Position numbers and translations under genes: made by a program. DNA of 64,000 bases from Polymyxa betae A26-41 (taxonomy: Eukaryota; Protista; Endomyxa: Phytomyxea), in assembly GCA_003693705.1 (NCBI GenBank), contig RBZT01000553.1, positions 17,858 to 81,857 on the forward strand. The letters run 5' to 3'. Below, one piece after another: positions 1-64,000 of this stretch (positions are counted from its first letter, which is position 1; every line of letters begins with the position of its first letter). A model generated the notes under the pieces. The model ran no database searches and was not told where the DNA came from. It saw nothing but the letters and a program-made list of their open reading frames with translations.

Positions 1-1206
1 CTTCATCAGCTAAGTCTGGCAGTTTCTGAAGAGACTTGCTGCTTATACGAGGAAATACCTTGGGGCTCTCGATCAATTGATTGCACCGACCTTCAAGCTG
101 TTGATGACCAACGCCTATGTCTTGAGAGGGTTTCTCTGCTCACTGAAAGCGGCATCGTTCCTCAGGTGAGCTGTAAAGCCAGTAGAGTTGAAGTTATGAT
201 TTTTATACGGTTATGTCAATATAGATCATTGTTAAAGGGTCAGATTTGATCGTGAAGGCCTTATATAACGCCAACGTGCATGTCAAGATGCTTGCTTTTA
301 AGTTGCTTTCCGATCCAGCTGCCAGCGGCATTCAGTTACCGATGGATCGGCTTTGCCTCCTATTATCACGGTGTCTAATTCATGATCAGCTCAAAAAGCA
401 GAAGCAAAATTCTCCATTCACATCTGCGTTGTTGCAACTTTGCCTGGCTCGAGTAGAGATACCGACAGAAGTTTACGTTCATGCATCAGATGTTGCAGTT
501 TGTGACATGCTCTTCGATGATATGTCGCCGTTGAAAGTTTCCGAAGATGGTAATAGCGTTGTTCACATGATGGATGGTGTATGGTTGTCAGCAGTCAGCA
601 AGCAACCAATCACTATTGCACAAGACCCAACACATATGGCATCATCAGAAAAATGTCGAGTCAGTTTGGCATTCAGCCTTGACAACATGACTAATCGAAT
701 GATATCATTGGGAATGGCAACAGATCCCAATGATGTATCATGTTGCTGGGTTGGTTCATCTGAAGGTACTTGGGGTATTATGGCTGATGGATCTGTCTGG
801 TTTGCTGGCCAAAGAGTCTTCAATCTAAACATATGTTTTGAGTCGAACGATGTCATCGGTTTTGTTTTCGATCTGGTCAGTTCCCATGATTGCAAACCTT
901 GATTGATTCCTTACAATGAAGTAGAGATTCGGAACTGCATCGCTGTATCGCAATGGAACTGAACTTGGGCAAGTATTTCGTAATCTTCGTGGAACTGTCT
1001 ATCCTTGTATATCGTTGTTTCATCAGAATAGTTGCGTCTCATTTAAGAAAGGGTATTGTATCAATATTTTACTGAACACTCATATGCTTATGTTGGTTGA
1101 CATTAGATGGCAAAGACCGGAATCCAGTCCATATCAGCAGGACTTAGAATCGGTAGCATGTAACTTGCATCAAAATCCTTGTGCAGATCCTCAAGAGATT
1201 CAGTGA
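1..1206 (+). CDS. SPRY/B30.2 domain protein, 3' part (multi-exon, 5' end outside window)
   Basis: Translation has SPRY-type motifs: ISLGMAT, WVGSSEGTWGIMADGSVW, FESNDVIGFVFDL, then after an intron LYRNGTELGQVF..LRGTVYPCISL. GT-AG introns at ~166-243, ~877-924 and ~1052-1106. Confidence 0.7.
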
Positions 1207-1405
1207 TTATAAATTGATATTTATTGCTATTGTTGCATTGGCATCTCATTCAAAGTACTACGAGACCAATGGTCCCACTTTAGACTTCATACTTTTGATT
1301 TGATACCCATCATGAAAAATATGCAACCGGAAGCATTGAATCACCAGATTGGACACCATTTGTTCCGGGCGAAATCGTCAAAGGGAACCCGCCGCCCCAA
1401 CCAAA

Positions 1406-2389
1406 ATGTGTTTCGATTTTCTGAGTTCAGTATGCGGGTGTATGTCGTCATGTTGTTCGTGCTGTGCAAACACGTGTTTCTGTCTGACAGCATGTAGCAT
1501 CTGCTGTAATAATTGTAGCTCAGAGCGTCAATCAGGTTCAAAGACTCATTCTTCACCCGCTCTTAGAACCTACTCGCCACTGAAACTCGCCTCCAAAGTT
1601 CATATTCAAGACGTGATGAAGACGCTGATGCTGACCCGCAATCATCGTTCCAAATCCGATATTGAAGGCGCCCTTCAGGATGGCGAGATGGGATTCAGTC
1701 GCCCTATCCAGCTTTTAAAATGGCTCAGCGATGACCGTATCACGGTCGCGATTTACTCATTTCAGTTCGAAATTGTGATTGCGTTCCATGTCGATGCCAC
1801 CACCGACCATTTCCTCCAATCAACGTCCTGCGATCCGGTCCGGTTCGTGGATGCAATCGGGGTCGCCGGCCGAGTTCATGACGGTGTTCTACAGGAATGG
1901 AACCCAATCTGCGAACAGGTTCAACGTCAGATTCAGCTGTTTGTTCGTGATAACCCGTCCGGTCTGGTGACAATGGCTGGATACGGGCCAGGAGGTGCAA
2001 TCGCCTCCTTAAACGCCATCTATACGCAAACACAGCTGTTCCTCAGCGATCGCTTGCGTCTGATGACATTCGGTGGTATCCGGTTCGCGACTCGCAAGAT
2101 GCGGGATGCTGCCGGCACCCTTCTGAGCGGCAACTCCTTCGATTTCATCTCTGGCGCCGACCCGATCTACGCCCGCAAGCGATATGCGACTTTGGGCAGC
2201 AAATATTTCCGGATCGGACAGCTGATTCATATACGGCCGGATGACGAATATCGTGCATATGATCGGTACTGGACTAACTGGGAGCGAATGCGTCAGAGTT
2301 CAGATCCAGATCAGCACGATCTCGAACGCTATCAGATCGAGATTGAAGCCTGGAATGGAAATGTCATCCGAATACCGAAATCGAAATAA
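1406..2389 (+). CDS. Class 3 lipase-fold protein with Cys-rich N-terminus; nucleophile Ser absent
   Basis: Intronless ORF, ATG at 1406. IVIAF, GRVHDG, VTMAGYGPGGAIA (normally GHSLGGA), LMTFG, DPI and HDLERY follow the Lipase_3 motif order. Confidence 0.75.
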   Translation: MCFDFLSSVCGCMSSCCSCCANTCFCLTACSICCNNCSSERQSGSKTHSSPALRTYSPLKLASKVHIQDVMKTLMLTRNHRSKSDIEGALQDGEMGFSRPIQLLKWLSDDRITVAIYSFQFEIVIAFHVDATTDHFLQSTSCDPVRFVDAIGVAGRVHDGVLQEWNPICEQVQRQIQLFVRDNPSGLVTMAGYGPGGAIASLNAIYTQTQLFLSDRLRLMTFGGIRFATRKMRDAAGTLLSGNSFDFISGADPIYARKRYATLGSKYFRIGQLIHIRPDDEYRAYDRYWTNWERMRQSSDPDQHDLERYQIEIEAWNGNVIRIPKSK

Positions 2390-2529
2390 ACTTCCATCGA
2401 AACTATGACAATGAATTGTGAAATCTTCCCCTATTAATTCAATAGATATATTCCCCCTATGAACTCAATAGATATATATTGGTATTCAGCACAATGACGG
2501 AATGCTGCCTATTAAGCATCATCATTAAA

Positions 2530-3333
2530 TTACTGAATTGAACAGCAGCTCTTTGGTAAGGCTTTGGTCTGCTTATAGAACTGTTTCGACCTGGATGATA
2601 AATCGGCCGACTTCTGTACTAGATTATCGATCTCATCACCACGACCTAATGTCTGCTCGATATTCTTATGCATGATATTCTTGACAGCTTCAATCTCTTT
2701 CAATGTCAATCCGATCTTATCGTTCTGATTTGGATCTTGAAATCTATAAGTCAATCAGCGATCAAACATTCAACAGACGCAACATCACTAACTTTTGTAT
2801 GGCCTCGTTAATAAATGGTACATCATAATTATGATCAGATGTTTTTGTCTTCCAATCTAACATGTAGTATTAGAAATACCTTTCAGAAATAGTCGTGTAT
2901 CAATACCAGAGATAGTTTCCTCGAATTTGTTGAGGACAGCCTGGACCAGAGCATGTGCTTTCTTATCTGGATATTCTTGATCTGTAATAACAAACCCAAC
3001 AAGACCATTTCCTTTCTGATAATAATGTGCTGAATGCCCTGTTATGATATCCATTAATACCAAACTCAGCGATAATCTCGTTCAGATCACCTTCATGATC
3101 AAGACTGTTACGCTGACCTACAGTCGCCTTCTTACCTGCCGATCTGGCCAAAAAAATGGACATTTCTTGAACACTATCATGCCATTATATACGACATCCA
3201 AGATCGAGATCTCATCAGTCTACCTCTTCCTCTGGAAGAACTGAAACGACGATAACTGATGCTGCTGAGCGAGCAGAATAGGCTCCGGTAATGTGGGTGA
3301 TGTGGACATCACCACGATGCTGATTAACTTCAT
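2530..3333 (-). CDS. YKT6: Longin R-SNARE YKT6 (multi-exon)
   Basis: LSSFQFFQR, ITDQEYP and IMHKNIEQTLGRGDEIDNLVQKSADLSSRSKQFYKQ, ending in the CCSIQ lipidation (CCaaX) motif. Confidence 0.93.
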
Positions 3334-3413
3334 GATAACGCCTGGATTAAATGATGATCTTGATATATAGAGAGATGATAGAGAGAGTGATGATGTGACT
3401 ACATCACAGTACA

Positions 3414-3540
3414 TAGGGTTGGGGTTAGATGGGGCGATGGGGTGCCTCTACAGATGGGTTTATATGGGGCCATGGGTTATATGGGGTGATGGAGTTATGA
3501 GGTGATGGGGTTATATGGGGCCATGGGGTGCCTCTACAGA
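3414..3540 (+). repeat. G-rich degenerate ATGGGG repeat tract between MTG1 and YKT6
   Basis: Repeated ATGGGG(TTAT/CC) units; ATGGGGTGCCTCTACAGA occurs twice (~3437 and ~3523). Confidence 0.75.
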
Positions 3541-3585
3541 GCAGTGTCTCTCACATACATGAGTACAGTACATGTCGGTGGCGAT

Positions 3586-4449
3586 CTATTCGAGCTGATC
3601 AAGCATGAACTTTCCCAGGTCACCCTCCCTGAACTGTTGTAGATAGAACGCCAGAGCACGATCAAGATCTAACTCAGCAGTGGATGATAGATAGAAGGAT
3701 CGCCTTCGGGCTAATTGGACCAGAAACTCATGGAATTCTGTCTCTGTGGGCTTCATACCGGTCATGATCTCATACAGATATTGGCCTGTCAGATAATTGC
3801 CAACAACATGATCCGGGATAGAATGAATTAGCGATAGCTGCTGGGCCTGTACGTCACTGTGGATAGCGGGCGGCAATATCCCAGGTGTATCGAGTAGATA
3901 GAGATTGTGCTGGCCCAGCTGTAAACGTGAGATGGATCGAGTTAGACCGGGACGAGCTCCGACCAGCACCGATTTCTTGTCGCGTTTTAGTGATCGGATG
4001 ATGGAGGATTTGCCAACATTCGGGATACCGACGATCATCACCAGACGTGGTGTTGTTCGGAACCGAGAGCAGGATGAGGCGGCGTCGATGATCGAGGTTA
4101 TCAGCGTTTGATGATCACGACGTGATACGAAGCGGATCTCGGGTGTATCTGGTGATTGCATCAGGATGGCGTCTTGAATACGATGGCGTTGAGAGAGATC
4201 GGCTAGATCAGACTTGTTCAAAACAATCAGACGACGTTTACTTGCTATTAATGGATGTAAATGTATACTGGCTGATGTAAGAGGTAGACGAGCATCACGA
4301 ACTTCCACAATCATATGGACTTGTTTCATATATTGATCCTGAATTTGACGTACTGATGATGACATATGTCCTGGATACCATGATGCTGCAGCTGGTCCAG
4401 ATCTGCACATATCATGCAGCAGACGACGATAACATTCTCGAACCAACAT
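3586..4449 (-). CDS. MTG1: Mitochondrial ribosome-associated GTPase 1 (RbgA/YlqF family)
   Basis: WYPGHM, EVRDARLP, NKSDL, GIPNVGKS and DTPG in circularly permuted GTPase order; intronless. Confidence 0.9.
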   Translation of the reverse strand: MLVRECYRRLLHDMCRSGPAAASWYPGHMSSSVRQIQDQYMKQVHMIVEVRDARLPLTSASIHLHPLIASKRRLIVLNKSDLADLSQRHRIQDAILMQSPDTPEIRFVSRRDHQTLITSIIDAASSCSRFRTTPRLVMIVGIPNVGKSSIIRSLKRDKKSVLVGARPGLTRSISRLQLGQHNLYLLDTPGILPPAIHSDVQAQQLSLIHSIPDHVVGNYLTGQYLYEIMTGMKPTETEFHEFLVQLARRRSFYLSSTAELDLDRALAFYLQQFREGDLGKFMLDQLE

Positions 4450-4641
4450 TACTATCAGTTTAAAGGTTAATACCGTCTATGAATAGAACATGCGCACTTA
4501 CGCACATGTGCAATGTTGCGAGATACTGATGCGGGTGACGCCAGCCTCAAATCACTTTTTTCACTTCACCTCTGTTATAAATGTTTACGGATATTTTGAG
4601 TTTACAGATTAAATTGATAATACAAATTGCGCTCTGCTCAG

Positions 4642-5040
4642 ATGCGATTACAAATCGGTCAGGTGTTAAGATCGCGACGGCGTCTGCTTGGTCCAAACCA
4701 GGTCGCGGTCTGGGCCGACCTGACCGGCGATCGGAACCGCCTACATCGTGGCCACGACGCCCTGGTCCCTGGCATGCTGATAGCCTCATTATTCCCAGCC
4801 CTAATTGCTGAGCACATCCCCGGTGCCCTCTATTTGAAACAGTCGCTGGCGTTCCGACGCCCGATTCGCCCAGATCAGGGCGTAACAGCTCAGATTACGG
4901 TCGTTGATGTAAGGACGGGACGACGACATGTTCGTTGCACAACCGAGGCTGTATTAGATGATGGTACTATAGCTGTTGATGGTCAGGCTGAGTTCTTAAC
5001 TCCCAGTAATATTATACTTCCTCCGTCATGTCCATCATGA
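4642..5040 (+). CDS. MaoC-like hot-dog dehydratase (HTD2-like 3-hydroxyacyl-thioester dehydratase)
   Basis: WADLTGDRNRLH, VPGMLIASLF, PGALYLKQSLAFRRP and VDGQA match the MaoC/HTD2 pattern. Confidence 0.8.
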   Translation: MRLQIGQVLRSRRRLLGPNQVAVWADLTGDRNRLHRGHDALVPGMLIASLFPALIAEHIPGALYLKQSLAFRRPIRPDQGVTAQITVVDVRTGRRHVRCTTEAVLDDGTIAVDGQAEFLTPSNIILPPSCPS

Positions 5041-5269
5041 TGTGCACGGTCGGATTCACCTCATGAATATCTAAAAATAAACATCACTGCTTCAGCTACC
5101 GTTTGCACGAATTTCCAGCTCCGGAGCCGTTGTAGTCGCTGAGATCTGGCTGGCGAAAGCAGTCTGCTTCTACACCCGACTATTATAGCACCTGTATAAC
5201 GACACCCTCTATAGAATATTGTCGGGTATCAACTGTAACAAGTGAAGGGACCCTCAAACTAACAGTTTT

Positions 5270-5620
5270 GAGCAATAATGACAGGGGCCGAGTGAGCTAT
5301 TATCGAAGCCTAATGACGGAAAAATCCCCAAAGGAGTCTTGAACGAGATTTCAGACCAATGTAAAGTTAATTATAGGACGGTTCGACGTATTTGGTCCAA
5401 GAGACAGTTTTTGGTTGTCAATGGAATTCATTGTGATGATGTAATAACCAATTGGGAGAGGGAGCACTATATATATCTGGATCTGTCATATCCAACAGTA
5501 GATAGTCGTAGATTTTATTTGTCGTTATTATGATGTAATAACAGATAGCTTGTCGAATAAAGATTGCAACATGGCCAGTTCGTTCAACGACGTTTTGAAC
5601 CGAATCTTTGTTGGCTTCTT
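5270..5620 (+). pseudogene. Possible decayed Tc1/mariner transposase N-terminus
   Basis: EISDQCKVNYRTVRRIW resembles a mariner HTH; surrounding frames have stops and no TIRs were found. Confidence 0.35.
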
Positions 5621-5852
5621 CAGATCGTAGATTACTCGTCGTTCCTCTGTTCCATAGTCCAGCTCTCCTCCTCTTCCTGCTTAATTTCACCGCCTTCTGA
5701 TCCTGATCCTCCTCTCTACTCTTCTATCTTCATCTCAAACATCACAGTTCTCGGTTTATTACAATATCGATGTAAAACTTGAGATAGAGTTGTAGAGTCA
5801 TGTCTAAATAATTATAATATATTCTATTCTATTTATTATGATATTATTAAGT

Positions 5853-7896
<2,044 letters not shown>

Positions 7897-8599
7897 GACT
7901 CGGGGATGGGTCTCAGAACAGAGACGACATGACGAGTAAAGAGAGGGCGTGACAGGTTCCCTTGAAGGCGTTCGTTCGTGCGAGGGAGGGGGCGGCGGGG
8001 TGGTCACTCTTGGGGTGTGTTCACTGCGAGCCTGGCTGCGTCCCGTCTGTTACTCTCTCTCATTAATGCGTAGTACTTGCCACATACTATGGCAACTGTA
8101 CTAACTACAGATGGATGAGATTTGGTTTGGCAGGCCGTCCCATACCTATTAAGGCTCACCTCTATATTTCACATTAGATAACCTTCAATTCATCATATAC
8201 AATTGTCTCGTCTCGCTCCCCAGTTATTAACTATGCCCGAGGGTCTCTCCGTTAACATCCACGACAACGTTACGTGGTGGCACGATAGCTGTAACGTTAC
8301 CGATTACGTTACATCTTCTACGAGGTGACTGTCCATCGAGATGGGTGAAACATATCTCGGGGAGCGAATGTGGCGGTTCGTATGATCGTGTATTTATGGA
8401 TCTGTTGAATGTTATATTCGTCATGATATTTATTAAGGATTGTTGAATGGACTTCATACATTCACTCAATCAGATCGCAATTAGCGACATATTCATAGGT
8501 CTAAAGATCATCTGAGGCGATTTCTGCCATCCAGCTGCCTATGACAATAGTAATTGTTCAGTCTTATCCAATACCAGAATCGCGGACGTCACTGCAGGA

Positions 8600-9170
8600 A
8601 CTCACCTAGTAGACGGTTGGCTGTCTGATAGATTAACAGGTAATATGGCTGTGTTCAATATGATCACAACTTCCCACGTGAATATCGTCGATACACAAAC
8701 ATCGGGAGTCTTGTTCCTATTCACTCCTAGATTAAGGATGTTCTCGTCTTCAATCTTTGATTGTATGATGTAACAGCCGTATAGCAATGATCAGATCGCA
8801 GAGATCCTTCTGCAGCAACGTCCTCTCCTTGACCACACCTGTGTTGATGACGAAGCCGTGAATTCAGAGGAATACTGTCAGATCATGAAGCTCGATCGGA
8901 ATCGGTTTCGGGACGTCCTTCTGGAATCTGAACATGCAGCGCTGCGCCATCATCCATCATACAAGGTTGAAGTATCACGAACAGGTCGATTCAACACTCT
9001 CCGAACCTTTGCAGAGTCGTTTGCATCAACTTGTCCAAACACACAGCAACAATACAGTCTGATTGTTCCTATGAACTGAGCCCTACAATCAGATGCTACA
9101 GAAAGTGGTCAAGAGTACCGTCTCAATTCATGAGAGTTTCTGCCTGGGTAATTGGTGCTATACCACGACC
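8600..9170 (+). pseudogene. Decayed hAT-like transposase C-terminus
   Basis: GRFNTLRTFAESFASTCPNT, then frameshifted ATIQSDCS and QEYRL, resembling the RF..L..F..GLA..FPNT..VESDFS..EK.EYR tail of hAT-related transposases; several stops and frameshifts. Confidence 0.55.
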
Positions 9171-10140
9171 AACCTGAAAACCAGATGATCTTATTCCCTT
9201 CCGTTCTGATGCAACAGCTGTGTTTTTCTGGCGATTTTCGCTGTATAGAAAACGGATTTTCTGAACATCTCGTGATCATCGTGGCCGCGTTCTATGCTGT
9301 GACCAATCTCCTCAACAAATCATGGCGAATATTGAACCTAAAAGGCGAGGAATGGGTTCCTAAGCTAATTAATGGCCATTGGAAGCGATTATGGGAGGTG
9401 TTGGTATCAATATCTGGAAGGATGTCAATTATGTCATTAATTGGTGATTCTAATCCAGGGTGATTTATGCTAAGTAAATCGTCTTTGTTCAGTTTACAAA
9501 GGCTCTGAATTATTACCGCCAACACCCTCCAAGAGATTTTGATTATCCTGGAATAACGAAACATATCCTTCTACAGCACATTATTGTTAAAAGACGGGAA
9601 TGCTGCCCCATCGATATATCTGAGATGTCATCATCGACCCGAATTGTGATAGAGGCGCCTTCTATTTAGTGATCGGAGCATTCAGAATTGGCAGATAATG
9701 TGGGTATCTGATCGCAGATAGTTTTTCAGGAAAAAGACATTCGAGTGTATGGTGATAATAGGAGTTACATAAGATGCAGAATAAGGACGATTTAAATCAC
9801 CTTGATAGGTGAGTACAAATAGATATCAGACTGACAGTATCCCACAGATTTTAGATATCCAACAGTGAGATGATTCAAGACACTTTGTAAAGCCAGCTCT
9901 AGAATCGTTAATCATAGTCCCGATACATGACTGATCAGATGGGAACCGCTGATAATAACAATGCCACGAGAGTTAAGACCATGAGCGTCTACGAGCTCAT
10001 TATATCAGATCTCAACAGTTTGCTGAAAGAACTTTGAGATAAGCAAAATCTCCGTAAATGTTTGTTGAAAATCTGGAAAAAATCCTGAGGAGGTGAGTCG
10101 TGTGGCTCCGGAGGTTTATTGTCTTAATAGTGATTATATC

Positions 10141-10659
10141 ATGTCATATAATGGGATCGGTCTGACCACCGCCCGAGGCTCGGGCACCAATGGCTATGTC
10201 ACCAGGAACTTGTCCACGGTCAGGCGGCCGCCACCCCAGCGCCAGACCATGCAGGTCGAAGCGCAGGCCCCGGTTATCAAGAAGGCAGACCCTGCCTTGG
10301 TGCAGCATAATAAGGAGCGGCGCGTTGCTGTTCAATGCATGGCGAAACGTCTTGAATTAGAAGATCAAGGCCTGGATGAGGAAGAGATCACCAGGCTTAT
10401 CGCCGAATATCGTCATCGCCTACTAAACGAGGGACTGAATTTCGAAGAGAAACACGAAGAAGAGATGAAATTGGTTCTGCAAGAAAAGAAGAACAATGCG
10501 ATGAAGGACGCTTTAGGCATTGGGAAGGCACAGCCTGAAAGAAAGCCAGTAGAACGACTTCCTGGACAGGCTAAGCGACCTTGGCTTGACAGAGGTGATG
10601 GCCCATTATCAGCGGATCGTGAGAAGAAATCACGACCAAGATATCAGCAACAGAGGTAA
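10141..10659 (+). CDS. CWC21: Pre-mRNA splicing factor CWC21 (cwf21 domain)
   Basis: MSYNGIGLTTARGSGTNGYVTRNLS and HNKERRVAVQC..LEDQG.DEEEI. A donor at 10656 suggests a possible further exon. Confidence 0.9.
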   Translation: MSYNGIGLTTARGSGTNGYVTRNLSTVRRPPPQRQTMQVEAQAPVIKKADPALVQHNKERRVAVQCMAKRLELEDQGLDEEEITRLIAEYRHRLLNEGLNFEEKHEEEMKLVLQEKKNNAMKDALGIGKAQPERKPVERLPGQAKRPWLDRGDGPLSADREKKSRPRYQQQR

Positions 10660-11129
10660 TGTCCCTGTCTTAATCTTATAGTCTCCTCCTTTAAACGTTT
10701 ACATGTTATTTGTATTGCCAATGAACTGCTCTGGAATATATACTGATTGTCGCTTTTAGGCCGCTCTCTCCCAAGCCAGAGCAACCGAAACCCGTCCAGC
10801 GTATTACATTAGCCACTTGCATTACTCAAGTTCAACTGCAAACATAATATAATTCCTGTGTTATCTCGATCCCTTTTAAATGGTGAGATCAATTGCCATT
10901 TTCAAGCCCAACTTATATTTTATACATTAGACATAGTGCCAGATTCATGATTTTACCACTCATTATGAGGCAACATTCAATAACCTGATGAATCCTGCCA
11001 ATCGTTTTTGGCTTCATTTTATGCATGCTCGCTGGTGGCGATTCGTTGACTCTAACTACTTCTTTGATCTGACAATGACGCATTTTTGTCCCCATTGCTA
11101 CATTGATTCATTCCGGGCCTTATTTTGCT

Positions 11130-14100
11130 CTAGAGAGCAAAGTGTTGAGGGTGCGATTCCGGTTCGGTACATTTGGCTAAATCTGCCAAATGCCCGGTAT
11201 TCCAGGTTGGGTCTTTCCTGGCAGTCTCCATGTCGTCCTCGTTTCCAACAACCGTCATGGTTGCTTTCGACAAGTCGAATTCTCCAAAGTACTGCTTAGC
11301 GACATCAATCACGTCGTTCGTCGTCAAACTGGATGATAATTTAAATACGCTGAGTGTAAACGATTGCCATTCCTCCACTTACCCAAGCAATCGCTGCCGA
11401 TATTGACGCTTAAAATGCGGCGAGATTCCAGCACAGAAATGCAACTGGCCGTGAGCAGACGGATGCTTTGGTGCATCGATGTGACCAAATAACGACAATA
11501 ATGCCTGATTAAGACGCTCATCCGTGATGTTATCGGGATCTTGGCACCTGCAAGCAGTCAAAAAATGTCTTGTTGTTAATAGGTCAATCACCATTTCACT
11601 GCCTGAGTAAAAACGTCGATTGTCTCCAGAAAATGAGGGTCACGGTACGAGTAGAAGCTGAAAGCGCCATCGACCGAATGACTAGCGCCGCCGCCTACAA
11701 GTATCTATTGTTTACGACCAACGTTTCCAGCAATAAACCGATCGCACAACGATAAAGAAAGAAACTTTCCAAGAATGCTTACCATAGGCACCGCCTTTTT
11801 CCCGCAATTCTCGATGTAAATATTCAGTCGACATAATCCTACTCGAGTATGAGAACTTTAGCCTGAATCGAACATAATTTTCACCTCGCAAGGACTTGTA
11901 GCGCTGGTCGATCCTTATGAACATAAGGGGCATCGGTGGCAATGCTGAGTGCCACATTATTGACGGCATCCAAAGGCACAGCAATGAAATTTCGTCGAGC
12001 TGAAAGCAATGAGGTTGGTGGCGTTCGACTGTGGAATTTTAGAGGGAGATATCGACAAAGCAGTATCAGACCCTGCATTCAGGTCGCCGCGCTCAGGCGC
12101 TGAAAACTCGGAAATCTTTGAAGCGAACAGGTTTTGGACCGCATCGATGCGTTGTGCATCCGATTCGGTGATGGCCGTTCTCACCAGGCGCAACGAGGCT
12201 GCGATTTGTTGGAGACCAGACGAAAGATTCAATAAATTATCATCGTCTAATCTGGCGTCAGGTGTCAGCTGACCCGAAACTATGGCTACAAGCGTCATAC
12301 CTTGCAGCAAGGGTCGACATTCGCACAGCATGGTCGAGGCCGCTGTAAGCATTTTGTGCTTGCAAGCAAGGTGAGTGATGTGAAGCGGCATGCATTCGTG
12401 CAAAAGCATGCCCTGAATCGACAACGCTCTCGGCGATGCCGGCTGCCTGGCTCTTGAGTAGTTGCCGAAGACGATCGAGGTCGTCGAAACTCGGTTGCAG
12501 CGTGGACTTTAATAAAAGATCGATCATGTGTGTGGCATTGTGAGACAGCGATGAGCTCTGAATTGAGATCCCCTATGAAAACCAGACGATGTCACACAAA
12601 GTCACTCCTGAACCATGGAACTACGTCACAAACCTGAACGTACATGGTCAAGTCATCGGCAGGAGTGTGCAGCTGTAATGACGCGCTCGCCCCGCCCGAA
12701 TACAGCATTCGTAACCGTGACATGTCCTGATATGATAAATCTGCTGCACCCATCCCCATGACCAATCTGAAAAACAATTCTGTTGGTCGGATTCGGAATA
12801 TTTGATAGACAGCGCCTCCCACCGGCAGAAAACGCCCAGCAAGGGCTTCAGATGGTCCGGAACGTTGTTCGTGTCGAGCAAGACTTTGACATAAGCAAGC
12901 CCGTTCGTATCAACAGCGATTTGATGAAAACAATCCCGGTCTGATGAAACTTGTAAGTTAATGTCAAAACAAAATTGCCGAATCGGCACCTTCATTGCGA
13001 ATCTCAATGGCAGCAGTGTCAACCGGACTTTCCATTTCGACGTCGTCGCGTGTCAGTGTCGGAAGACAACTGGCGTCCTCCTGCCTGTTCTGCGATTGCG
13101 ACAACTTCTGGGCGTCCGCCACCAGCTGGACCGGGTCAACGATGGCTTTGTTTAAAATCGACTGTCGACATAATTAGCTTGCAATTTTTCGTTTCAAAAG
13201 CGGAATACTTGTTCGGCCACGGAGCGTTGCTGCAGATAGTTCGGGTCCGCATTCATGAGCGTACAGAGACTATGTCGATTCTCGACCAGATGCTGTCGAA
13301 TGAGATCCTGTATATAGGGACCTGACTGAATGCGCTTCGATATCTCGTCCAGATGTGATTCGATTCGTAAGATCGACTCGATATCACCGTCGTGTAACCA
13401 CCTGATTCAATAAAATCAGTCTGAGAAAGTGCCGACGTCGCCGCTCGAGCAACCGATTCAGAATTCGATAAAGAATCTGCAGGCCCATGTCGGTCTTCAT
13501 CTCTTGTTGATCCAGCCGGTATTGGTGCATAATAGCGTCGATACGTTCCGTACTGAATCCGGTCTCACAGACCTCAGCTAATGTCTTGCTGATGGCGTCA
13601 TGGACACGATCGTGATCGGATTGACGCATGCCCTGTAAGCCCACAGACCAAAGCGCCTGTTTGCCACCAGATAGCCCTGTTTATACGTAAATATGAATTG
13701 AGTTATGAGAGATTACATCTCAACATAGGGAGTCAAAGAAAAATGAATGAGAATGCCAAACTCCCTGTTGAAACTCTCTAGAAACAGAATGCAAAAGATG
13801 GCGCATACCGGTCATGGGGGAATAACCGGAGCCGATATTGGGGACGATCAATGCGCGATGGAAAGGCGAATCGGCCCCGGACAGCAAGAGCGACGACATC
13901 AACGACAGACCCGTGATCGTAACAGCATCGGTTCGGTATACATCAGGTAACAAAATGGACTTGGTGAATGTCGATTGTTTCTCGGGGTCAATCAGCTGCG
14001 AGAACGATTAACCACTCGGCGAAGATTTGCAGCGCAGGCATTACCATAGATTCCGGCGGACAGTAAAACTCCTGCACAGGTCGCGGCTCCGGCCACAAAG

Positions 14101-15358
14101 ACTGTAACGGGACCGCAGTCTTAGAGCGAAGTTCTGGTCGGTGATCGAACTGGTCCAAGACGTGTTCGTTGAGGTAAGAGAGTGGTGGATCGAAATTGCC
14201 ATAGCTGTGCAACGAAACGGTTCAAATGACCTGATTTTTTTACGAAAAAGATTCTGATGACCTGAAGAATTTGGCGTTTGATGGGTGGTAGTGTTGGTGA
14301 TGGAAATCAACTAGCTGTTCGTGAGTGAGATCTGGAATATAAATAGGGTCGCCGCCGGAATTAAATCTATAAATGGTTAAGAACAGCGGAAGGCGAAGGA
14401 GCAAATTTGATGGAAAACAAGACAGCGTCGTATTCGCTTAAAAGAACATTCAAAGCCGGGCGAAATCCGAATTTCTATGCGGGTTACCCGTTACCTGTAC
14501 GGAGTGTCGGGCAGCAATCGGCGGTATATTTCTCGATACAAAATTGACGCTAAGAAAGGCTAATTAGAGCCGACGGGAAGAGCCAAAAGTGACGCAAACC
14601 TGGATCAGACATGGCGCCTTTCATTTCGTTGTAAACGACGCCTTTCAACACGAGCCCGGAATTCGGATCGGATTCCTCATTAACTTCGAATCGTACGCCT
14701 GCCCGAATGCATCATTAGCAAACACAGTCATAAAAAGCCCAATGCCCAACCCTCCTGGCGAAAATCTTCGGGCCGGAGCAGCGGCCGGAATACGGCGTCG
14801 CAATAGACTTGCAGCAGGTTATCGAAATCTTTCGCGTGACACGTGCTGAATGGATAGACAGTGTAATCGGGCCCGGTCATGGCGTTCATGAAAGTATGCA
14901 ACGAACGACGAAGCATGTGAAAGAACGGGTCGCGGACAGGGAATTTCTTCGATCCACATAGAACGTTGTGTTCGAGAATGTGTGCGATTCCTGTATTATC
15001 GCTAGGCGGCGTTCGAAACAAAATGGCCATGGTCCGATTCGGATCCGAACATCTAACATGTAAATAAGGGGCATCTGTCTTCAGATGACGCATCTGAAAG
15101 CGTATCAGAAAACTAGAGAAAATTGTAGACGGTAGATTGAGTGTAACTAAACCGAAAAGAATGACAAAAGTAGAGAATACGAAACAATCGTCAAGAGACC
15201 TGAATCAACGTTCGGTGATGTTCCGGAAAGTCATGGACGGCCTCAGTCAGGAACCCATCCTGAATCGAACCGACGATTGCTTTCGACGCCAACCGCCGCC
15301 GTCCGGTCGCAGCTGACGCTGCAGCCCGCGCCCAGCGCCCATGACGACACCGAATCAT
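11130..15358 (-). CDS. PITRM1: Mitochondrial presequence protease (peptidase M16C), multi-exon
   Basis: HILEH inverted zincin, [46 protein letters not shown]; Arg/Ala-rich N-terminal presequence from ATG 15358. Confidence 0.93.
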
Positions 15359-16307
15359 GACGATCTCTGCGAGACCAATCGGGTTGGCAGAATGAGGTTA
15401 CTGAGGGTTGCGGCGCAGCTCGCAGTCATGTCCTTCTTATAGCGATCTCTGTCAGCTCCTTCAGTTGAGCCTCTGTCAGTCTCTTCATGGATGGGGGCCT
15501 CCTAACTGATTGTGATGGCGACTTTATCAAAATTAAAAGCGCTCTAATTATCACTTAGGAAAAAGTAGTCAGCAACAAAGCTCAATGCCGTTATCAAAAT
15601 CCGGAAGAGGGTCTCCGAGATCATCACCAAACCCAGATGTGTGCCGACAAAATTGCTCGTTTAGCTCCTTTAGATGCATCACCTTAATCACAGGAATCCC
15701 TATGACCGACAGAGTGCAGAAGGCGTCCTCTTCGTTGGCTAAGCTGGGTTCTGTGGGATGTCTGCCCCGATTTTTATGGTCGCTCTCTTTGACGTAATAT
15801 TTCACGCCTTCGTGTTGGACATAGGACAATCCATTATATCCAGTAGAATACCGGATCATGCCGATCAACAGAATATGATTGCCATGCCCACAATGCTGAC
15901 CAAGATGTTCACAACGCTTGCCGTCCCGTATTGCAACACTGCTGTCATTGTCAGATATGATAGAAGACGGCCGATTCCGTTCGGTCATCATTACCCATTT
16001 CTGCTAAGAAACTTGTCGCGAATTTTGGCGCCGACGTTGCCGCCTGTTTGAAGGCAAAGATTTTGAACGCCTTGTATCAATTTTATGCTTGCTGCTGCCA
16101 CCCATACGATATTCGCATTAACGATGGCACCATCTGTTGTTGCCATGTGTAAGAGGATTCTCCTTTCCAGCATACAAACCCAGATTACAAAAGCTGAGCC
16201 ACAAAAATCGTGGCAGAAAGTCAATAAATTTTTGAAAAAATCCGAGAAAGCTCCAGTGGCCACTTCATCACAGTCATCCATCATACAACGCACATACACG
16301 ATTCGCA

Positions 16308-17291
16308 ATGAAGCGAACCATCGCCTTGAGCGTCTTTTTGGCGACTCTAGTGGCGGGCATCGTCTTCGTCGCCTGGGCCCAGGATCGAGTTCTGCTGAAG
16401 GATGTGACTTCCCTAATTTTCCGAGCTGGTTCCATGACGACTGGGCGGCGTTCGGCGCCGATCCCCCAGCTACGATGCACGGGACGGTCCTGCAAGACGT
16501 TCCAGCCGCAGGTCGTCCAATGCACTCAAACTGGATGGGATGGACGGGATGCCACATGGCGTTGTGAGGCCGATCTGCCACCTAAACTCAGTTTTGGGCA
16601 GGTCGTTGTCAGTTGTGAGGGATATAACTATCCTGATGATCCCTATATTCTGGTTGGCTCATGTGGTCTCAAATATCAGGTTGCTACTTTTTGAGCAATG
16701 CCTTCAATTGATATTTCATCATTGGGTGTTTTTCTTTTCTGTAAATAGCTAAATCGTTTTTCTTTGTGGAAATAATCTTTTGCAAATAACTCTCTAAAAA
16801 GTCCATTTCAGTTGGTCGACGCAGCACGCCCATCAAATGATGATGACGATACCTTTGTGATAGGAACTGTATTGGGTGTTATAGTGACAGCGGTAATTGC
16901 CGCCATTGTCATATCAAAGTGCTGCAGTCGATATCGAGCAACGAGAGGTGATGACATGCCACCACCGCCGCCTTATGACGACTACCACCGCATGCCCAGC
17001 TCGTGGCGACCCTCAGCGCCACCATCTTCAAGCGCTTCATGCAACCCACAGCCAGCACAGTCTTCATCAGGGCCGGGATTCTTTACCGGATTGGGTATCG
17101 GGGGTTTAGCCGGATACGCGTTCGGCAACAGGTCGCGACGAAATCATGCGGTTTATACGACTCCTGATTACGGTTATTCCAGATCTTCAAGCGGCCGATC
17201 GATGTGGGGTTCGTCTTCATCAACTTCATCTTCGGCGCAGTCTCAAGCGCCTTCACGATCCACGGGATTTGCTACAACGGAGCGGCGTTAA
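16308..17291 (+). CDS. SARAF: Store-operated calcium entry-associated regulatory factor (TMEM66), 2 exons
   Basis: Signal peptide, TTGRRSAPIPQLRC, WRCEADLP, VSCEGYNYPDDPYILVGSCGL, one TM helix, GPGFFTG and C-terminal GFATTERR; intron ~16679-16811. Confidence 0.92.
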
Positions 17292-17322
17292 AACAATCGC
17301 CCAGTTTGTTTATCGATGACGG

Positions 17323-18586
17323 TTAACAATGGTTTGAGATGAACTCGCGAATCTTCATGACGTATTGGTCACCGCCTTTGATCCATGTGTCGTTATGGGT
17401 TCCATTCAGAATTTTATACAGTTCCTAATAATGATTCAGTACTGCGGCCATACAATTTCCCATACCGAAACCTTTTTCTTGCTATTTCGCGCCGCTTCGA
17501 AAAGTTTATCCATTTGACTAGAGGGGACTATTTCGTCGTTTCTTCCTGATACCAGAAGCAGCGGATGCGTAATCGATTCAATTCGTTTGGCCGATGGCCA
17601 ATCAATCTTTAAGACATATGGCTTCAAAGGCGCCAATACTGGGAACACTGAATCGACCTGGACACAGAATAAGAGTTGTTTGAGATCGTCAAGCAAATTT
17701 CACACCATATCCGAAATATTCGTGAAAGTATTCTCCACGATAGTTCCACAGATTTTATCGTCGTATTTCGACGCAACATAAATCTATAACAGATACTAAG
17801 TGTACAAGCTGTTATTTGAATGCCGAGTATCATACAGAAACGGCGCCACCTAGAGACCTTCCAAACAGGAACACTTTCTTGGGATCGATATCTTCGCGTT
17901 CATGGAAAATATGCTTTGAAGAACATCAGCAGAGCTCAAACGATGCGTCATTTATCACACCTTCATGACCGTATCAGCGTCAATCATTAAACCGGCTTCA
18001 TTCGGCGATCCTTCGCTATCTCCATATCCACGATACGACAGAATAAAAATGTTCACGTCGACTGCCCGAAAAATCTGTGCGATGTTCGGAAGACGGAAGC
18101 CCATGTTTCCAGCATTCGCATGAAAGAAAACCAGTGTTGGAACCGATTTCGAATTCGGTTGTCTGATCATCCAGGCCTAACAAAATTTAGGAGTAGCAAT
18201 TGAGATGATAGAAGCTTACAGCTAATTTTATACCATCTGAAGTGGTTAGACGAACATCCTCATAAGACAGGTTAAAATCAGCAGGGCTTCGAAATCCAGG
18301 CGGATTCTGCGATGGTTTAATATGCTGAGGTAGAGCACGAGGTTGGTATCTAATTAAAAATAAACCATCGCGTCCATCGATTACGAATCCGTTCCCACAG
18401 AAGGTTATCCTGAAATTTGTACAAGGCGGCGACGAGTGCGGCGGAAAGCGTCGCCACGACTGTGACACAGGATTTCCAAGACGGAGCGTACGACGCCTGG
18501 TCGTTACGCGAGACATAGATCCAGGAGAAGAAAACGCCGGCCACGACGGCTGGTTTGGCCCAGGCTCCATACGACGACAACGTCAT
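17323..18586 (-). CDS. ABHD13: ABHD13/BEM46-like alpha/beta hydrolase (multi-exon)
   Basis: FFHANAGNMGFRL, SYRGYGDSEGSPNEAGL, GRSLGGAV, ENTF, SGRNDEIVP, GTHNDTW. Confidence 0.9.
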
Positions 18587-18646
18587 TATCAGGCTGCGTC
18601 TCCGATAAGCAGTCTGACATCTCGGCGCTCTATAACATCATTATCC

Positions 18647-19372
18647 ATGACAGGAGAGCAGCCCATCTCGGTCATTGAGGGTCCCCTGTACAGCTTCCCA
18701 TTTGCCTTTGGCACGCGATCGTAAGGTGTCATCGACGCCTGCATGGCTGTCCCTTCGAGGCCTGCAATCCTTAAGCCCGGCGCCTCGTCTCGTTCCTCGT
18801 TCTGCTGTTGCCGGATCTGTTTCGTCTTTACCATTCTCGTGGCTGGGTTAGCGATCCTAGCATGGTGGCTTTATCCTGATACAAGCCCGCCGATGAAATC
18901 GAGCTTCTCGGTACAATCGTTCGAGCTTAGTCTCAGCGAGCTCAAGATCCTGGGCCGCTTCGATATAGCAGTGACCAATCGCAACCATTATGCAATTCAG
19001 ACGAAATCGACCGTTTTTAACGTCGTCTATAAAGGCAATTCCTTTTGCAATACGCTTTGAATTATCTTCTAATTTTTTTCAAAAGGTCGCATAATGCTAA
19101 ACCCAACATTCGCCTCAAGTGAATTTCCAGCTCAGCAGACGACCACAGTAGCGATTCCGATTTCGATTAGTTTAACGAAAGATTCTGCTACAGATCTAAT
19201 CAGCGACATTTACAATACTTGCAGTGTTGCTGGGTCAAGTTTACAGATCACCGTCAAAGGCGGTTTATCAGTGTCGACCTGGTTCCTGCCGACCTGGATT
19301 GACATTCCGATTGAGAAGGTTCAACCTATCTCGTGTCCTGATTTGAGATCAGCATCGCCTCGACCCACTTAA
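18647..19372 (+). CDS. Type II membrane protein with LEA_2-like beta-sandwich domain
   Basis: CCCRIC followed by one TM helix and YP, then IAVTNRNHYAI and VVYKG; includes a GC-AG intron at 19035-19085. Confidence 0.65.
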
Positions 19373-20209
19373 TACAGATTCATTCAAGGTAAATGCTGTA
19401 ACTTGAGTTTGTGTCGATGGCCGCTCCTTTCATACCCCATTGCGGAAACCAGTTACCGGGTCTCTTGGGTAATTCAAGCAGTTTGCTTCTCCACGATCTC
19501 AGTACCTTTTCGAATCATAGTTAGGTGTGTGAATCTACAGGAATTTAGAAATCGATTGCCAAGCTGCACCTTGAAACCGATTCCTGGGAATCACTTCGAC
19601 AGGTGCCCATTCATATTGGAAAATGTAATATAGCAACAATATCATTTGAATTGATTACAATTAAAAAGGGGATTCTGCCGCCTCTTATTCTTTAAAATCA
19701 ATGTCTCGCTTCCGTTCGCCGCAAGATGCATAGAAGGAATGCCCTGATGCCTAGCATTGAAGCATGCAACCGTTTATAATCGCCAGTGAGGCCTTCCAAC
19801 AGTACGACGATTTGACCCAAAAGGGCCACAGCGTTTCGGTATATTGGTATTTATAGAAAGAGATCGCTGGCTGGCACTGGCCGGCCAAGTACATCTTCCA
19901 GTTTTCTGCGTTCTTTACACTCTCAAGTACATCTTTCTTGTGCGATTGTGGCTCCTCGATGGTTCCTGTTTCCAACATAAACATCCCCGTATCCATCAAT
20001 GCTGCTCTATGCCCTCATTACCATTCTTGTGCTCAATTTCAAAGTTTGTTCGGCGGCCAGCAATCACCCAAAACAAGCCGCGCAGTTAACGACGCATGAG
20101 TGCTCTGTTGCGTCGTGTAAAGTCCCAAAGCACTCCTCCGGAAACCAATCGTGTATGTGATTTTAGAGTGACGACGCAATTATAAGACGATTGAATAGAT
20201 AATGTCAAC

Positions 20210-20812
20210 ATGCTGCCAGGAAATAGATCGATGAGGATGAACTACTCCCAAGGCGTCAGCACTTATTACAAAGAGCATGGACCCGATTACAGCAATCCTC
20301 ACGAGGACGCCATTGTTCGCTGTGTGGATTCTCTCCTGGCCCCGATTCGTAACGAGCTTGACCATGGCTGGAATGCGGTCGACATCGCTTGTGGATCTGG
20401 TGAGGCCATGTTTGCCCTGCTGCAATTCTGCCAGCATTACCAAAAGTCGCCACCTAATATAATTGCTGTCGATCCTTTCACGAGGCTCGCTGTAACTCGT
20501 CGGTTCCCAACCATCGAATTCCTGCAGCTTTCCTTCGAAGATATCGGCCATGGTGACCTGCCAGGAAAATACGACCTAGCAATCTCATCATTCGCCTTGC
20601 ATCTCGCAGATCGCTCCGAGCTGTTCGCCCTTCTAGCCCAGCTAGCAGTACAAGCGAGATATCTGGCCATCGTCTCACCGCATAAGCTCCCGTTCGTCCC
20701 AGATGGATGCGGTTGGGAGCTCCAGCACAGCGTCTACACGGGCGGATCTGGCCAGGAGCGAGTTCGAGGCCGACTCTTTCAATCGCTATGGTTCTCTGTC
20801 GAGAAATCTTGA
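20210..20812 (+). CDS. Class I SAM-dependent methyltransferase
   Basis: VDIACGSGE (motif I), AVDP, YDLAISSFALHL; intronless. Confidence 0.8.
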   Translation: MLPGNRSMRMNYSQGVSTYYKEHGPDYSNPHEDAIVRCVDSLLAPIRNELDHGWNAVDIACGSGEAMFALLQFCQHYQKSPPNIIAVDPFTRLAVTRRFPTIEFLQLSFEDIGHGDLPGKYDLAISSFALHLADRSELFALLAQLAVQARYLAIVSPHKLPFVPDGCGWELQHSVYTGGSGQERVRGRLFQSLWFSVEKS

Positions 20813-21139
20813 TCGAAATTTATAAAATGTTTTCGAATGTGGGGTCGATGGGGTGACTGTTGGGCTGGATGGCTTCGTCATGAAAATTGCAATAAAAATG
20901 ATGAAAAAATTTTGTATGCGGGGTCGCTGGACTGGGAGGCTGGGGCGATGGGGTGGCTGCTGGAGGTCTTCGGCATTACCTCTCACCTACCTCTCATAAT
21001 TGATTTGTTCTGCACACTGCACAATGTCGGCCAGCTTCAGGGCGTTGGTCGCCTGACGCTGACAAGATATCGCGAACCGGCACGTGCCCCCTCCCCCTTG
21101 CTAGTTTGCCGGCTTTACTGATATCTGACGATTGCAACC

Positions 21140-23960
<2,821 letters not shown>

Positions 23961-24144
23961 CGCAAATTTGGAGAAATCGGAAGGGGGCCTGAAACAAGCC
24001 GCCATGCATAAGAAGATCATCTTCTGGAGCAATCCACAGAGACAGGCTATCGTTTGTCGCAAATGATACTCAATAATGTACATGTCTTGATTAATAATAC
24101 AGATTCTGCTGTTCGCTTATTTCCAAACCACGCTATCATATTGT

Positions 24145-25964
24145 TTATTTAGGGACCGGCGTCTTTGACGTCGGTTTCGCATGCCTAAGTGATCTGGAGT
24201 CATTGACGGCCAGCGCCATCAGGCCCCTGGACTGCGGTCTTGGCGTCCATGGCAGCGATCTCAACGTGAATTTCGGCGTCGAATGCGTCTGTTTGGAAAT
24301 GGTTGGTCCATCACTCCAATATCCTCCATCGTCATCCAGCGAAATATCCACCACCATCCTGGTTTTATCGAAGATGAACATTCGCAGATCGCTCAAAGCT
24401 TGTTCATACCTGTGATTGGTAATGGTCGTATCTGGCCCTTTCGCGTTATGTAATCTCGATGGTACACCGCTAAGCTGTTCAGGCGCCTACAGCACATCAG
24501 TATATCATCGCTGTCAATTTCTGATCAGCAACCTCGAAGAGAGACCGAATAACGTCAATCGACGTTCGGTTCGACAGGCGAGTATTGATGCTCGAATTCT
24601 CAGCGAACTTTGATTGGTCCATTGCTGATTTGATGCGCCTCCTGGTAGGACTGGAAGACGTCTTCTTCGATGCTGAAGTCGAAGGCCTCGGACGCGTCCT
24701 CCCAGGCTTTCTCGGTGTCGCCGATTTCGGTTTGATTTTATATCTCACTGAATGGTGATCTCAGCAAGAACAGTTTCGAGACTGTCGCTATTTACATTGT
24801 GGCACTGCTGTCGAGACTGCAATATTGAAAAGCAGCGTATCGTTGGTCGGCATTCGGTTCTTCGCCAAACTTAACGCCCGGCGTCTAACCACTGCCGGCC
24901 CCTGAATAATCTTCATCTGGATTGAGCATCAGTGTCGGCGCAATTGCATTGCGAATCGACCGCCGACCTGCTTCTCAAGCGATCTGAAATTGGCGGCGAT
25001 CACAGCTGTGATGTTATGACCCGGAGGCAAATACAGTTTCGAGAAATCCAGAGCCTTGGAGTAGAACGCTCGTGCGACATCGAATCTGAACCATTTTTAG
25101 GTCGATGTTGATGCATTACGAAAATCTCTTCGACCTTCGCAAATGCTCGTTCTCGACGGCGATATTATGGTAGGCGACTGCCGTCGTCAGGTGCAGGGGA
25201 TGTTGATCGATCCCGAGCGCCGGCCGTGCCAACCGGGCGTGCAGTACGTTCAGCGCCGATTGCGCATAGTGGACCGCCGATCGATGCCGCCCGAGTTCCG
25301 ATAGGATCGTGCTCATGTTCAATAAAGTATCTGAATCAGCGTCTTCATTTCAGGACCGGGTTACACATACAATGAGGCTAAAATCGCGACCTGGAACTGG
25401 AACCAATCTAACTCCTCCGCTCGTCGGCAGACTCTTCTCAGTTTTAACCGCTGCTGTGATGGCGCGCAGCGCCTGATGAAGGTCACCGAACCTGAATGGC
25501 ATCAGTCGCGGCGATAACGTATGGGCGCTGCGGCGACCTTCGATGCAAGCAACTGATGTTGCTTAACGTCGCTGCTCGCAGCGATATCAGGTCTTCAGAC
25601 TGTCTGCCCTGCGTCAGCGCCAGCGCTTTTCGAAACAGTTCTAATGCGATCTCGAAGTTGGCCGCCGCATCCTTCATCACAAGGCGCAGTGCGAAATCGT
25701 TGTATCGAGTCGCCAAAAACGATTCGGCTTCGGTGGTTTTGGAGCTATCGACGCCGTAATGCGATCGTTGCAATTTCAGGGCCTGCTCAAGGCAAACGAT
25801 TTCCTGCCCATTACGGCCCTGCAAAGGATATCACGATTACGGCAAAACACGATGGGCGAAATCGTTGCCTTCTTGCGATAAGAATCGGCTTGGGCCAACA
25901 GGTCGTCAATGATTTCGTTCGGGTCGAGATTGGCATCATCTTCTTCTGGCATTGTGGCCAGCAT
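24145..25964 (-). CDS. TPR-repeat protein with low-complexity C-terminus
   Basis: TPR-like helices (ALELFRKALAL..AATLSNISCL; NMSTILSELGRHRSAVHYAQSAL; AVAYHNIAVE) on spliced exons. Confidence 0.65.
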
Positions 25965-26087
25965 CGGGCGGGATGCTGTCCGCTGCCGTTGTTCCCGCCC
26001 GGTAATTTACGATTACCGAATAGAACGAGTACGTCAAAATCGAACAACCTTAAATGCAGATATTTATTGTTGCAGTTCTCGCAGCGA

Positions 26088-29000
26088 TCACAACGACGCT
26101 GGCACCATCTTATTCAGGATTCGCCTGGAGAATTTAAGGCATTCTTCCCAATCGTTCAGCTGGACTACGACATCGCTCAGCACCTAAATTTTACTATCAT
26201 TACTCGAAATACGTTAGCTATATGGCGAGAACCTTTTCATACGGCAATGACTGCAATCGTAATCGACACGGTTCGAATGAGCATAGATTCGCTAAAGAGT
26301 ACATACACGTCTTTCGAACAATTGGATCTGAGTCGCTGTTCCCTGGATAAAGTTTCCGCTAAGATGAATCCACCTCAATGCAATTGCTACCGATATGTTC
26401 GAGAAGTGATTCAATGCAGTTTAACCTGAGCAGCTCCGGGACAACTTTATCTGAGAACCGCACAAGGTTTCCCAGAGCGCCAGCCGCGTTGATGGCTATC
26501 CTGCGATCGATGCTCCCCGATTCCTGAATACAGATCACCATGCATCCTTTTTGAGAACCAACAAAACCTTTCTTACATTCGCCGATAATGACCTGATTAA
26601 CTGTCCAATGCAAGGAGATAACGCCTCGCATAGCTCGTCATTATGGAACACTGCATTCCCGATAGCAAAGGCAGCGTACTTCCGAACCTATATACGGTTA
26701 ATTGATGACGCCCGCTCTGTAGAATATTACGAACTTGAGGGTCTGAATCCCGCGAGCATTCCATTAACGCAGGGAGAATACCATTTTGATTCAGATGCTG
26801 ATAGAAAAATGGAGAGAATCGGCAAAGATTGCCCACGAAATTGCATGCCTATTGGATATCAGTAAAAAATTCGCAAAACAAGAATTCGGTACTTTAATGC
26901 GAATTTCAGGATGCGAATGCGTCAGTAACTTCAAAAGACTCGGATAGATACTCGCCTGATGAATGTGCTGGTAATTTGACATATCAGTTCGAGCCAATTG
27001 GCAAAGGATTGTCAGCACCTAATAAAAGGAAATGTAAGAAAGATGAAAAAGATCAGCAGATGACGAAGCAGCGCTTTTACATCTCCAATCAATGGAACAC
27101 AGTTCATCTTGTCGACGAAAAATTCCATCTGGCGTAGCATTTGTAACCCGTTGTAATCAACAAACTGACGAGCGAAATGTTTCGAAGAAATGACCAGCCT
27201 GGTCAGCAGTAGGACCGGCGAGAACGATTCCGTACATGCCGAATAAGGAATGGCACTAATCAGATGCTGAACGGCATGCTGATTGTACCTGAAATCGAAG
27301 CTCAGATGATCAGACAGGAGTCCAGTACGCTCCACTCCGACATGGCTTTTTGCACACGAGCCAGAGCTACTGAATCGATTTGCGATCGCAGCGGGACATC
27401 GAGTAGGCGAATGACGGAGGCGATCAGCTGCGTAACACAAGCAGGGCCCCCATGGAGTTGTTCGGGCCAGCTCGATAGTTTCTGCAACCGGAATTCGTGC
27501 AGCAAACCAATTACTCCAGCAATCAACGTCTGAAGAAAACAACGCGATCAGAGAAGTTTGGGGATTTCAACAGGGTTCTAACCTCCGACAGGTACGACGA
27601 GAAATCGGCGTGTTTTTCTGCCTCAAAGAGGACCTCGAACATCATATCGATTAGCTCGTTTGAGGCCCTCGGAGAGAGCCAATTCCAAACATGGATGGAA
27701 TGCAATCCCTCTGCCAGTTTCTGCCAAAGCCCGCTGCTTTTCAAAACGGGCAGAAAAGAGACCGGATCAGACTGAACACCTGTCGATGATTGACAAGAAT
27801 GAAGACAGATTCTAGAATTCAAATACAGGATCTTAGCAATCTAACAGCAGCATCGAAATAGGCGTTCTCTGCCAGTAATAATTAGTTAAACCAACAGTAC
27901 AAGGGGTTAGTGTGATTACCTAGCAGTCCATATCCGCTTCCAAAAATCTCGTTAAACGCAGTCTCCCAGCAATTTGGCACAACGTTGGCGATCCGCTCAT
28001 TAGAGCTTTCTTTGGCCTAGTTTGAAGCTCTTAAAAGCAGAATGGCAGAAGCTATTGGATGGGGTTACTTTAGATGTTTTAGGCTGAGTAGGAGTCGACA
28101 TTGCTAATAACTGAGACACTACCGATTGGTCGCTGATGAGAGTCATGAAGGACGACGTCTGCACTACTATGAGATAGGTTCAGCATTAACAACGGATTCA
28201 CCATGGATGTGCTATTCAACGCCATAAACGCTGCAAGCGCCATATGGCAGGACGAGGTTGTTATCCATTGCTGAAGCTGAGGCACCGAGAAAGGAGTCAA
28301 TCCAGCTTCTTTCAAAGCTACAGTGCATTTTTGTTGGTTTGGTTGATAGCTTAATGAGATCGAGACATTCGCACCCACCTAACAATGCCAATGGCTGCAG
28401 CAAAGTCCCGGGTGCTGCTGTAGCAGATGACGCCAAAGAAGATATCCGTTCAGTAATATCATTCTGCGAATATATCAGAACAGCTCCGGATGAATCCGAA
28501 TTTTTTTACATTCTTGACAAATTTATATCGAAATTTGTCGCTTAGTCTACAGGCCTAGCACAGCTAAGTTCGGTGAAGAAAAATGGCAACTTCATAGCCG
28601 ACCTGAATCAGTATCCTGAGAGCGCAGATTGTAGTTTCAGCACGCTCTGAATTGATTAAAAGCAACGCGAAGGAATCGAGCCAGCCGGCCTCTTCCACAG
28701 CATCGATAAAACATTCAAACACCTTAATCACGGCATCAGTATAATGATCTACGATTACAGGCATATTCGAACTTTGGCGTGTAGATAGGGCAATGTGGCC
28801 AGCGTTTCATTCGACTGGGCGATCTCTTCAACCTGAAGATGGTCGGAATGATATGCCAAGACCAGGTCAGTATAGACACCTGAATGGCGTTCGTTTGCTC
28901 GGCGCCAAGGGGGAAGGCGACCCTCACTCCTGAGCATGGCGAGACGAAATCAGCAATGACCGAAATGGCGCTGGCGCCATAATTCGTGGATAGTAAACTC

Positions 29001-30967
29001 AGGAGCGTTTTGATACAACTAAAACAGGTCGGTTAAAAACAGAATGAGGCCGTAACGTTGCGAAACTAACGAATTCTTTCGAAATTCTTCCACGAAAATG
29101 AAGCTGTTTTCATGGCATGGCAATGTGGCCATTTTGCGAATGCATTTCGACAGTATCGGGAGCGTCATGATCTGATTATGGCCGGAGGCCAAAATCCTCC
29201 CGGCGCCCGCAACAAAATGGAGGGAGATTTGACGCAAAAGAAGGTGATCGAGTTCGATGTCCTGAAAGCAAAGATTGCACAGAACATCGATAATCTTTAA
29301 AAGAGACGATACCCCCTCGGTATCTGAATCGAATTGATGCTATCGAAAGAGCCAAAACGAGTCAAGTACCAGAAAGATTAGCGACGCTGTTCGTAATCGG
29401 ATGAGCGATTCGTGATAGAAAAATTCTATCGGTATCGGTGAAAGGCTGATTAATGGAGAGCACTTTGGACAATGAGCTCCAGATAACGGCAGGAACATTT
29501 GAACCCTGATTCAGAGTTAGAGCACCCAAAAACAAACCAACAATGCGAAAAGAAAAACCTTCAGGAAGGTGACGAGATCATAGATGAATTCCGGTTTCCT
29601 GCGAAGGCTCTTACAAAATTCGGAATCGTTAACCGCATCGCCATAAGGCCAGACTCGCGGACGATTGTCAACGATTTGTTTCAAATTGCCTGAGCTGCCT
29701 TTGACACCCGGACTCGGTGACCGAGCTTTATTCGAAGCGCTCTTCTCCTTATTCTCTTTCTCATTGACCAGGTTTGGTTGAAACAGGAATTGGGAATTGC
29801 AAAGACGATCCCTAATCTTCGCTCAATGCAACGTTAGAAAGAAAGATTCCTGATAAACCAGCCTTGGTGTGGCGATACGCTCGCGAATTTTCCGCTCATC
29901 ATCAGACTCTCGAATAAACGGGTGCTTCAAGATCTGTGACCACGAGAGTCGTTTGCTTAGGTGAATGTCAGTACAATTTTGAATAACAATCTGAAACAAC
30001 CTCTTACGCGGGCTCTTTCTGCAAAAGTCCAGAAAGAAACGAGCGAAACTTCTTCGACATGTCTTCTGGGAGCTGAACGGAATCTTTCACAATTCGATGT
30101 ATGAGCGTGTAGATGCTCTTCGTATAGAATGGAGGATGCCCAACGAATAGCTCATACAAAATTACCCCAAGCGACCAGAGGTCAACTAAATATACAATAG
30201 ATTCAGAAGGAAACCCACCCAAATTCATTCTGTTTACCGGTGTGATCGTAGGGTTTTTCCTGAATTAGCTCTGGGGCCTATGAAAACAAGTAACTATAGG
30301 GATTGCTGGGATCAAAATGCAGGTTCACCATATAAAGAGGAGTCCCTTTTATTGAAGTCATGCATATCGAGTGTGTGCTCAGTGACCTGGCAAACCCGAA
30401 ATCGCACAGCTTTACTGATCCGCCAGCTCCAATCAGAATATTCTTCAAAAGCCGTCATTTGCATCGACGATGGAACCGTTTTGTCTTTACCTGAGGTTTC
30501 ATGTCACGATGAATAACGCGATTGGAGTGTAGATACTGGAGAGCTGCGACCAGCTCAACTGCGATCCTCTTGATTATAGTCTCGGGTAACCTTTTATCAT
30601 CTTCCAGCACCTTTGAACGCATCTCAGAATCTTTAAATGACAACGCTAAGCCGACTACCTGATATAGCTCGCCTTGGGCCATTTCTGTAACCACACAAAT
30701 TTCAGAGTTGGTCTCAAACCAATCGAGCAAAAGAATGATATTGGGATGATTCAAATCCTAATAGCATAGCATTGGTTGGCGTTGTAGAAGCCAGAAAGAA
30801 AAGACCTGAAGGATAGCAATCTCTTGCCGGAGCATGGACAGGCACGTTTTGCCTCGTTTAACGATGAACTTCATGGCGACAAGCTGGCCGGTGGATTTCC
30901 TTCGGCCTTTGTAGACCTTGCCGAAGGATCCTTCGCCGATCGGCTCGAGAATATGATAATTGTCCAT
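26088..30967 (-). CDS. STK36: Fused/TIO Ser/Thr kinase with C-terminal ARM/HEAT repeats
   Basis: [72 protein letters not shown]; C-terminal FAIGNAVFH and [11 protein letters not shown] typical of Fused. Confidence 0.92.
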
Positions 30968-31056
30968 TTGGAAATGGGTCTGGCAAGCGAGACTTGGTTC
31001 ACTAAGCCAACATGTCTTAAAGGAGGCCCCGTCGGTTACTGCTCATCTAAACATAT

Positions 31057-31250
31057 TGTAATGTTACCTGCAAGGGGCCCCTCCTCGCCCAATGGACCAG
31101 TGTAATCATTACTTGCTGGGGTCACCTCTTGCCCTATCAAATGAATGGAATGTGCTGGGGTAGCCTCAGTGTAATATATTACATGCTAGGGGCGGGGGGC
31201 CACCACTCGCCCTATCAAACAGTGTAATGAGACATGTTAGGGTCCTCCCC
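31057..31250. repeat. Degenerate 4-copy repeat with palindromic TGTAAT..ATTAC core upstream of STK36
   Basis: Units (CAG)TGTAAT-n-TTACxTGCxxGGG...CTCGCCC start at ~31057, 31098, 31167 and 31220. Confidence 0.7.
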
Positions 31251-31331
31251 TTCTAACTTAGGTGCTATAATCACTTTACTATTCTCGTTGGCAGAGTCGG
31301 ATGGAGACCTCGGGCCGACTATCGAAATCGT

Positions 31332-32862
31332 TTATTGATTATTGATAGGTGGCGACGGCTCGTCTCCATTGCTGCTCGAACTTGGGTCTGTCGCAGAGAC
31401 GAAGCGGCCATTCTTTCTCGGACGATTCTGGGCGTAGTCTTGCCTCTTCGGATATCTAGAAAATTGAAGCTAAGTCGATATCAATGCAGACTGTCAAAAC
31501 ACACACTTTTTCGGGTTGCTGAGACCTTGGCTGATACTAATCTTCTTACCCTTCCATCGAGAGATCTTAATCCGGCGATTGATGTTTTTGATGCAGTCCC
31601 AGTTAAACGCCATCCTTGCTCGCTTCTCCTTTATCAACGGCGGGAACGATTCAGGGGCCTTGCATGCTGATAGTGGAAATGAAACCTCTGAATTGTTTGG
31701 TAACTGATGACTGGATCTCGAAATCGTCCTAAATTATCTTGCAATCAATCGCTTTCAGAACTACTTCTTAAGGAAATTACCTTGTAGCAGGCGGCATTCG
31801 AGAAGGCACACTTACAGGCGCTTCTTGCTGAACTGTCAATGAAGCTTGGTGATGCCATGGCATTCTGACATTTCCGAAAATATCGTCAATGCCAGCAGCC
31901 GGTGGTCCTCGTCCAAGAAATCCGCCACCATCCAAATCGGCATCGTCCGATATCGGCCTTGGTCGCTTCGGGGAACGTCTTGAGAAGCTATATTGAAGCG
32001 CCGCAGCATTGAACAATGGCAGATTGTTGGTGGCTGTCGCTTCCGTATCCGCCATCAGAAAGTCGTGGTGCGATTAGAAATCAGAGTAACGAATTGTTTT
32101 GATGGTGAAAATCGAACCACAATTAAGAATGAGAGTATGGCGGTGCTGGGCAACCGGGATATCAGGAAAGATCACAATTCGGTCCGATTCTTGGTAAATC
32201 TTCGTTGCGCCACAATTTAGGTTTCGCCGAATCGCCGAGCAGTCCTTCTGATAAGTTGCACACCGAAGCCCGATTTGAAGTCTGCCAGAATCAGACTCTA
32301 CGAGAAGTTCTAGCTGTGCAGGTTTGGTAAAGCGACTGAAAGACTGGCAACGGCATCGAGTAGTGTCATCATTCATTGGCTGTTGGTTCAAGAAATGGAA
32401 CCCGTAGGTCTTTTGAGTCCATGGGTATTGTATGCTACTGCTGGGCGAAGTACGCCAGTTTGTATAAATGAATATACCAACCAGAAATGTTGTTCACGAT
32501 TTATTTGGTATATATGGGTAATCATCGGCTATGAGAAGCGAGTACCGCCTGACAGCCCAAAGCTAATTGTACTATCAGCTCGACATCACGGCTGCAGAAT
32601 GTCTGCATTTCATATCCTTTGTGCAAAGCAAGTCGGATATCCCAACTTTGCTTACTTGATCAAAATGCCAACAGGTACCACCTCGGAATGAAAAAACTTC
32701 GTTAATATTCAACGGTTGAAGGAGCAGCAGGGATGCTATCAGTTTGAGGTAGGCTTCAACAAAGAGCGTTTGCGGTGTGCCATAAAACTTAAACGGCTGA
32801 GCAGAATATGTGATTGAATGAAATTGCATGGCATTCCGAGGTTTGTCAGTCGGACTGCTCAT
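31332..32862 (-). CDS. Hypothetical multi-exon protein
   Basis: Consecutive minus-strand open frames (32575-32862, 32074-32391, 31777-32055) with plausible splice signals; no family recognised. Confidence 0.45.
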
Positions 32863-33120
32863 TCTGAATTAATGTTGCTACGATTGGCATCAATGCCCAG
32901 CCAACATCAAATGATGGGCCGTCATTTACCATAAACAGTTCTACTGTCGACGGCCGATCTCCGAGGGTCCCAATTAACCTCCGAGCCGTAATTTTTGATT
33001 GTCTATCTATAAAAGGGCTTACCTGTTGCCTGTCTATACCTTCATTTTATAGTTATCATTGCAATTGTTGTATCGATTTCTATAGACATTAGCCGCACCT
33101 TATCGGACCAGAATTTCAGT

Positions 33121-33558
33121 ATGCCGAAAACCACTGTAAAATCAACCAAGCAATCAACTACCAAGAAGCGAAGTTCATCCAAACAATCCCGACAGTCAGC
33201 AAAGCCGAAACCGAATGGCACGAACGTAGGCGATAAAGAATCTCTTAACCGAAGGCAACCAGCTGCTACCGGCCACCACGTAGATTTTGCACTTCCAAAG
33301 TCATCGTCGGGCAGGGCTTCTACGAAGCCAGCAATCCCAGCAAAAAATAGAATAGTACCGGTTGAACCATTTACCTGGGACCTGATAAGAAGCCTTGATC
33401 GTCGGATGAAAGTCGCTCGATGGTGCACCGGAAAGCCAAAACCAAACAAGTTTGTGGTTTTGTAATTTGAATATTGACAAAACTTAAGCTCTGTAAGCAG
33501 ATGCATTAAGAAGAAAGAAAAGGCAAAAAGCCGCCCTCGAAAGGGCAAGCCGCTTTGA
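33121..33558 (+). CDS. Small, highly basic Lys/Ser/Arg-rich protein (2 exons)
   Basis: ATG 33121; intron 33450-33500 joins in frame to KCIKKKEKAKSRPRKGKPL-stop. Confidence 0.6.
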
Positions 33559-33669
33559 GAATATCTGCTGAACAGTAACCGCTTTGCAGCTGTAGCCACA
33601 TTAGGCGCATAATAAACAGGCACATCCTTGTCTCAATAGTATCAGCAACCGTAATGAGAATGCGACAGT

Positions 33670-35119
33670 TCAGCTGATGGTTGATTCAGCCTTGTGAGAT
33701 GTAGCTTGGTCCGAATCGCTCGTGGGGACTGACGGATTGGGATTCAGAACCAGCCGAACTGGACAGTGATCAGAGCCAAAGAAGGACGTCCATTCATGGG
33801 GCCCATGGGTGATACAGATCTTGATTCTACTGGCAAGCGATTTGGATACCACAAAATGATCGATTCTCATCGTCTTGCGATTGTACATTCCGGAATCGTG
33901 GCCTCTCCATGTATGACCATCGAACAATTCACCGGGGCCCGGCAGCTTCGCTGGATTCAGGAAGCGATATGCGTCCACAGCGTCAGCATCGGTTAGGAGG
34001 CGCTGATGACGTTCTTGTTCGGCGTCAGTGCATCCCGGCTAAGACATACGATCAGAACCAAGCGACTTTCGGATGCGAGAATGAAAGCTTGCTTGTAAAG
34101 GTAACGAGCATTTTTCGGCAAATTTACCTGGTCACGTTGCTTGTAGAAGTTGGGATGGCTCATATCGCATCGGGTAGGAGCGACATTCTGAAAACAAAAA
34201 TTAGTGAAGTGCTTGATGTCTCCAAACAATCTACAACCAGGTCTCCAAGCCAGATAAATTCAATACCGGATTTCCTGAAGCCGGTCAACTTGTCATAGAT
34301 GGCCTGGTCCCATTGCAGGCGGCGCTGCAAACTTTGTTCCGTTCGCCCATTGTTTGGACTATACCTATGATGGCAACAGTCAATTTGCCTGAAGAACGGG
34401 CTGAACATTCGACGTGACAAAAGGAAACACATGAAAATCAACGAAAACGATATTGCTGGAGGCATTACGTTGACAGAATAGTGAATCCATCGTAGACGCA
34501 AACGCTTATCCTGCCTTCGGGATGGTGTCCAGAGCCGTCGCCATTGATCTGCTCCAGATTGAATTGTATAGATTTTGGCGCCATCGTTCGTCTTATTAGG
34601 GTGAGGGTTCCAGCATAGCCCTTGTCAGCCAATGACCAATAGGCAACGTAGTCACCAAAGTTGCTTTCTATAAAGCGTTGAATGGCCCTAGTATCTGAGA
34701 ATTTAGGCGATATCCGGTCCCGTAATGTTTTCGATTCTGCAGGCAGTCTAACCTGGTGAAAGCGTCAGCAGCAGCTTGGCTGTAAGCAAAAAAACGACTT
34801 GATGAATGAAAAGAAAAATCTAATCAGAAACCGATCTTACTTCCTGAAGCGAAATAAAATCAGGATTATGCGTTTTGATAAAGTTGGAGAAAGCAGTGAG
34901 TTCGCCCGCTTTCAGGCGGGCATTCAGTGAGTTGACATTGAAGGTGACAAACGAGAGCGGACATCCATCAACAGAGCTGACATCGTCCAGACGCGGCGTC
35001 TTGCTGGTCCGTCCTGTGGCGAGCTCTTTGAAGCTGGGCGTCACCTGAAAGTACCGCTTCATGGGCAGACCAAGGCCACGATGGGTCCGAACGAACGCAA
35101 AAATCTTCGAATCTGACAT
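33670..35119 (-). CDS. ExoIII/xth-family AP endonuclease, APE1L-like
   Basis: FVTFNVNSL, LQE, WSLADKGYAGT, YSPNNG..SLQRRLQWD, WLGDLN, TWRGH..MRIDHF, FFGSDHCPV. Start may be 35062. Confidence 0.88.
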
Positions 35120-35525
35120 AATTTCACAACAGTATCTCAGAGCTAGCGCTGAACAGAGCCGAAACGATTTCGAAACAATCCTGCATTTATCACGGGGGCA
35201 GATCAGCTGCCGAATGACATTCGCTTGCAAAATTAAGACACCCAAGTCCCAAATCTCATGGCTTCGATCCATGACTTTAAACCGGCACTGTCATGTCTCA
35301 TTGATCGAGAGAGCCGTAGAGACGAATGCCTGTCTGTTTTATAAGTGAAGGCTCTCAATATGCGATCATATTGGATTTGTAATAGACTGGAGAGGGGGCC
35401 GCGCAGATCTTTGCCATCGTCATCAACACCATTTCATACATCGTATCTACAATCATCAGCCATTTGGCTCTGGTCACTGCCAACCCTGTATTGCGGTTTT
35501 CAGTCGCATCTCGACCTGGCTGACC

Positions 35526-38335
35526 ATGAGCGATTCGGATCTGGAATCAGAGAACGTTTCGTTTCGTAAACGAAAGGGTCGCGGTTCCGATGATGATTCC
35601 AGTTTCACCTTCAATGAAATTGTCTCGGGAGATACTACCTCGGGCGAAATTAGCTCAGGCCAAAGGAGGCATCGGAGGGCTCTGAAACGTGTCAGGGGCG
35701 AAATTTTTAGCCCGAGGAATAATCAAGGCAATACGGCGGACGACGCGATTCAAATCGTCTCAGATGATGAAGCAGCTAATGGGCAGACCAACGGTAGCAA
35801 CAATGGTGAATTTACCTTCCAAATGGTGTTACTTCTGTATGAATTGCCAGCTAGAGAATGCATCGACAACGGAGTCGTTTATCGAAATCAGAAGAAACCC
35901 TTTAAAAATCGTGTGGAAAGTCCCGAAAGTGCTTTGGGGAGGGATTGTGTCTGGATTCGCTATGGAGAATACACCGCATATGACGGTGACGCTAATGAAA
36001 GAAGCTTTTGAATTCAAATCTACCGATGAAGTAGGGTTATCATTCTTTCATTCTGTTTGCCTTTGATGGAGATTGTCGCAGTCAATTGGCTTGTGCGTTA
36101 GTCTGGCTGACAGATTGAAGCCATTCGAAGATATCGCTTGTAATACAATCCACTCGCCGTATTTCATCGGTATGCTATTTCGTTTTCGAGAGATGGCCGC
36201 TATGCCAATCAGTGAGCTCTAGCGTTTAGGCCTCGTCGTGGCGTTTCAACCCTTAACTTGGTCAATACCAGCTCAGATTCCGGTTTCGATCAACGTTATA
36301 TCGTCATTTTTTTCGAGCAAGTCGACGAGCCCAAAGCCATGCAGGTGATCGGGGCAATGGAGAAAATGAGTGCAAAAGTCGAAGGGGTGATACAATTTCT
36401 AAAGCCGGAAGATCTATCGAGGTCTTTTCTCTCGATTTATATTTTCTTCATTATTTGCCAACGTTCCATTCAGATATGATAATATTCACCCAAGACCAAG
36501 GCGTGGGAGGACGCGGGCTGCCACTCAGAAGACACTGCTGTACGACCACAGTTTGACTGGAAATATCGTACCCGGTTGTTTGTTTCGTTTCCCTTCAGAA
36601 TCGTTTTACTGAACCGCTTTCAATCGCAGAAAGGACGACCATCTTGCAGTATCCAATTCAAGCCACGACCGGCAACCGAATTACGCTCACCGAGGATGAT
36701 CTGGACGTACTGGATCCGGAGAATTTTCTCAACGACTCCATCGTCGATTTCTATCTTCTTTATCTAAAAGTTTGTAACGTGGCTCGATCTCATTCGAAAT
36801 TGTAATGGGCCTTAGGATCACTTTAATTGTGAGCGTTTCCATATATTCAATTCGTTCTTCTATAAGAAGTATACGAGCGCCGGCGCCGCTCCGCAGGCCG
36901 GGCAAACAGAAAGTTACAAGGCCGTTAAGAACTGGACCCGAAACATTGACTTGTTCAAGAAAGATTTCCTGATCATGCCCGTTTGCGATAAGATGCACTG
37001 GTCTTGTGTTATTGCCTGTTATCCAGGTAGTATTCAATGCTATTTGTCGACCATAATTGATGACTTGATTGCAGGCCTACTTGGGGAAATGACCGAGATC
37101 GATCCTGATGCAGTCGCATTCCCATGCCTTCTCCTGCTCGATTCTCTTGGTTCACATTGCGCCCCGAAACTCTTTCGGATGTTTCGAAACTACTTGAGCT
37201 CAGAATGGAACGAAAGGCATCCAAGAGCTGCCTCGTCGTCGGACGATGATGTGAGTTGAACATGAAGTCCATATTTTTATTGAAAGTTTCATTCAGGTTA
37301 TTGAAACGTTTCGTGCAACTAAGATCAATATGCCAGGATACGTCGTTCAAGTTCCACAACAAACAAATGGTACTTGATATTTCAATTATAGGATTCGTCA
37401 TTTATTTGAATCAGATTGCGATTGTGGCCTATTCATGCTACATTATATAGAGGAGTTTTTAGCCAATCCTTTTACTGATCTTCGCAAGTCGCAGGTTCAT
37501 AATCCTACCTGGTTCGATCCTGAAGTTGTCGTATGTCCATTTTCCACCCTTGGCTTCAGCTAATTTGTTTTAAAGGTTAATGAGAAACGTACTGTCATCA
37601 GGAAACTGGTGCTGGATTTGAGCGAGATGTGGAAAAATCCTTTTGGGATTAGTAGGACAGCAACTCCGGAGGGTGAGACCAGGCTGCCAGCTGATAGCGG
37701 TGACAAAAGCTCCAGTATCAGCATCGGTAGCGCTCCCATAACAGCAAAATCTAGCCGGAAACTAAGATGCTGCTATAGTGGCTGCTAACGATCCCGAGGT
37801 CGATGTTCCAATCGATGTCAGCAATGTGAGCGGCGACCAACATCCCATTACCAGAAATGGTAGTGTTTTTAACATTAGAGAGCAGAGGAAATTGACATTA
37901 TGATACAGTTGATGTTAAAGACATCGAAGTCGATGTTCCTGTCGACTCCAATAATTTATGCGGCGACCAACATCCCATTACCAAAAATGGTAGTGTTTTC
38001 ATGAACATCAGAGAGCCGAGGAGATTGACATTTCGATACAGTTGATGTTAAAGACATCGAAGTTGATGTTCCTGTCAACTCCAATAACTTATGCGGCGAC
38101 CAAAGCCCGAATACCAGGAACGTTAGTGCTCCCACAATCATCAGAGAGGAGACAGAGATAGAAGTGATTCTGGACTGTGAGACCAAGTTGCCTGCTAATA
38201 ACGACGATAAAAGCTCCAATACCGGCAACGGTATCACTGTCATAAGCATTAGAGTGGAGACGAAACTGACGTTTTGGTACAGTCGATGTTAAAACGCTCG
38301 ATGCCGATGTTCCAATTGACGTCAGAAATCTGTGA
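35526..38335 (+). CDS. Ulp2/SENP6-7-like SUMO protease (C48) with repetitive C-terminal tail
   Basis: FLNDSIVDFYL, HIFNSFFYKK, WTRNIDLFKKDF..P..HWS, LLDSL, VPQQTN..DCGLFML. Tail exons splice in frame to TGA at 38333-38335. Confidence 0.9.
37727..38335 (+). repeat. Tandem ~130-bp exon+intron repeat in SUMO protease tail
   Basis: 81-nt exons 37779-37859 and 37909-37989 plus similar copies, separated by related phase-1 introns. Confidence 0.9.
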
Positions 38336-39135
38336 GGTTGGGACACTCCTGTTTATTTAAATAAACCGCGATGATCTTGCGGTGTACAGCCATCCAGAGC
38401 ATGTATCTGCTATTGTACTATATTACGGGTGCAAACAAAACGCTGTTCATCATAGACCGGAATTCGAAGAAATCTGTGGCGGCTTGTCAATGTTGGAATC
38501 AGATAGACAGGCCCAGTAATCGCTACAAAGGACAGGGCGGATTTTTCAGCCAAATGTCAAGAATCAAAACTATAATCGAGGTCAAAAGGAATGAGGCAAC
38601 AAATCTGGCGCCTCATTATGCATTCCACAAGCTTCAGTCAAACCTCTAATGGGACTTCGTTGCCTCTCCAGATGTTCTACAGGGCGTCAAGTAAATGGCT
38701 CTGGTGATCTCGAGAGAATCAGATTTTTTTAACCAGCGATGACTACAGCCTCTCAGATTACCAACGGAGGACATTCGGGCTCGTTTGGAGCGCCGAAGCG
38801 CCATCCGAGAATCTTCCAATGCATCGGATGTCAGTCCTAATGCCTTGTGAGCAAATTGAAAGATCAATGCACAACTCAAACATCGTATGGGCACTTTATG
38901 GGTGGGGTTATTCTGTAATCAGTACATCATCCTGACTACATTACACTTCATTGTTTATCATTGGATACCTCATGATCATCATGCTGACATTGCCGGTTTA
39001 TAATCTCATCTGAAGTTGCGCATCTGTCTTAAAAACTTTCTAAAAATGTGATGGAACCTCGGTTTGTTTTCATGATAAAATATTGCGTTTGACAGAACAA
39101 CTGTATCCCATCTTCGCAAAAATGAAAAGATCAAA

Positions 39136-39207
39136 TGCCCCCAGCAGGGATTGAACCTGCGACCTACCGCTTACAAAGCGGGTGCACTACCACTGTGCTA
39201 TAGAGGC
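39136..39207 (-). tRNA. tRNA-Thr(TGT)
   Basis: Reverse complement GCCTCTATAGCACAGTGGTAGTGCACCCGCTTTGTAAGCGGTAGGTCGCAGGTTCAATCCCTGCTGGGGGCA folds as a cloverleaf with anticodon TGT; T-run downstream. Confidence 0.95.
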
Positions 39208-39525
39208 AATTTGTGGAAGCACTTCTTCACACACATCAAATCATTCTTCACCGGACTATTCCACAGAAGCAAGGCTGACCAAAATTCACCATTCTCTTAC
39301 TTTTGTAATTCTCCATTGTTCAAGTACACTTTTTTTAAATGCAACTTGTATCATACAGCCTTGTATCCATGATGGTCTACCGCCTTGCTGCCATCCAGTT
39401 TGTGCAAGGATTCTGTAGAAATCTCTTGATGGAAATGAGAGGCTCCTGGAGGGTTGCGCCGCGCCTTTACTAGCCTGTCTTTGCTCAGATTCGAACTTAT
39501 CTCATACTAATCGTGACCTACTTCA

Positions 39526-41075
39526 ATGGCGACCACAGCGCCGGTTCCGTTGCCGCCTGTGCCTGAAGAGCCGCCAACCGACCTCTATTTACAATTAAAG
39601 CAGCTTCAAGAGCAGCTGCAGTTTCTGGAGATCCAGGAGACCTATATCAAAGATGAGCAGAAGAACCTGAAGCGCGAGCTTCTTCGTGCTGAAGAAGAAG
39701 TTAAGCGTATTCAATCTGTTCCATTGGTGATTGGGCAGGTAATGACGTCCATGTATCTAATTTTTTGAGGATTCGAACTTGGGATATAGTTTTTGGAAAT
39801 GGTAGATGAATCTACAGGAATAGTGCATAGTACTACTGGGCAGACCTACTATGCCAGAATTCTCAGGTATGCTTTTGAAATCGATTTGCAGCTGTCTTTG
39901 CTGATGATTGCAGCACCATTGATCGTGAAGTTTTAAAGCCGAATTCCAGCGTTGCTTTACATCGCCATTCTAACTCATTGGTGGATATTCTGCCGCCCGA
40001 GGCTGATTCTACCATTAGTACGCTTGCCATTACAGGTGAGCATCCCTTTTGAAATGCTTCTATATTTAACTTCTGATTGCAGAAAAACCTGATGTTAGCT
40101 ACTCTGATATTGGTGGTCTTGATGTCCAGAAGCAGGAGATTCGTGAAGCCGTTGAACTTCCGTTAACTCACTTCGACCTGTAATACAACCTCAATCATAG
40201 CTGTGTTTTAACAGCTTCTTATAGTTATCGTGCTATTGGTATCGATCCACCTCGTGGTGTTTTAATGTGGGGACCACCTGGTACTGGAAAGACGATGATG
40301 GCGAAAGCTGTTGCTCATCATACCACTGCTTCGTTCATTCGTGTTGTCGGTTCAGAATTTGTCCAAAAATATCTTGGTGAGAAAATCCCAATGACTGCAT
40401 CTTATCGCTGTCCTCGTTTATTTACGTTCATTTAGGTGAGGGCCCTCGTATGGTTCGAGATGTTTTCCGTCTTGCCAGGGAGAACGCACCGTCCATTATC
40501 TTCATTGACGAAGTCGATGCTATTGCTACGAAGCGTTTCGACGCCCAGACTGGAGCTGATCGGGAAGTCCAACGTATTCTGATGGAACTCCTCACGCAAA
40601 TGGACGGTTTCGATCAATCTACCAACGTTAAAGTAAAGTGTTTTTCTTTAATCCTAATTTGAACTCCTAAAACAATCATTTAGGTGATCATGGCAACCAA
40701 TCGTGCTGATACGCTTGACCCTGCCTTGTTGCGTCCAGGTCGTCTCGACCGGAAAATTGAGTTTCCGCCACCTGATCGAAGGCAAAAACGCCTCATTTTC
40801 CAGGTTGCTACTGCAAAAATGAATCTCAGTGATGAAATCGATCTTGAAGATTATGTCCAGCGTCCAGAGAAGGTTTGCTTTCTGTCTTTTATCTGATGGA
40901 AGTTACTAAAGCCTATTTTTCGCAGATATCTGCAGCTGATATTGCAGCCATGGCTCAAGAAGCCGGTTTGCTTGCAGTGCGTAACAATCGCTATGTTATC
41001 CTACCAGTCGATATGGAAAAAGCTTATAAGAACAATGTGAAGAAGGCTGATACCGATTTCGACTTCTACACATAA
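39526..41075 (+). CDS. RPT3: 26S proteasome regulatory ATPase subunit 6B (RPT3/PSMC4)
   Basis: [79 protein letters not shown]-terminal FDFYT. Confidence 0.97.
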
Positions 41076-41152
41076 AGCAGTATATTCATTCCAATGCAAT
41101 CAAACATTGAATGGTTTATAAACATTGACACCATGATATTACTTTTTGCGGC

Positions 41153-44100
41153 TCATGGTTGTGCTTCAGTAGATTCCTTGTTGCTTTCCGTAACTGGTGT
41201 AAGAAGTTGCTTGCGAATTTCGTACACAGGGTCGAGGTAGTACTGCTGTACTAGATACTAAAACGCAAAGGTCAGAATTCGAAATTTGGAATTGCAATGT
41301 TTCTGACATTGAGAGTCGTCATCCTCACAAACGATCTCATACAAAAATTTGAGGCGGGATTGCCGAAAAATAAATTGGTTTACAACCTGTACAGCCAAAA
41401 CTGGCAACACTGCCAGGGCAGCGATGAGAAGGGATGCGACCCAGAACACTGGATCGGAAAACACGAACTGAACAGAACCGAAACCGATCAAGGAATCGAA
41501 TTTCATGGAGTTGGACAAGCCAAGGAACAACAGCATTCCTGTTAAACAGGAAAGAAGTCAGCGATGAATTGCACGGCAAAGGCCAATACATAGTCATGAG
41601 GCAACAAAAAAAACACAAAAAATTTCATATACCGAAAATGTGGAATCCGATTACGCCCACAACATTATACAAGGTGATGTACTGCATCTCCAAAAACAGA
41701 GTGATCGACTGTTAGCAAAGATTGATTACTCGGTTACGAAGGGGCGATGAGTGCTTGAACTCACCTGGACCAGCATATATGAAAAGAACGCTAACAAACC
41801 CAAGGTTTCTAAGTCACTAGAGCCACCGTGCGATTGGTGAGCAAACTCCCAATTATACCTGAAATACAATTTAGTGTGCACTAAAAAAAATGTAAGCCAA
41901 TTGTTCGTACACCAGGCAACAGACCCCATAAATCACTAATGCTTGATACACAGCACGAAGTGTCCAAATCCCAAAAGTCCTCCAGTTGAAGTACGAACCC
42001 TTTTGGGTATGATGGTATGATTCTGGTATTCGCATAGCCTTCAGAATGAATAATGAATAAAGGAATCACAGAATCAATCGGAAATAACCTCATCGCCAGT
42101 GATATCTTGATCAAAGATAAAGCTCAAAATCGGAACGAACAGGAGGACGTTATAGGCAGCAATGGAGGCAGAATTGAATATCGCCGTGCCTGAAGGGCCA
42201 TTTAGACAGCTGGGCTCAGAAAAATCGCAAGCCTCACCTGAAAACCCGTTGACGAATTGGAACAGAATCTGGATCATGCAAAACTCGAACGATTTGTAGT
42301 ACGAGTATTGAGACACCTGTCCAAAATTAGCAAGGTCACCGTTAACAGTTAATTGCGCCTACAATGCTGGATCGAAGATAGGATTGTCGGCCGTGAACCA
42401 ATAGCAATGGAAGCAATGAACGGAAATAATTCACCTGCAAACTGTTAAATTTTCGACATCAAAATAGCGACAGTAAGTTCAACCTGATAATCAGCAGAAC
42501 GAGCAGCTTGAAGCCCCTCTCGACCTCGAATTCCCACTCCAACATGAGACTCCATAATCATGCTGACGTCGTTACCACCGTCACCAATCGCCAAAGTCAT
42601 CAAGCCGGCATCTTTCACCATTCTCACAACTTGAGCTTTCTGCTTTGGGGAAAAACGACAGCAGATAACGGCGTTGGCAGACATGCAGAGCTCCAGAAAA
42701 CGACTCTTGTTAGCATCCGCCATGCAAGCAGTGAGAGAAGCACCACGTAAAATCAGAGAAATATCCCTCATGCTTCGCTGAGATTGAAGAGATTGCAGAT
42801 GGGAATCTAATTCAGCGCTGACAGAACTTTCGCTGATACCATTGATGTCTAGGAGAATGCTGCTTTCCGGTAACGATGACTGCGATCATATCAATCCTAA
42901 TAATCAGAAGATCAAATAGCGTAAGTCACCTTCAGATTACAAGTTGTAGCAATCTGCAACGCAGTGCTAAACTTATCCCCAGTTAACATCCAGATTTTGA
43001 TTCCAGCAGCTCGTAAAGTCTTAATGGTCTCAGGAACACCTTCAAAATGATTGGCTTTGAAGGACAATCCAGAGCAAACAAAAGTTATACCTTGTTGAAG
43101 GCGGTCTTCAATAGCAGAAGCCCCTAATAGCTCCAATCCTTGCTCCAATTCTTCGTAAACTCTCGACAGAGCTTCCTGAACCAAGTATCAGATACGATAT
43201 AAGCTTGTTGAGAGCAGCTACTTCACGGTTTTGAATGGCACCATTTGCAGCGTTAAATCGGTCAATCCAAGCAGCGTACTTAACTGGATCAAGCTTCAAG
43301 AATACCCGTTAAATAAATGCCATTATAAGAAGCGGGACTCTGACCGTTTTTCTGGCAAACGCTAATGTTCGAAGACCCTCAGATGCAAATGAATTCAGAT
43401 GAGAGATCGTGACACGATCTTCTTGAGTCTGATTAACGACACGCTCCATAATCACATCGTCACCACCTTTAAAAAGATATTACTATGAAGCTCGTCAAAG
43501 AATTGAGTATGCTGAACTTTACCTTTCATGTACAGAGTGAGATTTCCTGTAGCACGGTCTTGTACGACGACAGACATCCGCCTTCGTTCGCTCGTAAAGC
43601 TAAGCTCTTGGCGAATGATGTGAAATTCGGTATGTCCATGAACGTTCAGTTCTATCATAGGCCCTTGCCTGGAAACAACCTGAACGCCGAGTTGGGCGGC
43701 TGCTTCGACCAACGATTCTTCATCAGGCGATGAACTTTTATAGCTGTTCCGGAGAAGTAAATATTGATATGTTGCTGTATAACCGAGTACATACAAAATG
43801 CGGCCATTGGCAGCCTTATTGGGAATAACGCTGCTGTTTAAAGCAAGGTTCCGAAGGAAGTCTAAAGTGACACTGTTCTCGTTATGTTCCCCGGCCAAGA
43901 ACAGACGTCCTCCGTTTCCACAGTCTCGCTCGCTGAACAGCTTTCCTTTAATAGAACACTGCAGACACAAGAATCAGTGCTAGAACCAAACAGTCAAAGA
44001 TTTGGTACTAAGAGAAGTAAAACGAAATAAATCTGAAACAGTTACCTTGCGGAAGACCATTTCGTTTTCAGTCAATGTTCCAGTTTTATCAGTCAAAACG

Positions 44101-45774
44101 CATTGAATCTGGCCCAAATCTTCACTAATCGAGGTGTTATTGGCCCTGGCAGGTTGCAAAGGTTCGCTACGTTTTGACTATTTCAGCAATTAGAATCTAG
44201 GCGAGACCCCTTGAATCAAATTACCGCGTTTTCTTCATCCTGTTCGAAAAACCGCCGATCCCAACCAATAAATTTGGCATAGTACAGTTTACAGACATCC
44301 AACGTGACCTGAGAATAGGATAAGGAACATTGACGGTCACTGCTGGGAAATCGACCTTCAGGGAAATCGGAATAATGGTGCTGTTGAGCAGAAGGAATCG
44401 TAACGGAATGATACTCCATCGCAGAGCAGATGGGACACCATCGCTATAGTCATAACCCAAATAAGGGTGTTTTTTGCCAACAACATGTTCCCAAATGTTT
44501 CCAACTATCCCAAAAACCACCTGCGCAATGGGGTTAGAATCGTAGCGTTCATTAAACCGCAGAATAATCATTCTGTTTTCATACCACAAGCGCGAGCTGT
44601 AGACCGAACAAAGCGATTGCAATCTGGTTGACGAAGGTGTCCATTTTGGTCCATTTAACATTGACAGCACCTTCAAAACGCTAAGCCACCAATGCGATTT
44701 GCAGCGACGGTAACGACCTCTGTTTAATGCAAACTTCGTTTCAAAACCAGTATAGACAGCGGCACCGTACACAAAATCAGTATTACGAACAGTTGTTGTC
44801 TATAGCATTGATTAAGGATACATCACGCAGGACCAGTACAAAAATAGAAATTTCCAACCTGCTGAATAAACTGATCTCCTGATACTGAGGAATCGTCGAT
44901 ACGAGAATCGAAGCGATAAACTGAAGAATCAGGAGGTGAACAATAAATCACGCCACTGAAGTTCTCGATTTGTGCAACGGTCAGACTCTGTTGGAACACT
45001 TAAGTCACAAGATCACGTCCCCGGTTAATAGACAGAACCTGGATGGACGAGACAGCAACTCGATTCTTGAGATTGGTTTCTCCATCAAGATTCATCGTTT
45101 GTAATGTACAGGAGCCATCCGGGGATGAACTCGCCAATATACACAGATCGCATGGAACCTGCAGGCCTATTGATAAAGTCCAACCAAATCAGACGAAAAG
45201 GCATTACTTGTTCACCATCGGTTAGCTTAACGATGTCGCCCACCCGGATATCTCGAGACTTGATTTGGGTCAGAGCTCCATTTCTTACCACCTACGAGCA
45301 GTAAATGATCAGCAAATTTCTTCTACGTATGGCAAAACTGATAGGATCTTTGGTTGGCAAAAATCGTAAACGGACTTTGTAGAGTTTCTCGTTGGCTTCC
45401 TTATCTTGTTTAGCTCGGCCGATATCATCAAGCGCTTCCTTTGCAGCGCTGACAGCAAAAACGAAAATTAACGGCGCCCATGTTGTCACTAATGAAAATC
45501 AGAATTGAATGCGGGAGAGACAAAGCTGACAACCAGGGCTGACTGGAGTAATCATCGACCAAAGCTGAAGTATAGCAATGATCAGGAAATAACGGTTGAT
45601 ATGCCGGCTAAACTGTTCCCAAAGATTCTTTGGCAAAAACGTCAGCACAGTATATTTCGTCGTCCTGAGCTCATTATCCGGGAACTGGGCATTGAGCTCC
45701 GGCTGCGAGCAATGCACAACGCGTTCTTTGAACGCGCCTGGAATCAGAACCCGAGTCGGCAACGTGGATGTCAT
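41153..45774 (-). CDS. P4-ATPase phospholipid flippase, ALA2-like (multi-exon)
   Basis: [89 protein letters not shown]. Confidence 0.93.
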
Positions 45775-46099
45775 TTCACCAAACCAGGACGCGTGTCCTA
45801 TGCAACCAAATCTATCAGCATGGCTGATGACAATAAAAAGAGATATAACATCGCAAAATGGTCTTACAAGGATGTAACGATACCGACGCGGCCTCTCCTT
45901 GCCGGTCGAAACTCTAAAGGCAGATGCTGATAACGACAGAGAAGCCGATTTGCAGCACCAGTTCTCTATTCGCCAAAGATATTCGTCTAGCAGGAGATCG
46001 GATCTCGTACGGATGTTTACGCAGGTTGCCGCATCACGCGCCGCCGCAAATACGCCCGTTGAGTCATCTTGCCTGTAGAATGTAGATGTGATTCACTGT

Positions 46100-46950
46100 C
46101 GCCTGGGCCCATGGCCACATGCAGAAATGTAGAAACCCATTCTGGAACGTCTTGGCTTTTTCCACGGATTGTATGCTCAAGTTGAAGTTATATTAGGCAC
46201 GTACTGCTGTTGCAATGCAAATCTCTTGATGGATTGTTGACGGCAGACAGCGCTTCAGCTTTCATGTACAGTTAACTGCAGCTGACAGCACACGGCAGCG
46301 AATAAACCGTTCAGTGATCTCTCTAAGTGTAGACGCTGGGCTTTGCTACATCGATGATGTGATCAATCGCCATGAGAGTAGTTTTGCCTGCGACGAGTTA
46401 CTCGGCGGCTTGGTAAACGGATTGTGATCGATACTGATTCAGCTGGAAATTTATCGTTATCATAAACCAGCTCATTTCTTCTTGGAAGTCCAGTAATTTA
46501 GCTGTCGATTTTTGATACGTTATAGTTATTAGCTGTCTTCGCCCCCCCCCCCCCCCACACTGGAAATATCGCCGATGGCTTAAGTGGTGCTGTGTTGGCG
46601 ATAGAGGAGCAGCTCAGTGAATCTCTGGCCAGGATTATAGACGTACAGGCAAATTTCAGATTTCTCGATGATTTTATTATAAACAAATGCTGGTTCGGTA
46701 ACGGTTTGACAACTTCTGGATAACTATTTGCTTCAGTGAACCCCATTAGTCAAGAACAAGAAGTGACCTGGAAGCCAATGCTCATGACTGTTGAAAACCA
46801 AAACAGGAATTCTCGCAATGAGGATCTCTGCTTAAAGAGAAAGGGCAGACAACGTCTCTTTTGATTCTGATTATGCCGGTTCAAGTTTTATTACATTTCT
46901 CGCAATTGACATTCTTTTTTGTGAAGAATTGGGATTTGAAGACGACGGAT
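46100..46950 (-). pseudogene. Possible decayed hAT transposase with BED-finger-like start
   Basis: VNCEKCNK..GIIRIK near 46900 and RLPSRR near 46410, in stop-riddled frames. Confidence 0.3.
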
Positions 46951-47130
46951 GATCAGATATACACGCGACGTTAACCAGTTGCCTGGATGAGAAGCCTTGA
47001 CGGATATCAGGATTTACTGGGAAGGTGATGGCCACAATGCTGAAATAGCGCATTAGCCACAACAGGTTTGTTTAGCGGCGACCCGGATCTCGGAATCCAC
47101 AACTGGACAAATTCAAATATCTGTTCCGAA

Positions 47131-47660
47131 ATGAAGATCAAGCTAGTGCTCATGTTCCTGATTTGCCAAATATGCGAGATTAGAGGTCAAACGCCAGTCG
47201 CACCAGCAGCTGCACCTGCTCTCGGTCCATCTCCATGTATTGATGTTGCATGCTGAATATGGAGAAGAGTTGCTAACGCAGTTGCAGTTGCTGCTAGTTT
47301 CCTAGGAATGCTGCCGCCACCGCTTTGGACGTCAACACTAGGAGGGTATCCAGGGCCGGTCTGGAACCATTTCGGTGGTCAGTTGAGCTAATCAGCGAAA
47401 TTAAAAGTGTTCAGAATGATTCCAGGATCATACTTATTGCCACCACTAATACCGCCACAAATGGAAGGTTGGTATCCACGGGAACCTGGTTTCTTTCCTT
47501 GGTGATAAACGAATACAAGTCACCGAATTGGGCAGCATTACTGGCAACATTAGGCGGCACCACATACAATCTTTCTATTGTTTGTAGAAACAGCAAGAAG
47601 CTAAACGCTGAGGTGATGATATTTCAATTCGCCTTCAGAAAAAACGATGAAACTGTTTAA
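47131..47660 (+). CDS. Small putative secreted Pro/Ala-rich protein (exon structure uncertain)
   Basis: MKIKLVLMFLICQICEIRG looks like a signal peptide, followed by QTPVAPAAAPALGPSP; splice-like signals downstream. Confidence 0.45.
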
Positions 47661-49506
47661 ATCGCCTCTTGTCATCATTGGGATTATGCCTGACAAGCTT
47701 CAGATTGGGATTCAGAACACGTATACGGTCGTCGATGCGATCTGTTTGCAGCAAAAACCACGCACCTCCTAGAAATGGATTTGGGATGAGATTGAAATTC
47801 ACGAACTGACAATCCTGACCAATTTTTATCTCCAATAGCCCAGGAATATTCTTCGCAAGCACTGAAATCGATCTAAACCATTAATTAGAAAACTGATTAC
47901 GGGTGGTACAAAGACGATGAAGACATCATGCAATAAGAAAAATGTGACCAACTTGATAGAAAGCTTGATTAGAGAGCCAACATTCAAGAATTTCATAGGT
48001 AGAGAAAGATCTCCTAAGGATGCAAGCGAGTTATCATCAATATTTACACATTCCGAAATATCCAATGACATTAAGGAACGGAAGTGGCCCATTAAGACTT
48101 TGCACTGTTTCAGTGACCAGTAGCAATGCTGAAAATGGCCTCACCCGAAAGATACGGTCGCTTCGGGATTAAGCGACAATTATGCATATATAGCGATTTC
48201 AGTTCATGATGGGCAACGAATCCGTTTTCATCGATAAATGAATCGGAAATATCTATGCCATGCATAAGCATAATAGTTAGACCGAAAGAGAACGATCGAT
48301 ACCCAAAGTTTGTAGAACCTTGCAAGAGGTTAACAATCGCCGTAGGTGTGAGGAGCCAAACTGTTTCCCAGCTCCACGAACGTTCAGATACTGTAAGTGT
48401 TGAAAACGTTGAGAAATGAAGAGAACAGAACTGGCGTTGCTCCGAACATTGCTGATGTCAAGATAACGAAGATCTCGTAGCGAACTTAGCTGATTCTGTT
48501 CGACATCGGTATTACTTAAATCAACAAATTCGACCCTATTTGATGACGGAAGTCCATTTATCAAATCTGGGCCAAAATAACTGCCACCAGCGTCGATCAA
48601 ACGTAACGATGGAGCGCTGGTAAGACGGCCAGGCGATGAAGCAGAGGAACGACGATTTGCTTGATCAACGCGAAGGGAAACCAGAGATGGCAATTTTAGA
48701 AGATCGAAAACACCAGTATCAAATGTGCAACCAGTTAGATCAAGGTGAGCAACACCAGTAAAACGGGGCAGGTACAAGCTAAGCGTAATGCGAACACAGC
48801 CAGCCAACGATAGCCTCCGGATACTGGAAATCCCAGTCCCAATAAATGTGCATAAACGATCGATGACGAAATCGTTGTCGAAGGATTGCGAAACCGTTAG
48901 CGACTTGAACTTCGTTGCAGACAGTACTCTGGAAGTGGGTGGCAGCAGGATATCACGAAAGGCTTTGCAAACAAGGGGGAACACGAAAACGACTTCGGAA
49001 AGGTCGAAATATGACAGAGCGTCGGGTGTGAATACAACCGGGATGACATCAAGAAAATGACGTTGCGGAGAATAAACCGTTGGAGCTGCATGAATTCGCC
49101 GACGACGAGGATGGCGGCATTTGTAATTCCGAGTACAGATGAAGCAGAGCAGCTGAAAATTAGTTCGCTCGAGCTGTCGTGTTGTTCGCGGAAAGGCAGC
49201 CAATAGCCCGCACGATTGACAGACCGACGGCGGACCACAGTTCGCCCGATACTCCAAGCAGCGCCGACAAATCGACGCTCCAGCAAACGCAGCATTTAAG
49301 CAACAAAATTGGCATGGACGAGCAGGCCCTAATTTCAAATTTGAATAACATGCTGGACAGATATCATTGCCTGGCGATGCGGAATACAAATGCGTTTGGC
49401 AATGCTGGCATGTGACGCGAACCGGCCTGCAACGACATCTTTGACAGATGCTGCTCTCAGATGGCTCCGAGCAGGTCAAGCACAGCCTGATTGGCGCCGA
49501 TGCCAT
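47635..49506 (-). CDS. FAM76-like Cys-rich domain + F-box-like + leucine-rich repeat protein
   Basis: N-terminal CxxC array aligns with FAM76; LSYFDLSEV..PLVCKAFR is F-box-like; LRRs such as IRRLSLAGC, VAHLDLTGC, LRYLDISN and LMSLDISEC. Confidence 0.8.
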
Positions 49507-49625
49507 TTAAGAATGGAGACAGAAGACCAAGAAGGGAGACGTCAGCAGGCAGCAGGGGAGGGTCGCTGACTCCGAGTTCCGTAGTTACACGGCAGTCATG
49601 GATGTTACGTTACCGATGGCTGGCG

Positions 49626-49806
49626 ACTGTGTTTGGGCTCATTGGGTGGAACCTTGCAGTGCTGCTTCTGCTGCTGTATTTGGGCACATGGGGCGAATCC
49701 TTGGAGTGCTGACACTGCCGCTGTATTTGGGGCCATAGGGTGGAACCTTGGAGTGCTGATTCTTCCGCTGTATTTGGGGCCATGGGGTGAAACCTGAGAG
49801 TCCTGG
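49626..49806. repeat. 47-bp minisatellite, 4 copies, in divergent promoter
   Basis: Unit GCTGTATTTGGGGCCATxGGGTGGAACCTTGGAGTGCTGAxxCTxCC. Confidence 0.9.
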
Positions 49807-49872
49807 GTGTGACTCTATAGCAGTTTGATCACTATTGGTACGTTCTTGGTTCTATAGTCGGGCTGGCCGTTC

Positions 49873-51886
49873 ATGAACCAGCCAGGGTCGGAAGACGAGC
49901 TGGCGGCTGCTGAGGGCGGATTAAGATCAGAGGCTCCAGGCAGCCTTGCTAAACACGGTACTGAGAATGGTAGTGCCCTTTAACGTATTTCTGAAATCAT
50001 GCCAGCGACAATTTGGACTACAAAACAGGAAGGAGATAGCGAGCATTTCCAACTGATTGATAATGGACCTGGCTGCTTGTCTTGTAGGGTAGGGAATATG
50101 AATACCACCTCTCGCCTCCCTTACAATTAAACAGGTGTTTTCGAATGGTACGCCGGTTGATGTCAAATACAATGGCGAATGCTTGGACTGGAGACGATCT
50201 GGAAAAGGATGTTTGACCACTAACCTGCCATCGGAGTATGATGGCGAATGGGTTCATGGAAGACGCCATGGTTGTGGTATCCAGAAATACCCGAGTGCCA
50301 ATGTCTATGAAGGGCAATGGCTACACGATATGAAGTCGGGCATTGGCATCATGAAATGGATAGACCAACAACAGGTAGTCTAATGTATTACTACGATGTT
50401 GCTATCTAATTGGCATCCAAATACTTTCAGGTGTATGAAGGCGAATGGCAGTATGATATGCCAGATGGACTTGGAACTCAGGTTTGGTTCCATTCATGCC
50501 CAGGTTCTGATTAGCCAGTAGAAAATTAGCGATACTAAACTTGCTCAGGAATCGATCTGCGTACAATCAAATCACTCGCAGAGTTGCAGGGCCGTCTCCA
50601 TCTCTGCAATCGCTACCAGGGAGAGTTCAAGAATGGCCAACGTCAAGGTATAGAGTTTTGTTGGCTTTCCATGTTTTTCAGATTGGTTTAGGCCAGGGCG
50701 TTTTCTTTTATAGCAACGGAGCAGTTTACAAAGGCGGGTGGGCTCATAATCTGAAACATGGACCTGGGACATTCACCCATATCAACGGTCGAGTTATGAC
50801 CGGCGTCTGGGACAACGATATTCTTCGCTCGGATGTTGAACCTAAACACGACGTCGTTGATAAACACCCAACTTCATCACTCGACTTCTACGTTCAGTGC
50901 GAAGATTTGTTGCCAGTGCTGACGATGTCATCAACATTCTCTAATTCTGAAATGATCTCGAAGATTCTGTTACGTTATAATGGTATTTGGGTATCGTTTT
51001 ACTGCACGCTGCTTAGAAGTTACATAGACGATTTACGCCGAATATTTGAATTCTATGGTTTTGACGAGAAGCAAGCTGTGCCGCGCCTGAAATTGAGCAG
51101 TGTTTGGATCTGGTTTCGGGACTGCAATTTGCGATCAGGATGCCTATCGCGCGCTCAAATCGATGCCATGGCTCCAAATCGAGAGGTGACAGTACAAGTT
51201 TGAAACGAATTCTGCCTCATGACTGTTTAGCAAACGGAGTCACTACCAGCTCATGATGGAAATCGTATCATCTTTTTCCGAGAATGTCACGAGCTGCTAG
51301 TGCGAGTAAGCGCGACCGTATATGCTGAGCTTGCAGCCGACCGTCTATCCGACGCTTTAAATGCTCTCTTTCAGGAAATAATTCTACCTAGGTAAGCCAT
51401 CTTGTCATTGCTAAAAGTTTCAACCAAATTCTTTTAGGTTTAAGATATGTTCAGATTCGATCGCAAGCAATCGTGTTCGCAGCAGTCTAGATGTGATGGC
51501 TCGGATGGCTCCATTCGAAGGACCGCTACGCTCTGTTTTCGATCAGTTCAAAAATCACGCCACATCGACAATGCCATCCAGAACCTTGTTTCGTCTTTTG
51601 CAGAAAAACAATATTCCCTCAGATACCATTCTGACTTCGTTCAATGACACATATCGATGCGATTTGACGGATAATAACGAACTAGCTATAAAACCCGTTG
51701 AATTGGCCGCAGATGAGGTAAATATCCTACAATTTGCAGTATCGCCCTTACTTAGAATTCGATGAGATACTTCATGAGGAAATGGTGGAGATTGTAGGAC
51801 GATCAATAATGTCATTTCTACTTTTGACAAATACCGAGGCGGATCTTTCAATCTGGATACAGACATTCTGTAACGAGAATATGTAA
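49873..51886 (+). CDS. MORN-repeat protein, radial spoke head 10B-like
   Basis: Many MORN repeats (YDGEWVHGRRHGCG, YEGQWLHDMKSGIG, NRYQGEFKNGQRQG, YKGGWAHNLKHGPG), followed by an RSPH10B-like helical region (LRRIFEFY, IFFRECHELLVRV). Confidence 0.75.
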
Positions 51887-52259
51887 CCTTGTCAGACATC
51901 TTGCAACTCTCTGATCTATCGACTCATTCCGCCGATCGAAACGAGTTCTCTTTACCAAAATAACTTCTGCGTTCATAAATCCGAATAGAAATACAGAGCA
52001 GCGTTGATCCGTTGCTTTCTATGCTTATAAAAATTGCACAGTTTTTATCAAAACCATCTACCCATCCCTATAGTTGAAATCGAATTAAAATAGTTCATAA
52101 GCGAATGAGTTATCTGTCGCTTAATATTGAGAGGTCCGATTTTCGTAGCCTCCTTCGACCGATTCAGACGATATTCCGATTTGGCTCAGTAATGACGGTT
52201 TTAGAGCTGTTCCCTGGGCGAGTTTAGGTTGATAGGCGCCTTTTCAAACCACACTTTCA

Positions 52260-52332
52260 GGTTAGGTTCATACCAGACNNNGCTTAGTACTGGCGTGGGG
52301 GACCAGCTGGGAACCGCATGGTGATGTAACCT
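52260..52332 (+). rRNA. 5S rRNA gene, middle replaced by assembly gap (NNN)
   Basis: 5' GGTTAGGTTCATACC and 3' GCTTAGTACTGGCGTGGGGGACCAGCTGGGAA..GTGATGTAACC match eukaryotic 5S ends; ends base-pair (helix I); TTTT terminator follows. Confidence 0.82.
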
Positions 52333-52486
52333 TTTGGATTTTTTGGCTCACAAATTCGTTCGTTTTCGACATTCCAAAGTGCCCCGCAAGTAGAATCATG
52401 TCGTGTTTGCAAGGTTTTAGATTTGAAGGCGTTGAATGTGGTCAGAAACATACACTCGATTTTCGAAGAGTTTGCCTTTCTGAAAT

Positions 52487-55230
52487 TTAAGATTTAACGG
52501 CCAATTTCGGAAAGAAGTTGTACGGCTTCACGTCCAATCGTAATATCAATGATGAAGATCGTTGATTATAACACAGGACGCGAGCGGAAGTATGTTGAAA
52601 ATCGATCGAAGAAATGGCCTGCCCGCGTAGCATTCTAGATGTGGAGACCCGGATGGCTCCATTCGAAAGACTCTCGCGCTCTGCTTTGGATAATTTTTCA
52701 GACCGCGTCACTTCAGCGATATCATGCAAAACAGTGTTCCGTCTTTTCTGAAGAAAAGCATCTTGTCAGATGCCGTAAGTTGCTCAACAACAGCGATCTA
52801 ACCGAATTAACGACCCTGCTATAAACCAGTTGATTTGGCCATAGATGCCATAAGGTCATGGCGTAAATGTCGATAAGACTGTTAATCCGAAATGGTGGAC
52901 ATTATGAGGCAGTCTAAAGATGTCAAGCGAAGCGGACCTTCCCCTTTTGATGCAAATAGACTGCAGCACGATTGTACAAGAAACTCTCGGCGTCTGTTCG
53001 GCTTCCTGATCCAAGATTGAAACGATTTCATCTCGCCAATAACTTTAATTCTCTTTGAACCAAACGCTAAACGTACTCGATCCAGAGTACATCAACTCCA
53101 TCTGTCCACTTGTCCTGTCGCATCAGCGGCGATTTCGTATGACCAGTAGTTACAATGAGAAGGCAGAAGTTGCTGTTAGAACCATTTACTTGTAGACAGA
53201 TGGTCTCGGAGCGCTTGATGTTTGTCGAACAATTTCTAATCTGAGCAGATCTTGTGGCATATTGGTCAACATGGCTAGCATTTCACGATTTACGGCGTTG
53301 TTCACGAGATTCGTTCTTGTCGTGTAATCAAGACTCGCAAATACCGCCAATGGGCACGTCAGCAATGATTCCAACGCAACTGGCGATATTCCACATTTCG
53401 CTGTTCCTTTGCTATCGCTAATCTCGAGGATCACTCGCTCATGCCATCTATGAGAGAAGCTCTCTGGCAACTCTACCTATACATGAGATTAGCGTTAAAC
53501 AGCCAACAAGTGCATGATCAGACCTGTGCGATCGATATTCTGCAAATAAACATACTATACAGGATCCGCGGTCGATTCGGAAGCAATACGAGCCGGTATA
53601 GATTCGGTGAAGCCAACAGACCCAACGCATACGATAGATTATAAACATGTGATGTCGAGATCGCTATTAGTACATTTTCCTTATCGGAAGATTGCAATCG
53701 ATACAGGAACAGTGTTTGTCCTGAAGCCATGATGAGATTCGCTACAATTTCATAGACGCTTTCGAGACCTTGCTCCCATGTCTGTGATTGTACGAAATCT
53801 AATCGAATGGCCAGAGCAGCTCGTGAGGCGTCAGTTACGTAGCATAGCTGCCTTTGCCTATCGATCTGTATATCGGCATCAATGAAACGATCGTCAATTC
53901 TGCAATGGACTACATCCATGATAATGGCCGTCAGGGAGACGTTGACAACAGGCCGCTTGACGTCCAGCACCGATTTGATTGTAGGCCGCTGCCCATCGAA
54001 GTCATGGGCGTCGAATAGATCCGGATCCGAATCGAATTGCGAAGCTTGCGTCAGGTTGACCTGATACAAAATTACTAACGACGAAGGCGGGAAAGCGTTT
54101 TGTTTCTACTTGCGATAAGGCGTCGTTGAACTGGGAGGAGACGCTTGGGACGTCATCTCGACAATCGAGTTTCAGTTTCAGCGCTTCAATATCGACCTCA
54201 TTCACAACCTATGGTTCAGATGATGAATTATGAGAAAGGGGAAATATTGCAGCCCGAACCCGAACGATCGTATCATATCGGGTAATCACGATCTGTGCCG
54301 AATGCTGTGATTGTAAGAGAGACGCGTGTTCCCCGTTCAGCTCGCGGTCGAAATTCTCGATGACGACGACCTCGCCGGCGAAAACCAGCCGCGCCATACC
54401 AGCATCTTGGGCGAACGAGAACCAATGGATCTCGTTATCCGTATTTAATCCCTACGATAACAAATCAGCCGGTTTCGTAGAGAAAATCGAACAGAAAGAC
54501 TGAAGAAAATGTAAACAATCGAAAAATATTTGAAAATGACCTGTAGTGTGATACAGGTTCCCTGAAGATCAGCAGATTTGATATCACGTCGCCTGCTGAT
54601 ACGACCAACAACATGGCCATCTCTCCGCAAGATCTCATTCAGCGAATTCGCAGCGATTTCTTCCACGATCTGTTCTAACAAGGTCCAGAAATCAGGTCAC
54701 CGAGCCGTTGAGCAGAGAACGATCCGCTGACCGGTTGGCAGGATGCGATTCGCTGCGAGACGAACTCCGCCAAGGCGGAGCGTCGTCGTCTTCCATTGCA
54801 GAGCCCATTGAGCGTATCGGCGATGGATAAAGGCGGCCCTGGTTGTGATCTCGTCGATATCAGAGACGGTGGCGACCAAGGTCGGCGACGATGGCAGCAA
54901 CGGCTGGACGTTCAGGACCCGAACCCGGCAGCGATAGTCGTGCGACGATTCGTTGACGTTGCTGAGCGGCTGCCAGCGAGTCGATTGGATGGCGTCGACG
55001 ATGCTGTGAGCTTCCGCGCGTAGAATCGCCAGCGTAATCCCGGTCGTCGAATATCGCCTTATTAGGCCTAATACAAGATTCCAGGCAGCCGCCCAAGCAC
55101 TGATATTGGCTCCCTATAGAGAAGGTGAGGGTCCTGCGATCGAGGTCGTCATTGGAGCTCGAACGCTGGGGAAGATCTGCCCGATGAGTTCGTTCAAGTG
55201 CTGGCGCACGTCGGCTGACTGGATGGTCAT
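52487..55230 (-). CDS. Hypothetical multi-exon protein
   Basis: Chain of minus-strand open frames with splice signals; a weak F-box-like stretch (LTNMPQDLLRLEI) near 53250; start not resolved. Confidence 0.45.
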
Positions 55231-56618
55231 GGCGGCGGCGACGACTTGTGTCAGGAGAATGTCGTCGCCGACCAGGTTGAAGGAGGCGGATTTCGATTCT
55301 GCGCGCCAATTCTCATATCAGTATGAACCTTCATAGAGGAGATAGATACAGAGTGCGTTATATGAGGGATAGAGAGAGAGAGATTGAATCATATAGGGAG
55401 AAATCGTATGGGTGAGACGACGGCGACCTGATGGTTGATTTTGAAAAGGCAGCCTGCTTTCCATCCATGTTTGTTTTGATTTCTAGTTTTTTCATGAGAC
55501 GCGGCTCTGTCGAGAGCTGATTCTTGGATGAACTTACGAGCGATAGTTCTGTTTGTACCGAGCGTCTACAAGATGCCAGTCCAAATCTGATCGAAATCAG
55601 GCTTGGGATCCATTCCTTCCAAGAGTATCATTATCTTTAACATCGCTAAAGTAAGGCCATTGTACGTATTGAAAGCGAGCTCAAATACAAATCTGCATGT
55701 TAAATGGGTAGATGATGTAGATATTGATGTGAAATAGTTAATTAGATTGAATTTATAGGCTGAGTCAACTTTATGTAATTCGGTCATCCATCATGCTGCG
55801 CGTGCATGATCTAAGATATTAAACACACTGAAATATTTGTTCCTTTGTCTACGTCTCTGAGTTCTTGTCTCTCCCATTGAGTTTGTAAGAAATCTCTGTC
55901 CTTAGTTTAGTACTTCGTAATTTAGTTAAATGTAGATTTATAGATTATGACAGAACTTCCACCGGCAGCATTTCCATGCACTATTTCTACTTTTTCAGTT
56001 ATAAAGATTCCGAACATACCGGCTTGACGTCCAGCGCACAGACAGGTAAACGCCGCCCGAATGTTGCTGATTGTGTTGGTATCGGGGAATGAGTAGCACA
56101 GTAACTGTCGAATATCTGGACAGCGATCCCTGTCCTTGTCTCTACGACAGAGATGGCCTCTCACATTGCTTTTTGTCGTTCCGCGTTCATCAGGCTATTT
56201 TCGCCACATGGTCATGCATAGACATGGTACCGTACATAGATTTTCGGCACATTAATTTCCAGGCACAGTTTCAAGGCTGCGTTTATAGATGGATTCTGTA
56301 GACGATTTTCGCAACCTGATTTACACAGTTCATACAGTATACATAGATAACCGTCACAGTTATTTATTATATTTCCAATCCCAGATTTGTTACTTCGCAG
56401 GCAGCCTTATTCACAGAGCACAGATCTTCAGTCAAAGGGTATGGATGAAGGATCCTCTACCATTTTATTGTAAAAATTCGCTTAATGTTGGCGGTTTGAC
56501 GCCAAAGAAGTCGCTTATTTGACTGCCTTCATTATCAACAAATGCAAACATCATTTTAATGCGCCCGAAGGTCCATTCGACGCTTGTTCGGACGGCGCTC
56601 ATTCATGAGTTGAATGCC

Positions 56619-56694
56619 AGTTGAATACCATAATCCAAAAATGACAAACCCTAACCCAAAAATGACACATTGTTTTGGGTTATGGCATTCAACT
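56619..56694. mobile_element. 76-bp inverted-repeat insertion, AGT...ACT ends, 6-bp TSD AATGCC
   Basis: 22-bp TIRs with 2 mismatches; AATGCC at 56613-56618 and 56695-56700; removal restores KEQAFN of the Harbinger ORF. Confidence 0.75.
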
Positions 56695-56886
56695 AATGCC
56701 TGCTCTTTCTTATAATACAATGTACGACTTAATCTCTTGAAGCATTTATTGATGGTTGCTTACCAAAGTTAGCTCAGCTCCTTTGAAAGGACTGCAGATA
56801 AATCTGCTCACTCCATAGGCAGGATCGCCATAGATCAGATACCCGTTGGCAGCAGGCACTGTTCGAGTCTCTGCAGAATCTGGGAT

Positions 56887-57201
56887 TGTATCGGTTTGGG
56901 AACCAACTAAGCAATCTAAGCGCTTAGATTGATTAGTTGGTTCCCAAACAGATACAAAAATGTGTTCCGGCTCCTTTCGAGTCGTTCCTCAACATTCCCG
57001 AGGGCATCCTCATATCCCCAGTAGCTAAGCGCTTCGTAGTGGAATCCCGAAACCCCTCAAAAATCCTCAATCATCAGCGTGACTCGAACCCCGGACCTCC
57101 GGAGACGAACACATTTTTGTATCGGTTTGGGAACCAACTAAGCAATCTAAGCTAAGCAATCTAAGCGCTTAGATTGCTTAGTTGGTTCCCAAACAGATAC
57201 A
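56887..57201. mobile_element. 315-bp non-autonomous element with palindromic termini, TGT...ACA ends, 4-bp TSD GGAT
   Basis: GGAT at 56883-56886 and 57202-57205; removal restores RES-QILQRL of the Harbinger ORF. Confidence 0.9.
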
Positions 57202-58687
57202 GGATTCACGCATGAAATTTCTGTCATGCCTGCGATCTTCTATTGGGCCGCACATGCTAATTATCAAGCCAGGTGTTGAGATTCCTTAATGCTTCAGGCA
57301 GTGATGCCGTTTATGGCCACTGAACAGTTGGAGCTGTGATTTTTCTCCCCTTTTTTCCCACCCAGGTTGTCACATTCCTTCTGCTGACCACTTATACCTA
57401 GTTCGGATGTAAACGAGCTTTTCGTCAATTGAAGCACTCAGTCGGTTGGTTTCTCAGTTTAGAGTGTATAAAACCCTGGCCTGAGAAAAACATATCTCGC
57501 GAGAAGCCGTGGAGGTTGGTATGGAGAAAGGTTTCAAAGCAATGAATTGCAGTTCTAGCCATGGTGCGGCATCAGCCAGCCAATTCCCTGAAACTTCCAA
57601 ATAAGTCTAAGCTGATTCAGAAACCCTCGAAGCTTGCGACGATCGCCATATCGAATGGGCCTGGAAGACGAACATTTGGCTCAGATAATAAACCTTCTAA
57701 GGGTTGAACTGCAGGTCCGTTCATAGTCGCGTTTGTCAGGAGCGCACCCCACAGGAGCCAGCCTCCGCGTAACAACTTAAGCACTCTGTAATTAATAGCA
57801 TAATGCAGACTGGTGCAACGGCCGATCTGTGGTTAGCTCAGTTCGGCTAACGTCGTTCTTGAATCAACTTCTGTCTGATCTCCTACTTTCGCTCTTGTGC
57901 TTCTGTTCTTCTCATAGATTTCGAGTTTATCTCTCTTTATTTCTCCCTTACTATCAGTTGGTTCATAACAGCGTTTGCCGCTGATAGTGCAGCAGTTGAT
58001 GTTGGAGCTGCTCAATCTGCGCGAACGCATGGCCTCAATCTGTAGTTGATAATTATTTTAGAGTTCTGAATATCTGAGGACGGTGCTTGATGTTGCATAT
58101 CTGGGCCAAAAACCAAACAAGACTGAAGTGGAGCAGAACTAGAACAAGGATACTCAGGACTGAACTAAGGTGACTGAAATAAACTGAGGAGATGCTCCAA
58201 ATTAGAACCAAAACAATATCTGTGTAATATAAACCATAATGAAGTCCAAACTTGATCAGAATGATCCATTGAATCATGCATGTGTGTCATCAGAATACCT
58301 GGGAAGGTGATCACTCAACGTAACTGCGAGCTCAACAAAATTGAATCCACAAAGCACTACAGCAAATCAACTACACAAAATTTAAATAGCACTGTCATGA
58401 AGAATAATTGTGACGAGCTCGGGCGAGAAGTATTTCTCGGCCGCTCGTACGGACAAGCCTGTCGCCTGGCCGACTGCCGCTGGATTCGACCGTACGACAT
58501 CCGATCAGATGATGGATCCTGCAGGATCATAAAACGTAAAATTAGAGCCAGCAATAGAACGCATAGCCCTAGGGTTTAGTGTTAGCACCGAAATCCTATA
58601 TATCGCGAATACCCGGTTAAAAACCAAGTCCGTTACGGCAACATAGCCTCAACTCTCACCATGCATTTTTCGACCCCCGGGCTAAAT

Positions 58688-59524
58688 TAGGGTTGTTGAT
58701 CGGAACCGTTAAATCCGGGTCGGATACCGGTAGTACCGGCTACCGAAGCACATAAAGACTGAAAGTCTCAGAAAACACCCAAATTTCATTAAAACACTTC
58801 ATCTGCCATTTCAATACTTTAAATCTCATTCCCCAAATATCAGTGCACTTGAAGCTTCACGCTTTGAGTCGATGACAGTGAAGACCTGACCAATAAAATC
58901 ACGACCGCAGTTCATAGTCATCTCCACTGAGACCGATGAACCTGGGATAGAGAGTATATCTTTCCCAACTTCACTAAAACCCGATTGGATCGACATGAGG
59001 GCCGTCGCAAGGAAGGCTAAGATACTTATCAAATTCGTCCATGACCTCACCGTTTGAGAAGCAAAGATGATGGTCCCATCTGTCTCTCTTGCTTATCGTC
59101 CCCTTGGGTTTATCGGGTGTTGAACAATTTCCATTTGAAATGATTTCAGCTTTTTTGGGGTCAATCTCGGTTCCAGATGCTGAATCAGGTGATGATACGT
59201 TTGACGAAAGGCTACTGCCGGAGCTTTCACTCAACACTATGGGCTCGTAATCATTCACTACAGAATCGAAAACTCAAATCCTTTGATTGGCGCGAAGGAA
59301 AGGTGCATTTACGGGGCACAGTGGAGCGTCAGCCCTTCGCTTCCGTGTATGAAACAAGATTACAAGAAGGATTTCAAAGTCCGCCACGCAGATTTTCCAG
59401 CACTCACTATTCCTAGGCCGGTAGTGTCGGTAGTCGGGTCGGGTACCACCCATCTACCGGTATCCGACCGGGAGACTACCGGAGCGCCGGTAGCCGGGTA
59501 GTACCGGTATCGATCGGAACCCTA
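58688..59524 (-). mobile_element. Internally deleted hAT element
   Basis: TAGGGTT...AACCCTA termini, 8-bp TSD GGCTAAAT (58680-58687 and 59525-59532), subterminal ACCGGTAG repeats, and a hAT dimerisation-domain remnant (EFDKYL..DPIGF; KDILSIPGSSVSVE). Confidence 0.92.
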
Positions 59525-60167
59525 GGCTAAATCAGTCGTGGATTTCAGCTATTTAGACTCTACCATTGCACGACTCCCGTAGACCATTTATCTCCCCAAT
59601 ACAGCAGTTGATTTTGCAGAACTCTGCAACAGAACAGAGCGCGAGTCTGAGGGTGCAACCTAGAACAAAGCTTTACAGCACAACTGAACCAAAAAAATCT
59701 ACAATCTACATCATGATTCTGATACATCATCCAACGTGAATAAAAACATGTATATGAAAATGGTTTACACCTGTCCATTGATAGCAAAGAAGAGCAAGGA
59801 GCACCTCCAATGACGCGAATAAACCACCACCCAAAAAGGTCTACAATTCCCGAAATCACCAGAACAATGCACTCAAAGCGTTAACAAACTATAAACCCCC
59901 TCCAAAATTATACCGTAACAAAACTAATCATGGTGCAGCCATGATCAAAAACGAGGTCGGCACGAAAAGGAACTGCATGGACCTGATAGTGGTCCTAGAA
60001 AGACACGTAGAATTCGCCAAATTCCTCAATGACTTTGAAGTTATGGAGAATATTGAAGAATAGGGCAACGGGGATATTATCATAACAGACCTCAAACCTG
60101 ATAAAACATTTATGACATACTACCGACATAAAATCAAATTGAAATGAACAAGGATTGCCGTTCCGCT

Positions 60168-60661
60168 AATACTTTACTTGTTAGATTTAGGGATTCTGCT
60201 CAGTTTAATGCTTATGCTAATAACAATACAAATAAATCAGTTTACGCAAATTCTAATCCATTCACCAAGATTAGTTTAAAACATGTGTGGAATTACGTGC
60301 TGAACCATTAGTTGTTGATAATCAATATATGCTCGAAGAATTATTTAGAGTATATGGATTAAGAAATGATAATGATAATGGGTCTCTTGTTAAACGAAGT
60401 AATTACGCAAAAGTTGATGTTGCTGGAACAGAAGTTGCTTGGTCTTTAACATCTGGTTCTGGTCATTGCCCACAATATTATCTGGCGTTTGATTTAACTC
60501 TCAATGGTTTGAATTCTGGAATTGACCTTCTAAATGGTGGTTCATCGATATTTTCGACACAAGCAGACAATGCTACATCAAATCTTTACATTGACGCATT
60601 TTTAATTTACTCTGCTGTTTGTGTAGTAGAAGACAAGAATAATATGGAAGTAAAATACTGA
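60168..60661 (+). pseudogene. Double jelly-roll major capsid protein, C-terminal fragment (5'-truncated, frameshift ~60285)
   Basis: EPL...EELFRVYG...GSLV...YYLAFDL...SGIDL...IDAFLIYSAVCVV..MEVKY resembles PLV/virophage MCP C-termini; upstream TLLVRFR lies in another frame. Confidence 0.7.
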
Positions 60662-60719
60662 TTTATAACTATCAGATAGTATATAATAAAAATTATTTTT
60701 TCATTATTATTATATAATA

Positions 60720-61164
60720 ATGACTGAAACAAATGAAGAAATACCTAAAAAATCAAGTAAAAAAGCAGAAGCAAATAAGAAAAATTTAGAAAAGGCACGT
60801 CAATCCAGAAAAAAACGTGTATGAAGAAAGAAAACAATCTAAAAAAATTTTAGACAAAATCAAAGAAAAACACGATTTAAAAGAACTCATGAAAGAGCAA
60901 ACTGAACAAAGCGAAGAGCGCGTGGAAGTTCCAATTGAAGAACCAATAGAAACAAATGAAGAAGAGGAAGAAGTTATTATTGTAAAAAAAACTAAATCCA
61001 ATAAACAAAAGAAAAAGAAAAAAATAGTGTATGTATCGGCATCAAGTTCAGATGAAAGTGAAGAAGAGGAAGTCATTTATGTGAAACCCAAAAGGCAGAT
61101 TGATAAAATCAGAAACCAAAAACCGCAGCATCCTTTATATAAACCAATTTATGAATGGAATTAA
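60720..61164 (+). pseudogene. PLV-type Lys/Glu-rich hypothetical protein with frameshift ~60810-60820
   Basis: ATG 60720 MTETNEE..NLEKARQSRKK continues in the +1 frame to KKKKKIVYVSASSSDESEEEEVIYVKPKR. Confidence 0.6.
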
Positions 61165-61186
61165 TTTATTTATATTCTAAATAATA

Positions 61187-61969
61187 ATGAGTGATTACAA
61201 TTCAAACGATTATTTAGACCATGGAACTATCGGTCAAAACAGATATGACGGAAGAAAAAATAGGTTCGGCAAGGAAAGACATTATATATTTTCTGATAAA
61301 CCTCTGACAAATCCAAAAGTTCATATAAGAATGGTTGATACTGATGAATTAGTGAATGACGCTATTCTGAGTAGAATGGCAAACGTCACTGAGGATGGTG
61401 TTAGAATGAGAGATAATTATATATTGAATGAACCAATTGATATTAAACATTCAAATAATTCAGCAACCATTTATAAAGCACCGAAAAAAGATAAAAATGT
61501 AGTTATATATCACGATAATATCAATACAACACCAAAAGAACGATTAATTACTTGGAATGAATTGGAAAAACATCCAATTAATCCTGATAGGCGGTTGGAG
61601 ATACAACAAGCAATAAGTAAATTGAAACCAACGAAATCAAAAATAACAAACTCGATGGAATTTAGCAAGAAACAATATTTAAAAGAACATAAAGCGGTTT
61701 ATCCAAGAAAAGAAGCATACAAGAAAGAGAAAGATACTATGAGGGAAATATTAGATGACCGCTTGGTTCCAAGAGGAATTCATAATACCATAACTGATAT
61801 GTATAGTGAAATGAGAGTTGCTAATAGGAACCCACCAGGCAGAAAACCCATTGATAAAATAACAAATGACTTCGCGAATTTAGACCCAGATTCTCCTAAA
61901 AAGACCGAAGAAAATCAGCAAAAAGAGATAGCTCATTCGGAAAAAGGAATAAATAAGAAACTAAAATAA
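61187..61969 (+). CDS. Viral hypothetical protein (260 aa)
   Basis: Intact AT-rich ORF inside the viral block, AATAAT before ATG; no family recognised. Confidence 0.6.
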   Translation: MSDYNSNDYLDHGTIGQNRYDGRKNRFGKERHYIFSDKPLTNPKVHIRMVDTDELVNDAILSRMANVTEDGVRMRDNYILNEPIDIKHSNNSATIYKAPKKDKNVVIYHDNINTTPKERLITWNELEKHPINPDRRLEIQQAISKLKPTKSKITNSMEFSKKQYLKEHKAVYPRKEAYKKEKDTMREILDDRLVPRGIHNTITDMYSEMRVANRNPPGRKPIDKITNDFANLDPDSPKKTEENQQKEIAHSEKGINKKLK

Positions 61970-61994
61970 TTATTCATATAAGAATTATTTTAAT

Positions 61995-62705
61995 TTACAT
62001 TTCACGAATTACTTCATCGAAATTTCTCAATAGTCTATATTTTTTATGGTCAAATAAAAGAAAATTATATTTAACATTGGTTACTTCATCAAATATTTTT
62101 TCAAACTGCTCCGGTTCTAACCATCCACAATTTTCCTCTACAATTGCCTTTTTCTCCTTGTTATTCATGGGTTTGAAAAAGTATTTATACATTGCTAAAT
62201 CTCTGATTGAACTTGGGATTTACTTGTATCTCTGACTTAAAATCAAAACCGAAATATTACTATGACGCCCACGTGTGAATAACGATAAAATACTGCTTCT
62301 TTTTTTATTAAAGATATTATTATCAATAAAGTCTTCAAAAATAATCAAGATTGGTTCTAATTTCTGTCCATATTTTCTTAATTTTTGCTGATACTTGATT
62401 AACTCTGCTATGACATCCTTACCATCATCATCATAAATATCATGGAGCAGTGTAGCATCTAAATCATCTACCAGTTTTAATAAGGTTCCATTGATAGTGC
62501 TGGAGATTATATAGATATTGTTCTTAAAATAGCGTTTATGTTCATGACATATATTACAAGTCAATAGGGTTTTCCCACTGCTTCCCACTCCGACTAGAAT
62601 ACCATAAGACGGCCATATTTGAAAGTTAGGATGAAGGCAATATGTGGCGTCTGGCACATCGTATTTTGTCAGAACCTTTAAATTAATCTTCTTTTTCTTA
62701 GTCAT
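61995..62705 (-). pseudogene. A32-like (FtsK/HerA) genome packaging ATPase with one in-frame stop
   Basis: Walker A GVGSSGKT, IYIIS, Walker B LIIFED, LFTRGRHSNISVLILSQRY, then TAA at 62220-62222 followed in frame by IPSSIR..YNFLLFD..RNFD. Confidence 0.9.
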
Positions 62706-62750
62706 ATTAATATAACATGCGATTTTATTTATCTTGTATTAATAATAAAC

Positions 62751-63479
62751 ATGGAGTCAATTCCCTTTTACATAAATAGTAAGAAAAGAGAAAGTGGTTC
62801 TCTTGACAATTCAGACTTTTACTATAATTTCGTGTATAAAGCAAATGAGAATGCCGAAAATATGCTTAACATTGATATGCTTTCCATTCCTAAGTCCTAT
62901 TTCCCAGTCAATGACTACAATAATACTTTTCAATTGGGCATTACAAGCGTCGGCGTTACATCTGTCGTGTTAACTAATGGTGATTATACCGAGGCAGAAT
63001 TGATAAACCACATCACAAGTAATAGCGCCATGCCTATCGGCGTGTCCATGACATATTCCTCTATCTCAAAGAGATTTTCATATTTAGGTATGACTGGCAC
63101 TAATCTAATCACCAATGAAAAGCAGAAATATTTAGGGTTCAATTCGGCTGGGGTATGGCAACCAGATGTGAACGGCGTCATTGTCTCTAATGATGCGGTA
63201 GATATATCTGGAACGAATAGCATTAATGTCTTAACCGATATTGATATTGAGACATACAATAACTCCAACAAAAATAGTTATATGTTGCTCTCTGTATTCC
63301 CCAATGTTGATGCCAATGGATTTATAACATATACCTCTTCCAATTTTAGAAGCATCAAACTCAAAAATGATAAGTTGAATTTACAGAGATTTCAACTCGT
63401 GGACGAGAACCTTGACCCTCTTGATTTAAATGGACTATCATGGGACCTAAATCTCTCCCTTACATATAAGAACCAGTGA
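62751..63479 (+). CDS. Minor capsid (penton, single jelly-roll) protein
   Basis: FYINSKKR, IPKSYFPVNDYNNTF, GDYT, LGF and C-terminal FQLVDENLDPLDLNGLSWDLNL, typical of PLV/virophage-related pentons. Confidence 0.82.
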   Translation: MESIPFYINSKKRESGSLDNSDFYYNFVYKANENAENMLNIDMLSIPKSYFPVNDYNNTFQLGITSVGVTSVVLTNGDYTEAELINHITSNSAMPIGVSMTYSSISKRFSYLGMTGTNLITNEKQKYLGFNSAGVWQPDVNGVIVSNDAVDISGTNSINVLTDIDIETYNNSNKNSYMLLSVFPNVDANGFITYTSSNFRSIKLKNDKLNLQRFQLVDENLDPLDLNGLSWDLNLSLTYKNQ

Positions 63480-63528
63480 GAATTCAATCATCGTCTTTAT
63501 TGAGAAATTAATATATACCATAATATTA

Positions 63529-63759
63529 ATGTTTGGTTATTGTGATTTAGAACAATGCTTAAATCAAAAAAGTGATGTAAAGGTGTTAATTCACGAAAGC
63601 AATTTATGGCACGTAAGACATCACGATGGAAGAGAAAGATTAATTTGTAATGACTGCTTGATAATATGGAAAGCAGAAAGTAAAAAGTTAAGAGAAGAGG
63701 AGAAATTGAGGAAGAACCAGTGGGAAATCAGAAAGAAAAAGGAAATTGTAAACTTATAA
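63529..63759 (+). CDS. Small viral protein with putative zinc-binding Cys pairs
   Basis: CDLEQC...CNDC plus basic tail; AT-rich leader like its neighbours. Confidence 0.45.
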   Translation: MFGYCDLEQCLNQKSDVKVLIHESNLWHVRHHDGRERLICNDCLIIWKAESKKLREEEKLRKNQWEIRKKKEIVNL

Positions 63760-64000
63760 GATAAATTCATGATGTAAATCATTAGATTATGAATTTTCAG
63801 AAGTCATTACAATACCGAAATCTAGGCGAATATTTCTGATTGAATGAGGGGGACGTTAGAGACATATGTCTCAGAGCTGAGCACCCCAATTCTACAGCAC
63901 GACTTAAACTTTTCAATTCAACCAGAAAGGGATTCGCCTAGATTCAGTAGTTTGATATGACAAGTTCAGTGACAACGACGACTCCACGACGAAGATTACG

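What the first reader, a model, noticed from the sequence alone, without database searches (positions are those of the whole stretch)
47635..49506. FAM76-like zinc domain fused to F-box-like and LRR regions
Seen: the first ~128 aa (CQRCR..VTCQHCQT..ICPACYSNLKLGPARPCQFCCLNAAF..CRRC..GPPSVCQSCGLLAAF..LLCFICTRNYK) track the animal FAM76A/B N-terminus motif by motif. An F-box-like segment and LRRs follow in the same ORF. Known: FAM76 proteins normally end in a coiled coil and their function is poorly understood. Inference: a possibly undescribed SCF substrate adaptor that links FAM76 to ubiquitination.
Basis: partly seen in the sequence, partly recalled or inferred. Interest (0 to 1): 0.7.

Follow-up and report, generated by a model that had tools for sequence, protein, structure and literature searches.

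The report
FAM76–F-box–LRR fusion in plasmodiophorid protists
A five-exon gene, likely from a relative of the clubroot parasite, joins the cysteine-rich, probably zinc-binding head of the little-understood FAM76 proteins to a divergent F-box-like segment and leucine-rich repeats; the clubroot parasite has the same layout, and the protein is predicted, not shown, to be a nuclear ubiquitin-ligase adaptor.

Summary
The fusion is real. The gene lies on the minus strand (49506-47635), has five exons and encodes 547 aa; spliced contigs from two studies skip its four GT-AG introns. The FAM76 head, the F-box-like segment and the first LRRs share exon 1. The head hits Pfam FAM76 (E 4e-18) and keeps all 16 family cysteines; the FAM76 coiled-coil tail is absent. 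A full-length ortholog (36% identity) is Plasmodiophora brassicae PBRA_006453, already labelled 'F-box domain-containing protein'; none of the other 106 FAM76-domain hits scanned showed an LRR or F-box (40 are short fragments). The F-box is under Pfam's cut-off in both species, but its LP...PLVC(K/R)AFR core is conserved, and a model with a stand-in SKP1 passed (0.79, best control 0.55; may come from memory of solved pairs). Best reading: a plasmodiophorid FBXL-type SCF receptor whose basic zinc module likely targets it to nuclear RNA or protein complexes. Main rival: a SKP1-bound, non-ligase recruiter like FBXL19. My searches found no paper describing the layout, and this scan had not noted it on other DNA. 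A link of animal FAM76 to ubiquitination is not shown.

The parts
47635..49506 (-). Whole gene, start codon to stop codon; 5 exons, 547 aa
   Evidence: Splice joints in contigs of 4 runs from 2 studies; translation; 36% identity over 576 columns to P. brassicae P0154, E 6e-118
48303..49506 (-). Exon 1 (aa 1-401): FAM76 head, basic patch, F-box-like segment, first LRRs
   Evidence: No stop in frame; single contig pieces cover 48303-49540 and 48303-49633 without a joint
49114..49482 (-). FAM76-type cysteine-rich domain (aa 9-131), 8 CxxC pairs, likely up to four zinc sites
   Evidence: Pfam PF16046 E 4.1e-18; 16 of 16 Cys match family majority; model pLDDT 91.6; 50% identical to P. brassicae. 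Zinc binding is inferred
49096..49122 (-). Basic patch KCRHPRRRR (aa 129-137), candidate nuclear localisation signal
   Evidence: Sequence; ortholog has KRRKHDDAVKRRR at the same place; function inferred
48943..49065 (-). Divergent F-box-like segment (aa 148-188)
   Evidence: PF00646 E 0.078, under cut-off; ortholog segment PF12937 E 0.0017 and PF00646 E 0.0035, under cut-off; modelled SKP1 interface at aa 148-184
47820..48909 (-). Leucine-rich repeat region (aa about 200-503), running over exons 1-4
   Evidence: LRR_4 27.0 bits; LRR solenoid in model and fold search of aa 1-401; 34% identical to ortholog
48253..48302 (-). Intron 1, 50 nt, GT-AG
   Evidence: Skipped in contigs of 4 of 4 runs
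48145..48252 (-). Exon 2
48098..48144 (-). Intron 2, 47 nt, GT-AG
   Evidence: Skipped in 4 of 4 runs
47953..48097 (-). Exon 3
47873..47952 (-). Intron 3, 80 nt, GT-AG
   Evidence: Skipped in 4 of 4 runs
47820..47872 (-). Exon 4
47769..47819 (-). Intron 4, 51 nt, GT-AG
   Evidence: Skipped in 4 of 4 runs
47635..47768 (-). Exon 5, coding part: conserved C-terminal cap (aa 505-547) and stop codon
   Evidence: 50% identical to the P. brassicae C-terminus

Best explanation
The gene encodes one protein that joins a FAM76-type cysteine-rich head to an F-box-like segment and leucine-rich repeats, and it likely works as a nuclear substrate receptor of an SCF (SKP1-cullin-F-box) ubiquitin ligase in plasmodiophorid protists. 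Steps: (1) shown: one spliced gene, conserved at full length in P. brassicae; (2) predicted: aa 148-184 dock on the C-terminal helices of SKP1; (3) inferred from the FBXL class: SKP1 bridges to cullin-1 and RBX1, and the LRR solenoid holds a protein substrate for ubiquitination; (4) inferred: the basic patch imports it into the nucleus; (5) inferred, weakest: the basic zinc module (net +15) binds RNA or an RNA-binding protein, as reported for whole human FAM76B, and so selects where or on which complex the ligase acts. The F-box/LRR part took the place of the coiled-coil tail of ordinary FAM76 proteins, likely in a plasmodiophorid ancestor.
For: One frame and one exon for head, F-box and first LRRs. 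Ortholog 36% identical end to end; head 50%, F-box 37%, LRR 34%, C-terminal cap 50%, so all parts are kept. F-box core L152, P156, D168-L169, P177-L178-V179-C180-K/R181-A-F-R184 is conserved in both species; the proline after the first leucine is the position that PMC5029927 (passages) calls the conserved F-box proline. Ortholog segment hits two F-box models at E 0.002-0.004 and is named F-box protein by NCBI/UniRef. Complex model with a stand-in SKP1: score 0.79, best of 3 controls 0.55, runs agree in at least 85% of contacts, partner pLDDT at least 78; the mark was reached by 51 of 78 solved complexes and 2 of 108 mismatched pairs (on eukaryotes 71 of 105 solved, 2 of 126 unrelated); best contacts are aa 166 and 175-181 against SKP1 aa 134-158. 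This shows likeness to solved SKP1-F-box pairs, not binding. Atlas neighbours are F-box/LRR clusters at 0.87, a lead only. Whole human FAM76B is nuclear, co-precipitates hnRNPA2B1 (PMC10446823, passages) and pulls down mRNA (PMC10904503, passages). A nuclear F-box/LRR protein of another SAR protist, Toxoplasma FBXL2, is engaged in an SCF complex (PMC11166348, passages).
Against: The F-box is under Pfam's cut-off in both species (13.4 and 17.6 bits against 20.5; 18.5 against 24.3), and a 66-aa cut of the window's segment hit nothing. The single-chain model has pLDDT under 50 over most of aa 139-182 and draws a strand at 173-176; the alignment held only three sequences there. The acidic residues after the proline in the recalled consensus (LPxE) are absent in both species (IPVV, LPYH). 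Predicted interface residues are no better conserved than their neighbours (9 of 27 against 6 of 16 identical). The control that kept the F-box chain and replaced SKP1 scored 0.55, so the segment is sticky in this model; SKP1 was a stand-in from another organism and the alignments were not used. The fold search ranks non-F-box LRR proteins (NLRPs, TLR9) as high as SKP2 or COI1 entries. In the passages read, neither FAM76B paper maps RNA or protein binding to the cysteine-rich head. Cullin binding, substrate and location are untested.
Confidence: 0.55

Rival explanations
1. SKP1-bound recruiter, not a ligase. The zinc head would bind a nucleic acid or chromatin site, and the SKP1-stabilised F-box/LRR would bring in a partner complex without degrading it, as FBXL19 does with CDK-Mediator and KDM2B with PRC1.
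For: Same order of parts (zinc module, F-box, LRR) as FBXL19/KDM2; FBXL19 purifications held SKP1 but not CUL1 or RBX1 (PMC5997449, passages). Missing acidic residues after the F-box proline in both species. Head and C-terminal cap are better conserved (50%) than the LRRs (34%). Basic head and basic patch.
Against: The F-box proline is kept; its tie to cullin assembly is recalled from Schmidt et al. 2009, seen only as a reference-list entry. The head is not a ZF-CxxC or PHD domain by Pfam. FBXL19 itself is also reported as an SCF receptor (titles in the reference list of PMC5997449), so the two modes are not exclusive.
Confidence: 0.25
2. Degenerate F-box. The segment would be a structural cap of the LRR solenoid that no longer binds SKP1, and the protein a FAM76-type nuclear factor that uses LRRs in place of a coiled coil for partner binding.
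For: Sub-threshold Pfam scores; low single-chain confidence; no excess conservation of predicted interface residues; high control score 0.55.
Against: The block PLVC(K/R)AFR is 7 of 8 identical between the species while flanking 20-aa blocks at 201-240 keep only 3 and 4 of 20; the model places exactly this block in the SKP1 groove with the least error.
Confidence: 0.12
3. Host-directed effector. The protein would be delivered to plant cells and use plant SKP1 (ASK1) to degrade host targets, like F-box/LRR effectors of plant-pathogenic bacteria (recalled).
For: The organism is likely an intracellular plant parasite (ortholog in P. brassicae); ubiquitin-system proteins are among P. brassicae's predicted secreted candidates (PMC8595600, passages).
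Against: The N-terminus starts directly with the cysteine-rich domain and has no strongly hydrophobic stretch (best 11-residue hydropathy 1.19 and 0.85; a crude test). Full-length conservation and shared intron sites fit a housekeeping gene. None of five identifiers of the ortholog is in any full text searched (supplements not searched).
Confidence: 0.05
4. Artefact: a chance join of two genes by assembly or prediction.
For: One contig of one run (X6) has a loose end at 48601 that matches another part of the window.
Against: One uninterrupted frame; contigs from two studies cover the junctions without differences; independent P. brassicae assemblies encode the same fusion.
Confidence: 0.02

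Closest known systems
Plasmodiophora brassicae PBRA_006453 (CEO98339.1, SPQ94423.1, XXQ31245.1; UniRef A0A0G4IT66), 'F-box domain-containing protein', 573 aa
   Same: Ortholog: same order of domains, 36% identity end to end; an intron-retaining gene call of it (P0001) departs from the spliced form at the places of the window's introns 1 and 2
   Different: A database record only; no paper naming it was found. Its F-box is closer to the consensus than the window's
FAM76A/FAM76B family (Pfam PF16046)
   Same: N-terminal domain with 8 CxxC pairs, AAF motifs and similar net charge; the Atlas's model of the ortholog's first 230 aa is nearest to a FAM76A cluster, TM 0.56
   Different: Only profile positions 19-134 of 298 match; no coiled-coil tail and no poly-His tract; F-box and LRRs instead
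FBXL-class SCF receptors (SKP2/FBXL1, FBXL17, TIR1/COI1, Toxoplasma FBXL2)
   Same: F-box followed by an LRR solenoid; entries with these proteins are among the fold matches; modelled SKP1 interface
   Different: Extra N-terminal FAM76 zinc module; F-box under the Pfam cut-off; no substrate known
FBXL19 / KDM2A / KDM2B (ZF-CxxC, PHD, F-box, LRR)
   Same: Zinc module placed before F-box and LRR in a nuclear protein that binds SKP1 (PMC5997449, passages)
   Different: The zinc module is of another family (FAM76; no ZF-CxxC, PHD or JmjC hit): an analogy, not homology
Drosophila Morgue (C4 zinc finger, F-box, UEV)
   Same: Zinc finger before an F-box in a lineage-restricted protein that binds SkpA (PMC3787007, passages)
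   Different: One 20-aa C4 finger instead of 8 CxxC pairs; UEV domain instead of LRRs

Membership tests
FAM76 (PF16046) | N-terminal cysteine-rich domain with 8 CxxC pairs; Pfam score above cut-off | tested here: met
   66.3 bits against 28.5; 16 of 16 Cys
FAM76 (PF16046) | C-terminal coiled-coil half of the profile | tested here: not met
   Match ends at profile position 134-142 of 298 in both species; the rest is F-box-like and LRR. It carries a FAM76 domain but is not a whole FAM76 protein
FAM76 (PF16046) | Zinc binding by the CxxC pairs | not testable with these tools
   Inferred from cysteine spacing; the model has no metals
F-box proteins | F-box profile score at or above Pfam cut-off | tested here: not met
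   13.4 bits (window), 17.6 and 18.5 bits (ortholog segment) against 20.5 and 24.3
F-box proteins | Core motif L-P ... V-C-K/R with F-box spacing (consensus recalled; position supported by the sub-threshold profile alignments) | tested here: met
   L152, P156, P177-L-V-C-K/R-A-F-R184 conserved in both species; acidic residues after the proline absent
F-box proteins | Binds SKP1 | tested here: inconclusive
   Model passes (0.79; best control 0.55; 51 of 78 solved and 2 of 108 mismatched pairs reach the mark) with a stand-in SKP1; a like complex is solved, so the pass may be from memory
F-box proteins (SCF receptors) | Assembles with cullin-1 and RBX1 and ubiquitinates a substrate | not testable with these tools
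   Needs biochemistry
FBXL class | LRR solenoid C-terminal to the F-box | tested here: met
   LRR_4 at cut-off in the window, three LRR models above cut-off in the ortholog, LRR fold matches
KDM2/FBXL19 | ZF-CxxC DNA-binding domain and PHD finger | tested here: not met
   No such Pfam hit at E up to 1 or 10
Morgue | C-terminal UEV domain | tested here: not met
   None in the full-length ortholog; the window's C-terminus aligns to it end to end
Secreted plasmodiophorid effectors | N-terminal signal peptide | tested here: inconclusive
   Crude hydropathy shows no strong hydrophobic stretch in the first 40 aa; no signal-peptide predictor was available

The most novel reading that the evidence does not exclude
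The FAM76 zinc domain is an RNA- or RNP-reading module, and this fusion is an RNA-guided SCF ligase that ubiquitinates proteins on chosen transcripts in the parasite's nucleus; it is a 'Rosetta stone' showing that animal FAM76A/B do the same job by recruiting a separate F-box/LRR protein through their coiled coil.
Probability: 0.1. Interest if true: 0.78.

Novelty: new variant of a known kind. Interest (0 to 1): 0.45.

Why it matters
FAM76 proteins occur in animals and in several protist lines, yet a 2026 paper still calls their function largely unknown (PMC13662394, passages), and no solved structure resembles the head domain in my searches. Here the head stands as a mobile module, kept better than the LRRs beside it and joined to a ubiquitin-system adaptor. 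That marks the domain's boundaries, suggests it is a targeting module, and gives a concrete question for human FAM76A/B (do they meet SKP1 or an FBXL protein?). It also names a conserved, apparently lineage-restricted regulator in crop parasites. The value is limited because only two related species show it, F-box proteins often pick up extra domains in protists, and no function is shown.

Tried and rejected
Word-index protein searches with the window's ORF (0 of 5261 candidates) and its zinc region (0 of 146) found nothing; the ortholog came from the full HMMER scan and a profile search (2 of 7996 candidates, both the same P. brassicae gene). All three searches covered only proteins of about 220-950 aa. 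Two scans of metagenome contigs found no relative; a viral-contig scan with the wide alignment could not be run. No whole genome is held, so I could not test whether this organism also has an ordinary coiled-coil FAM76, nor get its own SKP1 or cullin. Ten single-exon ORFs of the window are not in the protein collection by exact look-up, so the species was not fixed. No run holding the stretch is on record as RNA; four raw-read RNA runs laid no read, which is no test. Solved-structure searches by sequence gave only weak LRR hits and coiled-coil hits from the tails of the aligned FAM76 proteins. For the zinc domain alone, Foldseek gave no match at E up to 0.001 and the wide structural search a best Z of 2.7 over 38 residues, rmsd 2.1; this shows neither a known nor a new fold. 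The wide structural search of the 401-aa model was not run. The careful tree did not finish; the quick tree (58 of 120 rows kept, those of at least 105 aa with at least 7 CxxC, near-copies dropped) joins the two fusion heads at 97 but warns of long branches, so the origin of the head is not resolved. The profile comparison is circular (the window's sequence is on both sides) and is not used. Alternative splice models were dropped once contigs showed the joints. Paper searches for FAM76 + zinc finger + F-box (10 papers, none on such a fusion by title and abstract start), FAM76 + Plasmodiophora (0), five identifiers of the ortholog (0) and P. brassicae + F-box + SKP1 (15 of 18 listed) found no description; subscription papers and supplements were not searched, and expression tables in supplements may list PBRA_006453.

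Full report
Observation. Pfam gives FAM76 (PF16046) for aa 17-131 at E 4.1e-18, 66.3 bits against a cut-off of 28.5, over profile positions 19-134 of 298; LRR_4 at 27.0 bits, equal to its cut-off; and F-box PF00646 only at E 0.078, 13.4 bits against 20.5, for a 49-aa cut, with nothing for a 66-aa cut. All 16 cysteines of the eight CxxC pairs, both AAF motifs and the G-x-P turns before two pairs agree with the majority of 67 aligned relatives.

Gene model. Contigs of four public runs (at most three samples, two studies) match the region with no differences and skip four GT-AG introns of 50, 47, 80 and 51 nt in 4 of 4 runs. These runs are not on record as RNA; I infer that they are spliced RNA because they also skip introns of both neighbouring genes and leave 49691-49807 uncovered. 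One 2025-nt contig spans 47288-49540. Head, F-box-like segment and the first LRRs all lie in exon 1, so the fusion is in the DNA frame itself.

Relatives. A HMMER scan of 1.84 billion cluster representatives gave 150 hits at E up to 0.001, one far ahead: P0001, 546 aa, E 1.4e-48. A profile of P0001 with the window's exon 1 found P0154, which is Plasmodiophora brassicae PBRA_006453 (CEO98339.1, SPQ94423.1, XXQ31245.1, UniRef A0A0G4IT66), named 'F-box domain-containing protein'; P0001 is an intron-retaining call of the same gene. The spliced window protein aligns to P0154 end to end (209 of 576 columns identical, E 6e-118): head 50%, linker 26%, F-box 37%, LRRs 34%, C-terminal cap 50%. Of the 150 hits, 107 match through the head; all 107 hit FAM76 and only P0001 also hits LRR models at E up to 0.01, none an F-box model. 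Of the other 106, 66 have at least 100 aa behind the head and 40 are too short to tell; none of the 43 LRR-side hits has a FAM76 head. So the layout is rare in what I could search, and seen in two species only. Named FAM76 hits include animals, Babesia divergens, Barthelona and the choanoflagellate Didymoeca, so the family is not animal-only. A quick tree joins the two fusion heads (SH-aLRT 97) on a long branch within a weakly held group that includes Babesia and Barthelona; this fits descent within protists but does not prove it.

Organism. GC is 46% over the first 59.5 kb, genes are dense and introns short. PMC6328671 (main text read) gives 45.1% for Polymyxa betae, 45.7% for Spongospora subterranea and 58.5% for P. 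brassicae. With a P. brassicae ortholog as the only full-length relative, the window likely comes from a plasmodiophorid other than P. brassicae; the species is not determined. Neighbours are ordinary genes: a P4-type ATPase, a MORN-repeat protein, and further off a GTPase, lipase, Cwc21, M16 peptidase and SARAF.

Is the F-box real? Against: it is under Pfam's cut-off in both species (ortholog segment 18.5 bits for PF12937, E 0.0017; 17.6 bits for PF00646, E 0.0035); the single-chain model is unsure there (pLDDT under 50 over most of aa 139-182, with only three sequences covering it); the acidic residues after the proline in the recalled consensus are missing; and predicted interface residues are no better conserved than their neighbours (9 of 27 against 6 of 16). 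For: L152, P156, D168-L169 and P177-L-V-C-K/R-A-F-R184 are shared by both species; Atlas neighbours are F-box/LRR clusters at 0.87, a lead only; and a complex model of aa 143-285 with a SKP1 from a giant-virus bin contig (L001; both Skp1 Pfam models above cut-off) scored 0.79 against a best control of 0.55, with at least 85% of contacts shared between runs and partner pLDDT at least 78. That mark was reached by 51 of 78 solved complexes and 2 of 108 mismatched pairs (eukaryotes: 71 of 105 and 2 of 126). The contacts lie at aa 148-184 against SKP1's C-terminal helices, the known F-box site (recalled). SKP1-F-box pairs are solved, so the pass may be from memory; the SKP1 is a stand-in; and the 0.55 control shows that the segment is sticky. 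I take SKP1 binding as likely (about 0.8), not shown.

Folds. The model of aa 1-401 has a confident head (pLDDT 94-98 over most of aa 31-130) and an LRR solenoid. Foldseek returns LRR proteins of many kinds, among them entries with SKP2, COI1, FBXL17, TIR1 and D3/MAX2, but NLRPs and TLR9 rank as high. The head alone models well (mean pLDDT 91.6, pTM 0.75); the Atlas's model of the ortholog's first 230 aa is nearest to a FAM76A cluster (TM 0.56). The head is basic: net +15, against +17 in P. brassicae and +16 in a bird FAM76A, and is followed by a basic patch in both species.

Mechanism. The best reading is an FBXL-type SCF receptor with an added targeting module: F-box on SKP1 (predicted), LRRs on substrate and cullin-RBX1 ligase activity (inferred from the class), nuclear import by the basic patch (inferred), and a zinc head that binds RNA or an RNA-binding protein (inferred from whole human FAM76B, which co-precipitates hnRNPA2B1 in PMC10446823 and pulls down PIK3CD mRNA in PMC10904503; passages read, neither mapping the activity to the head). 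The main rival is a SKP1-bound recruiter: FBXL19 has a zinc module, F-box and LRRs, binds SKP1, and showed no CUL1 or RBX1 in purifications (PMC5997449, passages). A dead F-box, a secreted effector and an artefact are less likely.

Novelty. Zinc-module-plus-F-box proteins are known (FBXL19/KDM2; Morgue, PMC3787007, passages), so this is a new variant of a known kind. The FAM76-F-box-LRR layout is in databases as one automatically named P. brassicae record, and I found no paper on it (open-licence library only, supplements not searched; one search listed 25 of 213, none with FAM76). This scan's notes hold no look-alike sequence and no finding with the word FAM76, but several other odd-domain F-box/LRR fusions in protists and algae (unchecked notes), which suggests that such shuffling is common. 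It earns moderate interest as a clean, conserved fusion that isolates a poorly understood domain; the step to animal FAM76 function is speculation.

Noticed in passing
window about 59750-64000: GC falls from 0.43-0.49 to 0.28-0.37. Intron-free ORFs: 62220-62738 (-) hits Pox_A32 packaging ATPase, E 5e-7, above cut-off; 62751-63479 (+) and 61187-61969 (+) hit no Pfam family; 60100-60660 (+) holds frame-broken pieces. The set recalls an endogenous Polinton-like virus or virophage of the protist (capsid and penton labels are recalled resemblances, untested). No close relative in viral contigs by one scan with the ATPase.
   Followed up: partly
window 48601 and 61372: One contig of run X6 joins the LRR part of this gene to 188 letters whose consensus matches the virus-like ORF at 61372. 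A single contig, likely a chimera, but it shows that the element's sequence is in a run made of spliced contigs, so it may be transcribed.
   Followed up: partly
window 47000-47767: Contigs run on past this gene's stop codon into a plus-strand neighbour with its own GT-AG intron (47237-47287), so the 3' ends of the two convergent genes may overlap.
   Followed up: no
window 49830-51203 (+): Divergent neighbour about 320 bases upstream of the start codon: a spliced MORN-repeat gene; the short gap may hold a shared promoter.
   Followed up: no
window 49660-49800: Three imperfect copies of a motif like CTGTATTTGGG(G)CCAT(A/G)GG in the gap between the two divergent genes.
   Followed up: no
P0013 and its cluster: A 307-aa FAM76 protein known only from metagenome records, six members, on contigs up to 25 kb; its host is unknown and could be a protist or a giant virus.
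   Followed up: no
L001-L009: Nine viral-collection contigs carry SKP1 genes; three contigs of 1.8-2.0 Mb (L005, L006, L009) have SKP1 frames broken by what look like introns.
   Followed up: no

Follow-up and report, generated by a model that had tools for sequence, protein, structure and literature searches.

The right-hand end of the window (the whole 64,000-nt stretch of Polymyxa betae A26-41 DNA analysed here) very probably carries a truncated and partly broken capsid module of a Polinton-like virus, which is likely to be integrated in the chromosome and likely to have several related copies. The genes for the putative capsid protein, the penton-like protein and the packaging ATPase are all found within 3.4 kb. 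The features of this block and its edges are as follows, with the source of each call in brackets.

60131..60132, no strand: left break, where host-side sequence meets the middle of the capsid gene (contigs from runs X1 and X5)
60132..60661, plus strand: 3' remnant of the putative major capsid protein gene, predicted second jelly roll (tblastn of four relatives of 406-432 aa)
60720..61164, plus strand: ORF A, rich in Lys and Glu, with a frameshift near 60790-60824 that splits it (open reading frames)
61187..61969, plus strand: ORF B, 260 aa, open (open reading frame)
61995..62705, minus strand: A32-type packaging ATPase, 236 codons (Pox_A32, PF04665; two intact relatives)
62751..63479, plus strand: penton-like minor capsid protein, 242 aa, open (10 relatives; fold searches)
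62897..62944, minus strand: 48-nt stretch, GT..AG when read on that strand (one X5 contig skips it, shorter side 20 letters)
63088..63135, plus strand: 48-nt GT..AG stretch (indicated by loose ends of X4 and X5)
63153..63201, plus strand: 49-nt GT..AG stretch (skipped in two X4 contigs, one X5 contig and no X1 contig)
63529..63759, plus strand: ORF C, 76 aa, Cys/His-rich (open reading frame)
63761..63961, no strand: high-depth repeat with a fold-back of about 160 nt at 63803-63961 (folding, depth, contigs)

The GC content of the block (60132-63760) is 31%, and that of the host part is 46%. An earlier note on this DNA had described a switch to about 30% GC, and the measured values agree: 0.313 at 60130-63828 versus 0.459 at 1-60130. 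The lowest value of any other 3.7-kb segment of the stretch is 0.428 (mean 0.460, standard deviation 0.016), and the best change points fall at about 60075 and 63845. Compact genes, an intron of 55 nt and a host GC of 45.9%, beside the 45.7% published for Spongospora subterranea, might fit a plasmodiophorid host. The ORFs are as tightly packed as the note had stated, with a coding fraction of 0.94, and all six are present in the sequence. The earlier starting points of 60168 and 60287 have to be moved leftwards, as tblastn places the beginning of the capsid remnant at 60132. Genes for a polymerase, an integrase and a protease, which had not been visible before, are indeed absent from the window; the element itself is truncated. 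This covers both kinds of replicase (pPolB or primase-helicase) and both kinds of integrase (tyrosine recombinase or rve). No RNA families were found at 56000-64000.

The capsid remnant corresponds to residues 252-432 of a 432-aa relative, so that the last 180 or so codons are left and the 251 codons at the 5' end are missing. It is 63-72% identical to its relatives and changes frame near 60284-60290, where contigs of X1, X4 and X5 carry insertions (at 60284-60285). The fold was modelled on the relative P0014 and not on the remnant itself. In the PDB search with this model the top 10 ranks are all PBCV-1 or iridovirus capsids; of the 25 BFVD matches with E<=0.001, 12 bear the name of a major capsid or coat protein; and the five highest rows in VIA belong to capsids of the double-jelly-roll type, the domains spanning about 37-222 and 235-417. 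The fold models are of poor quality (mean pLDDT 47.8 for the penton-like protein and 37.6), the TM-scores of the matches are 0.2-0.4, and the best VIA Z values (capsid 8.4, penton 6.2) lie in a range which the tool rates as common. Jelly-roll entries rank first in searches with these low-confidence models. Together with the tblastn relatives and the profile match to a set with a catalogued capsid, they indicate that the parent gene would encode a double-jelly-roll major capsid protein, the C-terminus of which had been suspected in the earlier note. Pfam capsid families match none of the 4 and none of the 30 capsid relatives scanned, and sequence searches against solved structures gave nothing useful for the capsid, the penton or the ATPase.

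The penton-like frame is open over its 242 codons, as had been reported. Minor capsid and penton entries lead both fold searches with its model (best E 5.7e-4, for an unnamed entry), and the position of the gene next to the ATPase gene supports the predicted identity as a minor capsid (penton) protein.

The ATPase matches Pox_A32 with an E value of 6.5e-10 (39.3 bits, cut-off 22.8) and has two intact relatives at 82% identity. The three motifs on which the A32 assignment was originally based are present; what had been overlooked is that codon 162 of the 236 is an in-frame stop (62220-62222). At 62221 the letter differs from the assembly in all four runs compared. A ciliate-type code, in which TAA would be read through, was considered for this stop and rejected, since TAA is also the terminator of ORFs A, B and C and of the ATPase frame, and other copies have a sense codon at the stop site. 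A grouping of the ATPase with cellular or plasmid FtsK/HerA, which would have spoken against the earlier reading, did not appear: the protein matches Pox_A32, and searches of 50,697 phage and 72,556 plasmid records gave no match. The single match in PHROGs, to a terminase family (E 8.5e-8), is read as a shared P-loop. NCBIfam profiles gave no match.

The three ORFs of unknown function that the note had counted are present, with the correction that ORF A is split by a frameshift into pieces at 60720-60824 and 60790-61164. ORF A has no Pfam match below E 0.07, and ORF B has none in Pfam, NCBIfam, PHROGs or the Atlas. ORF C gives zinc-ribbon matches, all below threshold, and is possibly zinc-binding, to judge by its sequence.

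Intact relatives in public assemblies are 56-82% identical to the genes of the block, and other copies extend into the part of the capsid gene that is missing here. The longest contig is the same for several of these proteins: 8011 nt for P0003, P0015 and P0018, 6342 nt for P0005 and P0014, 14549 nt for P0009 and P0017, and 2501 nt for P0002 and P0019. This sharing suggests that the relatives of different genes are probably linked. The locus L001 retains the divergent ATPase/penton pair. Searches for related loci gave a single one, of 1.2 kb, in metagenome contigs, none in viral contigs with six protein or pattern queries, and none in prokaryote genomes. The X1 contigs of the block have 1.6-2.7 times the depth of the flank, a depth that is not a copy number. 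When the best-supported 40 of 149 listed differences between copies were considered, with the stop site excluded, 13 of the 22 in the three core genes were synonymous, against an expected fraction of 0.20 (p 8e-5) or 0.33 (p 0.01).

Two runs, X4 and X5, look like RNA, and none of the listed runs that contain these sequences is recorded as RNA. The block had been called intronless, which is true of the reading frames, but contigs from these two runs skip stretches of 48-49 nt in the penton gene. At these joints, which are seen in contigs, the shorter side measures no more than 20-25 letters. The skip of 63153..63201, with a shorter side of 25 letters, shifts the penton frame, and this stretch is likely a spliced-out intron. 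The skip of 62897..62944 likely reflects splicing of an antisense transcript. The ends of 63088..63135 share a 9-nt direct repeat, and this skip may come from a DNA deletion or a template switch. These skips of 48-49 nt with spliceosomal ends in RNA-like runs make it probable that the family is transcribed and that the host splices its transcripts. If true, the skips would show how a host with introns of about 55 nt processes the transcripts of an AT-rich viral insert.

By combining these observations with what is known of the Polisuviricotina, it is possible to describe how the parent virus might have worked and what might have become of it. The double-jelly-roll protein would form the icosahedral shell of the particle, with the penton-like protein at its vertices, and packaging of the DNA genome would be driven by the A32 ATPase. 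Integration would be accomplished by an integrase encoded outside the window. The present copy has lost everything to the left of capsid codon 252 and in its assembled form also has a stop and two frameshifts, so that it cannot build particles alone. A larger part of the capsid gene is preserved in other copies. Low-level transcription of the family in both directions is probable, as is the removal of short introns from the penton transcripts by the host spliceosome at chance GT..AG sites. It is doubtful that the capsid belongs to an undescribed Polinton-like lineage which earlier surveys missed, that intact full-length copies persist in the genome of this plant-associated protist, possibly a plasmodiophorid, and that the spliceosome disables or reshapes the penton transcripts through 48-49-nt introns in both directions.

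The block might have come from a larger DNA virus, whether a member of the Nucleocytoviricota or one of their small relatives, for instance a mriyavirus. In the fold searches the best matches are giant-virus capsids, together with minor capsid proteins, the commonest label among the Atlas clusters closest to P0014 is Nucleocytoviricota (two of these clusters have Capsid_N in 12% of their members), and DUF5901 is weakly matched by 4 of the 9 penton relatives scanned. Against such an origin, Polinton-like capsids are few in fold libraries, neither Capsid_NCLDV nor Capsid_N is found in any of the 34 capsid relatives scanned, the capsid, penton and ATPase genes are small and adjacent, and the family is linked to a capsid classed by Bellas et al. 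with Polinton-like elements; we regard it as very unlikely. That the block is a fragment of a true virophage (Virophaviricetes), one of the affiliations named earlier, is hardly credible. The three core genes are common to both, the search with the penton model has the mavirus penton in third place (Z 4.7), and the Sputnik and mavirus capsids are among the fold matches. The capsid relatives, however, have 406-432 aa against 503-606 in the Sputnik and mavirus entries listed, the cysteine protease is absent from the window, and, as a more indirect argument, the capsid family aligns with a non-virophage cluster with which virophage capsids do not align according to Bellas et al. (PMC10120064). 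A Polinton-like virus remains the preferred source of the module: the capsid, penton and A32 assignments each have the backing of one tool or more, and none of the three outcomes that would have refuted the earlier reading appeared.

The abrupt change of composition could also mean that the block is a contaminant, or a free virus mis-joined with a host contig, all the more as the stretch is repeat-rich from 56.4 kb onward, where assemblies fail, and is spanned as a whole by none of the listed contigs. Such an error is extremely improbable. An X1 contig (59950-60161) crosses the left break with no differences and at 1.04 times the depth of the single-copy flank, with 30 letters on the viral side (tool threshold 31). 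On the right, contigs of X1, X3 and X4 pass the stop of ORF C by 47-69 letters and enter the repeat, and X1 and X2 contain the unique host flank (52305-56505, 0-1 differences) at a depth similar to that of the block. The block is joined to host DNA, as seen in contigs over both edges. An X5 contig extends 80 letters to the left of 60132, and these letters read as upstream capsid codons. One X1 contig of the right-hand repeat has 10 times flank depth, and other contigs meet this repeat with different upstream letters; its fold-back has a z of -3.7 (0 of 200 shuffles) and perfect arms of 13 nt. It may be a small host transposon or the terminal repeat of the element. No long inverted repeat or target-site duplication links the two edges of the block, the left end being lost; terminal inverted repeats are frequent in the 15-30 kb genomes of Polinton-like viruses. 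A better case can be made, unlikely as it still is, that the locus is real and the stop and frameshifts are assembly errors, with a penton and an ATPase that work and are possibly kept by the host. The stop letter is seen in none of the four runs, the capsid frame change is where the three runs have insertions, and the penton gene is open, with the highest third-position GC among the six ORFs (0.41) and the highest depth in X1, X4 and X5. On the other hand, the 5' loss of the capsid gene is found in an independent run, one skip shifts the penton frame, and with three lesions per 3.4 kb of coding sequence a gene of 729 nt would be spared by chance about half the time. Moreover, copy-specific lesions would be hidden, because contigs drop rare variants. 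The lesions may not all be real, since 62221 differs in four runs and many stops in such elements are assembly errors according to Bellas et al. (PMC10120064). The integrated, partly broken module is still the reading that we prefer.

A published survey of 462 protist genomes already counts more than 35,000 endogenous capsid genes (PMC10120064). Endogenous Polinton-like viruses are routine in protists, and the block by itself is ordinary. In that catalogue, capsid clusters 9 and 32 (PaM2 group) occur in Plasmodiophora brassicae, and cluster 9 also in Polymyxa betae, the cluster numbers being obtained by counting table columns. The present capsid family matches a set containing P0064 with a probability of 99.85 (E 8.7e-31, 403 columns), and residues 42-434 of P0064 are, when compared by eye, the P. 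brassicae capsid of Table S2 of PMC10120064. The wider family thus includes a capsid catalogued by Bellas et al. 2023, and the lineage, which had been called possibly undescribed, is new at the level of the subclade only. The clade of this capsid lies on a long branch and is 20-25% identical to its nearest full-length relatives in the wider family. Surveys with a cut-off at 23% could miss it because of this identity and because it has no Pfam profile, and the capsid may serve as a seed for the subclade. For a host that is a soil-borne plant parasite, the family would point to DNA viruses in that host group, on which a literature search found no paper.

The block resembles the elements of Bellas et al. 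2023 in its double-jelly-roll capsid of about 430 aa from the same sequence family, in its low GC within a host contig, in having several related copies per genome, and in the stops and fragments of the assemblies; transcripts of such elements were reported for other hosts (PMC10120064). It differs in that its capsid is only 20% identical to the cluster 9 protein, below the 23% cut-off applied in that survey, and has a long branch of its own, and in that 3.6 kb are left of the usual 15-30 kb. Maverick/Polinton proper (Polintoviricetes) combines pPolB and the rve integrase, both absent from the part of the element in the window, with a Mavpol-type capsid; the linked clusters 9 and 32 do not carry the Mavpol label in Table S4 of PMC10120064 (by column count). 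In the Polisuviricotina, which take in virophages, polintons, Aquintoviricetes and unclassified groups, the four commonest gene classes are those of the A32 ATPase, the major and the minor capsid protein, and the replicase (Barth et al., bioRxiv 10.64898/2026.10.13.758929); the last of these is absent here. The virophages Sputnik and mavirus share the core gene set and the penton fold match, but the present capsid is shorter and of another sequence family, and no protease lies in the window. The block is best read as what is left of an endogenous Polinton-like virus, truncated and with a capsid from a divergent subclade, within a well-known class.

The AT-rich block at 60130-63828 is real, with a GC content of 0.313 against 0.459 at 1-60130 and at least 0.428 in all other 3.7-kb windows, which bears out the abrupt switch to about 30% GC described in the earlier note. 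Six ORFs fill 94% of the block, and their third-position GC is 0.17-0.41, compared with 0.43-0.56 in five host ORFs. The flanks are ordinary compact eukaryote genome using the standard code, and multi-copy repeats are abundant in the window from about 56.4 kb onward. Positions 1-56000 carry genes for a class 3 lipase, an MMR_HSR1 GTPase, cwf21, an M16 peptidase, SARAF, FAM76/LRR and MORN proteins, with tandem arrays at 37665-38332 (~130-nt units) and 49627-49805 (47-nt units). Two near-identical 70-85-nt palindromes at 56886-57201 (spacing 231 nt, high depth in sequencing runs X1 and X2) look like a small fold-back transposon. At 58714-59473, 760 nt lie between 20-nt inverted repeats; this stretch is multi-copy by depth, contains a weak hAT dimerisation match (E 0.16), and contigs link 59473 back to 58714-58720. 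A decayed ORF of ~115 codons with one stop (59785-60131), single-copy by depth in X1 and without a Pfam match, adjoins the left viral break.

By combining the available observations, it is possible to describe a very probable history. A Polinton-like virus would have integrated several times, by a route that we infer; the copy in the window would have lost its left part and then decayed, and the family would now be subject to host transcription and splicing. The capsid, vertex and packaging roles of the three core proteins follow from established knowledge of the Polisuviricotina, as set out in the accessible part of bioRxiv 10.64898/2026.10.13.758929.

Among the matches listed, at least 17 runs of 6 studies carry part of the block, and five (X1-X5) were compared in detail. 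The unique flank 52305-56505 is present in X1 with 0 differences and in X2 with 1; the assembly could derive from either run. An X1 contig covers 59950-60161 at flank depth without a difference; its last 30 letters lie in the capsid remnant, one fewer than the tool's crossing rule asks. Contigs are expected to end in this way at the border between unique sequence and a repeat. In X5, by contrast, a contig continues before 60132, and its letters there can be read as the capsid codons that go before; thus, another copy carries a longer capsid gene. On the other side, contigs of X1, X3 and X4 extend 47-69 letters beyond the ORF C stop into the right-hand repeat, which is present at ~10 times flank depth, has a 160-nt fold-back (z -3.7), and is entered by other contigs from different upstream letters. 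This repeat could be either a transposon of the host or the end of the element. In X1 the depth of the block contigs is 1.6-2.7 times that of the flank, no more than a hint of several copies. Synonymous changes make up 13 of the 22 listed core-gene differences against an expected share of 0.20 (counted on the best-supported rows, without the stop site), so the copies have diverged under selection, like separate virus variants. X1 contigs also skip 58-819 nt inside ORFs A and B (60966-61978), which suggests differences in these accessory ORFs in other copies.

Of 315 candidates, four are relatives of the capsid fragment; they measure 406-432 aa and are 63-72% identical to it. As the earlier note proposed, the window holds the C-terminus, residues 252-432, with a switch from one reading frame to another near 60284-60290. 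The fold was modeled on one relative, P0014, rather than on the remnant, and the model is poor (pLDDT 37.6); capsid entries nevertheless lead the fold searches. PBCV-1 or iridovirus capsids take all of the first 10 PDB places, 12 of 25 BFVD matches at E<=0.001 carry the name of a major capsid or coat protein, and the top five VIA rows are double-jelly-roll capsids (Z 7.2-8.4). Viral clusters returned by Atlas have lengths of 418-465 aa and stand at 0.97-0.98, the recognition value falling under the reliable range. As the VIA rows place the jelly-roll domains at ~37-222 and 235-417, the window probably keeps most of the second one.

Ten of 294 candidates are relatives of the 242-aa penton-like ORF; nine of these are 56-69% identical and the tenth 28%. 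The model of the ORF is weak (pLDDT 47.8): both BFVD matches at E<=0.001 are unnamed and 5 of the top 15 bear minor capsid or penton names. The first three VIA places go to an EhV-201 chain (Z 6.2), a PBCV-1 chain (6.0) and the mavirus penton (4.7), followed by an adenovirus chain level with flagellar proteins at Z 3.9. The intact ORF stands as earlier described; its identity as a penton is likely, not proven. ORFs A, B and C, noted before as unknown, gave no family match in the searches run. Longest contigs of 8011, 6342, 14549 and 2501 nt are common to relatives of the capsid, ATPase and penton genes, and this agreement in size suggests that the same module exists elsewhere. A divergent ATPase/penton pair is kept in L001, a 1.2-kb metagenomic locus, whose ATPase (124-720) is ~40% identical, ends early and has no lysine-preceding GxxG pattern at Walker A.

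The third core gene is the following:

62705-61995, minus strand: A32-type ATPase, Pox_A32 match over the family cut-off (E 6.5e-10)

The assignment to the A32 type therefore holds, but the reading frame is broken by a stop at codon 162. Two intact relatives are 82% identical (among 337 candidates), and one of them matches none of 50,697 phage or 72,556 plasmid records; the grouping with plasmid ATPases, named beforehand as a refutation, did not appear. Because the letter at 62221 differs from the window in all four runs compared, the stop belongs to this copy alone or is an assembly error. In the part of Bellas et al. (PMC10120064) available, many stops in such elements proved to be artefacts.

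X4 is RNA, as its contig skips a 55-nt host intron (52748-52802, GT..AG on the minus strand); by this example host introns are short. X5 is RNA-like only as judged by the skips themselves. The skipped stretches with GT..AG ends in the penton gene are:

63153-63201, plus strand: in X4 and X5, not in X1
62897-62944, minus strand: in X5
63088-63135, plus strand: loose ends, with a 9-nt direct repeat at the ends

These are three 48-49-nt skips with spliceosomal ends within 62897-63201, two sense and one antisense. Such ends are expected by chance at ~1% of block positions, and none of four X1 skips has them. As the shorter sides measure 20-25 letters and neither strand nor level can be read from contigs, the evidence that the viral family is transcribed in both directions and spliced by the host is moderate. 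X4 matches the window exactly over 63297-63828 and X5 over 63201-63728, so the window copy, or one identical to it, was among the copies sequenced. A literature search on spliceosomal splicing of such transcripts found nothing on point; the accessible part of PMC12220804 describes introns of group I only.

Other explanations have to be weighed against an integrated, decaying Polinton-like virus. Separately, the lesions might be assembly errors and the penton gene still functional, as the differing letter at 62221 would allow; we consider this account unlikely, since assembled contigs drop rare variants and would hide a copy-specific stop. Still less probable is a giant-virus or mriyavirus fragment, to which the PBCV-1 and iridovirus fold matches of P0014 would point, but none of 30 capsid representatives scanned matches Pfam. 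We give very little credence to a virophage, the capsid family lying outside the virophage cluster in section 9 of PMC10120064, as far as that source was available, and equally little to a mis-join, given the X1 contig across the left break and the three runs passing from ORF C into the repeat.

The Polinton-like virus reading has precedents. The available part of PMC10120064 counts >35,000 capsid genes across 462 protist genomes; its Table S1 has Plasmodiophora brassicae and Polymyxa betae among the hosts and no capsid gene in the Spongospora subterranea draft screened. The host part of the window has 45.9% GC, compared with 45.7% published for S. subterranea (PMC12883290), which may fit a plasmodiophorid host. 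In searches that covered mainly open literature, no paper was found linking Polinton-like viruses to Spongospora or Plasmodiophora, or on a giant virus in Phytomyxea; P. brassicae with Polinton surfaced only Paulinella papers, plasmodiophorid endogenous viral elements only RNA-virus papers, and PMC13746701 lacks all five virus terms looked for.

A profile of the four full-length capsid relatives (P0014-P0017) gathers 47 representatives at the 50% level, the full-length ones being 19-25% identical to P0014, apart from P0017 and fragments. In an unrooted tree of 31 sequences of >=400 aa, without named references, the four group together with 100/100 support, in an open fork and on a stem of 1.74 changes per column. 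A more distant relative, P0064, matches the profile (E 2.9e-4) and, compared by eye, agrees from residue 42 with the 393-aa P. brassicae capsid of Table S2 of PMC10120064; P0056 is similar to the second one there. By column count these two belong to clusters 9 and 32, of which the second carries the label PaM2. A profile built from 12 such proteins aligns with the four capsids over 403 columns at probability 99.85, which is not independent, as the 12 rows came from the same four-capsid profile. The profile match and the likeness of P0064 to the P. brassicae capsid indicate that the element is a distant member of a catalogued capsid family, outside the virophage cluster as the accessible text of PMC10120064 describes it. 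The undescribed lineage proposed earlier is therefore not upheld at the family level, and a closer catalogued relative could be in the supplements of PMC10120064 or bioRxiv. The distance is large: over 377 columns the identity to P0064 is only 20%.
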